Source: a virus (lineage: Duplodnaviria > Caudoviricetes). Taken from it: a stretch of 51,369 nucleotides of DNA. Below are positions 1-51,369 of this stretch, in pieces (position 1 is the first letter of the stretch; each line of letters begins with the position of its first letter). The notes beneath the pieces were generated by a model. The model saw only the letters and a list, made by a program, of their open reading frames with translations, ran no database searches and was not told the origin of the DNA. Location of the stretch: the IMG/VR virus record IMGVR_UViG_3300006164_000012, positions 1 through 51,369 of that record; one strand, 5' to 3'. A program made the translations under genes and the position numbers.

Positions 1-1
1 G

Positions 2-2089
2 CCCCGTTTAATTAATTATAACCCTGATGTGTTGATGCAAGGGGAAATGACTAGGAACCTGGGTTCACCGTTTGTAAGGGGTTATATGACGCGAGGTCGT
101 ATTGAGACGAGGTTAGGTGACGTCGGTGGTGAGAACATAGAAGCGGAAAACAAAAATTTGAACGGTTATTATTTATCCTTTGAAGACATTGAGCAAATTG
201 TTTTAGACCTCCGAAAATTAGCGCCTAGCCTACTTACTTTTAAAAGCTTTGGTATGAATAGTGATGAGTTTAAGTTAATGCCTACGGTACTTATAACCCG
301 TAATAATTTGCGCACGTCCCAAGGCTCGTATTTTAATGCTACTCAGACTTCGGAGCCGAGGTATCTTTTGTATAATCCCGAATACGCGCATTTAACGATA
401 GCGCCTAACCCTCCTCCGCTTGGTGGACAAATTCAACTAGATTTATTGGCTCCAGGGGTTTTACAGTCTAAAACGTTTAATCATTTTAACGGCGGACCCT
501 TCCCTAACTCTAGTATTACAGCCGAGTATAATGTAGAAAATTTTGCTGCCCTTCGTAAGGATGGGTCAAGGTTTAACGAATCCGCCGTTACCCCTACAAT
601 AGCTCTCGTCCCTTCATCTCAAACCATTGTAACCCTCGAAAAGTTATATTTAGAGATGCAAATCGAAGTGCTTGTAAAGGCAAGAGAATCTCTTGGACCA
701 GGTGCCCACGCAATGATAATGGGCGTGATGGATGCTGCGCTAGACACCGACTTCGAGGGCATCTTTGACGCCCTTACCACCGACTTTGAGGCAGGCTACG
801 CTCACTCAGTAGACGTATTTTTGGGTACGGGGAATTCTGCCACTCCTCATATTACGAGGGTTCTTATCGATTTAATTACAGGGATTAATAAACTGGTTAT
901 GGGAGAGAAAGACCCTTTTGTGGTACAACAGGTAGACTTAAACAACTTGCCCAGCGAAACAGTCCTCGCGATGCTTGACCCGGGAGGTCTATTCTATTCT
1001 TGGAACCTACAAGCAGAGGATGAATTTATATTAATGATGGATAGACCAATGCTACTTTTCATTGGTAGAAGCAGTTGGATATCCGACTCCTTTCCCACAC
1101 AATTACTGGCAAAAGTTAATTCCTTTCCTGAGATAACAAGGACAGAACCCCATCTTAAAAATTATATTTTCTTAACATACGGTCAGAAAGATTCCATTGT
1201 AACTGATTTAAGATTTACAGGTGATATAAGAGTTCTCTCTAATATACCGAAATCATTCTATGCAACCAAACAATTTAACAGCCTTAAGTCTTTCTTTAAA
1301 ACCGCTGACCAATCCGAAACAAACGAGATGCTTAGAGATATGGTTCTTTTTATGCATGAGAATAAGTATGCGGAAGAACTATCGACCATTAAAAATAAAC
1401 TTACGCTCGCTTTGGGTACCGACGAAGCTCAAGGGTTGCTTGATGAAAGGGATGAAATTCTTACAGAGCGCGCGGATATAAAAGCTATAACCGCAATTGA
1501 CTATAAGACTCACAAAGAATACTTGGACGTCTTTCCCACTTTAGTTACCCAATACTCGGATAATGAACTTACCGCAGCAGGGTTTAAAAACCCTTTAGCT
1601 GCTCGTAAAGTAGCTAGTATTCTAGGAACTAAAGAATTTACAGACTTGCTATTCCCTGTTAAGACATACAACTTCTCTCCCTTAGGAAAGTATGTTGATT
1701 CTGGGCACTCTTCCCCCGCTTGGGACCAACACCGCCAATTGGACGTGGCAAGCTTCCACCATGATTTAGAGTCATTAAACAAAGCTTCTATGGACGCAAA
1801 GATGAATTATGTTCAAAATGCTCAAAACGAAGTCTGGCAAGTAGAGGTAGCCACTTTAGGCATCCCAGAAATAGATGTTATGGGAGCCGAGTTTTTTGCT
1901 CGAAGAGTTGTGCTTTCTGTAAGCACCCCTCGAGGAGGGTCGACACCTACGGGAGCTCAAGGGCTTCACTGGCTTTCGGGGGTGTACGCCATCGTGGGTG
2001 TTAAGCACGAACTACAACCTTCCTCAGGTTTTATAACCAAGCTCTCCCTTGTAAAAATACCTGCCGCAACCATACCTGCTAATGTCTAA
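2..2089 (+). CDS. Baseplate hub-like protein (T4 gp27 / P2 gpD-like C-terminus), 5'-truncated
   Basis: The frame is open from position 2, so the true start is upstream of the window. The C-terminus (VEVATLGIPEI...LSGVYAIVGVKHELQPSSGFITKLSLVK) resembles the end of hub/late-control-D proteins, and the gene lies directly before the spike. Confidence 0.55.
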   Translation, partial: PRLINYNPDVLMQGEMTRNLGSPFVRGYMTRGRIETRLGDVGGENIEAENKNLNGYYLSFEDIEQIVLDLRKLAPSLLTFKSFGMNSDEFKLMPTVLITRNNLRTSQGSYFNATQTSEPRYLLYNPEYAHLTIAPNPPPLGGQIQLDLLAPGVLQSKTFNHFNGGPFPNSSITAEYNVENFAALRKDGSRFNESAVTPTIALVPSSQTIVTLEKLYLEMQIEVLVKARESLGPGAHAMIMGVMDAALDTDFEGIFDALTTDFEAGYAHSVDVFLGTGNSATPHITRVLIDLITGINKLVMGEKDPFVVQQVDLNNLPSETVLAMLDPGGLFYSWNLQAEDEFILMMDRPMLLFIGRSSWISDSFPTQLLAKVNSFPEITRTEPHLKNYIFLTYGQKDSIVTDLRFTGDIRVLSNIPKSFYATKQFNSLKSFFKTADQSETNEMLRDMVLFMHENKYAEELSTIKNKLTLALGTDEAQGLLDERDEILTERADIKAITAIDYKTHKEYLDVFPTLVTQYSDNELTAAGFKNPLAARKVASILGTKEFTDLLFPVKTYNFSPLGKYVDSGHSSPAWDQHRQLDVASFHHDLESLNKASMDAKMNYVQNAQNEVWQVEVATLGIPEIDVMGAEFFARRVVLSVSTPRGGSTPTGAQGLHWLSGVYAIVGVKHELQPSSGFITKLSLVKIPAATIPANV

Positions 2090-3344
2090 TATCTCTCCCT
2101 CCGACGAAGCCGCTGTCATAGCACGCTCAAAAAACAGCACCTCCACAACGCCAGCTCAACGAGAAGCGACCTTTGGGCAAACAACCACTACACCTACGTT
2201 TGGGTTCGGTACTGTTAAGGGTTGCGGAGACAGTACTAAAGGAGGGCAGTTACTGGTTCTCGCAGATATCTTTGGACCCCTTCCAGTGCCATGTGCCTAT
2301 GTTTCTCCTGTTGGCGGCGGCGGCGCCGGATTTTTCGCCCTTCCAGGTATAGGGGCTACTGTGTTGTGTGCGAACATTCCATCAACTAACCCCCCAGTAG
2401 AGAATGTCTGGATGGGATGCTTATACCCAGATACTCAAGTAATACCTGAAAGCTTTATAACACAGCCCTACGCAAAAACGGGGAGGGAGGTTACCAAGTT
2501 TCATACCCCAGAAATCACCCCCCCTAGAGGACAGTCCGCGAAGGTCGCGGTAGGGGCAGGTGTACCTAATCAAGATGTAATTTATTTAGATAATAATCTC
2601 CCGAATTCATACGTATTCCAACACCCTGCAGGACACTCTTTTAGAATGACTAAGAAAGTTACAAGCCAACGGAATCAAAATGAGATAGTGATGCGTAGTG
2701 CCTTGGGGAAAAGGTTGGTTATAAGCGATGCTCCCGCTGACAAAGGGGGTAACTCGCTACAGCTGTTGGACGAGAATGATAACGGTCTTTCGATTTATAC
2801 ACAGAGTACCGCACCAACTGTCGCAATAGAAACTGAGGGTAACATTACCCAAACGTCTAAGCAAGGGGATATTACTTCAACTATACCCGTAACCGCAAGA
2901 GATGCTTCAATTGAATCAACTAATGCTAGTTTAAATAGTCATATTGGCGTAAGTAGTATCGGGGCGGAGGGCACACTTAACTTAACAGCCACTAAAGAAA
3001 TTATTCTTCAGGTAGGAGGCTCTCAGATAATACTATCGGACTCAGGCATAACTATTCATGCCCCCCAAATAAACATTACAGGTGGCGAGGGTTCAGACAT
3101 GAACCTAGCAAGTACTCCCTTTCTGGACCACGTACACGTTGTTAACGTTAATATACCTACAAACAACTTAGCCGTAACCTCAACAGGTACGGGTGTAGGA
3201 GTTACAACGACGGTACCCGCTATTGCAGTATCCACTGTAGTAAACACCGCTGGTCTTATTACTACTCCCGGAATATCTACCGTAGCAATAACAAGTACTC
3301 CTGAAGTCGCTACAGGTTCCAGCTTCGCTATATTCACCCCATAA
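2082..3344 (+). CDS. Baseplate central spike (gp5/gpV/VgrG-like), no lysozyme domain
   Basis: N-terminal OB-fold pattern (GTVKGCGD..GGQLLV..AYVSPVGGGGAGFFALPGIGATVLC..VWMGCL), beta-strand repeats (ILQVGGSQIILSDSGITI) and an HxH apex motif (DHVH). Confidence 0.8.
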   Translation: MSNISPSDEAAVIARSKNSTSTTPAQREATFGQTTTTPTFGFGTVKGCGDSTKGGQLLVLADIFGPLPVPCAYVSPVGGGGAGFFALPGIGATVLCANIPSTNPPVENVWMGCLYPDTQVIPESFITQPYAKTGREVTKFHTPEITPPRGQSAKVAVGAGVPNQDVIYLDNNLPNSYVFQHPAGHSFRMTKKVTSQRNQNEIVMRSALGKRLVISDAPADKGGNSLQLLDENDNGLSIYTQSTAPTVAIETEGNITQTSKQGDITSTIPVTARDASIESTNASLNSHIGVSSIGAEGTLNLTATKEIILQVGGSQIILSDSGITIHAPQINITGGEGSDMNLASTPFLDHVHVVNVNIPTNNLAVTSTGTGVGVTTTVPAIAVSTVVNTAGLITTPGISTVAITSTPEVATGSSFAIFTP

Positions 3345-3356
3345 CCCACAACACCC

Positions 3357-3363
3357 CTAAATA
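3357..3363 (+). promoter_or_regulatory. Putative late promoter element CTAAATA
   Basis: Intergenic; resembles T4 TATAAATA; recurs before other late genes. Confidence 0.5.
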
Positions 3364-3373
3364 ATACAAGAAA

Positions 3374-6300
3374 ATGATAGAACTAAAAAAAGCAAGCGCA
3401 GTGTTGATGAGTACCGCATCCCTCATCGCAGTCGGAAACCTAATGGTTCAACAAGCTTCGGCTTTAGGGAATAAAATTGCAGCGACAGAAACTAAAGCTG
3501 ACGCTTTAGAAGGAAAATCCAATGTTCAGACTGGCGCCAACGGACAAGCCAAGGTAAACGGCAACGCCGGAAACACGGGAGACCCTGGCACAGTCGCCGC
3601 TGACGCAGGCGGAGCGAAAACCGTAGCTGATGCGGGGTATGCTCCATTCGTCCCAGGGACGGTCGCTGAGCCTCCTGACGAGGGAACCATGGAAGGTTTA
3701 TACAACGACGCGGCGGACCTGGCGGGTGATGCGGTAGGACTTGTTAATAAGTACGCAGGAAACGTAATGGGTCTTTTGATGGCATATAAAGGACTCATCG
3801 CTGGGTATAATATATTAATGGCACTTCTGGAGAAAAACCAAGCCGTTGTAAATGAAAGATTGAATAATAGAGCCGCAGGCACCGAGCCTGAGCCAGAAGT
3901 TAACTTTGCAGCGCTCGATACCGAAGACCTGCCTCCTGAAGTACAGCAAAGCGTAGACCGCGCTGCTGCAGAGTACCGAGACCTTGTTATATCGCAAGTA
4001 ATAGTCCCCCTTACTGAATTAGAGGCAAGGAAAGCAGTTGTGGCTTTACAACTTTCTGGGATAGGCGAACCAGTGCCTAGATTCGACTTAGAGTTTGGTC
4101 CACCTATATCTGCAGCTAACAAATTTATTTTATCTAAAGACGGTTTATATTACAACTCCCGAACCCAAGACGTCCCTACAGTCAATCCCAAAGAAGGAAG
4201 TGATAAGACCTGGGACCTAGATTACGCTTCAAACGTAGGTGGGCGAGGATTAACGTTTACTGAAGATGATACTTATGGAAATTTTGGTACGGTTTTCCAT
4301 ATCGACTCAGATGTTGGTAAAGGGAATCCAGTAGCTGAAGCGTATCATCAATATGACGATGTATTACAACAGTTTAACGATGATAAGATTTCTCAAATAA
4401 CCGAAGTCTCCGGTTACATTACAGAATTACTAGCTAACGACTACAGTGACGCAGACGCTTTAGTGCAGTCATATACAGCACAGCTGGCTGGAGTGGCTTC
4501 TACCTATGATTATAAAATAAAGAAAAGGGGGAAGCAGTTAGATTTAGCAGCCATATACGGGCGGGATAATTTCTTTCTCACTCAAAGAGACCACCCTTTA
4601 GGAGAAGGATTATTTTTTCAATACCACACTCCTGTAGGAAAAGCGTTTGAATACAATTTAAGGTATAAAGATTTAAATGATAAACTAAAATCTCTAACTT
4701 TTCTATCGGTACAGACTGATGAAGGTCCTTCGACAGTAGCCTGGAATAAAAAAACAAATAAGGTTACAGTGGTTCCCAACGCAGAAACAGTTATGGCAGC
4801 AGTAGGTGAATGGAAACAAATTCCAAGGATACCCATAAATGATTTTTCCTACCTCCAGGAGTCTGACATCAGCCTAGATACCCAAACAAAGCTAACTCTT
4901 TTCTCAGAAGATTTAGACACTGTAGTAGCTCCGTTCCAGGCGCGTTACGTGGTCGCACCAAACACACCCGAAACGTACAGCAAGAATCTGTCGGTTGACC
5001 CCATCGGGTTAGGTGATTGGGTAAAAAGAAAAGGGTCTCGAAGTTTAAGCTCCTCAGAACCGCTTTACAAATCTTTAACAGATGATATTGTCGATGATGA
5101 ATTGGTAGTTTGTTACAATTTCTTAGACCCTGATGCAATAACCCAACCTTCAGGGACTCTGTATGCATTAAATAATGCAGCGGAAGGCTCCACGAGATTG
5201 GACGCTAAATTAGTAGGAACTAACGCAAACCTTATATTTCCTTCTGGGGTGGGCACTGCTTACTTTGGCGGAACTATTTATGATATGCATTTATCTGAGT
5301 CCGCCGTTTGGGCAAATGTTAAAGGGTCTTACGCAAGGCTTCCGAATATTACTAAGGATTACGCGACATACAATCAACCAAACAAAGGAAGCCGTGTATT
5401 AGATAATTTATTTTACAGTATGGATGGCGTAACTTTTGATTTTTGGTCATATATACCTAGGGTGCATCGGGATATGACAGATGAACATCGCTACCGGTTA
5501 GTATTAGCAAATGAAAATAGCGGACCTGATTCAGGTCGATATGTAACATCTAACCCCAACAACCTAGAAAATACTGCTACAGATGGAAGTAAAACTATAG
5601 GAATGGTTATGGGGTGGAGAGACAAGGGAAGCCCTCAACACAAAAATAGTTATGTGACAAGTGGGTTAGAATTCTTTATAGCTCCTACAGTAGGACAAAA
5701 TCAATCATACACACGCAACCCGAATAATAGCTGGGGTCATAGCGTGTGCCTAGCAGAGAAATGGGGAGATGTAACCGCACCCACACCCTCACAAGTATCT
5801 GCCATTGGAATGTTTATCCCAAGCGCCACCCTCAACAGAAGCGGTTCCGGTATCGCCGATGTAAGCAGCTCCTACCTCCACTTTAATGTCGCTTTTGATT
5901 ATGAAGCAAACCAAGTGAGGGTGTGTCTGGACGGGGAGCTTTTAAGTACCTCTTCTTTGGTTGATGTATTAGGAGTAGACCCTAGAACCTCAGTCACGCC
6001 CACTGCAGCTCAGATAGGGAAAACCCCTCCCCTACCACCAGACCCCACACGAGGCACGGCGCCAAGTAAAGAAAGTTTTTTAGGGGTTAATATTTATGAC
6101 GAACCTTTAACACCTACACGGGTCCCCTTTCCCGTGTTTACACCTTGGATTATTGGTGGAGGGTATACAGACAACATCCCAAGCATAGAAGGTGCTGATT
6201 ACCGTCCAATGGGCTTCTTAGGCTCTAATACCAATAATATTTACCAACAAACTCATCCCGGAGCTGACGTAGTAACTACTACTATTGACGGTAAGACTTA

Positions 6301-6496
6301 CTTACAAGGACAGCACAATCCACCCCTATCTAATAGTAAGGGGTCCAGCGGTCCCACTACTCGCATAATCCCACGAAGTGGTTTAGATGGTTTTGTTGGT
6401 AGTTTTAAGATTTATGGAAAGCCCCTAACTACTACTGAGGCAAAACTTAATTTTGATGCTCAAAAAGGATTCTTTAAAAATATCTTAACCCCATAA
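3374..6496 (+). CDS. Virion structural protein with C-terminal LamG/concanavalin A-like domain
   Basis: LamG-like motifs TFDFWSYIP, LHFNVAFD..QVRVCLDGEL and GFVGSFKIYGKPLTTTEAKLNF; located in the baseplate cluster. Confidence 0.6.
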   Translation: MIELKKASAVLMSTASLIAVGNLMVQQASALGNKIAATETKADALEGKSNVQTGANGQAKVNGNAGNTGDPGTVAADAGGAKTVADAGYAPFVPGTVAEPPDEGTMEGLYNDAADLAGDAVGLVNKYAGNVMGLLMAYKGLIAGYNILMALLEKNQAVVNERLNNRAAGTEPEPEVNFAALDTEDLPPEVQQSVDRAAAEYRDLVISQVIVPLTELEARKAVVALQLSGIGEPVPRFDLEFGPPISAANKFILSKDGLYYNSRTQDVPTVNPKEGSDKTWDLDYASNVGGRGLTFTEDDTYGNFGTVFHIDSDVGKGNPVAEAYHQYDDVLQQFNDDKISQITEVSGYITELLANDYSDADALVQSYTAQLAGVASTYDYKIKKRGKQLDLAAIYGRDNFFLTQRDHPLGEGLFFQYHTPVGKAFEYNLRYKDLNDKLKSLTFLSVQTDEGPSTVAWNKKTNKVTVVPNAETVMAAVGEWKQIPRIPINDFSYLQESDISLDTQTKLTLFSEDLDTVVAPFQARYVVAPNTPETYSKNLSVDPIGLGDWVKRKGSRSLSSSEPLYKSLTDDIVDDELVVCYNFLDPDAITQPSGTLYALNNAAEGSTRLDAKLVGTNANLIFPSGVGTAYFGGTIYDMHLSESAVWANVKGSYARLPNITKDYATYNQPNKGSRVLDNLFYSMDGVTFDFWSYIPRVHRDMTDEHRYRLVLANENSGPDSGRYVTSNPNNLENTATDGSKTIGMVMGWRDKGSPQHKNSYVTSGLEFFIAPTVGQNQSYTRNPNNSWGHSVCLAEKWGDVTAPTPSQVSAIGMFIPSATLNRSGSGIADVSSSYLHFNVAFDYEANQVRVCLDGELLSTSSLVDVLGVDPRTSVTPTAAQIGKTPPLPPDPTRGTAPSKESFLGVNIYDEPLTPTRVPFPVFTPWIIGGGYTDNIPSIEGADYRPMGFLGSNTNNIYQQTHPGADVVTTTIDGKTYLQGQHNPPLSNSKGSSGPTTRIIPRSGLDGFVGSFKIYGKPLTTTEAKLNFDAQKGFFKNILTP

Positions 6497-6500
6497 ACTC

Positions 6501-6911
6501 ATGGTAACTTACAACCTTCAATACCAAAAAACCGAAAATAGAACAGACATCCTAGGAGTATCATTCCCTATGAAGTTTGAGGGTATTGGCGGTGTACTCA
6601 CCCAAAATGAAAATTTGGGGTCATTACGGGACGGAGTCGTCCAGTTACTAATGACCTCCAGGGGCGCACGTGTTATGAGACCCGATTATGGTACAGATAT
6701 TAGAAAATCCGTTTTCGAACCTATGGATAGCACAACAATCCAAACTTTAACAGGGCAAATAACCCAAACTATTGCAACATACGAACCTCGTGTTGTAGTA
6801 CACCAACTTAACATTATTCCTGATGAGGATAGAAACTCCCTAACTGTCAGTTTAATACTCTCAACAAAGAATGATTTACTTACCACTGCATCAGTGGCTT
6901 TAATAGTATAA
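6501..6911 (+). CDS. gp25: Baseplate wedge subunit, gp25-like
   Basis: LLMTSRGARVMRPDYGTDI..VFEP..IATYEPRV is the GPW/gp25 signature; 136 aa; next to gp6. Confidence 0.9.
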   Translation: MVTYNLQYQKTENRTDILGVSFPMKFEGIGGVLTQNENLGSLRDGVVQLLMTSRGARVMRPDYGTDIRKSVFEPMDSTTIQTLTGQITQTIATYEPRVVVHQLNIIPDEDRNSLTVSLILSTKNDLLTTASVALIV

Positions 6912-6912
6912 T

Positions 6913-8547
6913 ATGGCACAAGACTACTCAAAATTTTTCCAGGGGTTGTACAATACCTCTGGGTTTGACGGTACAATAGAATCTGATTTCTTAAAACTGG
7001 GACAGATTCCTGATGAACGTAAACCCGACTTGATTGATTACAATCTTAATGGTTTTAACGATTACCGCGCAGCTCTACAAAATTATCTTAGAGCGGTGTA
7101 CCCTCTTGACTACAATAACTTCGCAGCCTCCGACCTAGGTCAGATGCTACTGGAAATGTTTGCTTATATGGGAACTACCCTCACCTTACGCGCGGACATG
7201 ACGGCTAATGAAATGTATGTCGATACGGTTAAAGATAGGGGTAATCTTGGGCGCCTCCTCGAACTAATTGGTGTAGCTATGAAGGGACCTACCGCCTCTA
7301 AAGCGACTGGCAAACTAACCCTGCCAATTACATACCCTGAGATTGACGCCGGTGGAATCTACATAACACAAAACAACAGACGCATTCAAATTGTTAACCA
7401 GCGGAGCGGCACCCCCCTCACTTACTCAATTATGCGCCAGCAAGATAACGGAACTTTAAACGTCTTCAGTAAAGATATCCTTATCCCTAAAACAGACTTT
7501 GTAGGTGATGCAGTTAGTATGGCACACGCACCTAACCTTATGTTATTGGAGGGTGTTATTCAATCCCAAACAGGGGTTTTTGGGCAAGATGCCAACCGCC
7601 AGGTCATTACCATTACTAATGGTCCAGTTATCGAAGGTAGTCTAGGGGTTTCGTCTACCGAAAGCGGAGGCACTTATTACAACGAAATCTCTAATCTTTA
7701 TGTCGCCTCAGGAGGAAACACACCTGTGTTTGAGAAAAAGTACAACCAGGATATGACTGCAACCCTTTTCTTTGGGGACGGGGTTAGAGGAAGGATGCCT
7801 AGCCCAGGAGCTAATTACATAGTTACCTACCGCACAGGCGGCGGCGTCAACGGTGATATTGCCCGAGGTTCTTTGAATTCTCCTGTTACTGTGTTAAACG
7901 GTGTAGACAATATTAATGCTAATATTGAAAATAGTACAAAAGGTTCCGGCGGCACCGCAGCCGAAACTGTGGCTCACGCCAAACGCTACGCGCCCTACTT
8001 CTTCAGAACGCAATACCGAGCTGTTACAGGTGAGGATTACAATGCCTTGGCAAACTCCTTCGTGGGCGTCGCAGGAAAAACCGCAAAAGCAATGGCTTCT
8101 TTACGTAAAAACGGTGCAGCCGCAAACGTTATCGACCTGTTTGTTTTAGCTAAGGCTTCAGACACACAACTGGAACGAGCCTCGGTTGCATACAAAAAGG
8201 AACTGCTAGATTATTTCCAGAACTATAAAATGCTTACAGATGATATCGTGGTGTCCGATGGAGTGATTAGAACATTGGATTTAGTTGCAACTCTTTATAT
8301 TGATGAAAGCAATAGACGAAATGCAGATAATATAAAACAAAAGGCAGCAAACGAGTTGCTAAGATACTTTAATGTAGATAACCTGGAATTTGGTAAAGTA
8401 CTTTCTTTAGCTGACCTTAATAATTTTATGTTACAAGTACCTGAAGTAAGATTCTTTAAGATTAACAATATCGATTCCGATATATATTTAAATTTCAACG
8501 AAATTATCCAACTCAACAACTTTGAGTTTAAAATAGAACTAGTTTAA
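6913..8547 (+). CDS. gp6: Baseplate wedge subunit, gp6 / baseplate J-like
   Basis: SDLGQMLLEMFAY, ANEMY, FGDGVRG, YRTGGG..G, GG..AET..AK..AP and QYRAVT.EDY motifs typical of gp6. Confidence 0.9.
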   Translation: MAQDYSKFFQGLYNTSGFDGTIESDFLKLGQIPDERKPDLIDYNLNGFNDYRAALQNYLRAVYPLDYNNFAASDLGQMLLEMFAYMGTTLTLRADMTANEMYVDTVKDRGNLGRLLELIGVAMKGPTASKATGKLTLPITYPEIDAGGIYITQNNRRIQIVNQRSGTPLTYSIMRQQDNGTLNVFSKDILIPKTDFVGDAVSMAHAPNLMLLEGVIQSQTGVFGQDANRQVITITNGPVIEGSLGVSSTESGGTYYNEISNLYVASGGNTPVFEKKYNQDMTATLFFGDGVRGRMPSPGANYIVTYRTGGGVNGDIARGSLNSPVTVLNGVDNINANIENSTKGSGGTAAETVAHAKRYAPYFFRTQYRAVTGEDYNALANSFVGVAGKTAKAMASLRKNGAAANVIDLFVLAKASDTQLERASVAYKKELLDYFQNYKMLTDDIVVSDGVIRTLDLVATLYIDESNRRNADNIKQKAANELLRYFNVDNLEFGKVLSLADLNNFMLQVPEVRFFKINNIDSDIYLNFNEIIQLNNFEFKIELV

Positions 8548-11500
8548 TGGCATCAGACAGCGGACCAGAGCAACAGCATTTTAAAGCGAATTACATAGAA
8601 GTAATTAAGCGTATAGTTCCTGAATTCTATGATGAGACTGAATATAAGTTATATGGGGAAGAGGAAGACTTACAGTATAACGTACTAGCCAAACTTCTTT
8701 ATACAGCCAAGAATCTGTCCTCTTTAATCGACATGCCCGTATCATCCACATTTGGCGGGTCGGCAGGCACATTCTACTCTAGTATACGCTTTGTCCCATA
8801 CTTTGTGCCCTTTAACAAGATGAGCAGGGTCTCTCCTTATGATTATGAGCGTCATGTGTTAAACCCTTTAGGCAAATCCTTTAGAGATTTTACAAACGTA
8901 AGAGATTTTAGCTCTTTTATAATTACGTCTGCGTTACCTCACACGCGATTAAACTCTGTAACCGAAAGATTTGTTTCTGGGTACAGCGCAACAGTAGACC
9001 AGACCGTATCCTCAGTCTCATCGGTTCAAAACGCATTACTAAGTAAATTAGGGTGGGCTTATATGTTGAACACTAGTGGTAAGGTGGTAGACAACAATTC
9101 TCTTGCCCCAAGCTCTTTACTTCTAAGCAGTATAACAAATGACATTTACTTAGGTAAAAATATAACTGAGGCAACAGGTGTATCCATTATCATGAGATGG
9201 ATTTTACACAATTGTTTGGGGGGAGGTTCTAAGTGGTCACAAATAAGACAGAACTATTTACCACCACCTTTTAACGAACTTTCGTCTGTCTACTCCGATA
9301 ATTATTATGCATCAGGCTCGCAATTAGTAAGCGCGTTGGATACGATGGTTAATGTATGGGTAAATGAGGATGACCCTAACTCCCTATACTTTAAGGATAT
9401 TGTAAATGCATCTCTGCTGGGTCTTGACGTAAGGCGCATGGAGAACGCTGGTCCGATGGGTAAAATGTTAAAGGCTTTAGCTTATGCATTTTATGATGTT
9501 AAAGACACCGTCCGCGATGTACAGTTTTTGTTGGACATTGATGAGTGCCCTGAAGAATTTTTGCAATATCTCGGACGTTACTTAGGGTGGACATTCTTTA
9601 CAACGGACCCTGCTAAATGGAGAGAGCAGCTTAAGCAAGCGATTTACCTATACAAAGCAAAGGGCACAAGGCAAGCCTTAACGCAGGCTGTCCAAATGGT
9701 AATACCTTCAGGTCTTTGGGACGCCAATAACACCACCTCGGGTATTCAGGAGATGTACGAATCGTACGTTCCTAACCTGATTTATTATGTTATTAAAACC
9801 GAAACCGATTTTGGAAGCAATCCGGAATCGTACGGTAAGTTGCTTAGGGAGTGGAATAGGTCATTAGCATCTTCAGGAATTAACATGAGGATGGTAAACT
9901 TTGATTCGACAGACCTCGATAACAATGCCAGATTCCTCACAGATTACATACTTCAATACTTAGACGATAAACATAATTTTATTAAGTTTCACTCTAAGAG
10001 CTTCAAAGATTCGGATATCATAAACACGCAAGTAAGTGCCGGTGTAAAATTTCCAGGGTTCTTCCACAGAGGCAAAAGAATATTTGTACCTCCTTTTGAG
10101 GAGCATCGTTTCTATCAAAATACTTTAATAGATGCACCTGTACTACGGGACCTTTCCGCATTAATGATGCGACCTGTAGAAAATCTTGGTCTTAACGTAT
10201 CTTCTAGTGCAGCCGAAAGCCTCTCCCGATATATAACAAATCACACAGAATTAAGAGGAGGTAACATGTTTAATATGGCTAGTATGGGCGCAAACTTAAC
10301 CTTTAAGTTTATGACCTCAAGCCTTAACTTGCCTTATAATTACCAAAGAATTATTAGGAAAGGACAACTAGAAAATATGTCCTTATTTGATGTGTGGAAC
10401 TCTAAAGCTTCTACTGTTAATAGTAAATTCTTAGCCTCATCTATAGATTTCAATGTAGATGGCTTTCATAATTTAGCAGGTACTAAACTAGGCAGAGACG
10501 CGCTACCCTCAATTATAGATATCTTCCGACAATTCAGCCCGTTCCACGTATTGAATAAAATATATGCTGGATTTGAAATGGCTGATATTTATCCTATGTG
10601 GTCGGGAATTGCCGATAACTCTGAACTTGAAGTTATCCAAACTTTACAAACTGATGGAGACCAGTGGAACAGCAGTTTTGTTACTTCCTCGTTCCCTGGA
10701 ACCATCGGCACAGGCATCTTCTCAGGGATAGAGCCTAATATAAAAGACCCTCGACATGGTAGGTGGGTTCCATCCGCAACACTTTACAGCGCTCCATACT
10801 TTTGGAGTGGAGGGGGAAGCCAAGCGGATTTAGGTTACAAAAAAGTAGGGAACGCCCCTCGAAATGCGGGTCGTCGTAGGAGTAATAAATATAAATTTAT
10901 TGGCTGGGCGTATACAAGAGATGGCTTAAACCAGCCAATCAACACCGATTTATTTACGGCAAGTGGGACAGACCCCGAAAGATATTTATACGCTTCTGGA
11001 TTCTTACCAAAAGGATTTAACTTCTCTTCACAAGCCTTTGTAACCACAAGCGGTAGCCTTTCTTCAGTGTACTCATATTACAATTCAAGCGGGGACATAC
11101 CTAACTTTCCAGGGTACAAAGGCAATACGGTTAACGGGTACTTCCCACAACGCGCTATTCCAGATGAAGAAAACAATGTGTCTGGTTGGAACACCCAACG
11201 AGCCACCTTCGGGTCTCAAATATTACACACATTAGCGGATATATTCGCAAGACGTGGCGCCGAGGACAACAGATGGCAATTACAAACTGACGAGAGCTAC
11301 ATTAACTTTAAATGGGGTCAAGGAATGATGCTTCTGTTTACTGCTAATCGCACCACTTTCAATAACCAATTAAGGAATGTTGTATACGCTGGCAGACAGC
11401 AAGTGGGTGATAAGTATGGAGGTGGTTTTAATTTAATCGCTCACGTGTTTGGTCCCATACTCTTTAACCACGCTTTTAATATACCCGGAAAGATTACCAC

Positions 11501-13367
11501 TAATACGAGCGCTCTTGCGTTTCCCACCCTAGGAGGTACTTCTGTATCTGCCTCGCACCCTTCTTGGAGCGCTGTAGCCACAACTCCCGCTGTCATACAG
11601 GACCCCGTATATGTAGCCGCTAACGGACGCGTGGGAATTTTAGATGAAGGAATCTTACAGGCAAATGCGTACAATAGCTATATCCATTCTATGGACCTTT
11701 TTGAGGACCCAGCTACTGAATACTTCTCAAACGGCACACTTTTATCTGGGGTGGATACCGTAGCACCGAACGTAAACTCCTTAGCTGTGTACAACTCTAC
11801 AACAAATCCTACGTACAACATAGAGAAGCTCGGTCCCTCAGGAATAACTTTAATTCAACGACATACAACTACAAATCCTAGAGAAACTGTAAGAGTTCGG
11901 TACCCATTGGACGGAAATATGAATTACTCCTACAATGGAAAATTTAAATTTCCGCCACGAGACGATACTTTGCTGCAACGTAGCACGTCCTCTATAGCGG
12001 CTTGGGGGCTTGTAGACCAGTATAGAGAAGACCGCATTTCTGCAGAGCGAATTACGGACACCACTATTGATTTGAATGCTTCCGCTGTCTTGATAGTAAC
12101 CCAGTCAAGCGCTTTGAATTTTGTTAAACTTAGTTGTAGTGGTGGAGGAAAGTTAAGTACTAGTAGTATTCTTGGGTTTATAAATAACCCTTCTTTAGTA
12201 ACTAACTCTAACCCACAAAGTAGATTTACTCCTGCGAACCTAAGATACCTAGAACCAGGAAGAACGTATGCTATTACCCTTGATGCATCTTCTAATAGTA
12301 TAGGCGACCCTTTACTTACATACAGCTTATTTAATAATAGAGCAGGCGGGCAATGGAAGCAAATTTTAGCTGATGGTACTGGTGGAACCTGGATTAACCG
12401 AGAAAGTAATCTTTCCGCCAACCAAGTAAACCCGTTGTTTAGTAGCACTGCCGACTCAGGAAAAGATTGGAAAACGTATAGTGGAGTAATAACAGTCTCG
12501 TCCACATTTCAAAAATCTGACAACCATAAATTATGGATAACTCCTATGCAAAAAGGAACACAGACAGAAAAAGTAATCTTCGGGATTAAGGACGTTCAAT
12601 TTAAAGAAATATCTCCCGCGAGTACTAGTCCTAAAAATCTTGGGGTGGTGGGAAACAAGTTACTCCCTGACTCTAAATATATACTAAGCTTACGTTCTCA
12701 GGTAGCACAACTAGCTGCGGAAACGCCTGTAAATGAAAAAGTGTTTATACGTGTTGTAGTGGAGCAAAAGCCTTTTATAGGTAATGGGTATGAAGATTTT
12801 CTATGCCGTTCATGGTCCTTCAACTTTAATAGCCGGAGATGGGAAGATACAAAAACTGTTACCCCCGTCAATGAATGGTTACGAGTCCCTTTAACTGCGG
12901 AGCGTCTTGACGCAAGCGGATACCAAACAGAAGAGGACGAGAACTTCAAAATAAGGTTTAACACTTATAACACCCGAACCCCTTTAGGTTACCACTCCTT
13001 ATCTGTCCAAGGACCTTTGGATGGCTACTTTGCTTCCGCCGGTCCTGTTCACGATGACCAATCAGTGTACTACCTTGAAGTAGCTAAACCTGAACGTACT
13101 GGGGAATATAACGGAGTAACAATAAAAAGTATTAGTTTAGTAAATGAAGTCTATAATAAGTATGCTGAGGATTTACAAAGACAAGAATTTTGGGGCGCAT
13201 TCGATTTCTTTAACAAGTTAGGGAATGGCAAATCCTCTCGAGACGCCAGAGACTCCTCAGGAACATACCATACTTCTGGAGGCTCAAGAAGTGAGTACTT
13301 AGAATATTGGGGTGGAAGCCACTCTTCAACAGATGGAAACTACGGGTTCACAGACAAACAACATTAG
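8547..13367 (+). CDS. Large baseplate wedge protein (gp7 / P2 gpI-like domain plus extra domains)
   Basis: LLDIDECPEEFLQYLGRYLGW...WREQLKQAIYLYKAKGT is a P2 tail protein I-like segment; follows gp6; coupled by a TAATG overlap. Confidence 0.7.
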   Translation: MASDSGPEQQHFKANYIEVIKRIVPEFYDETEYKLYGEEEDLQYNVLAKLLYTAKNLSSLIDMPVSSTFGGSAGTFYSSIRFVPYFVPFNKMSRVSPYDYERHVLNPLGKSFRDFTNVRDFSSFIITSALPHTRLNSVTERFVSGYSATVDQTVSSVSSVQNALLSKLGWAYMLNTSGKVVDNNSLAPSSLLLSSITNDIYLGKNITEATGVSIIMRWILHNCLGGGSKWSQIRQNYLPPPFNELSSVYSDNYYASGSQLVSALDTMVNVWVNEDDPNSLYFKDIVNASLLGLDVRRMENAGPMGKMLKALAYAFYDVKDTVRDVQFLLDIDECPEEFLQYLGRYLGWTFFTTDPAKWREQLKQAIYLYKAKGTRQALTQAVQMVIPSGLWDANNTTSGIQEMYESYVPNLIYYVIKTETDFGSNPESYGKLLREWNRSLASSGINMRMVNFDSTDLDNNARFLTDYILQYLDDKHNFIKFHSKSFKDSDIINTQVSAGVKFPGFFHRGKRIFVPPFEEHRFYQNTLIDAPVLRDLSALMMRPVENLGLNVSSSAAESLSRYITNHTELRGGNMFNMASMGANLTFKFMTSSLNLPYNYQRIIRKGQLENMSLFDVWNSKASTVNSKFLASSIDFNVDGFHNLAGTKLGRDALPSIIDIFRQFSPFHVLNKIYAGFEMADIYPMWSGIADNSELEVIQTLQTDGDQWNSSFVTSSFPGTIGTGIFSGIEPNIKDPRHGRWVPSATLYSAPYFWSGGGSQADLGYKKVGNAPRNAGRRRSNKYKFIGWAYTRDGLNQPINTDLFTASGTDPERYLYASGFLPKGFNFSSQAFVTTSGSLSSVYSYYNSSGDIPNFPGYKGNTVNGYFPQRAIPDEENNVSGWNTQRATFGSQILHTLADIFARRGAEDNRWQLQTDESYINFKWGQGMMLLFTANRTTFNNQLRNVVYAGRQQVGDKYGGGFNLIAHVFGPILFNHAFNIPGKITTNTSALAFPTLGGTSVSASHPSWSAVATTPAVIQDPVYVAANGRVGILDEGILQANAYNSYIHSMDLFEDPATEYFSNGTLLSGVDTVAPNVNSLAVYNSTTNPTYNIEKLGPSGITLIQRHTTTNPRETVRVRYPLDGNMNYSYNGKFKFPPRDDTLLQRSTSSIAAWGLVDQYREDRISAERITDTTIDLNASAVLIVTQSSALNFVKLSCSGGGKLSTSSILGFINNPSLVTNSNPQSRFTPANLRYLEPGRTYAITLDASSNSIGDPLLTYSLFNNRAGGQWKQILADGTGGTWINRESNLSANQVNPLFSSTADSGKDWKTYSGVITVSSTFQKSDNHKLWITPMQKGTQTEKVIFGIKDVQFKEISPASTSPKNLGVVGNKLLPDSKYILSLRSQVAQLAAETPVNEKVFIRVVVEQKPFIGNGYEDFLCRSWSFNFNSRRWEDTKTVTPVNEWLRVPLTAERLDASGYQTEEDENFKIRFNTYNTRTPLGYHSLSVQGPLDGYFASAGPVHDDQSVYYLEVAKPERTGEYNGVTIKSISLVNEVYNKYAEDLQRQEFWGAFDFFNKLGNGKSSRDARDSSGTYHTSGGSRSEYLEYWGGSHSSTDGNYGFTDKQH

Positions 13368-13369
13368 TA

Positions 13370-16300
13370 ATGATTAAAGGTAATATAGAAATAATTCAAA
13401 GCTGCGGCGACAAAGACACCACCTTGTTTAAAGGTAGGAATATGGTTACTGATGGGGTTAGAAAAACTATAGCTGACGTAATGACTTACATACCTAACCC
13501 GTTTGGGGGAAGTGCTATGGAGGTAGGTGCAAGCTCAGTATCTAGTTACCAAATACAAGCAATGAGTTTAGGTAGCGCGGAGTATTACTATAACGCCAGA
13601 AACTCCCGTTTCTTCTTTAGCTCTATGGAACTTTCGGGGCAGCGATACCAGTACCTCCCAACGACTCCTAACAATCATTTTGAAATGATTGACTGTTACT
13701 CCTCTATCGGAAACAATCAATGGATGTCGAAACAGTCCCATGAAGCTAACCTTATCCAGGACAGCACTTTAGAAGATTTTTCCGCATGGAACTTTCGACA
13801 AGACTCCACTCCTAGCGCAGGTAAAGACCCCATCTCTAGAACTCTTACGCCGTTTGCCGAAGGAGAAAAAGAGGTTACTAGATTCGAAGTCCTGCAAGGG
13901 CAAGTCCACACTATTATATCCCAGCAAGTAGATATTAATTTGGGCGAAGTGTACCATGTCCTTACACATGGCAAAGCCTTTGAGGCAACATTTGATGTAC
14001 GTATAGGTAGAGGACGCCTAGGTCAAATTTATGAGTATTACGATTTTACCCAAAACCAGTTTGTTTTATATGCCGACGCTGAAAAAACAACTAGAAAAGT
14101 AATTAAACTTCGTGAGAATTATAGTGTTGACAGCTTTCGATTTAAGTTAGAAGGTCATGCCCGCATGGAAGACTTTAACGAGAACGGACAGTATTTTATA
14201 GAGTATAGTTTCCCAGCCCTTGAATATAAAGACTGGACGTTTGCCCCATGGGAAGCAAACTATATAAATCCTTATATTGATATTATAAAATTAGAGTTAT
14301 TGAACGACAGCAGTTATATTTTAGAAAACTCTAATTTCTTGAAACACCAAAGCCGCCTCTTGAATAGTGACTTCAACCACACATATGACCTGACCCACCC
14401 ATATTCGGAAGTAAAAAATGTGGTTAAGGCTCGTGAACGAGGTTTAGTGGGGATAATAGGATGGGGTCAAGTAAATCCCTTAGCAAAATTCTCGGACAAC
14501 CCTACCTTTGCAGAGAGCGCATCCGGTCTTGGTTACGTACAACCATTAACGGAAGGTTTGCAACAAAACAAAGTTTTTTCCTCCGTTTTTAACGGAGTCC
14601 TCCTCCATGCATCCTCATCAGACTTAGCGTCAAGCGGCGCCGCATCTATATCACAAAGATTTCTTCCGCCATACACAGACCGTAATTTATTTTCCTTCTT
14701 TAACGAGTCTTCCTTATCACCCTTAAACATAGCGAAAGGGGTTCGCGGGCAAGCGGACAACAACGCCACCTATATGTTGTATTTCAATGCAATGGTGTCC
14801 GGCGAAGCGGATGCTGCCGACTGCGGAAATATAGAAGTTACCCTCACAGATTCCCAAGGTAATGCCTACGCATTTTCCCCTGATGACACTACCCACGAAA
14901 CAGATATATTTATCGCAGGTGGAGGGTCTAAGAAATTTACTTTCGACACCAAAAACACATGGACTCAATTTAGCGTACCTGTTATGCTACCACCTATAGC
15001 TATAGGAACTGGGTACACTATAGAGGTAAAAGGGACCGGTCGGTCGGATGGAACTAAAGGTTTCTGCTACTACGCAATAAAAGATTTTGCTTTTGGTCCT
15101 TTAGGGGAATGGAGAGTTTACTCTTACAACAAAGGAGACAGTGCTACAAACTATGAATCCCGCTATTCCTCATGGGGGTTAAGCTCAGGCTCATGGTCAA
15201 AAGTTACCCCCGGCGCAATATTCTCATCACTAAGCTTTAGCTCACAACGATACGACCCCACTTCAACCGAAGCGGCAGAGATACGCACTGCTATTTACAC
15301 CGCTGCCCCAAACCTTCCTGTTAATCAGTTAGTGCAGAATATAGTTGGTTTAGAACCAACCAAATCCTACCGCCTTTCCTTAAAAGGAAGTACGAAAGAT
15401 TTAACCGACCCATCCTTTGTAGTGTCGCTTAAAGCGAAGTCGCGAGGAGAGAAAGAAGGTAGAATTCATGATTCCTATAATATTTTTGGAAGCTATTTTA
15501 CACAGAATCCAAACCTAGACCCCGCTTTACCAACATCATTTAACAGAGACCTGCCAGGAAACTTCTCTCCGTACAACGACACTACAATCGGCTACAACGG
15601 CGCGCCAGTTAACCGGTTAGCGATACCGGATTTCTCTTACCAAATGACCAGCCCCCTCGCGAAGGCTACGGATTGGGGTGTAAAGGTAGCGGAGTATACC
15701 TTCGGTGGCGCTGACGCTAGAGTCGGTGAAGAGGATATCCCTATCAATCGAGGTAGGTATAGACTTTCTATGGATATTACGACCGAGGAAGATAATACTC
15801 TAGGTGAGGGCGCTCATTTTGTATTGAGTGCACTAACAGGCAATCCTACATACCCTAAAATGTATTTCGATTGGAGTGCAGGTAGGTTTGACACCGAAGT
15901 TTCCCCAGAAAGATTTAATGGAAATGGATACAATAGAGCAGACACAAAGACCTATATGTTACCACTACCATCGTCCAAGGGTTCCTACACTTCATTTGAG
16001 TACGATAAATTTATTCAAATGAACGATGGCGTAGGTATACCTATAAACACCCAACGAACAGATAACATGACGGACGGTCCTTTAATTGGTCGGTACCGCG
16101 TAGGCGCGATGATAATAGGGGCTGACCCTGTCGCCGAAGGTGAACCTAACCGCCAGGGCGGCAGTGTAATGGTTAAGAATGTAAGCTTGCGAGGACCAGC
16201 TCTCAACCCAGGATTAGCTCCTTCACTTGAAAAGTACTATGACTTTGAAAATCAGACATGGGCACCTTTTTATAAATATGCTAAACTGGAAGTTAACAGT

Positions 16301-18037
16301 AGTCGAGCCGCATCAACTCGTAGCTTTATAGCCACTACACCCCAAATGATATCCAATATGGCGCTTAACGGTTTGGACCGTGATACCCAGTACCAGTTAA
16401 ATATTATGGATTCCTCCGGAGGAGAATACACATTGTTTGATGTCGCTCTTAATGACTCAGCTCTAGTAGCAAATACAGGAAACGATTTATGGCAAAGAGA
16501 CGCTGGCGTCTTCACAAGTGAACCTTACGCAGATACACACATCTCCAAATACAGCGATGGTACTGTAGTAAAATCTCTTAACAACGGAATACTTGCAAAC
16601 GTAGCAACACCAACAGCTTGGGGCTCAACATACAAGCAATGGGAAGCAAACGTGTTCACGCCCGCAGGACTTTACCCAAATAGCGTAGTACCTAATACAG
16701 CTGTAGTCCCTACTCTAGGCGTCTCGGGATTCAACGCTAATACTCATAGACCCCAAGTTATTAGCAATTTCATACTGCAAGACTATGGCATTTCAGGAAC
16801 TGAGTACATGGCTGTGGGGTGGGATGCAAATTACACTGAGTATGACGATTTAATACTGAACCCTCCTAGAGCTGAAATGAGGTTATATGCAATGCATAAC
16901 GGTAACACTTATGTTTACCGCTTCGCAGCAGGAAACTGGGAACCTGCTGGCAACCCTGCATCAATCAACACTCAAGGGGCTACTTGGCTTAGTGGGATTC
17001 AACTAGCAGCCAGCGCAAACAACAACAACGTGGGCTCTGTAAGCGCAGCTTGCGATGTTATTGATTATACGCATTTCCTTTCTCCTGTGTTTAAAGCCCC
17101 AACCTTTGGACCAACTACAAAGATAATTGCCACGTTAGAATTCCCAATGCTGTATAGCACTAATGCTTCAATCAATATAAAATCATTTAAAACCTACTCT
17201 TGGAAGGAACAAGGGCACGACACCTTTAGGGTATCAGGGGAAACATTTGCATTCCCGGAATTCCCGCAACCTAGTGACCATACTCTTCAGCCAGCAACAG
17301 GAGCTAAAACCCCAGGGGAGTTAGGTCAATTCCTTAATAGAATTAATTACTTTGATTACAGCTCAATAATATATGCTAACGGAGTAAGTTCAACTTTAGA
17401 AATAAATAATCCTATGGCTCCTTCTCCCACAGGGGAATTAACTTTAGAGCAAGCGATTACTATGGGCGCATACCTACCCTCCGCAGGACTATTCTTTGGC
17501 TCTGGCACATTTGGTACTCGCAACCAAGATATAGACTTTGGCTTAGCGGCACATGGAATGGGTCTTGTGTCAGGTACACTTAACCAAATGGGAGTTGTTA
17601 ATAGTGATGGGTATATTTATAAAAATCCCCTTCGCATCCCTACAAATGTAAACGATGCAAGTGCAGGATTCATTGCGTCCTCCTTTACGATACCCCCTTC
17701 TACCCTCTACGCACCTAAAACTATAAGGTATGTTTTAAAGCTTACTAAAGACGACTGGCACTTCTTAGATTACTATATGGGTGGCATAGGTTCAATGGGT
17801 TTACATACCATTGATTACAAAAAAACATATGAAAAATTAAATACCGCTTACCAAATAAGTGGCACCGATGTTCCATATTCACCAACGTCACGGGCAGGAC
17901 TATATAAAGTAGATAATCCTGATAGGAACCCTGTATTCAATCTAAGCAATAAAAAAGTAATGTTTCCTCCGGGATTACAAATTGATTGGAATAATACAGA
18001 TTATATTACTATAATATGGGATACAACCTTTGTCTAA
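13370..18037 (+). CDS. Large baseplate/tail-fibre attachment protein with a long internal insertion
   Basis: The likely start is ATG 13370 (MIKGNIEII), just after the upstream TAG, rather than 13307. Its N- and C-termini resemble the downstream 197-aa protein. Confidence 0.55.
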   Translation: MIKGNIEIIQSCGDKDTTLFKGRNMVTDGVRKTIADVMTYIPNPFGGSAMEVGASSVSSYQIQAMSLGSAEYYYNARNSRFFFSSMELSGQRYQYLPTTPNNHFEMIDCYSSIGNNQWMSKQSHEANLIQDSTLEDFSAWNFRQDSTPSAGKDPISRTLTPFAEGEKEVTRFEVLQGQVHTIISQQVDINLGEVYHVLTHGKAFEATFDVRIGRGRLGQIYEYYDFTQNQFVLYADAEKTTRKVIKLRENYSVDSFRFKLEGHARMEDFNENGQYFIEYSFPALEYKDWTFAPWEANYINPYIDIIKLELLNDSSYILENSNFLKHQSRLLNSDFNHTYDLTHPYSEVKNVVKARERGLVGIIGWGQVNPLAKFSDNPTFAESASGLGYVQPLTEGLQQNKVFSSVFNGVLLHASSSDLASSGAASISQRFLPPYTDRNLFSFFNESSLSPLNIAKGVRGQADNNATYMLYFNAMVSGEADAADCGNIEVTLTDSQGNAYAFSPDDTTHETDIFIAGGGSKKFTFDTKNTWTQFSVPVMLPPIAIGTGYTIEVKGTGRSDGTKGFCYYAIKDFAFGPLGEWRVYSYNKGDSATNYESRYSSWGLSSGSWSKVTPGAIFSSLSFSSQRYDPTSTEAAEIRTAIYTAAPNLPVNQLVQNIVGLEPTKSYRLSLKGSTKDLTDPSFVVSLKAKSRGEKEGRIHDSYNIFGSYFTQNPNLDPALPTSFNRDLPGNFSPYNDTTIGYNGAPVNRLAIPDFSYQMTSPLAKATDWGVKVAEYTFGGADARVGEEDIPINRGRYRLSMDITTEEDNTLGEGAHFVLSALTGNPTYPKMYFDWSAGRFDTEVSPERFNGNGYNRADTKTYMLPLPSSKGSYTSFEYDKFIQMNDGVGIPINTQRTDNMTDGPLIGRYRVGAMIIGADPVAEGEPNRQGGSVMVKNVSLRGPALNPGLAPSLEKYYDFENQTWAPFYKYAKLEVNSSRAASTRSFIATTPQMISNMALNGLDRDTQYQLNIMDSSGGEYTLFDVALNDSALVANTGNDLWQRDAGVFTSEPYADTHISKYSDGTVVKSLNNGILANVATPTAWGSTYKQWEANVFTPAGLYPNSVVPNTAVVPTLGVSGFNANTHRPQVISNFILQDYGISGTEYMAVGWDANYTEYDDLILNPPRAEMRLYAMHNGNTYVYRFAAGNWEPAGNPASINTQGATWLSGIQLAASANNNNVGSVSAACDVIDYTHFLSPVFKAPTFGPTTKIIATLEFPMLYSTNASINIKSFKTYSWKEQGHDTFRVSGETFAFPEFPQPSDHTLQPATGAKTPGELGQFLNRINYFDYSSIIYANGVSSTLEINNPMAPSPTGELTLEQAITMGAYLPSAGLFFGSGTFGTRNQDIDFGLAAHGMGLVSGTLNQMGVVNSDGYIYKNPLRIPTNVNDASAGFIASSFTIPPSTLYAPKTIRYVLKLTKDDWHFLDYYMGGIGSMGLHTIDYKKTYEKLNTAYQISGTDVPYSPTSRAGLYKVDNPDRNPVFNLSNKKVMFPPGLQIDWNNTDYITIIWDTTFV

Positions 18038-18623
18038 GATGAAATTTACCGAAAACTACAGTCCAGTAGGACACCTCGAAGTCTGGAAAAAATTCCCGGA
18101 TGGAACAAGCGAGCTTCATTATGAAGACGATAATGTTATTTGTAGTGGTATGGGCGCGAATCTTTCTGAAATGTTCGATGCCCCCCCCACTACTAGCGTA
18201 GAGGAGTACCAACTTACCTATTTTAAAATAGGTACTGCTGGAACCACAGACTTGCAGGTTTCCACAACAAGTGATTTGGGACTAGCCCTTACCGTACCTC
18301 AGTATGGAAATGGGCTGATTGATATTGATGTGCATGACCTTGTAGCCAATGGGTCGGTAGTGACTGCTCCAGGAGGTTCAACAACATTCGCGCGAGTTCC
18401 CCATGCCTATATCAAGAGAATTACAAATACCAAATGTATGTGGCAGTTGGTTATAGACGAGCAGTCTGCAAACGAGACGATACTAAACGAGGTAGGGCTC
18501 TTTTGCCAAAACCCCTACAGAACAACCCCAGAAGGTTCCTTACTTTGTGCGTATAGGTACTTCACTCCAATCCACAAAACCGATTCCTTTATTTTAGTCA
18601 TACGATGGACTATTGATTTCTAA
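18030..18623 (+). CDS. Baseplate / tail-collar-like structural protein
   Basis: GHLEVW..DG..NVICSG..FKIGT..LNEVGLF..LCAYRYFTPIHKT..LVIRWTIDF resembles phage tail-fibre collar and baseplate proteins. Confidence 0.6.
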   Translation: MSKMKFTENYSPVGHLEVWKKFPDGTSELHYEDDNVICSGMGANLSEMFDAPPTTSVEEYQLTYFKIGTAGTTDLQVSTTSDLGLALTVPQYGNGLIDIDVHDLVANGSVVTAPGGSTTFARVPHAYIKRITNTKCMWQLVIDEQSANETILNEVGLFCQNPYRTTPEGSLLCAYRYFTPIHKTDSFILVIRWTIDF

Positions 18624-21600
18624 TGACAAGCTTCAAAACAATTACTAGCGAGGGTGGTATCGGCACTATCCCTCTAAACTGGGCAGCCAATGTACCCAAA
18701 TACGACCCAAGTTCTTTCTATAACTGGGAACAAGATAATATGCCTCTATGGAACTTAGAGGACCGTACAGACACACTGTACGCGGCGCAAGGATACCCAG
18801 GAGGAAACCCTCAAGGAGTAACCTTCACCCTTTCTTCAGCTGGTAATGTTGACGAAAGTAAAGGTATTTACGATAGCATTGCTGATATTGTTGAGCGTAT
18901 ACCTAAACGATTAAAATTTCCAGTTCTAATTGAGCTATGTACTTACGGAAACCTAGGAACACTAGAGTTAGCTAACATTACATGTGAAGGCGACGGTATT
19001 CTAGAAGTAAGAAACCAAGCTTACTTCCAACACGTAGACGCATCAGCACGTGCCGTAACAAACGTAAGCTCTAGCCCCGCTGGAGCCGCACCACTAATCA
19101 GTGAGGTTTACTCTTTGGACGCGTCTTCTCTTATGCTCGATGTATCCGCTACACGTGGCGGAGTAAAGTTCTTTGACCAAGAGAGTTGGAACACTAACGC
19201 ACATATTATTACTACAGTAGGACCAGACACGGATAGACAATTCAGCAACATCACTTGCCACATCGGTAGCGGCACCGCAAGCTACGACAATTTAGGTAAT
19301 GGCACCAATCCCGGATTATTCCAGCTTCACCCATGGAATGCTTTTCAAGACCGGTCTATCTCTGCTACAGCAGGAGATGCCATGGCATTTTGGGGCTCCT
19401 CAACAGCGTCTGCAATGCAGCAAACTACTAAATATGACGACTTGTTATACAAACGAGAGGCACAAATCACAATGGGTCAAGCGACCTTATTTGGGTATGG
19501 TAACTGGTTTAGCAATGTAGTCTTGAGAGACTGTCAAGGGTCCATTATACTTCGTAATATTTTAACTGACGGTTCTAATGGCGGACATGATGCATACGGA
19601 CCTCAAGGTCATATCCACCAAAAAGAATACGGTTTCGATATAGAAAATTCAGAGGTTATTTTAGATAATACTACCGCAATGTTTGCGGTAAAAGCAGGTT
19701 ACACTGCAAAAAATTCCAGAGTTAAAATTACAGGACATTGCGTAGGTTGGAGAAATTACACAAAAACAGGGCTTAACCCTAACACCCGCCTCCAAGACGG
19801 TGCAGGTTTTATGGGTTTAAACTCAGACATTCAGTGGGATGAAACCGCTTACCGAGATAGTAGAAAATATTTAAATTACTTTGGTAAGTCTAGACGGGGA
19901 CTGGATTTCCGTAACTGTACTATCCGAGGAGGTATTAACTGGGGAACAGATGTCGCAGGGTTCACAGGAGGAACAGCCAATGAAGTATCCGCCTTACCTA
20001 ACGCAGGCTCCCAACAACTCCCTGGAACCTACTCATCGCCACGAGGCATGGACCTAACTGAGTGTTCTGGCGTAGGCGGTGATACTTACACTACAACCAT
20101 TAACGTTGCAAATTGTAACGAAGACGGTATTTACCTAGAAGGTACAGACTTTGAATTTAACGGGCGCCTTAATACTTTCTTAAACGTAGGTAATGGTATA
20201 CAAGTTAGCCGTAGCCAAGTACGGATACCTCAACTCACTTCTACACACAACTCAGATTTTGGTATTAGGTTAGAAAGCTCTACTTTCGTATATGGGCGCA
20301 AGTTAAATACGTTTGCTAAACGCCCGGACAGGTACACCGCATTAATGCTAACTAAAAATATGCAGGGAGGTGTCACGGGCGGAGAACTTGTTATCGCCGC
20401 AAAACTGAGAATTAGAAACCGGGCTAACTTCCATGTAGATAGTAATAACCAAAATATCTTAGTAAGTAAAAATTCAACTTTAAGTGCTCACCGAATGAAC
20501 AACATCCCTAAATTTTTCGGTAAATGGGGTGGATGTGATTGGTCGTATACAGACAAAGGTGGGGATGCGACGCGCAATTACGGTGACAATGCATCCGCAT
20601 TACCTGCTACTCATTTCGGCGCGACACCTTTCCGTATTCAAAACAAACCAGGCATTATTACAACTAACAACTCCACCGCAGAGATAGTTAACTCTGTCTA
20701 TACAGTGAATTCTTTAGATGCAGGTAAAGGTCGTGTGGGTATAGCATCTAATGGGTCAACCCTCGCTTTCCGAGGAACTTCGGGGTGTACAACAACACAT
20801 AACTACTTCCCCCTAGGCAACACCACCAGACAATTTAGAAGCTGGATTAGTAATGGTGTTATGGCTACCGATAACTCCGTAATTGAGATTACAGGACCCA
20901 CCAAATCATCTCGATTTGGAGTCCCTTTTCTAGCTGAGGACAGTTCACAACTACTTATCAAACCTCCGACCTTAGAAGGTACAGATAATATCCTAGATGT
21001 GTCTGGATACACATTGCTTAACAATGCCATGAACCTCCAGTCTTCTAAAAACCATACCACGTTGGAAGTACATTCTACACGCGCATGCTTGGTTGCAAAT
21101 AAAAATTCTGGAATTCAATTTTACGGGTTAGGTGGTAAGGTTGTAGGAAACCCTGCCGCTACAATCGCTGTAAACTCTGTAGATGTTCTAGCAACTGACT
21201 ACGCAAGCCCCTACTTACAAAACGCCAACACTCAATTTGTTTATTGTACGTCTGGAGGACACGTTAAATTTTACCCCAATGCATTCACTAGTGGCGTGGC
21301 GGCATACACTGAGGTAAGCTTGTTAGGTGTAGGTAAATCCTTAGACCCTAACTTCAACTACATTCTGCCTGACCAAGAACACGACGCCGCCACAACAGGC
21401 GGTATGTGTGTCCGCGCAGTGGGAGACAGTTATATTGACTCAAACCTAGTAAATTGGCAGCACTACACCCTACCTAAAAACGTGTCGGGCGCATTTTACA
21501 ATTTAGATGGCACCGGCTGTGAAAAAGGTGAGGACACCGGAGGCAACACCGGTCCCCCTCCTGAAATAGAACCTCCACCCGGCGAACTCGTAGACGTTCC

Positions 21601-22858
21601 TGGGGGTGAAGTTGACCCAGATGGTTTCGGAGATATCCCTGGCGGCAACACCGGAGGCGGTATGGGTGGAACCTGGGCAACCGGTCGCTTACATGACGAC
21701 GGTACTACAAACCTAGTAGGCGACGTTAGTAATAAACTCAAGATAGGCTCCCTTTATAGCCCGGTTGGCTTTGGACTTAGAACAATTCCAGGTGGCTCCG
21801 AAAACCAAATCTTCGCAGGAACAACCGACCCAGGCTCAACAGGAACTATAGGCGCTTCAACCGACACTGGGTACAGACACGCCACCTACGGCTGGTCGTC
21901 CGACGACGGGCAGCAGCTAAACGCTCTACAAAATAATTTAAACTGTATGGGCTCTCGTATCCATATTTGGAATGTAGCAGACACCTCTAGAATTCACGCA
22001 GCAAACTGTTTGATTAATAACGCTGACCCAGAAACCTATTGTCTTGGAAGCGATGACCCCACATACCCAGTGGTTGGCGCTAACTACCACGGTCCTTTTG
22101 GTAAGTGGTGGAATGGTGTTTCCTTGGACTACTATGGACGAGGAGGACGACGAAGCACCTACGGAGCTCTTGGGAACGCCCCATACAACGCAGGAGTTTA
22201 TAGACTAATACTTTCAACTAGAGGAGACCTAAAGAGTTACTACGATGTAAGTACTTTAAGTGGTGTTATTTCTAACTCTACTGCAACCGGAGGAGATGGT
22301 TCCTACCAAGGAAACGCTGCTAAAGGGGGTTCTTTTGTTGACCAAATCAACGGACAAGGATACACTCATTGGACGCAAAACGTACGTACTTTGGCTAACT
22401 CAGACCAACTACGAAAAGTAGGGACAGACTCTGATTACGTCCAAGGGCTGTACCAAACGTCCGCCGCTTTACGAGTATTTGGATGGGGTCACCCAAGTAA
22501 TTTGTATGATAGAGGTGTAGCAACTATGAGCCAAAGGATAGGAGGCTTTAGTTCTTATAATATGAACATTGGCGGCTATAATGACAACTGGATAAACACC
22601 ACAGCCCAACCTGAATTCCCGCAGCCCCCTCTTAGCATGGACTGGCAAGGATACATGAGAAACTGGTTTGACCAAACCGCTTCTAACGTATGGCAAAACG
22701 TAAAACACTTGTCGGAGGATAAAGTTAACGGGTGCTCCATTTACAGGTCCTATCAATCCGGCGCAGCCGGAGGGGAGGGTCGTGACGCACCATCAACATA
22801 CACTTACGGGGTAGGAGTTCGCTCCCTCAACTTATTCGATTTGGATAGATTACTATAA
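18623..22858 (+). CDS. Tail spike / receptor-binding protein with parallel beta-helix (pectin lyase-like) repeats
   Basis: Recurrent beta-helix turns (YGFDIENSEV, GYTAKNSRV, GLDFRNCTI, GIYLEGTDF, GIQVSRSQV, GIRLESSTF); 1411 aa; G/N/S/T-rich. Confidence 0.65.
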   Translation: MTSFKTITSEGGIGTIPLNWAANVPKYDPSSFYNWEQDNMPLWNLEDRTDTLYAAQGYPGGNPQGVTFTLSSAGNVDESKGIYDSIADIVERIPKRLKFPVLIELCTYGNLGTLELANITCEGDGILEVRNQAYFQHVDASARAVTNVSSSPAGAAPLISEVYSLDASSLMLDVSATRGGVKFFDQESWNTNAHIITTVGPDTDRQFSNITCHIGSGTASYDNLGNGTNPGLFQLHPWNAFQDRSISATAGDAMAFWGSSTASAMQQTTKYDDLLYKREAQITMGQATLFGYGNWFSNVVLRDCQGSIILRNILTDGSNGGHDAYGPQGHIHQKEYGFDIENSEVILDNTTAMFAVKAGYTAKNSRVKITGHCVGWRNYTKTGLNPNTRLQDGAGFMGLNSDIQWDETAYRDSRKYLNYFGKSRRGLDFRNCTIRGGINWGTDVAGFTGGTANEVSALPNAGSQQLPGTYSSPRGMDLTECSGVGGDTYTTTINVANCNEDGIYLEGTDFEFNGRLNTFLNVGNGIQVSRSQVRIPQLTSTHNSDFGIRLESSTFVYGRKLNTFAKRPDRYTALMLTKNMQGGVTGGELVIAAKLRIRNRANFHVDSNNQNILVSKNSTLSAHRMNNIPKFFGKWGGCDWSYTDKGGDATRNYGDNASALPATHFGATPFRIQNKPGIITTNNSTAEIVNSVYTVNSLDAGKGRVGIASNGSTLAFRGTSGCTTTHNYFPLGNTTRQFRSWISNGVMATDNSVIEITGPTKSSRFGVPFLAEDSSQLLIKPPTLEGTDNILDVSGYTLLNNAMNLQSSKNHTTLEVHSTRACLVANKNSGIQFYGLGGKVVGNPAATIAVNSVDVLATDYASPYLQNANTQFVYCTSGGHVKFYPNAFTSGVAAYTEVSLLGVGKSLDPNFNYILPDQEHDAATTGGMCVRAVGDSYIDSNLVNWQHYTLPKNVSGAFYNLDGTGCEKGEDTGGNTGPPPEIEPPPGELVDVPGGEVDPDGFGDIPGGNTGGGMGGTWATGRLHDDGTTNLVGDVSNKLKIGSLYSPVGFGLRTIPGGSENQIFAGTTDPGSTGTIGASTDTGYRHATYGWSSDDGQQLNALQNNLNCMGSRIHIWNVADTSRIHAANCLINNADPETYCLGSDDPTYPVVGANYHGPFGKWWNGVSLDYYGRGGRRSTYGALGNAPYNAGVYRLILSTRGDLKSYYDVSTLSGVISNSTATGGDGSYQGNAAKGGSFVDQINGQGYTHWTQNVRTLANSDQLRKVGTDSDYVQGLYQTSAALRVFGWGHPSNLYDRGVATMSQRIGGFSSYNMNIGGYNDNWINTTAQPEFPQPPLSMDWQGYMRNWFDQTASNVWQNVKHLSEDKVNGCSIYRSYQSGAAGGEGRDAPSTYTYGVGVRSLNLFDLDRLL

Positions 22859-24501
22859 TGGCACGCATCTCAGAAGACATCAGATTTTACTTACCGTCCG
22901 ACCCTTATTACTATAAGGTCGACAACTTACCCCTTCAAGATTTATTGAAGAATGACAGACGCCTACAAACTCAAATCGATGAGTTGCAGCAAGCTGATGT
23001 CGGAGTTACCGTTAATCGAAATGGTATACTCGAACTAAAACCTTTTATTGATAATGGAATTCCAGGCACTATCTCAGTTAACCCTGGAAGTTTTATTGGT
23101 CGTGTACAAAGAAGCTCCGGAGGTGAAGGCGCGCCCGCATCCACATTGAACGGTGTGTACAATGGCACTGAAGAGATAGGTAGCCAACCTACAATACCAG
23201 ACCCAGACCCGCTGTATGCCGATTGGACATATAACACAGCCAATCCTCCTGCGCGAGAACAAAACCCAGCGTATTCAGTAGGACGTATGGCTGTCTTTAA
23301 TTTTCCAGGCGGAAACATTAGCATTGACGGTTGGAATGAAGGCGATTTTCAATCTGTAAAAAGCCCTGATATTGTTAACGCGCCTCGAGGACGTATTGAC
23401 GTTGTAGGTATTACTACAGTAAATGGAGCCCTTGATGACCCATTCATTCCTGGCAATGCTGAGGAATTAAATATCGCAATAGGGAATGGGCAATGCAAAC
23501 TAGCTGTAGTAAAAGGTGCAGGTTTAGTAAGTACCGTAACAGATAACCAAAAGCGTGAAGTAGGCATAACCATAGGAGAAAGATACCAAACTATCGGTCA
23601 GCCTCTGGCACAGATGAACGTTAATACAAAAAATCCAGATGGCACCCTAACGACCGACCCTAGGGTAGGAACTTATCCTATGCCAGACGACGTTGTAAAT
23701 GTTTGTTTTTCTAGAAGTGATATTCGGGAAGGCATCCTAAACGAAGGTCTAAAGGCATGGGCACAGCGAAATCGTAATGCTTCTTTCTTTTTACCAATAG
23801 CATATGTTTACGTTAATGATACCCACCAACCAAATAATCCAATACCCCCAACTTGGCTATATGACATACGCCCGTTCTTCCGTACAGCAGAACTAACCTT
23901 GGCTGAACGTCAAGCCCTAGCTGCTTCTGTAAACCCAAGTGTTTCGAATCCGGTGGTTACGGCTTCTTACCAAGAAATGCGGCTTGAGGAGGAGGTTAAT
24001 AGAAACACCCTTTGGGCAAATGTCCAAGAACAGCTTGACGTCCTTAGAGCCCAGCTATCATCCGCGTTTGCAAATATCAAAGGCAGCCTAGTAGTATCAA
24101 TTGGGCAACAAACCATCCCGCTCTCTACCAGTTGGACTAATTACTTCCCAACCTTAGAAGCAGCAGTTCCATCCGACGCCACACATATCATAATTCGAGG
24201 TTCGGTTTATGCTGACGGCGGCGATGGGCAAAACTCGCCATACATCTCAGCACAAGGAAACGTCGGTACTATGACCGTCGCCCAAGCGCGAGGAAGCACC
24301 GGTGATAGTATAGAGTCACAAGATACCAACCAGATGATAATCGGGCTTATTCCTGAGGAGACCCCAGGTTCAGGAGGGTACATTAAAACCCGGAAAGTCG
24401 GTGTAACTGGCGGGTCTGGGGCAAGTTTAGTAATACAAGGGTACTTAAATGATGTATCTAATATTGTTACCTTTATACCTCCTTCTGCACCTCCGACGTA
24501 A
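22858..24501 (+). CDS. Tail fibre-like structural protein
   Basis: N-terminus is similar to that of the preceding spike; short coiled-coil segments and a beta-rich C-terminal domain; last gene of the tail cluster. Confidence 0.5.
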   Translation: MARISEDIRFYLPSDPYYYKVDNLPLQDLLKNDRRLQTQIDELQQADVGVTVNRNGILELKPFIDNGIPGTISVNPGSFIGRVQRSSGGEGAPASTLNGVYNGTEEIGSQPTIPDPDPLYADWTYNTANPPAREQNPAYSVGRMAVFNFPGGNISIDGWNEGDFQSVKSPDIVNAPRGRIDVVGITTVNGALDDPFIPGNAEELNIAIGNGQCKLAVVKGAGLVSTVTDNQKREVGITIGERYQTIGQPLAQMNVNTKNPDGTLTTDPRVGTYPMPDDVVNVCFSRSDIREGILNEGLKAWAQRNRNASFFLPIAYVYVNDTHQPNNPIPPTWLYDIRPFFRTAELTLAERQALAASVNPSVSNPVVTASYQEMRLEEEVNRNTLWANVQEQLDVLRAQLSSAFANIKGSLVVSIGQQTIPLSTSWTNYFPTLEAAVPSDATHIIIRGSVYADGGDGQNSPYISAQGNVGTMTVAQARGSTGDSIESQDTNQMIIGLIPEETPGSGGYIKTRKVGVTGGSGASLVIQGYLNDVSNIVTFIPPSAPPT

Positions 24502-24527
24502 TAATACTCTTATTAATTTTTTAAAAA

Positions 24528-24534
24528 CTATATA
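24528..24534 (+). promoter_or_regulatory. Putative late promoter element CTATATA
   Basis: Intergenic, before the lipoprotein genes. Confidence 0.4.
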
Positions 24535-24542
24535 ATAAAACT

Positions 24543-24752
24543 ATGTGGAACACAATTCTAAACAATATCAACACTCTCATTCTTGGCAACTGGAAATCTA
24601 TTTTCTTTTTCGTCATGGGAGCTCTCGCAGGTGTATTCCTGCTTTCATGTGCTATGACTAACCAAGTCGTCGATTACACCCAAGAGGTTGTAACTGATGC
24701 CGTTGAATATGTGATAGGCGCCGACGAAGGGGAAACTCCAGACGCGGAATGA
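24543..24752 (+). CDS. Small membrane protein / putative lipoprotein
   Basis: Hydrophobic stretch SIFFFVMGALAGVFLLSC ending in a lipobox-like LLSC, followed by an acidic tail. Confidence 0.5.
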   Translation: MWNTILNNINTLILGNWKSIFFFVMGALAGVFLLSCAMTNQVVDYTQEVVTDAVEYVIGADEGETPDAE

Positions 24753-25213
24753 AGTTTTTACTAAGCTTTCTACTGCTAATCTCCAGCTGTACCACATTAG
24801 CCCCTATCGTGGGTGGTGGGATTGGAGCTGCAGCAGGGAGCTTAGGCGGACCTGGCACTGCCGCTATAGGTGGTGCAACAGGCGTCGCTGTCGCTCAAAT
24901 GGTATACCCTAATGAGGATGTTCCTGTAAGCGACGCAGTAGCTTTAGCAGCTGCCAACTCAGGAAAACCTGCGCCCGGCACTACTGCAAGCACTATACAT
25001 GAGACAAAAAATTTAATTTTTCAACTCGGTTGGTGGTACGCAGCCCTTTTTGTTCTACTACCTCTTGTAACTAAGCGAGGTAGAAAGTGGGTTATGAAGT
25101 TCTCAGACATCGGGAACACAGTCTCACAGAAAGACATTGACGCTAGAGATGAAGAACAAGACACCCGCCTAAAGAAGATTGAAGAATTGCTAGGTAAAAA
25201 TAAGGGGTCTTAA
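24749..25213 (+). CDS. Putative lipoprotein with glycine zipper and C-terminal TM helix (possible lysis/spanin function)
   Basis: MKFLLSFLLLISSC signal peptide and lipobox; GGGIGAAAGSLGG..AIGGATG zipper; second hydrophobic segment LGWWYAALFVLLPLV followed by KRGRK. Confidence 0.55.
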   Translation: MKFLLSFLLLISSCTTLAPIVGGGIGAAAGSLGGPGTAAIGGATGVAVAQMVYPNEDVPVSDAVALAAANSGKPAPGTTASTIHETKNLIFQLGWWYAALFVLLPLVTKRGRKWVMKFSDIGNTVSQKDIDARDEEQDTRLKKIEELLGKNKGS

Positions 25214-25225
25214 GGGATAGCATAA

Positions 25226-25232
25226 CTAGATA
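25226..25232 (+). promoter_or_regulatory. Putative late promoter element CTAGATA
   Basis: Intergenic, before the head gene cluster. Confidence 0.4.
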
Positions 25233-25267
25233 TAACTAGAGGGAAATAGATTTTCCTCCTTGTACTC

Positions 25268-25954
25268 ATGAAATACTTAATAAATGAAACCAACTCTTGC
25301 GGTCAAGCCTCTCTTTCTGAAGCCGTCCGCACCAACATCCTTGAATCTTTGGGCTACACTGCTCAAGAACCCCAAGCAGAAATCGCAGCTCCAGCTGAAG
25401 AAGTAGACACAAACGAATATGTTCAGCAGGACGCACCCGCTCTTTACGAATGGGACAGCTCTTTCTTTGCTATGACTGACGAAGTGTTTGAAATCGAAGG
25501 TGACCTGTTTGTATTAGCCGAAGAACTCGACGGCGAAACAACAGCTAAACTAGACGAATCTCATGCTGACCTTTTCATCAATGACGTTACTTTTGATAGC
25601 TCTGAATACTCACTAGGTGATGTTTATGAGATGGATGGTAAGACATATGTCAAGCTATCTGAAGGTAAGAAGAAAGGTGATAAGTCTGCTGACAAGAAGA
25701 AGAAAGGCGATAAGCCAGACTTCGAAACTGGCGCTCGCAAAGGCGACGAGAACGAAGAAGATGACGGCAAAGACTTTAGCTTCAAAAAGAAAGGTAAGAA
25801 AAAAGCAAAGAAGAAGCTAGACGAAGAAGACGATTACGAGGACTTGCTTAGCAAGAACGATGATGTTCTCAAGCAGCACGATAAGAAGGAAAAAGTAACC
25901 GCTGCTGAAAAAGCTGCTGCGGAAAAACAAGCAGCTGCAGACGCTGCTAAGTAA
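25268..25954 (+). CDS. Hypothetical head-associated (prohead core-like) protein
   Basis: Acidic N-half and Lys-rich C-half; several L/I-x-E motifs; upstream of the prohead protease. Confidence 0.45.
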   Translation: MKYLINETNSCGQASLSEAVRTNILESLGYTAQEPQAEIAAPAEEVDTNEYVQQDAPALYEWDSSFFAMTDEVFEIEGDLFVLAEELDGETTAKLDESHADLFINDVTFDSSEYSLGDVYEMDGKTYVKLSEGKKKGDKSADKKKKGDKPDFETGARKGDENEEDDGKDFSFKKKGKKKAKKKLDEEDDYEDLLSKNDDVLKQHDKKEKVTAAEKAAAEKQAAADAAK

Positions 25955-25956
25955 CA

Positions 25957-26457
25957 ATGAGTAAATCCATGGCTCAGATGGCTGATGAGATTCTGGGTGG
26001 GGCTTTAACGGACCCTACTAAGAATCCTCATGACCCTAGTACAGGTCACCAAGCCCATATGCCAGCGATGAGTCCCGACGATACGTTAGCGGAAATGTCT
26101 GATGCACAAAGAAACAGTTTCTTAAAAGCTATCCCAGGCGTTAAAGTGCAAGAGCTAAAAGAAGCTTTTATCCCTGAAGCCGTAGAAATTACAAAAGCAC
26201 CTACCACAACTCTAGAGCTAACTGCTCAGGATTTAGAAACTTTATCTGAAGCCAAACGAATCATTGAAAAAATCCAAGAGGCTACGACAGCAGGAAGTAT
26301 CGGTGTTAACTTCGCTGGTAGTGCAAAAGGGTTAGACCCTAAGCAAGCAAAACTACCTGGTAATACCAACGTATCAAAAGCTCCTAAGAAAAGGGAGAAA
26401 AAACACAAACAAAAAGCAAAATCACATTCTGATTTTCTATCATACTTAAAAGCATAA
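25957..26457 (+). CDS. Hypothetical head-associated protein
   Basis: LKE, LSE and IQE motifs and a basic C-terminus; coupled to gp21 by TAATG. Confidence 0.4.
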   Translation: MSKSMAQMADEILGGALTDPTKNPHDPSTGHQAHMPAMSPDDTLAEMSDAQRNSFLKAIPGVKVQELKEAFIPEAVEITKAPTTTLELTAQDLETLSEAKRIIEKIQEATTAGSIGVNFAGSAKGLDPKQAKLPGNTNVSKAPKKREKKHKQKAKSHSDFLSYLKA

Positions 26458-27062
26458 TGTTACTACGAGACTTCAACGATTTTCAACCCCTACAAATCCT
26501 TAGTGAATCTAAAGGAAAAAATAAAAATATGCGCGTACGCGGTATCTTTAGTGAAGCAGAACGTAAGAATGGAAATGGTCGCATTTACCCAACACAATTG
26601 CTAGAACGAGAAGTACAAAAACTTCAACCTTTATTGGCTGAGCGTCGCCTTTGTGGTGAGCTAGACCATCCAAGTGATGAAGTAGTACACCTCTCCAACG
26701 TATCTCATGTAATTACTGATTTACAGATGGAAGGTAAGAACTTAATAGGAGAAGCCGAATTCCTCGACACCCCCTCTGGACGAATACTACAAGAGTTAGT
26801 AAAGGCTGGGGTTAGGATAGGTATATCTTCTCGCGCTACAGGCAGTGTAGAACACGATATGAAAGAAGATGCATACATGGTTCAAGATAATCTGCGAATG
26901 ATTACTTGGGATATGGTTGCTGACCCATCGTGCCAAAACGCCTTCCCCGCACTCGTGGAACATAAACAACTAATGGAGAACCAACGTTCTCTAGATGATT
27001 ACCACACCAATCTAGAATCGGAAAGAATTTACTTAACTGCCCTAAAGCAAGTTTTAAAGTAA
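26457..27062 (+). CDS. gp21: Prohead core protease, gp21-like
   Basis: NGNGRIYP, GELDHP, VSHVI, LDTPSG.I, GISSRATG and WDMVADPS are the T4 gp21 motifs. Confidence 0.95.
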   Translation: MLLRDFNDFQPLQILSESKGKNKNMRVRGIFSEAERKNGNGRIYPTQLLEREVQKLQPLLAERRLCGELDHPSDEVVHLSNVSHVITDLQMEGKNLIGEAEFLDTPSGRILQELVKAGVRIGISSRATGSVEHDMKEDAYMVQDNLRMITWDMVADPSCQNAFPALVEHKQLMENQRSLDDYHTNLESERIYLTALKQVLK

Positions 27063-27090
27063 AAATAACACCCTTTTTCCCCTAAACCTA

Positions 27091-27097
27091 GTAGATA
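27091..27097 (+). promoter_or_regulatory. Putative late promoter element GTAGATA
   Basis: Intergenic, before the scaffold and capsid genes. Confidence 0.4.
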
Positions 27098-27118
27098 TAA
27101 ACAGTAGGAAATATTTTC

Positions 27119-27703
27119 ATGAATAAAAGAATCGAACAAATCGCCGAACTCCTCCCCGACGGCTTATCAGAAACCGGTCTCCAAGAAGTACTTAGTCTTG
27201 TAGAAGGCGCGGTTACTGAACGCGTCACGGAAGAAGCTAAGCTTATGGAAGCCAAAGTAAGTGGCTTTTTACGCTCTAAAATAGAGGACCTTAAGGATGT
27301 AGCCAAACAAGAACTTGAAGCAGACGATGACGTGCTTCGTGGTTTTCGTATGTATGAAAACATCCGCGCAATGATTGCAGCTGAAGTAGAATCACAAGAT
27401 GTAGATTCTGCCGTATCGAAGCAACAGTCTGAAATTGCGGAACTGCAAGAGAGTATAAAAGCTTTGAACTTTAAGCTATCTACATCTCTTCACGAAAACA
27501 CAATGCTTTCTAGTAAAGTATCGAGTTTAAATGAAACAAACCAATCTCTGACAGAAAGCTCTAAACTTCCGTTTAAATCTTCTGAAAGTGCTGTAGTTAT
27601 AACTAACGAAACAGATTCGAGTCGTACTTCTTCTGAAGCGGCTAACAACATCTTCTTAACGGAAGACGTGCTTAACCTTAGCCAAAATAAGGTATTAAAT
27701 TAA
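27119..27703 (+). CDS. Prohead core scaffold protein, gp22-like
   Basis: Acidic coiled-coil protein between protease and capsid genes, with many L-x-E sites. Confidence 0.7.
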   Translation: MNKRIEQIAELLPDGLSETGLQEVLSLVEGAVTERVTEEAKLMEAKVSGFLRSKIEDLKDVAKQELEADDDVLRGFRMYENIRAMIAAEVESQDVDSAVSKQQSEIAELQESIKALNFKLSTSLHENTMLSSKVSSLNETNQSLTESSKLPFKSSESAVVITNETDSSRTSSEAANNIFLTEDVLNLSQNKVLN

Positions 27704-27707
27704 TATT

Positions 27708-29336
27708 ATGTTAAATCAAAAATTTGCAACGTCCCTTTGTGAGAAGTGGGAGCCAATCCTGGAAGGAATCACCGATGAATCTACTCGTCAGATGACCGCC
27801 GTTCTTTTGGAGAACCAAGCCAAAAGCATTCTTAGTGAGAACGCTTCTGACCATGGAACTCTTGAAGAAGCAACAACTGTGGGTAACCTCGGTACTTTCC
27901 AAAAGTTCGCTTTCCCTCTCGTTCGCCGGGTTTTCCCGGAACTAATCGCCAACAAGATTTGTGGCGTACAACCTATGCAAGGTCCTGTCTCCCAGATTTT
28001 CTATCTAGGTTACAACCGTGCAGGTGTTGGTGCTGATGGCACTGCCCGTGGCGAAGTTGTTTACTCTAAGTACCGTATGGTATATGGTGGTAACATCGCT
28101 CAAACGCAAAACAACGTCGGTTCTTTGGACTCTCAAGCTGGTCAAGCAGCCTCAGGTAACTTCAGTTACTCAAGCTTCACCGATGGTGAAGGTGTTGGTT
28201 TGTCTGCTATGACAACAATGGGTTCTGGTACTGCTGGTGGTAAGATTGCTGCCTTCCCGAATGAAAACCTTCTCGCTGCTCAATACTTTGTGTCAGCTGG
28301 TGAGCGTTTGTCAGCTTCAGCTATCCCTGAAGTTAACTTTACAATCGAACAACAAGCTGTAACAGCACGTACTCGTAAGTTCCGCGCCCTATGGACGTTG
28401 GAAGCTTCACAAGACCTTCGTGCTTACCACAACTTGGACCTAGAGCGTGAATTGACTGAGCTTCTTTCTAAAGAAGTAGCTTTGGAGATTGACCGTGAAT
28501 TGGTTGAATCAATCCGTTCGTTGGCATATGATATGCCCGTACAGCCTAACGGCGACCGTCCAACATTTGGTCGTGAGAACTGGAATCAAGGCAATGCAAA
28601 CAGCTTTGGCAACAGTCTAGAAGGTGGTGCTCAAGGTTCTTTTGATTACCAACAGCCTTTCGGTCGTACTCGTGCTGGAAACGCCGCAGCTGCTAACGCA
28701 AATGCTGGTCAACCGGGCTCTAACCCAGGCGGCTTAACAGTAATGCCAGGGGAAACTAACGGTTCAAACGTGTTCTTCGTTGACTTCGGAACTACAGCTC
28801 TCGGGCTTGCTCCTCGTCACGTAGGTGAGGTTTACGCCAACTTGGTTGCCGTAGTTAACTTCGCTGCACAAGATATTTATCGCACAACTCTACGCGGTGC
28901 TGGTAACTGGATTGTATGTTCACCTTTGGTGGCAGCTATGCTCCAGTCTGCTGCAAAGCTAGAAGGTGGTATTGATTCTAAGGAAGCAGGCGCACTAGGC
29001 GCTACTATCGAATACAAAGGTAAGTGGATGGGTGCTTACGACGTTTACGTCGACCCTCTATACCCTGAAGATGAATTGATGGTTGGTTACAAAGGCTCTT
29101 CGCCTATGGATGCCGGATTTGTGTACTCACCGTACATCCCGCTCCAAATGCTACCAACAATCACGGACCCAGAGACGTTCCAGCCACGTAAAGGTTTGAT
29201 TACTCGTTATGCGACTACTCAAATTAACCCGGCGTCACGTTTCTACCGTATCATCCGTATCGTAGGTGCAGATAGTCGTTACTTAACAACTCCGTTCCAG
29301 AAAGCTGGTGGCGGTACCACAAACACTGCTTACTAA
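27708..29336 (+). CDS. gp23: Major capsid protein, gp23-like
   Basis: KWEPILEG, AVLLENQ, PLVRRVFPELIA..ICGVQPM.GP, ARTRKFRALWTLE..QDL.AYH, EIDRE, YSPYIPL and FQPRKGLITRY. Confidence 0.97.
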   Translation: MLNQKFATSLCEKWEPILEGITDESTRQMTAVLLENQAKSILSENASDHGTLEEATTVGNLGTFQKFAFPLVRRVFPELIANKICGVQPMQGPVSQIFYLGYNRAGVGADGTARGEVVYSKYRMVYGGNIAQTQNNVGSLDSQAGQAASGNFSYSSFTDGEGVGLSAMTTMGSGTAGGKIAAFPNENLLAAQYFVSAGERLSASAIPEVNFTIEQQAVTARTRKFRALWTLEASQDLRAYHNLDLERELTELLSKEVALEIDRELVESIRSLAYDMPVQPNGDRPTFGRENWNQGNANSFGNSLEGGAQGSFDYQQPFGRTRAGNAAAANANAGQPGSNPGGLTVMPGETNGSNVFFVDFGTTALGLAPRHVGEVYANLVAVVNFAAQDIYRTTLRGAGNWIVCSPLVAAMLQSAAKLEGGIDSKEAGALGATIEYKGKWMGAYDVYVDPLYPEDELMVGYKGSSPMDAGFVYSPYIPLQMLPTITDPETFQPRKGLITRYATTQINPASRFYRIIRIVGADSRYLTTPFQKAGGGTTNTAY

Positions 29337-29359
29337 TAATACTTAGCAGATTAATAAAG

Positions 29360-29387
29360 GAAGCCCAGCTATTTTTAGCTGGGCTTC
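29360..29387 (+). terminator. Stem-loop after the capsid gene (probable intrinsic terminator or processing site)
   Basis: Perfect 12-bp inverted repeat GAAGCCCAGCTA-TTTT-TAGCTGGGCTTC; only a weak U-tract follows on the + strand. Confidence 0.7.
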
Positions 29388-29406
29388 TTCCATATATAAT
29401 AGTATA

Positions 29407-30288
29407 ATGGCACAGTTCCCAGGAAAACCAAACTTTGTATGGGGTCCGTTCGATACGGTCAGAGAAGGAGACGGCTCGAAAGGAAGTAATTTTGTAGCGC
29501 CCTCCGGAGACATACCGTACGACTCCCTAAACCGTAGATTCTTCAGTGATACTGTTGAGTTTAACCGCTTTTACACTACCATACATGATTTTGTAAAGGC
29601 TCGCTTAGGACACCCTATAGTCCGGGTAGAACTAGCAGATTTTCAAATACTTACTGCTATTGACGAAGCGATTAGTAAATTAGATTACCACGCGCCTGAC
29701 TGGTGTTCCCAACTAGCAGCATTCTCCACATCTGCGGGAATTAACATGTATGAGTTACCTTCTTACATGGTTAATAATTTTAAGTACGCTGCGTACAAGA
29801 AGACTCTGTTAAGTATACCTATGGGAGGTCAGTCACTAGAACAAGACTTTTTTATTAAGTACTTCCAGGACCAATTTCTGTTTCAAGACTTTTCTGTAGG
29901 TGAGTTCCTTTTAATGAAGATGCATCTTAAACAGATGCGAAAAATCCTAGGGCGTGACGGGTCTATGTCTGTGGTAAACAACAAATACCTAGTAATATCC
30001 CCAATGCCCTCAGACAATGACGCGCAGGATGTAGTGATTGAATACAAAGCACTAAACTCAGATACCTTGCACCATTACTTTATCTCTTGGATTCAAAGGT
30101 TTACGTTAGCGATATGCAAGGGAATCCTTGGAGGTATTCGAGGTAAGTACAGTGATTTACCTTCTCCCCAAGGAGGAGCCCGTTTAAACGGTGCATCCTT
30201 AATCCAGGAGTCTGAACGAGAAATGGCTCTCCTAGAAGAACAACTGCTTCAAGAGATTGAGGAACCTGCAAGCTTCTCTACTTACTAA
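29407..30288 (+). CDS. Neck / head-tail adaptor protein, gp13-like
   Basis: RLGHPIVRVEL..QI..AIDEA at the N-terminus and GIRGKY..LPSPQGGARLNG..L near the C-terminus, as in T4-like gp13. Confidence 0.8.
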   Translation: MAQFPGKPNFVWGPFDTVREGDGSKGSNFVAPSGDIPYDSLNRRFFSDTVEFNRFYTTIHDFVKARLGHPIVRVELADFQILTAIDEAISKLDYHAPDWCSQLAAFSTSAGINMYELPSYMVNNFKYAAYKKTLLSIPMGGQSLEQDFFIKYFQDQFLFQDFSVGEFLLMKMHLKQMRKILGRDGSMSVVNNKYLVISPMPSDNDAQDVVIEYKALNSDTLHHYFISWIQRFTLAICKGILGGIRGKYSDLPSPQGGARLNGASLIQESEREMALLEEQLLQEIEEPASFSTY

Positions 30289-31124
30289 TGGTACTTGTAT
30301 CTGGACCACCGTTTGATAACTATCCACACAATGTGCCGGATGGGACTAAATCCATTAAATATAACGGTAAAGGTATCTCCAATAGATTTACGATTAAAAA
30401 GCAACTCTTCGAAAGAGAAAATAAAAATTTTAGAAGCTTAGAATTCTACCGAGCCACTTCCAAGGAACTACTCGGTTTACTAAGCACAGGACAAATACTA
30501 GGCGCGGATAATAAAATCGCACAGGTACCAGCATTCTACGCTAATTACGAAAGAGCTATTGCGATGTTATTCAAAACGAGAAACTTAACATTACCTTTAA
30601 TGACGTTAGCTATTAGCGATACAAAAGAGGATGTAGAACGTAGACGCCCTGATTTCGATATAGAGTACTGGACCGTACATAACAAAGAAACTCGAAGACA
30701 TACACGAGTGGCTTCTCTTTCCCCCAAAGCAGTAAAAATATCATACACCTTAAACCTATGGACAAGGTACGTGGAAGATATGAATCAATTGTTAGAGTAT
30801 GTATTACAATTATTCCGACCGCATTTAAGAGTGGAAACTGATTTCATGACGAACGCGTGTGCATTTATCACCGCGGTCTCTGATAACTCTACGTTAAGTG
30901 TTTCTGATAAACAAGATAGAGTCATCAGAAAAACTGTCACTTTTGAAGTTGAAACTTATATGCCTGCTAGACAATACCAAATCCAGTCTAACGGAGACAT
31001 CGTTGCTATGAAGTATGAGTTCGCTATAGAGCCTGAAGGAACCCTTAATCTCCCCAACCTAAACCCAGCAGCTTCAGAGACGGCAACCTTGTACCCTACC
31101 TCCTCCACCCCTGACGCAACATAA
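30288..31124 (+). CDS. Tail terminator / sheath stabiliser, gp15-like
   Basis: LTLPLMTL, PKAVKISYTLNLWTRYVEDMNQLLE.VL..F.P and DRVIRKTVTFEVETY. Confidence 0.7.
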   Translation: MVLVSGPPFDNYPHNVPDGTKSIKYNGKGISNRFTIKKQLFERENKNFRSLEFYRATSKELLGLLSTGQILGADNKIAQVPAFYANYERAIAMLFKTRNLTLPLMTLAISDTKEDVERRRPDFDIEYWTVHNKETRRHTRVASLSPKAVKISYTLNLWTRYVEDMNQLLEYVLQLFRPHLRVETDFMTNACAFITAVSDNSTLSVSDKQDRVIRKTVTFEVETYMPARQYQIQSNGDIVAMKYEFAIEPEGTLNLPNLNPAASETATLYPTSSTPDAT

Positions 31125-31160
31125 ATAAATTAATTAGAGCATTTTCCTTTGAGTATCTCT

Positions 31161-31167
31161 CTAAATA
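31161..31167 (+). promoter_or_regulatory. Putative late promoter element CTAAATA
   Basis: Intergenic, before the small ORF and sheath gene. Confidence 0.5.
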
Positions 31168-31188
31168 CTATAGGAAGAGGAATTTATT

Positions 31189-31371
31189 ATGACTTCAAAA
31201 ACAGCAACAATTATCAACGTAGCATCTCAAGATTTAGAGATTGTACTTAAGTCAGGGCGTCAGTTCGAACACATCTGTTTACGAGCAGGCGAAAATATTT
31301 CTGTCCCAAGGAAATCCATCACTGATTTGTGCTTGGAACTTCAACGGAGACAGCTTCTTCAAATCCTCTAA
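31189..31371 (+). CDS. Small hypothetical protein upstream of the sheath
   Basis: 60-aa ORF filling the gap, preceded by CTAAATA and a purine-rich AGGAAGAGG. Confidence 0.55.
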   Translation: MTSKTATIINVASQDLEIVLKSGRQFEHICLRAGENISVPRKSITDLCLELQRRQLLQIL

Positions 31372-31386
31372 AAATAAAACTTAATT

Positions 31387-33756
31387 ATGGCTAATTTCAT
31401 TTCCCCAGGTGTATACACAATAGAAAAGGACGTATCTGATTACGCTCCAACCGTAAGCCCTTCTATTGTAGGTCTTGTAGGATTCGCGTCCCAAGGTCCA
31501 ACTGACACCGCAACACTTTTAACATCCCCAGCAAACTTACTTCGTACCTTTGGTACACCTGACTTGGTAACTGGAGGTCAAGGCATTTACGGTGCTTTAG
31601 AAATCCTACAAAAAACAAATCAAGTTTATTTTGTTCGCGCGGCTACAACCAACGCTTCAACAGCTAAAGGTTCTGGTAAGTTAGCTGTATGCCCCAACAC
31701 GCGAGTTGCTGTTGATAAGATGAACCATAACTTAGTTTATCGTTTTGACACACGTACATTTGATGCTCTTGGCGCGCAGTATGGCGAAACATCTCAAACC
31801 TATGCATACCGGGAACGTCCTTACGTCTCAGGTACTCAAGATAACTTTATGCCAACTACTCCAGCCGCTGATTGGAGCGATACTGACTGGAACAATGCGA
31901 TTGCAGCTGGCGTGGGCGATGTATTCGATGCCCAGAAAGGAAATGTTGGTTATATACCAAGTGGTGCTGGTGGAACTAGTGGATTACTTACCGCAAGACT
32001 TCCAGGGGCTACTACAACAACCACCTCACGCCTAGAAACTACAATATACTACTCCTCCGGCGTATCAGCCGCAGGTTCTTATGAAGGGACTTACCTTTCA
32101 GCCACACCCATCGATGTTACAGATTTAACATTTTACAAGGCTGCAGATGCGAAAGTCAGCATTGCTACCGATATAGGTGTCGCAGCATTTGACGTACTTC
32201 AGGCACCAAGTGGTACTAATGATGTGTATTTAACTGCCTCCTCCGTACTTACAGGAGCTAATGACTTGGCTTCTAGTGGTGTAACGTTCCTGCCAAAGAA
32301 TGCAGCGGGCGCGTATCTAATCGAATCCCTTCACACGGGTCTAGGTTATAACTACTCCGCTATTAACTACCAAGGCGGACTTCAGTACCGTGGACTGCAG
32401 GCAAGTATTAATAACTTTGTTGATGGAACCTTTGCACTGAATATCGCTGAAAACGGTGGTACAGAAGAAACCTACACAATGCAAATGACCAAACCTACAA
32501 GTACGGTAAATGCAATCAGCCTCTACCCAGAAGCGGTTCTTAATAAAGGTAACGATAACGCAGTATCCCACTACGTCAAAGGAAACTTTTACAAGTTCAA
32601 TGATGCGACATTCCCTGTGTCAGGTACAGTGTCTGCCACAACAGCTTGGACAGCGCCAACATCTTGGGGTGGGAACTTTAACTTCGGTACAATAGCTGTT
32701 AACAATCAAATTTCCCTTTTACAGGGAGGTAATGCTACAATCCCCGAAGTGTTTAATGTCGGAAGTACAAAAACGAACTTCCGCGCTGTAACTTTAACTG
32801 AGGACACGAAAAACTTTTCACAAGGAAATAACGGTGATGCCTCTGACTATGGGGGCAACATGACAAACTCAGCTGTCCGTACTGCTCTTATAGGAAACTC
32901 AGGAAATAAAACTGGTCTTTATGCTCTAGACCAAGAAGACGTTCCAGTGACAATATGTACCGTCCCAGGTGTATCCGACCAAAATGTTCAAAACCAATTA
33001 GTTGCCTTAGCTGAAACGACTCAAAACTTTCTTGCTGTTGTATCCCCTCCAGTAGGGTTCAGAAGTTCACAACAAGCAATTCAATGGACTAACGGTAAAG
33101 CAACAGGCAGAACTGCTGCTCTCAACAGTAGTTACGGCTGTGTATATTGGCCATGGGTAAAAATGTTTGATTCCTTTACAGGGAGAGACCTTTGGATGGA
33201 CCCATCAATTTTCGCTATTGGGCAAATGTGTTACACTGATGAAGTGGCTGACCCTTGGTTCGCGCCAGCGGGACTACGCCGTGGTCGTCTAACTAAGCCA
33301 GTTGATGTTGAGGTAAAACTTAACCAAGGCGATAGAGATGCTCTATACGGTCCAGGAAACATTGTAAATCCAATTACCAAATTCACAAGTGACGGAATCG
33401 TAATTTACGGTCAGCGCACAGCTCAACGAGCTGCTACCGCCCTCGACCGCATCAACGTCCGCCGCATGATGATTTTCCTACGCCGTCTAGTATTACAATC
33501 TACACGACGTTTCGTATTCGAGCCTAACGACCCAATTACATGGGAACAGATTCGTAACGTTCTATCACCTGCACTTGGTGATATTCAACAACGTCGTGGA
33601 ATCACAGCCTTTAAGGTTGTCTGCGACGAAAGCACTAACACTCCTATACGTATCGACCGTAACGAACTTTGGTGTAAAATTATTATTAAGCCTACTAAGA
33701 CTGCAGAGATGCTTGTCTTCGAGCTTAACCTCACAAATCAATCAGCTAGTGTTTAA
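31387..33756 (+). CDS. gp18: Tail sheath protein, gp18-like
   Basis: FISPGVYTIEKD at the N-terminus; YWPW, PWFAPAG..RG, RDALY...VNPI, GQRT, RINVRR and FVFEPND. Confidence 0.96.
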   Translation: MANFISPGVYTIEKDVSDYAPTVSPSIVGLVGFASQGPTDTATLLTSPANLLRTFGTPDLVTGGQGIYGALEILQKTNQVYFVRAATTNASTAKGSGKLAVCPNTRVAVDKMNHNLVYRFDTRTFDALGAQYGETSQTYAYRERPYVSGTQDNFMPTTPAADWSDTDWNNAIAAGVGDVFDAQKGNVGYIPSGAGGTSGLLTARLPGATTTTTSRLETTIYYSSGVSAAGSYEGTYLSATPIDVTDLTFYKAADAKVSIATDIGVAAFDVLQAPSGTNDVYLTASSVLTGANDLASSGVTFLPKNAAGAYLIESLHTGLGYNYSAINYQGGLQYRGLQASINNFVDGTFALNIAENGGTEETYTMQMTKPTSTVNAISLYPEAVLNKGNDNAVSHYVKGNFYKFNDATFPVSGTVSATTAWTAPTSWGGNFNFGTIAVNNQISLLQGGNATIPEVFNVGSTKTNFRAVTLTEDTKNFSQGNNGDASDYGGNMTNSAVRTALIGNSGNKTGLYALDQEDVPVTICTVPGVSDQNVQNQLVALAETTQNFLAVVSPPVGFRSSQQAIQWTNGKATGRTAALNSSYGCVYWPWVKMFDSFTGRDLWMDPSIFAIGQMCYTDEVADPWFAPAGLRRGRLTKPVDVEVKLNQGDRDALYGPGNIVNPITKFTSDGIVIYGQRTAQRAATALDRINVRRMMIFLRRLVLQSTRRFVFEPNDPITWEQIRNVLSPALGDIQQRRGITAFKVVCDESTNTPIRIDRNELWCKIIIKPTKTAEMLVFELNLTNQSASV

Positions 33757-33758
33757 CA

Positions 33759-33765
33759 CTATATA
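33759..33765 (+). promoter_or_regulatory. Putative late promoter element CTATATA
   Basis: In the 28-nt gap before the tail tube gene. Confidence 0.45.
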
Positions 33766-33784
33766 GAATAAAGGAAAACTTATT

Positions 33785-34456
33785 ATGGCAGATGGCAAAT
33801 ATTATGTAGACAACGCGGTAAATCTCTTAGCAGATACACCGCGTCTCTCCCACGCTCTCGAATCATTCCGCGCGTACAGCTGGGAGATTCAAATCCCACA
33901 GTTCGCAGGTGTTCTGAGCCAAGTTCCAGGATTGGAAAACAATGACCGGCTAACGCTGGCATGTAAAAAGATTACCCAACCAGGCTTTACTGTTGAAGAT
34001 ATCGAAGTACATCGTGTTAATGAGAAGTTTTACTACCCAGGTAAGCCTACCCCTGATAACATTACAGTTACTTTCGACAACCTCATCAAAGGCGATGTGG
34101 CTGATGCTCTGTTTGCGTGGATGAGAAGTGTGTACGACCCAGTATACGGTATCCATTACGCAGGTCTAGGCAACGGTACAAGTGATGTAAACCAGAGCCC
34201 TGAAGGTTTGGCAGGTATGACCCAAGCACCTATCTTTAAACGCACAGTAACCATCTGGCAGCTAGACGCTCACCGTAACCCAGTTACGCACGTGAACCTC
34301 TATGGCTGTTACCCTAAAGGGTGGAAGCTAGGAGAGTTTAACTACGAGACTAACGATTTCCATACAATTGAGATGGACCTTCGTTACGACTTCGCAGTAC
34401 AGTTCACCGAAACATCGGATATTGACTCAGTCATGTCTCCGATAGCGATGGCTTAA
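33785..34456 (+). CDS. gp19: Tail tube protein, gp19-like
   Basis: Follows the sheath; PGF..E..EV..NEK.YYPGK...DNITVTF, W...VYDP..G, LYGCYP and LRYD. Confidence 0.88.
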   Translation: MADGKYYVDNAVNLLADTPRLSHALESFRAYSWEIQIPQFAGVLSQVPGLENNDRLTLACKKITQPGFTVEDIEVHRVNEKFYYPGKPTPDNITVTFDNLIKGDVADALFAWMRSVYDPVYGIHYAGLGNGTSDVNQSPEGLAGMTQAPIFKRTVTIWQLDAHRNPVTHVNLYGCYPKGWKLGEFNYETNDFHTIEMDLRYDFAVQFTETSDIDSVMSPIAMA

Positions 34457-34479
34457 TAAAGATAAATTAAAATTTTTCA

Positions 34480-34509
34480 AGGCTTCTCTAGTAAATACTA
34501 GGGAAGTCT
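34480..34509 (+). terminator. Stem-loop after the tail tube gene
   Basis: AGGCTTCTCTAGT-AAAT-ACTAGGGAAGTCT forms a 13-bp stem with two G-U pairs, followed by ACTTT. Confidence 0.55.
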
Positions 34510-34522
34510 ACTTTAATATACT

Positions 34523-37069
34523 ATGGACAATTTAACCACCTTCACCGACGCATACCTTAACATAGGGAACACCCTACTGTTGGAGTCTAAGATTGATGAT
34601 AGTAACGTCGCTGCCTGGGCTAAGAACTTTTCTATGTTGGACGAACCAACGCTTCAAAAGATACTAAGTCTTACTTCCGCTAAAGAAGAAGGCGACAGTT
34701 TAAAGATACAAGCAGGCGGGTCACCAGGAATACCCCTTTCTTTAGGGGACCAGGTAGGATATGCCGCCAATACAGCCGCAGGACAAACGGTAGTAACCAC
34801 TAATGGCAACCCCTATATGAATACCGACCAAAACAGTTGGAAATTTCTTATTGATTATGTCCTTAAAAATAAAGACCTTTTAGACGCTGAAGGGGAGGAT
34901 AAGAAGCCAGGCGATGACATTATCGCCCCTACCGAGTTCGACGCAGGCATGGACCCCAATGGTCCCCCCGAGGAAAACGAAAAGCTTCTACGAGCAGAAT
35001 CTGCAAAGATGTGTGAAGAGATGGCGACAGCCTGCGAGAAATTTACTGAGCAGGTAGATGACAACCTAAACCGTAAAAACATACCAGCATCTGCACGGAA
35101 AAATATGGGCTGCGATGAACCCTCATCTACTAATCTGTGTAACCAGATGCTAGGTCTTACCTCTCAAGGTCGTATGTCGAAGGTTGCTATGGAAGGTTGC
35201 ACGACAGCCCAAGAATGTATAGATAACGCTAGAGCTATTATGGAGCAGAGAATCGCTTTATATAAGCTGAGTAATAAGGTACTTACCCCTGACTTTGACC
35301 CTGCGAGTCTTACACCAGAAGAAATCCAGCTTCTTTCCTGCGTTAAAATGAGAGGCACGGGAAATAAGCGAGGCGTCTGGATTTCAGGAGGGAAAGGGTG
35401 TGAAGGAGTTATCGCGGCACTTGCTACGGGGGACGGTCTTACCGGAGATGAAAGGTACGGTATTATGGTGGGAAACCAGAACAGTGCGCTTTGGCGCGCA
35501 ATGAAAGCTGCCCAAGACAAAGGTTATACGGTAGGAGAAGGTGACGAAAAAGAAAATATCATTACCCAAGGTACAGATGAGAGTGGTTTGATAAATTGGT
35601 ATAACGCTACCTTTGGAAGAATAAACGAAAAATTACTCACTTTTGCAATGTGCCTCGCCCATGCACCGAAAGGAGTGTTGACAGGGGAGCAAAAGAAGTG
35701 CGCAGCAGATGCAGTCCGCGAGATTGTCGCCGAGTTAGGGGGGAATATGGGTTTCCAGAAAATGTTCGATATGGTAGGGAAAAAGTTAGATGACCCTGAG
35801 TCTGACTTTGATTACGGTAGCATTGTGGACAAAGGTGCGGAGGCGAAAGCTGAAGAGATGGTTAAGTGGGCACAGGAGAATGGTATCGACCTAGGGGATG
35901 ACGAGGAGAGGGCTCTTAAAATTATAGCTTACCTACTAACACAAGGAGTTAAGAGGTGGGAGGTAGTAGCTTCACGGATGCCCCCAGGCAGTAAAGTACT
36001 TCAAGTAGGTGCTTCGGTAGTAGGTGTTGACCCTTATGGCAACGTAGATAACGCGGATTCTATTGTTAAAATGCCTGGAGGCTCGAAACAGGAAGAGGAA
36101 TTCCTAGATAGTATAACAACCGAGCCGTTATATGCCGTTACAGAGGAGCAGTGCCCTGGACGAGATGATGGGCAAGGTCTCGGCATCACCACAAAAGAAA
36201 ATACAAAAAAACAAAAAGGTAAAATGGCAGCAGGAAGCCGTGGTCTGACGAAGACCCAGTCGGAACAAGCAGGGCTTGCGCGGGATAAGGCGAAGTGTTA
36301 CGCTAACGCGGTTTGCGACAATCACAAAAAGGCAGGAGAGGATTGCGGCTTAGAAGAAGGGTGGGAGGAGAACGAAGCAGAGTACCGTCAAAACCTTGAA
36401 GATAAAGTGGATGAGTCTATAAGTGCTTTAGCCCAAGCAGACCAAAGTACCTTGGAAGCAGACCAAAGAGATAAAACCTCTAGGATGTCCTACGAAGACG
36501 CTCAGAATCAAAAAGAGTTCTGGGACGATGTAAAGGCGTGGAAGGCGGAAAAAGACCCTGGCAAAAAGAAAAATATGGAGTCCCAGTTAAGAAATAGAAT
36601 GACCATAGCAACACAAGCAAGGGACTTCGAAAATGATGTGCCTGGATGCCGTGAAAAGCTGATGATAGATGCTATGTATACAGGAGGCTCTACTAGAGAC
36701 CAAGCCTACGTAGAAACCTCTCCAGGCGAGCCTACACGTATAGCTCGCGAGAGCGATATTATGGGTCCTGCTGCAATGGCGTTTATAACTACACCTAAAG
36801 AAGATATTAGTTTTTCTCAAGGAAGTATTACCCTTAAAGGTATTGGCACCCTCACCCTTCGATTGAAAGGGATGAATGAGGATGGAACTGGGGGAAGTAA
36901 CAAACAGTTCTTTAATGTAGAAAAGTCGTTCGTTCACGGACAGACCCGACCGATAGAGGTAGATGAAAGCGCTGCTGTAGGTAACTCAAGTATGAAAGCC
37001 GAAGACTTCGTTCGGAAGCTCCAAGAACTCTTTCAAGGGATAAATGAAATACTCCCCGTCAAGAACTAA
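34523..37069 (+). CDS. Large hypothetical protein (848 aa, acidic, Cys-rich)
   Basis: Long ORF; no family recognised with confidence; N-terminal LLLES motif. Confidence 0.6.
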   Translation: MDNLTTFTDAYLNIGNTLLLESKIDDSNVAAWAKNFSMLDEPTLQKILSLTSAKEEGDSLKIQAGGSPGIPLSLGDQVGYAANTAAGQTVVTTNGNPYMNTDQNSWKFLIDYVLKNKDLLDAEGEDKKPGDDIIAPTEFDAGMDPNGPPEENEKLLRAESAKMCEEMATACEKFTEQVDDNLNRKNIPASARKNMGCDEPSSTNLCNQMLGLTSQGRMSKVAMEGCTTAQECIDNARAIMEQRIALYKLSNKVLTPDFDPASLTPEEIQLLSCVKMRGTGNKRGVWISGGKGCEGVIAALATGDGLTGDERYGIMVGNQNSALWRAMKAAQDKGYTVGEGDEKENIITQGTDESGLINWYNATFGRINEKLLTFAMCLAHAPKGVLTGEQKKCAADAVREIVAELGGNMGFQKMFDMVGKKLDDPESDFDYGSIVDKGAEAKAEEMVKWAQENGIDLGDDEERALKIIAYLLTQGVKRWEVVASRMPPGSKVLQVGASVVGVDPYGNVDNADSIVKMPGGSKQEEEFLDSITTEPLYAVTEEQCPGRDDGQGLGITTKENTKKQKGKMAAGSRGLTKTQSEQAGLARDKAKCYANAVCDNHKKAGEDCGLEEGWEENEAEYRQNLEDKVDESISALAQADQSTLEADQRDKTSRMSYEDAQNQKEFWDDVKAWKAEKDPGKKKNMESQLRNRMTIATQARDFENDVPGCREKLMIDAMYTGGSTRDQAYVETSPGEPTRIARESDIMGPAAMAFITTPKEDISFSQGSITLKGIGTLTLRLKGMNEDGTGGSNKQFFNVEKSFVHGQTRPIEVDESAAVGNSSMKAEDFVRKLQELFQGINEILPVKN

Positions 37070-37501
37070 CCCGGGTTTTACCTGGTAAGGCTTCCCAACG
37101 ATTACTACAGCCATTCGCCGAGTCTTCTGGTAGATTACCATCCAATCCTTGTTAGCGTGAGAGGCGTCATTCTGAGCCTGTGAGATGAAGGACTTGAAAT
37201 CGCTTTTTCGTTTAAACAAATCATCAAGCTGTACATCGTAACCATTTTTACATTCTATTACAAAAGGGAAAGTAATAGGTGTGATAAGGTCCCCCTGAAT
37301 ACGTAGGTGGTCGGGTAGGTCCTTGTGGGTAGTGGCGAAAGCTCCAGACCCCGGCGTTCTGTTGAACTCCTTGGTATTAAACCGTTCGTTAAGCTGCTTC
37401 GCTATCTTACGCTCGAAGTTGCTTCCTTTGCGCTTACTGTTAACGCGCTTCTTTTTGGAGAAATCTCCAAATTCTAAAATTGAGTCGATATTTTTTGACA
37501 T
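36986..37501 (-). CDS. Holliday junction resolvase, Hjc-like PD-(D/E)XK nuclease
   Basis: NSKRKGSNFER.IA, RTPGSGA, GDLI and FVIECKN motifs. Confidence 0.85.
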   Translation of the reverse strand: MSKNIDSILEFGDFSKKKRVNSKRKGSNFERKIAKQLNERFNTKEFNRTPGSGAFATTHKDLPDHLRIQGDLITPITFPFVIECKNGYDVQLDDLFKRKSDFKSFISQAQNDASHANKDWMVIYQKTRRMAVVIVGKPYQVKPGLVLDGEYFIYPLKEFLELPNEVFGFHT

Positions 37502-37519
37502 GGGATACTATAATATTTT

Positions 37520-37891
37520 ATGAACGCCGATAAGCACAAACTCACATTTGCCGTTAACGGTGAAACTTTTGGTAACTTTAAACTCCGAGATGGAGACCGT
37601 AAAATGAAACTATACATTAAACTGAATAAAGAAGAGACCGCCCAATGGGAGTCTCTAAAACAAGCCCTTACAGGGGGAGACATGTCTAACGACACGCTTG
37701 CCCGAATCCTGTTTTTTAAGGGGATACACACTATCACCCAAGAACTCAACGAGCGTGTAGAAAACATGACCGAAGAGGAAAAGACTGAGATAATGTCTAA
37801 GATGAGTGCAGAACAAGCTGGGGCAGCAATGTCATTAGCAGAAGACGAACTAGGTGGCGATAATGAGAACACTGAAAACGCTACAGACTGA
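37520..37891 (+). CDS. Hypothetical protein, possibly ribbon-helix-helix DNA-binding
   Basis: KLYIKLNKEETAQWESLKQAL..SNDTLARILF gives a strand-helix-helix pattern; acidic tail. Confidence 0.4.
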   Translation: MNADKHKLTFAVNGETFGNFKLRDGDRKMKLYIKLNKEETAQWESLKQALTGGDMSNDTLARILFFKGIHTITQELNERVENMTEEEKTEIMSKMSAEQAGAAMSLAEDELGGDNENTENATD

Positions 37892-38189
37892 TAAGGACCT
37901 AAACGCGGTTTTAAAACGCCGTAGGACTGACAACTTTGTCGTACTTTATCACTCCCTATGGGACGATTGGAGCCAACGGGTGGTGAAGTACGCTGAAGAG
38001 TGGGCGGAGAAAGAAGGTAACGAAACCATTTACTTAGTAAACAGTTGGGACTTACCTCAAGCATTTTCTTCATTTTCCATTACCTCCGCACCTGCGTTGG
38101 TTCACGTCAAGAATAAAAAGGTTAGGGTTGATGTTGAGTATCCGAAGATTTATAATTTCTTCCATGCTAATCCTCCAAGAAAGACTTAA
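37863..38189 (+). CDS. Thioredoxin-fold protein lacking the CxxC motif
   Basis: FVVLYHSLWDDWSQ sits at the WCxxC position; IYLVNS strand; FSITSAPALVHVK cis-Pro loop. Start could be 37854 or 37863. Confidence 0.65.
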   Translation: MRTLKTLQTDKDLNAVLKRRRTDNFVVLYHSLWDDWSQRVVKYAEEWAEKEGNETIYLVNSWDLPQAFSSFSITSAPALVHVKNKKVRVDVEYPKIYNFFHANPPRKT

Positions 38190-38529
38190 TTTTTTTATCA
38201 CGGTACTGCTGAATCTTCTCTCTATATTTTTTATTTTTTGTATAAATTAATTTGAGATTATTAATAATAACCGTGGTAAAATAATTGAAAGCCGAACCCT
38301 TTTCCTTAGTAAAGTTCTTTAATACTTTAAGGCATAGCACGAAACACTCTTGTTTAGCATCCTCATGTTCTACTTTAAATTTGAATGAAATCAAAATACT
38401 AGTAATCAAAAGGTCTAACTGTTTGATAAGCTCATCTTCGTGCTCGCTATGATTACCCAGATAATTAAAGATTGTTTCTTCAAACTTCTTGTTATCTATG
38501 TAATGCTTCTTTTTTTTGCGTGTCGCCAT
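38167..38529 (-). CDS. gp55: Late-transcription sigma factor, gp55-like
   Basis: HYIDNKKF at the N-terminus and EDAKQEC...KNF..EKGSAFNYFTTVI match T4-like gp55 patterns; only 120 aa. Confidence 0.8.
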   Translation of the reverse strand: MATRKKKKHYIDNKKFEETIFNYLGNHSEHEDELIKQLDLLITSILISFKFKVEHEDAKQECFVLCLKVLKNFTKEKGSAFNYFTTVIINNLKLIYTKNKKYREKIQQYRDKKIKSFLED

Positions 38530-38544
38530 AACTCATAATAGACA

Positions 38545-39516
38545 ATGGATTTAGAAAAAATAATAGAATCTTTCGATAAAGATGAAAAAACCAAAGATTA
38601 TTCAGCAACTGACGTTGGTGATGAGAAAATTGTCTTTGTAACTACCTGCCAATACAGAGAACGTGGAAGTCTTTATGATTTCAATGACCATGAGTATGGT
38701 ATTATCTGTAACTTACTAGAACAGACTAACGTACCAAAGGGTCATTATCAGTTCATTCCCGCAATACGGGAACCTAACACAGTAGAGGACGACCTCTCAA
38801 CTGCCGATTACAACACGCACCGCCCATTCCTCTTTGCGGACTTAGAGACGGCAAACCCCGACCTTATCATCCCACTCGGAAATGTAGCTTTGAAAACGTT
38901 ACTCAAGAAGTCTGGTTTGTTTAATAAGCGGGGTAGGGAGTTTCTTTATGAGGGATGCCCAGTTGTCCCCACCTACAGCTCAGACCTAGTCTTCTTAGAG
39001 CCTAAGCTCCGCAAACTGTTTATTCAGGATGTGAACAACGCTTACGATAAGTTCATCTTAAATAAGAATAAGTTCGACGGCTCAAGCTACGTTCTATGTA
39101 AAACCATAGAGGAGTTTAATGAGCAGATGGATATAGCTGAGCAATATACTGCCTTAGGGTGTGACATAGAAACCACTGGCTTAGATTTTAAGAAAGACGA
39201 GATGTCCACAATCGCAATAGCCTCTGGTGAGCACCAAGCATTCACTGTCCCTATTAACCATAGGGAAAGTCCTTTCGATGATAAAGATAAAAAAGTTATC
39301 AAAGAAAGATTAGCAGCCTTAATGGCAAACAAAAGCATCGAGAAAATTTTTCATAACTGCCAATTTGATATTAAATTCATGAAGACCTTCGGGATAAATG
39401 AGTTTCACAACATTGGAGATACGAAAATTATGCACTCGCTACTCGATGAGAATCTTCCGCACGGTCTTATGGACTTAGTGAAGGAGTTCTTCCCCCAAGA
39501 ATTGGAGAAATTTTAA
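38545..39516 (+). CDS. DNA polymerase N-terminal subunit: degenerate UDG family-4-like domain plus ExoI/ExoII half of the 3'-5' exonuclease
   Basis: NPDLIIPLGNVALKTLL..RG..PVVPTY (UDG-like), CDIETTGLD (ExoI), IFHNCQFD (ExoII) and GDTKIMHSLLDEN..HGL..L. Confidence 0.85.
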   Translation: MDLEKIIESFDKDEKTKDYSATDVGDEKIVFVTTCQYRERGSLYDFNDHEYGIICNLLEQTNVPKGHYQFIPAIREPNTVEDDLSTADYNTHRPFLFADLETANPDLIIPLGNVALKTLLKKSGLFNKRGREFLYEGCPVVPTYSSDLVFLEPKLRKLFIQDVNNAYDKFILNKNKFDGSSYVLCKTIEEFNEQMDIAEQYTALGCDIETTGLDFKKDEMSTIAIASGEHQAFTVPINHRESPFDDKDKKVIKERLAALMANKSIEKIFHNCQFDIKFMKTFGINEFHNIGDTKIMHSLLDENLPHGLMDLVKEFFPQELEKF

Positions 39517-40499
39517 TGATTACAGTAGATTATATTTGGTTAGATGGCACAGAAGACATGCCTCAATTACGTTCGAAGACTCGCGTCTTTGAAAAACCCC
39601 ACGCACTTCCTGAATTACCTGATTGGTCTTTTGATGGAGGAAGTACAAACCAAGGAAGCGTTAAAGACTCAGACCGAGTCCTGCACCCTGTGCGTTTATA
39701 CAAGAACCCTTTTAATGAAGGTAACTACTTGGTACTATGTGAAGTGAACAACATTGATGGTACCCCCCACGAAACAAATCAACGCCATCTTTTGCGGACT
39801 CAACTAGAGAAGGGAGGTATGGACTGCTCTTGGTTTGGATTTGAGCAAGAGTATACTTTAACTGACCCAATGCAACAGCCCCTTGTGCCTGAGGAGATTA
39901 CACAAGGAGAATTTTACTGTGGTATCGGAGCCGGTAGGGTTATTGGAAGGTTAGTAGCCGAGGAACACCTTAAAAATTGCTATGACGCAGGTATTACCTT
40001 GTTTGGCAATAACGCAGAGGTCATGATTTCTCAGTGGGAATACCAAACCAATCCTAAGGAAGCCTTAGATGCTGCCGATGATTTGTGGATGGCTCGGTAT
40101 ATTATGGAGCGAGGTACGGAGAAATTCAACATGCGAGTCTCTTACCACCCTAAAATCTATAAGGACCTGAACGGCGCCGGTTGCCATGTAAATGTTTCAA
40201 CTTCACAAACCCGTAAAAGCCTTAATACAAAAGAGACGGGCGATATAATGAAGAAGTTCAAGAAGACGCACAAAGACCATATTAATGTCTATGGTAGTGG
40301 AAACGAATTACGTTTAACAGGAGAACACGAAACTTCTAGTTTCGATAAATTCACTTGGGGTGTGGGTGACCGTGGCGCAAGTGTACGTATCCCCTCCGGC
40401 GTTGCACTGCAAGAGAAAGGTTACTTTGAGGACCGCCGTCCTGCGGCGACCTGTGACCCCTACCAAGTTACCTCCCGTATACTCGAAACGCTAGAGTAA
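39516..40499 (+). CDS. glnII: Glutamine synthetase type II
   Basis: YIWLDG, LRSKTR, WSFDGGST.Q, WFGFEQEY, YCGIGA, NAEVM..QWEYQ, HPK..NGAGCH.N.S, RLTG.HET, DRGASVRIP and GYFEDRRPA. Confidence 0.95.
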   Translation: MITVDYIWLDGTEDMPQLRSKTRVFEKPHALPELPDWSFDGGSTNQGSVKDSDRVLHPVRLYKNPFNEGNYLVLCEVNNIDGTPHETNQRHLLRTQLEKGGMDCSWFGFEQEYTLTDPMQQPLVPEEITQGEFYCGIGAGRVIGRLVAEEHLKNCYDAGITLFGNNAEVMISQWEYQTNPKEALDAADDLWMARYIMERGTEKFNMRVSYHPKIYKDLNGAGCHVNVSTSQTRKSLNTKETGDIMKKFKKTHKDHINVYGSGNELRLTGEHETSSFDKFTWGVGDRGASVRIPSGVALQEKGYFEDRRPAATCDPYQVTSRILETLE

Positions 40500-40687
40500 T
40501 GTTAAGGGATAATCTACCCCCTCAACAAAAACATAACGCAACCGAAACCCTAAAACAGATTCTAGAGACTATAATACAAATAGGAGAAGCGACTCAAGTA
40601 AGCCCCATGGCTAATAGTAGATACGTAAACCTGATTTTTGACCTAAGCCACTTAATTGAAGAACTGAAATATGCTGACCGTAACTGA
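40499..40687 (+). CDS. Small hypothetical helical protein
   Basis: 62-aa ORF coupled to the GS stop by TAATG and overlapping the polymerase C-part start by 17 nt. Confidence 0.55.
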   Translation: MLRDNLPPQQKHNATETLKQILETIIQIGEATQVSPMANSRYVNLIFDLSHLIEELKYADRN

Positions 40688-42185
40688 TGGAGGAGCCTTT
40701 GACTGGGCAAATATGCCCTTGGACGACATGGCGTTGGGAAACGCCATGGACGCCGATTTTACTTTAAGAGCTTATAACGCTATGACGAGCGATATGAAAG
40801 GGAAGGGCGTAAACCATGTTTACGATAAACTTCTTAGAGACATTTTGGTCGTCGCATCTAATATAGAACACAAAGGTATCCTTGTAGATGGGGACTGTGT
40901 TAAGAAATTTGATGTGCTTCTTACAAAGGAAGTTGGTGAGCTGTACGCCAAGCTATCAGAGTTATCAGTTATTGACGGGGTAAACCCAAACTCTAACGCA
41001 GACATGGGGTTACTCCTGTTTACTAAAGAAGGTTTTGGTTTAAGGGCGCTTGAGTTTTCCAAGAAAACCAAGGCAGCTTCTATCACTGAAGCTCATCTTA
41101 AGAAAGTAGCTGTTACTGCCAAAGGAGATGCAAAGGAATACATTGAACTCCTATTAAAATACAAAGGTCGTATGAAGCAACATAAGACCTATGTTAAAGG
41201 CGTTGAAAAAGCGGTAGCTTATAACGAAGACGGTCGCGTATACTCAAGTTACAATTTTGGTAACGTGGTAACTGGACGTCTAAGCTGTTCAACCTACACA
41301 GTAGGCAAAGAGCGTAAAGGTATTTCCTTTCACACCTTACCGCGACCTGATGAGAATGACGCAGTTAATCTTCGTAGCATGATGACGGCAGATGATGATA
41401 AAGTGTTTGTAGCGGCTGACTTCTCTCAAGCAGAGTTGCGTGTACTCGCACAATGCTGCAAGGATAAAAACCTAATTGAAGCATTTAACTCCGGACAAGA
41501 CTTACACCGATTCACAGCTTCACTTGTGTTTGGAAAAGACCCTGCCGAAGTAACTAAACAAGAAAGGCAGATTGCTAAAAGTGTTAGCTTCCTTATCGTT
41601 TATGGAGGAGGTCCCAACAAACTCGCAGAGCAGATTGGGAAGGATATAGGTTACTGTAAAAATATTTTCCGTGCCTACCAAGATTCATTCCCTAAAGTTT
41701 TTGAATGGATTAGTTTTGTACACAAGTTTGTTAAAGCTAACGGTTACGCCGTAAGTATCTTCGGTCGCCGACGACACCTACCAAACGTAACAAGCCCCAA
41801 CCGTAAGTATCAATACCGCGCTTTACGTCAAGGGATGAACTTCGTAATCCAAAGCTCAGCATCAGACCTTATGCTGCACTCTATCTTGAGGTTAAATAAG
41901 TACTTAGCTGCCACGGGCATAGACGCACAGATTCTAGCGACAGTACACGACTCCGTAGAGGTACAGTGTTCCCGAAAGGACCTGTCCAAAACTGTTGAGT
42001 TAATGAAGTATGTGTTACAAAGCACAGACGAGTTTAAGGGTTTGTATGGCTTAGATTTTATTGTACCTTTTGAGGTCGATGTTGAAGCTGGCAAATCTTT
42101 TGGGGACATGATTGACGTAAAGTTTAATCCTGCTGGACAGTTCCTAAATAACGATGAGATTATAAATTATGTCGACAACATCTAA
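40671..42185 (+). CDS. polA: Family A DNA polymerase catalytic subunit (ExoIII segment plus polymerase domain)
   Basis: TGRLS, motif A ADFSQAELRVLA, DLH, motif B RQIAKSVSFLIVYG, FGRRR, N..IQS.ASD and motif C VHDS. Confidence 0.95.
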   Translation: MLTVTDGGAFDWANMPLDDMALGNAMDADFTLRAYNAMTSDMKGKGVNHVYDKLLRDILVVASNIEHKGILVDGDCVKKFDVLLTKEVGELYAKLSELSVIDGVNPNSNADMGLLLFTKEGFGLRALEFSKKTKAASITEAHLKKVAVTAKGDAKEYIELLLKYKGRMKQHKTYVKGVEKAVAYNEDGRVYSSYNFGNVVTGRLSCSTYTVGKERKGISFHTLPRPDENDAVNLRSMMTADDDKVFVAADFSQAELRVLAQCCKDKNLIEAFNSGQDLHRFTASLVFGKDPAEVTKQERQIAKSVSFLIVYGGGPNKLAEQIGKDIGYCKNIFRAYQDSFPKVFEWISFVHKFVKANGYAVSIFGRRRHLPNVTSPNRKYQYRALRQGMNFVIQSSASDLMLHSILRLNKYLAATGIDAQILATVHDSVEVQCSRKDLSKTVELMKYVLQSTDEFKGLYGLDFIVPFEVDVEAGKSFGDMIDVKFNPAGQFLNNDEIINYVDNI

Positions 42186-43188
42186 AGTAGTTATACTAAC
42201 TGACCTGCATTTACGTGCAGATTATTTCCCGGGGTTCCTAGACAGACAAGTGGAAACCCTACTCCATCTAACCAACAAGAAGCCTTGTGATTACGTTGTT
42301 ATTAACGGTGACGTATTCGAGCGTAGAAACCCTAGAAGTGAGGAACTACTCGCTTTCGGTTACTTGTTAGATAATATTAAATGTAAAAATATTATCGTAA
42401 ACAGAGGTAACCACGACACCTTACGTAAAGACGGGACATCGGATACAATCCTGTCTCTGTTTTCTGAGAAGGCTCGTATAGTTAAAGATACCGAGACCAT
42501 ACGTTTAGGAGACATCAATTTCGATTTCATTCCCCACTACGAAGATGAGGATAGGATAATTGCTGACCTAAAGAAAAATAAAAATCCTGTGTTTGGACAC
42601 TTTGGATTTGATGGGTGTGTATCTAACGGACACTATGCGTATGAAGCCCGTGTAAAGAAATGGCACTTTAAGAAAAAGCCAATTGCGTTTTTAGGACACA
42701 TACATAAGCCTAAAATCTATGACAACGTTGTTATCTTAGGAACTCAATACTCCAACACTTTTGGGGAAGCTAACGCCACTAAGTTCGTACATGAGCTGGT
42801 GTTACGTGGGCAAGATATAGAGCTTATTAAAAAGCCTATAGGTAAAGGTATTAAACATATTGTAGGAACCATAGACGAAATCCCTGCCTTAGCCAAGAAG
42901 CACAAGTTCGAAGACTTCTTCACAATCCTCAGAGTTAAAATGGATAAGCTAGACTCGTATACTGAACAGAGACTACGCGACGAGATTTTTGCAGAGTACC
43001 CTATCCAAAGCCTTGAGCTTGTATTTGAGGACGTACTTCCGAAGTTCGAGTCCGGGTATATCCCTAAGAACCGTATATTCAGTTTAGATGAAAAGGTTAT
43101 TGATGATTACATTAATGCTAGTGATTCTATTTTTGATAAGAAGGATATTTTGAAAGCGTTAAAGGAAATAAAAGATGAAGTTAAATAA
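42169..43188 (+). CDS. gp47: Recombination endonuclease subunit (gp47 / Mre11 / SbcD-like)
   Basis: Metallophosphoesterase motifs DLH, GDVF, GNHD, GHF and GHIH. Confidence 0.9.
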   Translation: MSTTSKVVILTDLHLRADYFPGFLDRQVETLLHLTNKKPCDYVVINGDVFERRNPRSEELLAFGYLLDNIKCKNIIVNRGNHDTLRKDGTSDTILSLFSEKARIVKDTETIRLGDINFDFIPHYEDEDRIIADLKKNKNPVFGHFGFDGCVSNGHYAYEARVKKWHFKKKPIAFLGHIHKPKIYDNVVILGTQYSNTFGEANATKFVHELVLRGQDIELIKKPIGKGIKHIVGTIDEIPALAKKHKFEDFFTILRVKMDKLDSYTEQRLRDEIFAEYPIQSLELVFEDVLPKFESGYIPKNRIFSLDEKVIDDYINASDSIFDKKDILKALKEIKDEVK

Positions 43189-44785
43189 ATTAGAAATATA
43201 TAATTTTTTATCGATTAAGGAGGCTGTAGTAGATTTTGATTCCTATGGCAACTTAGTCCGTATCGTCGGTAAGAACTACGACACCAAACCACGTAGCTCC
43301 AACGGCGCAGGTAAAAGCTCGATTATCGAAGCGGTTATGTTTGCGTTGTTTGGAAAGACCATACGTAAGACCAACGATAAGAGTTTAAAGAATTATCGTA
43401 CCAAAGGTAAGTGCCGGGTTGTACTTACAGTTAATGGGGATACGGTAATAGAGAGAATAAAGAAAGCTCCCATGTTATCCGTTACTGTAGGAGATGAGAA
43501 CTGTACACAGGAATCTATTCAAGCCACTCAAAAGTACCTTGAGCAGATTCTTAATATCAATCACAATGTATTCCTAGCCTCAATTGTATTTGGTCAAGGG
43601 AATACAACCAACTTCCTCTCTGCCACCCCCGAAGAGAAGAGAGCCATTATACAAAACTTCCTTTCTGTAGGAGACTTGTTTAAGAACCGTAGTGTTATTA
43701 AGTCCTTAAAATCAAAGTACCTACAGGAGAAGAAACTTAACCTAACGTTGTTAAGTAACGGAACCAATAAGATTGATAAGCTACAGAACAAACTCAAGAA
43801 GCTTCGGGAGTTGAAGAAGATTTCTAAGAGTTATTTGAGTTCTGAGAAATATAAATTTATTTTTGGTAAGACTCTGACCGAGATTCAGGAACAGGAACGC
43901 GCACACCACGAAAAGGACTTAGAGTATGAACGTACTATGACGCACAGAGACGTCGTTAGAGAGCGTATAGTCCAAACCCATTCAATGATAAAGAACCTAC
44001 AGGACGCGAACTGTGAGCACTGTGGAAAGCTCTCTCACATGAACTGGGGTAAAGTTCAAGATATGGAGGCTAAGATACAGGAGTGGTCTACTGAAGAACG
44101 AGGTTTAGTGAAGCTGGTAACTGCTTTAGCTAAAGAGGTGGATTCCCTACAGATACCCGTAACCACGGAAGACTTCGAGACAATCGAAAGGTTTAAGGAG
44201 ATAGACACGGAAGTCAAGATTCTCTCAGCCCAACAGAAGGAAGAGAAGAAGATGATTCGTAAGTACGGTGACCTATCTACGGTCGCTCAAAAGGGTTACG
44301 ACCTCATGAAGTTCTGGGAACACGCTTTCTCGGAAGCCGGGCTGATTAAGTACGTCATCCGTAACATCCTAGAGTACATGAATGAGAGGTGCAACTCGTA
44401 TCTAAGTACGCTGACTAAGGGAAATTTTGTTATAAAATTCGACGACTCTTTGTCTGAAGAGCTCTATAATGATGGAGTCATGTGCCACTTCGAATCCCTT
44501 TCCGGAGGAGAGAAGAAGCGCGTTTCTTTAGCGGTAATGTTGGGTTTGAATGACCTACTCTTATTAACAGGAAAAGACCGCTCCAACATCATCTTTTTTG
44601 ATGAAGTGGCGGATTCTCTTGACGACGATGGGGTCAAAGGCTTAATTGAGCTAATCCATCAACTCACTGAACACAAGAAATTGTTCTTAATTACTCATAA
44701 TGAGTACTTAACTTCTCTTCTTGAAGAATATTCTGAAACTTTAACTGTTTCAAAACGTAATAATATTACCAAAATCACTAAATAA
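43175..44785 (+). CDS. gp46: Recombination ATPase subunit (gp46 / Rad50 / SbcC-like)
   Basis: Walker A NGAGKS, zinc hook CEHC, signature LSGGEKKR, Walker B FFDE and H-loop ITH. Confidence 0.93.
   Translation: MKLNKLEIYNFLSIKEAVVDFDSYGNLVRIVGKNYDTKPRSSNGAGKSSIIEAVMFALFGKTIRKTNDKSLKNYRTKGKCRVVLTVNGDTVIERIKKAPMLSVTVGDENCTQESIQATQKYLEQILNINHNVFLASIVFGQGNTTNFLSATPEEKRAIIQNFLSVGDLFKNRSVIKSLKSKYLQEKKLNLTLLSNGTNKIDKLQNKLKKLRELKKISKSYLSSEKYKFIFGKTLTEIQEQERAHHEKDLEYERTMTHRDVVRERIVQTHSMIKNLQDANCEHCGKLSHMNWGKVQDMEAKIQEWSTEERGLVKLVTALAKEVDSLQIPVTTEDFETIERFKEIDTEVKILSAQQKEEKKMIRKYGDLSTVAQKGYDLMKFWEHAFSEAGLIKYVIRNILEYMNERCNSYLSTLTKGNFVIKFDDSLSEELYNDGVMCHFESLSGGEKKRVSLAVMLGLNDLLLLTGKDRSNIIFFDEVADSLDDDGVKGLIELIHQLTEHKKLFLITHNEYLTSLLEEYSETLTVSKRNNITKITK
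44778..44784 (+). promoter_or_regulatory. Putative late promoter element CTAAATA before groES
   Basis: Same heptamer as at 3357 and 31161, 14 nt before the groES ATG; overlaps the end of gp46. Confidence 0.35.
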
Positions 44786-44798
44786 AACACATAGAAAA

Positions 44799-45074
44799 AT
44801 GAATTACAGCCCCAACGGAAAAAGATTAATTGTTTCACGTAAGAAGAACAAAGAACAGAGTATAGGAGGCATCTTAATGCCCGCTAGTCACCAAGATGCT
44901 AAACTAAGCGAAGGCTATATTGAACGAATTGGTACTGGTTGTGTAGGAGAACATTGGAACAAAGGTACCCATGTCATATTTGCACAGTTTGCGGGTCAAG
45001 AGATTATGCTTGAGAACCAAAGTTACCTAGTTCTCCCTGAAGAAGATGTTTTAGTGTACGGAGATGAAGCTTAA
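44799..45074 (+). CDS. groES: Co-chaperonin GroES
   Basis: P.GKRLIV, GGILMP, G.I..IG.G, FAQFAGQEI and YLVL.EEDVL. Confidence 0.88.
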   Translation: MNYSPNGKRLIVSRKKNKEQSIGGILMPASHQDAKLSEGYIERIGTGCVGEHWNKGTHVIFAQFAGQEIMLENQSYLVLPEEDVLVYGDEA

Positions 45075-46978
45075 TGAGCTACACAATACCTGAAAACTCC
45101 CTTGCGGAGACTATATTCATGGATAAGTACGCTTACCCTGGTGAAACTACGTGGAAAGAGTGTGCAAAGCGGGCTGCTAAGTCGGCTGCTGACCCTGAAT
45201 TCCCTGAGAACCGGGAGAAGTATGAGCAAAAGTTCTACGAAGCAATTAACAGTGGTGATTTCTGTCCCGGAGGTCGTATTCTTTATGGCTCTGGTCGAAG
45301 TAAGCAGAACATGCTTAACTGCTACGTGTTAGACCCGGAGGATTCCGTGGACAGTATAGGCAAAGTCATTTCAGACATGTACAAGATTTCTTGTGGTGGC
45401 GGGGGTATAGGCTTTAACTTCTCTAAAATTCGCCCTAAAGGCGACAACATACAAAATATCCATCACTCAGCACCAGGGTCTATCTCTGTAATGCGTATGA
45501 TTAATGAGATTGGTAACCATGTTCGTGCAGGAAAGAACCGTCGAACAGCACTAATGTCAATTTTGGATATTACTCACCCCGATTTCTTAGAGTTTCTCCA
45601 CGTTAAGTTGGACCGAAATGAGCTTACTAATTTTAATATTTCTGTAGCCATCACCAAAAAGTTTATCTCTGCAGTAGAGAATGATGAGGAATGGTACTTT
45701 ACATTTAACGGACGACAAAACAAATACTTTGTTTTCGAAGTAGAACGTACTTCTGAAGAAGGTAATGACGTAGTTGACGTTGTGGCTAAGAATGAAGAAG
45801 ACGCAATGGGTCGTGCTAAACTGCACCACTTAAAGCATTACTCTGACACCTTTACAACAGCCACTAAAAAAGAAATTCGCGCTCGTGAACTTTGGGAACG
45901 CATTATAGACAATGCTATCGAATCAGGAGAACCAGGAATATTTAATATCGATTTTGCAAATGAATACACTAACGTCTCCTATTTTGAACACATGCCGTCG
46001 ACTAATCCGTGCGGTGAAGAAGTACTCCCTGCTTACGGCAATTGCTGTCTTGGTCATGTTAATCTCGCTAACATGGTTGATATGGATGGGGTTATTGATT
46101 GGCGCCGAATGGCTCGGGCGATTCGTACCGGAACCAGATTCCTAGACAACATTCTAACTGCTAACCACTTCCCTATCCCGGAATGTGATGAAGCTGGTAT
46201 GCGCTCACGCCGTATTGGATTAGGTATTACTGGATTACATTACTTCCTGATTAAAGCGGGGTATAAATACGGCTCTGAGGATTGCTTAGAGTTTTTAGAT
46301 AGATTATTTGCCACTATAAGAAATGAAGCGTACAAAACTTCTATGTATCTCGCAAGAGAGAAAGGCAGTTTCCCTGCTTATGACTGGAGTAAACTAAAAG
46401 ATGAAAAGTTCTTTAAAACACTACCCTCTCGCATTCGCTCAGACATTAAGAAAAACGGTCTTCGGAATGCTGTCCTACTCACGGTTGCTCCGACTGGAAC
46501 TATCTCTATGGTCCTGGGAGTCAGTACTGGTCTCGAACCAATATTCGCTCCCGTCTATAAGCGTCGTTGGCGCACTGGCACTAACGGCATCTGGAATGAG
46601 ACTATTGTCCTCGACCCGTTATTTAAGGAACTATACTTACGGGGTCGCGATGTTTCGCATTGTGTGGGGGCTTATGATGTTACGCCGGAGGAGCATATCA
46701 AAGTCCAAGCAGTTGTACAAACTTATATTGACTCAGCCGTCTCGAAGACGTGCAATCTTCCAGCGGGTTATGAGCCGTCAAACTTATACGACGACCTTTT
46801 AACGTATGCTAATGACATGAAAGGGTTTACGTTCTACCGAGCAGGTTCTAGAGGCAACGAACCTTTGGAAGCTGTGGACATGACAACCCTCAACTTAGAT
46901 AAACTTATTAGTGATGGTACGGTAGAATCTCAAGTTGAGTCCGTAGATTCTTGTAAAAGTGGAGTCTGTGAACTATAA
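45074..46978 (+). CDS. nrdJ: Ribonucleotide reductase, most likely class II (B12-dependent)
   Basis: PGGRIL, NCYV, GGGIG..FS.IRP.G, TNPCGE, CCLG.VNL, RRIGLG, APTGTIS and a C-terminal CxxxxC; no beta subunit gene in the window. Confidence 0.85.
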   Translation: MSYTIPENSLAETIFMDKYAYPGETTWKECAKRAAKSAADPEFPENREKYEQKFYEAINSGDFCPGGRILYGSGRSKQNMLNCYVLDPEDSVDSIGKVISDMYKISCGGGGIGFNFSKIRPKGDNIQNIHHSAPGSISVMRMINEIGNHVRAGKNRRTALMSILDITHPDFLEFLHVKLDRNELTNFNISVAITKKFISAVENDEEWYFTFNGRQNKYFVFEVERTSEEGNDVVDVVAKNEEDAMGRAKLHHLKHYSDTFTTATKKEIRARELWERIIDNAIESGEPGIFNIDFANEYTNVSYFEHMPSTNPCGEEVLPAYGNCCLGHVNLANMVDMDGVIDWRRMARAIRTGTRFLDNILTANHFPIPECDEAGMRSRRIGLGITGLHYFLIKAGYKYGSEDCLEFLDRLFATIRNEAYKTSMYLAREKGSFPAYDWSKLKDEKFFKTLPSRIRSDIKKNGLRNAVLLTVAPTGTISMVLGVSTGLEPIFAPVYKRRWRTGTNGIWNETIVLDPLFKELYLRGRDVSHCVGAYDVTPEEHIKVQAVVQTYIDSAVSKTCNLPAGYEPSNLYDDLLTYANDMKGFTFYRAGSRGNEPLEAVDMTTLNLDKLISDGTVESQVESVDSCKSGVCEL

Positions 46979-46984
46979 TAAGTT

Positions 46985-47524
46985 ATGGCAATGGAATTCG
47001 CAGGGGATGAGAACACTAACGAGGAGACTCGGTTTAGGTTTTGGTGTCCGGACACAGAGTGTAATGGGAATAATTACTTTTACGCAAATTGGGAGGACCC
47101 TCCAAAGATTGTCCCTGAAGAAATGGAGTGCCCTTTCGGGGGCGACCATGTAGCAGAGTGGGTTGTAGCGGGGTGCGCAGTTGTACACGTTAGAGGTAAC
47201 TTTGACGGGGGGGCACATAACCCACACTACACCACAGAGCGCGCCGACCACGAACACAAGTGGATGGAAGCTCAGATTGGGGAGGCTAAAAATGCCCTTC
47301 AAGGAAATGACCAGCTTACAGGCAAATCAGCCACCCCTTACGCAAAAATGACGCCAGATATGGATGCACTAGTAGCGCAGGGCATTGCCAAACCTTTGGA
47401 CGCAGAAACTGCGGCAGAGAAAAAACGAATTCAAGATGAGAGGTCCAAAATAGTTATGGACACAGCATCAGAACATTTAACAGAAATAGAGAGAAAACAC
47501 GCAGGACGAAGACATGAAGGATAA
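46985..47524 (+). CDS. Hypothetical protein with N-terminal zinc-ribbon-like motif
   Basis: FRFWCPDTEC...ECPFGG resembles FmdB-like ribbons. Confidence 0.45.
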   Translation: MAMEFAGDENTNEETRFRFWCPDTECNGNNYFYANWEDPPKIVPEEMECPFGGDHVAEWVVAGCAVVHVRGNFDGGAHNPHYTTERADHEHKWMEAQIGEAKNALQGNDQLTGKSATPYAKMTPDMDALVAQGIAKPLDAETAAEKKRIQDERSKIVMDTASEHLTEIERKHAGRRHEG

Positions 47525-47984
47525 AAAATTCAAGCAGATGGATAAGGTGTACATTTTTAATGAGTCCCAAAACCCAGACCCAGAATACCAAACTTTAAAA
47601 GCCTCAGGTTTTGATATAGCATCTAACGAAGATGTTACTATCGAGCCGGGAGCAGTAGAGCTGATAGGAACAGGCTTGCACTTTGTGCTAATGCCTTACT
47701 ACGAAGCTCAAATTAGATTGCGTAGCTCTATGGGAATGAGAGGGTTTATTATGCCCAACGCACCCGGAACGATTGACGAGGATTACAGAGGAGAAATTAA
47801 AGTTATGTTACATAACCTAACTTCTTTGCCTATCAAGATTAAAACAGGTGAGCGTATAGCACAGGTAATTTGTGCGAAAAGTTTACGTCCAAAAATCCAC
47901 ATGTTGGACTCTAATGAGTATAACTCACCTAAGTACAACACTCTTCGCGGCGAAGGTGGCTTTGGCTCAACAGGGAAAAACTAA
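47514..47984 (+). CDS. dut: Trimeric dUTPase
   Basis: All five motifs present: ASGFDI, RSSMG, GTIDEDYRGEI, GERIAQ and RGEGGFGSTG. Confidence 0.95.
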   Translation: MKDKKFKQMDKVYIFNESQNPDPEYQTLKASGFDIASNEDVTIEPGAVELIGTGLHFVLMPYYEAQIRLRSSMGMRGFIMPNAPGTIDEDYRGEIKVMLHNLTSLPIKIKTGERIAQVICAKSLRPKIHMLDSNEYNSPKYNTLRGEGGFGSTGKN

Positions 47985-49264
47985 TGGCATACGCATTTCA
48001 AGAATCAATTCAGAGGGGTATTGTATACCTCGCTAAATCCGATAGTAACTTTTTAGTACAGGCAATGCCTATGGTGAAGGAATCATACTTTGAATTCCCC
48101 CAACACCAAAAGTTTTGGCGCGTAATTATTGAGCATTATGCGACGTACAAAAAACTGCCCTCTGACGAACAAATCTTAGAGCAGATACGCGAGTTAAAAT
48201 CCGCTAACGAACTCCTATCAGACTTCAAAGAAGAGCTTAGGGAAATCAATACCGTTGATGTAAAGTCTTTGGAGAACGAAGAGTTCTACTTAGATAAGGT
48301 TGAAGAGTTTGCAAAAGAGCAATCTCTTAAAGATGCCATCATCAACTCCATAGACCTTCTAAAGCAGAAGCAGTTCGGTAAGATTGAAGAGCAGATTAGA
48401 GAAGCCCTTTCTGTCAGCCGTGACGTAGACTTAGGCATTGATTACTTTGGCGGCGTAGAAGAACGGTACAAAAGACTAAACGATAACAAGGTTAATGCCC
48501 AGTTTAGAACCCCTTTTGAAACTATTAACCAAGAGCTTGAAGGCGGGCTTGCACCTAAAGAACTAGCGATGGTCGTGGCACCTCCTGGCGTAGGTAAGTC
48601 TTTGTTCCTAGCTAACCAAGCTGCTCGGTCTATAATGGACGGTAAAGATGTTTTGTATATTTCTTTAGAGATGTCTGAAGACCGTGTTGCCCAACGTATG
48701 GATAGTATCTTTACACGTATTAAGCAATCGGAACTCAAAGGAGGTGTTAAGATGTTAAGCGACCGGTTAGACCAAATGCAGACCGCCGCACCCAACATGG
48801 GACGTTTAAAGATAAAGGAGTTTCCAACGAAGAGACTTACAGTCACCGGACTCCGTGCATACCTAAATCAATTGCGCAACTATGAGGATTTTAATCCAGG
48901 TATCATTGTTATTGATTATCTTGAATTGATGACGAACTCTGATGCTACTATGTCTGAATACATGGGACAAGAGCGGATTGCTCAAGAGCTTCGAGGTATT
49001 GCTGTAGAGCATAAATGCCTTGTATGGACTGCCACCCAAACGAATCGTAAAGGTAAAGAGGTAGACATTATTACAGATGCTGAGTTAGCTGATTCATACG
49101 GTAAGATTCGTGTGTGCGACCTAGCCTTCTCCATCAATCAAAAAGAACAGGAGTTTGACGAAGGAAAGGCTCGTATGTTTGTAATGAAATCACGAAATGG
49201 CAGGGCACGTTACATCGTACCTATTCGTATTGACTACACAAGATTAACCATAACACAGCAATGA
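47984..49264 (+). CDS. gp41: Replicative helicase (gp41 / DnaB-like)
   Basis: APPGVGKS, ISLEM, IKEFP, IVIDY, TATQTNR and KSRNG. Confidence 0.93.
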   Translation: MAYAFQESIQRGIVYLAKSDSNFLVQAMPMVKESYFEFPQHQKFWRVIIEHYATYKKLPSDEQILEQIRELKSANELLSDFKEELREINTVDVKSLENEEFYLDKVEEFAKEQSLKDAIINSIDLLKQKQFGKIEEQIREALSVSRDVDLGIDYFGGVEERYKRLNDNKVNAQFRTPFETINQELEGGLAPKELAMVVAPPGVGKSLFLANQAARSIMDGKDVLYISLEMSEDRVAQRMDSIFTRIKQSELKGGVKMLSDRLDQMQTAAPNMGRLKIKEFPTKRLTVTGLRAYLNQLRNYEDFNPGIIVIDYLELMTNSDATMSEYMGQERIAQELRGIAVEHKCLVWTATQTNRKGKEVDIITDAELADSYGKIRVCDLAFSINQKEQEFDEGKARMFVMKSRNGRARYIVPIRIDYTRLTITQQ

Positions 49265-49614
49265 AAAACTCAAAACCAAAGTTCCCTAAGTACGAACATC
49301 CGCTAACTGTTTATACAGGTATTAAAACTTTCGATATTAAACAAATATCATTAAAGAAAGAAAACCTGTATGGCTGTGTAGAGTTCCCAAAGTATCTTTT
49401 GTCGATTGACCCCGACCAACGCCCTGAGGATTACAAAGGCACATTGCTTCATGAAATTTGCCACATTGGCTACGAAGTTTTCGGTCTTAATGATGATGAC
49501 GAAATTCCTACGATGAGTAACGAGTTCCTGACGAGCGTCACCTCAAACATGATACAACAGATGGCGGGATTAAACCCCGAACTATTCCAATTTATATTTA
49601 AAACTAATGATTAA
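49261..49614 (+). CDS. Small HExxH (zincin-like) protein
   Basis: YGC..F....SID...TLLHEICH. Confidence 0.55.
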   Translation: MKNSKPKFPKYEHPLTVYTGIKTFDIKQISLKKENLYGCVEFPKYLLSIDPDQRPEDYKGTLLHEICHIGYEVFGLNDDDEIPTMSNEFLTSVTSNMIQQMAGLNPELFQFIFKTND

Positions 49615-50050
49615 CATAAAAGAAATTTACGATAATATCGAGGACTCTTACATGGAGATTACCAAGAAGTACATAGCTATTTCTGAACATAATTTCCAAG
49701 AGGCTATGGGCAACCACCCTTCCACCTTCGCCTTCTTCGCAGGTGTGATGGCGTACGCAAAGAAAGAGGTAGACCGCACCTCCCTTCTCTTCGAAACAAG
49801 AGAGGCGGAAGTACGTGAAGCCCGTAGAGAGGAGTTAAGGCTACTCGGTCAGAAAACAACAGACCGCGCCCTAGACGCCTACCTGAAGACTCAACCTGAG
49901 CTTCAAACCCTTCGACAAGGAATCACCTCGAAGGCACATAAATTTAATTTATGTAAGAATATTGTCTCCAGTTTGGACCACCAAAAGGATATAATAATAC
50001 AACTGTCTGCGAACAAACGAGCAGAAGCTAAACTAATTGAACAACTTTAA
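49607..50050 (+). CDS. uvsY: Recombination mediator, UvsY-like
   Basis: Helical 147-aa protein (AYAKKE..R, K.TD.A.DAYL, SLDHQKD.IIQL.AN.R.E) next to the SSB. Confidence 0.6.
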   Translation: MINIKEIYDNIEDSYMEITKKYIAISEHNFQEAMGNHPSTFAFFAGVMAYAKKEVDRTSLLFETREAEVREARREELRLLGQKTTDRALDAYLKTQPELQTLRQGITSKAHKFNLCKNIVSSLDHQKDIIIQLSANKRAEAKLIEQL

Positions 50051-50055
50051 AAACT

Positions 50056-50823
50056 ATGGTTAACATTGACGAACTAAGAAAAAAATACGCCGAGATTAAT
50101 AATCAAGGCGGAGGAGGCAACTCCGATTTCCTGAGCAAATTCTTTATGATGGACGAAGGTACATCTGTAGTGCGCGTACTCCCTGCAAAGGATGAGACGA
50201 CACAAGAATTTTATGCTGAAACTGCAATTCACCGTCTTAACGACAAGAATTATCACTGCCCACGTGTAAAGGGTGGCAAGTGTCCTGTATGCGATACTTA
50301 CTACAACATGTGGAAAGAAATTAACTCCATTGGCAAAGAGAGTCCTAAAGGCAAAGAGCTTCAAGACCTCGCACGCCAAATTAAGTCGCGCAAGCGTTAC
50401 TACATGAACGTGGTAGACCGTCGTGATGAATCTGTTAAGATTCTATCCGTAGGGCAAAAGCTTTTTGGTAAGGTATTAGATTGTTTCTTTGACGAGGATT
50501 TTGGAGATATCACTGACATGCAAGAAGGTTGGGATTTCAAGATTGTAAAAGATACTCAAGGACAATGGCCAAATTATGATAAGTCTGCGCCTAAGCCAAA
50601 GCAAAGTGTAGCAGGTAGTGATGCCGAAAACGCAAAGTGGATGGATAGCTTACACGACATTCATGGTCTTGTTAAGGTAGCCGATTACGAGGAACTTAAG
50701 ATTATGATGACTGAACTAGAAGCTTCCGTCAAAGGTCCTTCTCCTGAGGTTGTTACTTCTGAAGACGTTGCCCCTGATGATGATGACTACATGTCACATT
50801 TAAAAAGTCTAAAGGTGGATTAG
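50056..50823 (+). CDS. gp32: Single-stranded DNA-binding protein, gp32-like
   Basis: VRVLP, H..CP..CPVC zinc site, RYYMNV, ITD..EG.DFKI, YDKS and an acidic C-terminal tail. Confidence 0.85.
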   Translation: MVNIDELRKKYAEINNQGGGGNSDFLSKFFMMDEGTSVVRVLPAKDETTQEFYAETAIHRLNDKNYHCPRVKGGKCPVCDTYYNMWKEINSIGKESPKGKELQDLARQIKSRKRYYMNVVDRRDESVKILSVGQKLFGKVLDCFFDEDFGDITDMQEGWDFKIVKDTQGQWPNYDKSAPKPKQSVAGSDAENAKWMDSLHDIHGLVKVADYEELKIMMTELEASVKGPSPEVVTSEDVAPDDDDYMSHLKSLKVD

Positions 50824-50826
50824 TAG

Positions 50827-51369
50827 ATGGTAGAAAAGCTAAAGATTTTAGCTTGTCCATCGAATCATGGAGGATGCGCTTACTACCGCATCCTCCTTCC
50901 TATGGAGAAGTTATTAGAACATTGCAGCGACCGAGTAGAGGTCCGCTTCGATGATAACCCCCTTGGGTGGGATGCCTCTTCTGGGGAAAAGACGCCCGAA
51001 GGTTTTGAGTATGAAAATATAAAGTGGGCGGACGTAGTCTTCACACAAAACATACACAACTTCGGGGGACAGTACACCGCCGACATTCTCCGCATTGGCG
51101 CTGAGAATGGTAAGTTCACACACTTCGATACCGACGACCTTCTATCAGATTTATACGAGGGGCATCGATTATACAAAGTGTACAAAGAACAGCGGTTAGA
51201 CGAAGTAACAAAGTACATTTATAGCAATGCTGACTTGGTCACTGTTACTCAACGTAAGTTCGCAGAACGAATTGCTGAGTTTGTTAGAGGCGCGTTGGTT
51301 GTGGTTAAAAACACAATTGACTATAACCTTCCTTGTTGGAATGCTTCTAAAAATCCACCGCCTAAAAAG
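50827..51369 (+). CDS. Glycosyltransferase (GT-B fold N-terminal domain), 3'-truncated; absent from the ORF track
   Basis: Manual translation gives MVEKLKILACPSNHGGCAYYRILLPM...WADVVFTQ...HFDTDDL...ADLVTVT...VVKNTID, open to the window end. Confidence 0.75.
   Translation, partial: MVEKLKILACPSNHGGCAYYRILLPMEKLLEHCSDRVEVRFDDNPLGWDASSGEKTPEGFEYENIKWADVVFTQNIHNFGGQYTADILRIGAENGKFTHFDTDDLLSDLYEGHRLYKVYKEQRLDEVTKYIYSNADLVTVTQRKFAERIAEFVRGALVVVKNTIDYNLPCWNASKNPPPKK

Follow-up and report, generated by a model that had tools for sequence, protein, structure and literature searches.

An uncultured marine phage encodes its family A DNA polymerase as two genes, cut between the ExoII and ExoIII motifs, and the two products likely co-fold into one replicative enzyme. 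Between the genes lies a slot with variable contents, which relatives likely exchange by homologous recombination. The cut sits at a fixed position, the catalytic motifs are intact, both halves evolve under purifying selection, and the cargo varies among relatives.

The window, by which we mean the whole 51,369-nt stretch of DNA that was analyzed (IMG/VR record IMGVR_UViG_3300006164_000012), carries T4-like capsid, sheath, and tube genes, and relatives with the same split form a large family. As to the host, two short contigs lie in one Planctomycetales MAG; these may be mis-binned phage DNA.

Layout of the Locus

The four genes of the locus, all on the plus strand, have the coordinates and lengths first given by a sequence-only reading. 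Polymerase piece 1 (38545..39516, 323 aa) joins a degenerate family 4 UDG-like domain to a 3'-5' exonuclease core with ExoI and ExoII. A type II glutamine synthetase (GS; 39516..40499, 327 aa) and a second cargo gene, a 62-aa ORF of no known family (40499..40687), fill the slot, and polymerase piece 2 (40671..42185, 504 aa) supplies the ExoIII helix followed by the thumb, palm, and fingers of a family A polymerase. As that reading had also held, the gap between the halves is fully coding (GS plus the 62-aa ORF), TAATG overlaps lie at 39516 and 40499, and an in-frame TGA at 40665 precedes piece 2. Piece 2 itself starts in the window without TAATG coupling and overlaps the 62-aa ORF by 17 nt. 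Excision of 39516-40670 would create a TAATG junction, and the same junction is real in relatives L035, L036, L045, L058, and L088; the TAATG motif is frequent in the window, where it joins 9 of 36 listed same-strand gene pairs.

Upstream on the minus strand, a divergent sigma-70 region 2-like gene of 120 aa (38167..38529; weak Pfam and NCBIfam matches, under the cut-off) starts 15 nt from piece 1 and is adjacent to it without an insert in 102/102 cases. Downstream, SbcD-like and SbcC-like genes (42169..44785, plus strand) are the next genes of the replication operon, with 0 inserts in 88/88 piece 2-SbcD junctions and 0 in 76/76 SbcD-SbcC junctions. A scan of the window found no terminator-like site on the plus strand between the polymerase pieces. 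A sigma-70 scan returned 18 sites against 9.9 +/- 2.8 expected, one of them within GS at 40222-40249, a tally that carries no clear meaning for this phage.

An Old and Fixed Split

The split is old and fixed. Among relatives we found the split-adjacent form that the sequence-only reading had predicted as well as the split-with-cargo form, and fused forms at 0 of 108 distinct junctions, which are related to one another and not independent (36 of 262 loci, with one half absent or partial, were excluded from the census). In 248/248 loci the end of piece 1 falls at one position, give or take a single residue. In a search with the piece 1 profile that listed 150 representatives at 50% identity, none of the best 62 is longer than 361 aa. 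Of the 61 among them that extend to the end of the profile, 60 terminate at that point, and one of the top 62 has a weak match to the piece 2 profile; the first fused protein stands at rank 63 among those 150. The split forms make up one clade (28 rows, SH-aLRT 100) against 18 fused UDG-PolA proteins.

In two lineages a second cut, in the thumb, leaves the polymerase in three pieces; L045 carries such a three-piece set. In L321, a further candidate, a stop follows ExoIII; it is known from one contig, and we kept it apart from this split. No PolB match was found in any of the five long records (5/5), one of them 93% complete, and the exonuclease has one match in each.

Two Halves of One Polymerase

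Piece 1 spans positions 4-134 of the 173 in Pfam DNA_pol_A_exo1 and then ends; on the NCBIfam Pol I profile (889 positions), piece 1 covers 286-431 and piece 2 covers 449-887. The three acidic Exo motifs of a DnaQ-like exonuclease are accordingly not on one chain: ExoI (D207 and E209) and ExoII (D275) are on piece 1, where all three residues are invariant in 62/62 sequences, and the ExoIII Asp is on piece 2. An ExoIII-like helix with Gly at the Tyr position had been proposed for piece 2, and alignment to Klenow fragment agrees: G23 takes the place of the ExoIII Tyr, and D27 matches the Asp of that motif. G23, D27, D250, and E255 of piece 2 are invariant in 62/62, so that Gly replaces the Tyr of YxxxD in 62/62 split forms; the Tyr is retained in the 16 nearest fused proteins among the matches listed. 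This replacement may weaken proofreading.

Piece 2 is otherwise a family A polymerase (PF00476, E 6e-80) with motifs A, B, and C and their catalytic residues, and D250, E255, R299, K303, Y311, H426, and D427 are conserved in every row covering them. Purifying selection acts on both halves (dN/dS 0.036-0.178 in 7 pairs for piece 1 and 0.027-0.103 for piece 2).

The sequence-only reading had overlooked a family 4 UDG-like domain at about residues 27-170 of piece 1, seen in profile matches and in Foldseek matches to family 4 UDG structures. As in UDG-PolA, this fold lies ahead of the exonuclease; the single polypeptide of UDG-PolA is not found (0/108 fused). Judged by what we take to be the catalytic motifs A and B and the Fe-S cysteines, the domain lacks the signature of an active family 4 UDG: the window has FVTTCQY at the motif A position and PTYSS for motif B, and piece 1 scores 22 bits against TIGR00758, for which the cut-off is 125. 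The UDG motif His is retained in 40/62 relatives. Searches of cultured phages gave no close relative (best identities about 23-33%, with top matches annotated as DNA polymerases), and searches for longer proteins gave distant fused proteins only (3 and 17 matches at 21-35%); such blanks are weak evidence.

A co-fold of the window's two pieces scored 0.92 (runs 0.86-0.92) against 0.00 for the best control, on a scale whose mark is reached by 116/157 solved complexes and 2/215 mismatches. The runs share at least 92% of contacts, with a partner pLDDT of at least 84. Folded singly by AlphaFold2, the chains have pLDDT < 50 at residues 295-308 and 311-323 of piece 1 and 1-27 of piece 2. Residues 20-38 of piece 2 take part in the predicted interface, as do residues 203-217 and 268-277 of piece 1, and D275 is absent from the named contacts; pairing of the Asp residues at the metal site is suggested by the alignment. 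A pass of this kind is weak proof of binding, since two parts of one divided gene are prone to pass through their likeness to solved single-chain PolA.

The earlier proposal of a heterodimer with proofreading completed in trans is thus supported by conservation, selection, and the controlled co-fold, and the complex itself is a prediction. In this model a single fission in an ancestral UDG-PolA would have made the intergenic junction, and the first ~40 residues of piece 2 would dock on piece 1, bringing D27 together with D207, E209, and D275 in one two-metal site.

A Slot for Variable Cargo

Across the 108 distinct junctions the slot holds GS in 59, is empty in 18, and carries other cargo in 31, including ThyX, a saccharopine-dehydrogenase-like gene, and nucleases; a dNMP-kinase-like gene occupies the second split. 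Inserts >150 nt occur at 90/108 of these junctions and at 0 of 37-102 at each of eight neighboring junctions, whereas two farther junctions also hold inserts (3/20 and 2/11). A metabolic gene may also lie between 43A and 43B in some phages of the Aeromonas phage 25 and 44RR kind, for which our literature search returned no confirmation.

Filled gaps measure 162-3732 nt; empty slots keep the stop of piece 1, with gaps of -1, +1, or +2 nt. The next ATG lies at most 4 nt from that stop in 69/70 junctions, and stop-start coupling therefore serves whichever gene follows piece 1.

GS has Pfam Gln-synt_N and Gln-synt_C matches, a full-length match to a solved GSII (E 1.5e-91), and 336.7 bits against NCBIfam GlnII, below the equivalog cut-off of 500. 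Of the 17 motif positions checked, whose roles we presume from human GS, 16 are invariant in 37/37 sequences, and dN/dS is 0.057-0.167. GS is thus intact, with putative enzyme activity, and co-expression with the polymerase is likely, given that it sits in the replication operon. The 62-aa ORF has no Pfam, PHROG, or NCBIfam match, and the Atlas gave it no family (scores 0.80-0.81); its own family is present in 33/108 junctions, with dN/dS 0.10-0.29 in 3 pairs.

The slot is bounded by conserved DNA. The left flank (39424..39516, plus strand; the last 30 codons of piece 1 and the stop) and the right flank (40671..40760, plus strand; the first 30 codons of piece 2) each have a mean pairwise DNA identity of 0.71, ranking 3 and 2, respectively, against 61 windows (median 0.61; 42 loci). 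Little other DNA in the block is as well conserved as the flanks, which suggests recombinational cassette exchange. A 62-row tree, from which 8 of 70 junctions were omitted as too short, requires at least 12 changes of GS state and at least 30 of cargo. In AU testing, a polymerase clade is rejected on the GS tree (p-AU 2e-7); one of three AU tests did not reject (p 0.067), and the groups tested were named after the trees were seen. Deep GS clades broadly track polymerase clades, so part of the pattern is explained by GS having stayed in lineages over long periods and having been lost repeatedly. Insert GC of 0.44-0.45 matches the surroundings and gives no sign of recent arrival. A search for repeats at the insert ends found short two-copy matches only, none at both junctions.

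We propose that the DNA on either side of the fission junction is conserved because it encodes catalytic and interface residues. Such two-sided flanks are absent at ordinary gene ends, and crossovers within them could let co-infecting relatives swap cargo. Tenants would inherit coupled translation within the replication operon, which likely favors nucleotide-supply genes such as GS (as glutamine donor), ThyX, and the dNMP-kinase-like gene.

Weighing the Alternatives

Chimeric assembly or a decaying pseudogene is one alternative, and frameshifts do exist elsewhere, in single contigs L014 and L051, where we treated them as errors. Contigs of studies P3 and P4 span 39516, 40499, and 40671, and contigs of study P2 span 40499 and 40671 (a possible source run, X1, was excluded); these bridging contigs, the 108 distinct junction sequences, and dN/dS < 0.2 for both halves refute this reading, to which we give practically no credence. 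An intron or translational bypass restoring one full-length polymerase has precedent in phage polA introns, and an intron has been proposed for the split PolA of MEP401/402 (PMC10580990). Here it is extremely unlikely, because there are 0 Rfam matches of any kind in the window, group I/II introns included, empty alleles retain the stop, filled gaps are fully coding, the gap lengths of the empty form follow no single frame rule that would rejoin the halves, and translation of piece 2 begins at a conserved start of its own, shortly after an in-frame stop. The split and the turnover of cargo could likewise be the work of a free-standing homing endonuclease, for which mobE in Aeh1 nrdA and seg43 in phage 25 are precedents (PMC2988022), and PD-(D/E)XK nuclease genes (PF20472) do sit in the slot of at least 6 junctions. 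We consider this very improbable: no HNH or GIY-YIG genes were found among scanned cargo, and the deepest split relatives have this junction empty. The PF20472 nuclease is limited to one subclade and, to our knowledge, is not a known homing family.

Two further readings accept the two-chain enzyme or its slot. The pieces might associate with proofreading dead or weak, leaving piece 1 as a structural or processivity subunit built from a UDG-like DNA-binding domain and an exonuclease scaffold. The lost ExoIII Tyr and the degenerate UDG motifs fit this, as does the report, in the part of Czernecki et al. available to us, that PolAs require the exonuclease domain for stability even if inactive (PMC10201439); all four acidic ligands, D207, E209, D275, and D27, are nevertheless invariant in 62/62 sequences down to about 42% identity, which would be unexpected of a dead site, and we hold this reading to be improbable. 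Alternatively, the arrangement might be maintained specifically to supply GS in stoichiometric amounts with the polymerase during replication. No other gene fills the slot as often as GS, which is intact under purifying selection and has no match outside the slot in the loci examined, and ThyX and the dNMP-kinase-like gene also sit in splits. Against this, 49/108 junctions are without GS, sister lineages differ (L098 empty and L099 with GS; L045 empty and L048 with GS), coupling is generic, and the 93%-complete relative has no GS match anywhere, its ThyX gene lying some 20 kb away from that of the polymerase. This reading is unlikely. The earlier suggestion that a nitrogen gene is wired into polymerase translation holds in part: GS is intact and common, yet it is one occupant of the slot among several and not the polymerase's own partner.

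Comparison with Known Systems

As far as the excerpts consulted describe them, known split PolAs are cut after ExoIII or inside the polymerase domain (PMC10201439, PMC12695635, PMC10580990). The T7-like cyanophages S-SBP1 and S-TIP37 likewise have a two-gene family A polymerase made by fission, with an AlphaFold2-predicted complex (PMC10201439, PMC12695635), but their cut falls after ExoIII and the genes overlap, whereas here it falls before ExoIII with cargo in the gap. The S-SBP1 exo gene holds YCIQD, so its exonuclease active site is on one chain; the window has neither such a complete exonuclease gene with ExoIII nor a T7-like lineage, its enzyme being the UDG-PolA of myophages. Single-chain UDG-PolA (N4-like cluster 17; SPO1, SP-10, SP-15; PMC10201439) shares the UDG-like/exonuclease/polymerase order and provides the nearest fused relatives, although it is one chain, keeps the ExoIII Tyr, and has about 21-35% identity to piece 1.

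Similarly, in the OM43 phages MEP401 and MEP402 two ORFs encode PolA and a small ORF separates them, an arrangement common in their phage group, but there the cut divides the polymerase domain and leaves the exonuclease whole, and an intron was considered by the authors (PMC10580990). Aeromonas phages 25 and 44RR (PolB gp43A/gp43B) and Aeh1 (NrdA) also have an essential two-chain enzyme with variable intervening DNA, and the phage 25 halves co-purify and are active; those enzymes are a family B polymerase or a reductase, and the inserts described are homing endonucleases or untranslated spacer (PMC2988022). CCPol-MP likewise has a polymerase with the last exonuclease helices only and a partner predicted to bind there, but that partner is an unrelated beta-barrel, and the portion of the source we drew on reports no complementary exonuclease gene (PMC10201439).

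Implications

We are evenly divided on a broader view, in which widespread uncultured phages use a two- or three-subunit family A polymerase with a shared, Tyr-less proofreading metal site, and each cut in the core is a recombination-ready cassette slot circulating metabolic genes, a general fission route to auxiliary-gene hot spots. If true, this would be a natural PolA that needs two gene products to complete its proofreading site, with a three-chain form in some lineages, and it would reveal which cut sites the Klenow fold tolerates. Whether subunit ratio controls proofreading could then be tested directly, as could an ExoIII without its Tyr, and there would be a testable reason for auxiliary genes such as GS gathering at one spot. 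In addition, over 60 protein clusters resembling stand-alone UDG/exonuclease proteins would be halves of one enzyme, and seemingly proofreading-less polymerases would be the other halves, which would bear on polA marker surveys of marine viruses.

The split and its setting

A sequence-only reading of the window had described a DNA polymerase gene cut inside its proofreading domain. All four of its ORFs, the two TAATG overlaps and the in-frame TGA further upstream agree exactly with the sequence; the N-terminal half of piece 1 (38545-39516, + strand), a family 4 UDG-like fold, had been overlooked. The DNA_pol_A_exo1 match of piece 1 runs over profile positions 4-134 of 173 and ends there, and on the 889-position Pol I profile piece 1 covers 286-431 and piece 2 (40671-42185, + strand) 449-887. 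Aligned with the Klenow fragment, piece 2 starts at the segment preceding ExoIII; its G23 falls at the Tyr position of that motif and its D27 at the Asp position. From the conserved Pro to the PL before ExoIII there are 21 residues in the fused homologue P0002 and 6 + 15 in the window, so a clean fission fits; the linkers of other fused neighbours are shorter than that of P0002.

Profile searches of this 51-kb virus record find T4-like capsid, sheath and tube genes and, onward from the polymerase, a replication block of SbcD, SbcC, GroES, ribonucleotide reductase (RNR), dUTPase, DnaB and a gp32-like protein. Several very large tail-region ORFs (29-24501 and 34523-37069; up to 1606 aa) have little or no PHROG match. 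The runs holding at least half of the window's sampled words are marine metagenomes. Only 15 nt (38530-38544) separate the starts of piece 1 and of a divergent sigma-like gene, and a TATAG/TAATAG-like word immediately 5' of the piece 1 ATG is conserved in most relatives; the gap possibly holds overlapping promoters with leaderless transcripts. By eye, few window genes have a Shine-Dalgarno sequence.

The split-gene arrangement is a real, lineage-wide feature and not an assembly artefact. With a possible source run excluded, Logan contigs from two other sequencing studies (P3 and P4) span 39516, 40499 and 40671, overhanging by at least 31 bases per side where listed; those of a third (P2) span 40499 and, via a variant contig, 40671.

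A probably single, old split

Scans of viral, metagenome and genome data gave 262 loci, window included, of which 226 have both ends; these reduce to 108 distinct junction sequences, some near-identical, the window's own being one. No junction is fused (0/108), and in 248/248 loci the end of piece 1 falls on one fixed residue or on the residue before it. The seed sequences came from the split clade, hence an extra search without a word index. Among the 150 listed 50%-identity representatives, the best 62 are all ≤361 aa, 60 of the 61 short ones that extend to the end of the profile terminate at that point, fused proteins begin at rank 63, and all 65 long proteins also match piece 2. None of the best 120 piece 2 relatives exceeds 519 aa. 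On a polymerase-core tree (a quick tree, with the fused rows on long branches), the 28 split rows group as a single clade (SH-aLRT 100) separate from 18 fused rows, requiring one change, from which we infer a single, ancient split.

A variable slot between the genes

What lies between the pieces varies. The 108 junctions comprise 59 with glutamine synthetase (GS; 39516-40499 in the window), 18 empty ones, whose pieces lie -1, +1 or +2 nt apart, and 31 with only other cargo. Slot families, singly or combined, include the 62-aa family (33 junctions; 40499-40687 in the window), an ~84-aa family (10), ThyX (8), a saccharopine-dehydrogenase-like gene (5; full length at locus L037:4952-6004, also L043, L079 and L080), PF20472 nucleases (5, plus L033), DUF3310 and unknowns. 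At L032:4017-5993, a 659-aa ORF without Pfam or PHROG family follows GS and ThyX. Two short contigs in one Planctomycetales MAG (L181, L182), one with ThyX in the slot and the other empty, are a weak hint of the host.

Inserts >150 nt occur at 90/108 polymerase junctions, at none of eight neighbouring ones (0/94, 0/95, 0/98, 0/102, 0/88, 0/76, 0/37 and 0/37) and at two more distant junctions in 3/20 and 2/11. The overlap type does not explain the slot, because the TAATG junctions GroES-RNR (0/37) and dUTPase-DnaB (0/28) are insert-free.

Mapped onto a tree of 62 rows, GS has come or gone at least 12 times and the cargo has changed at least 30 times, frequently between sisters. With groups chosen once the trees had been inspected, AU tests reject one polymerase clade on the GS tree (p-AU 2e-7) and, on the polymerase tree, one of two GS clades (1e-55; the other, p 0.067). 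The deep clades of GS roughly parallel those of the polymerase, which makes it a long-standing occupant of the slot that has repeatedly been lost, replaced and locally swapped.

Both slot flanks (39424-39516 and 40671-40760) average 0.71 DNA identity over 42 loci, ranking 3 and 2, respectively, against 61 windows (median 0.61), and the slot alone among measured junctions exceeds 0.65 on both sides. In one run a left-flank variant contig has depth 35 versus mostly 4-8 elsewhere, as expected if several strains share that flank. Cargo is probably swapped by homologous recombination within these flanks.

A probable two-chain enzyme and the proposed wiring of the synthetase

The same reading proposed a heterodimer whose proofreading site is assembled in trans. 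D207, E209 and D275 of piece 1 and D27 of piece 2 are invariant in 62/62 rows, as are the polymerase motifs where rows cover them; over seven pairs, dN/dS spans 0.036-0.178 in piece 1 and 0.027-0.103 in piece 2. None of five long records (one 93% complete) matched PolB, and each had a single exonuclease match. Co-folding scored 0.92 (individual runs 0.86, 0.92 and 0.92; best of three controls, 0.00), and the pass mark was attained by 116/157 solved complexes versus 2/215 mismatched pairs; at least 92% of contacts recur between runs, with partner pLDDT at least 84. Piece 2 residues 20-38 are predicted to lie buried in contact with the ExoI strand and the ExoII helix. Resemblance to solved single-chain enzymes can carry split-gene halves past the mark, so the co-fold upholds the fit of the halves rather than their binding. 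When each piece was folded singly by a different program, these segments had low confidence (295-308 and 311-323 of piece 1, 1-27 of piece 2).

The ExoIII Tyr (window 40737-40751) is Gly in 62/62 split rows and is kept in the 16 nearest fused proteins listed, which would argue against full proofreading activity. The C-terminal residue of piece 1 (39511-39513) is Phe/Tyr in 58/62 and might fill the vacant place. By the usual motif definitions, the UDG motifs are degenerate, so this domain likely has a structural or DNA-binding role. Such a role has been suggested for N4-like enzymes (PMC10201439).

A further claim was that GS is wired into polymerase translation. The GS of the slot belongs to type II and is full length. 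Of 17 motif positions checked, 16 are invariant in 37/37, dN/dS is 0.057-0.167, and the enzyme is likely active. Judged by position, it is likely co-expressed with the polymerase, and glutamine is a nitrogen donor in nucleotide synthesis. The coupling is not specific to GS: an ATG lies ≤4 nt from the piece 1 stop in 69/70 junctions, irrespective of the following gene, and TAATG couples 9/36 gene pairs of the window. A search of the 93%-complete relative found no GS match. We think it improbable that GS-specific wiring is the reason for the arrangement, and quite probable that this is a two-chain polymerase with a variable slot between its genes; the two are not exclusive. Type II GS homologues (44-46% identity) occur in four huge-phage records of 635-735 kb (LR756501.1, LR756502.1, LR756503.1 and LR745206.1), and viral type II GS was noted in GOS data (PMC1821046).

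Three-piece polymerases

In 12/108 junctions a second cut divides piece 2 into parts of 157 aa and 371 aa whose genes overlap at ATGA (L045:6001-7586; also L046, L048-L050, L131, L238, L239, L246, L251, L252 and L260). The conserved cut falls in a thumb loop, where the Klenow alignment has its gap. Each part has dN/dS <0.05 in the two unsaturated pairs, and both are under purifying selection. More distant three-piece relatives (L284:4758-7903; L285, L286, L287 and L289) include one, L284, with a P-loop kinase-like gene (weak DNMK match) in the second gap; the UDG-like domains of L284-L287 and L289 keep N-terminal cysteine clusters, which the window's clade lacks. Since a single clade of both groups is rejected (p-AU 0.037), the second cut probably arose twice or was re-fused. 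An unrelated PolA (L321:2018-4483) stops directly after ExoIII in one contig, an error or an independent split.

Relation to known split polymerases

In an open-access library we found no report of an ExoII|ExoIII cut, a cargo slot there or a three-piece PolA. Earlier papers describe split PolA for S-SBP1 and S-TIP37 (PMC10201439; PMC12695635), a MEP401/402 PolA divided within its polymerase domain, with a small ORF between the parts (PMC10580990), and a split PolB in phage 25 whose halves co-purify and function (PMC2988022). Unlike the window, where ExoIII sits on piece 2, the S-SBP1 exonuclease gene contains ExoIII, as checked in its sequence. Split PolA as such is thus already known, and the window's cut between ExoII and ExoIII is a variant on it.
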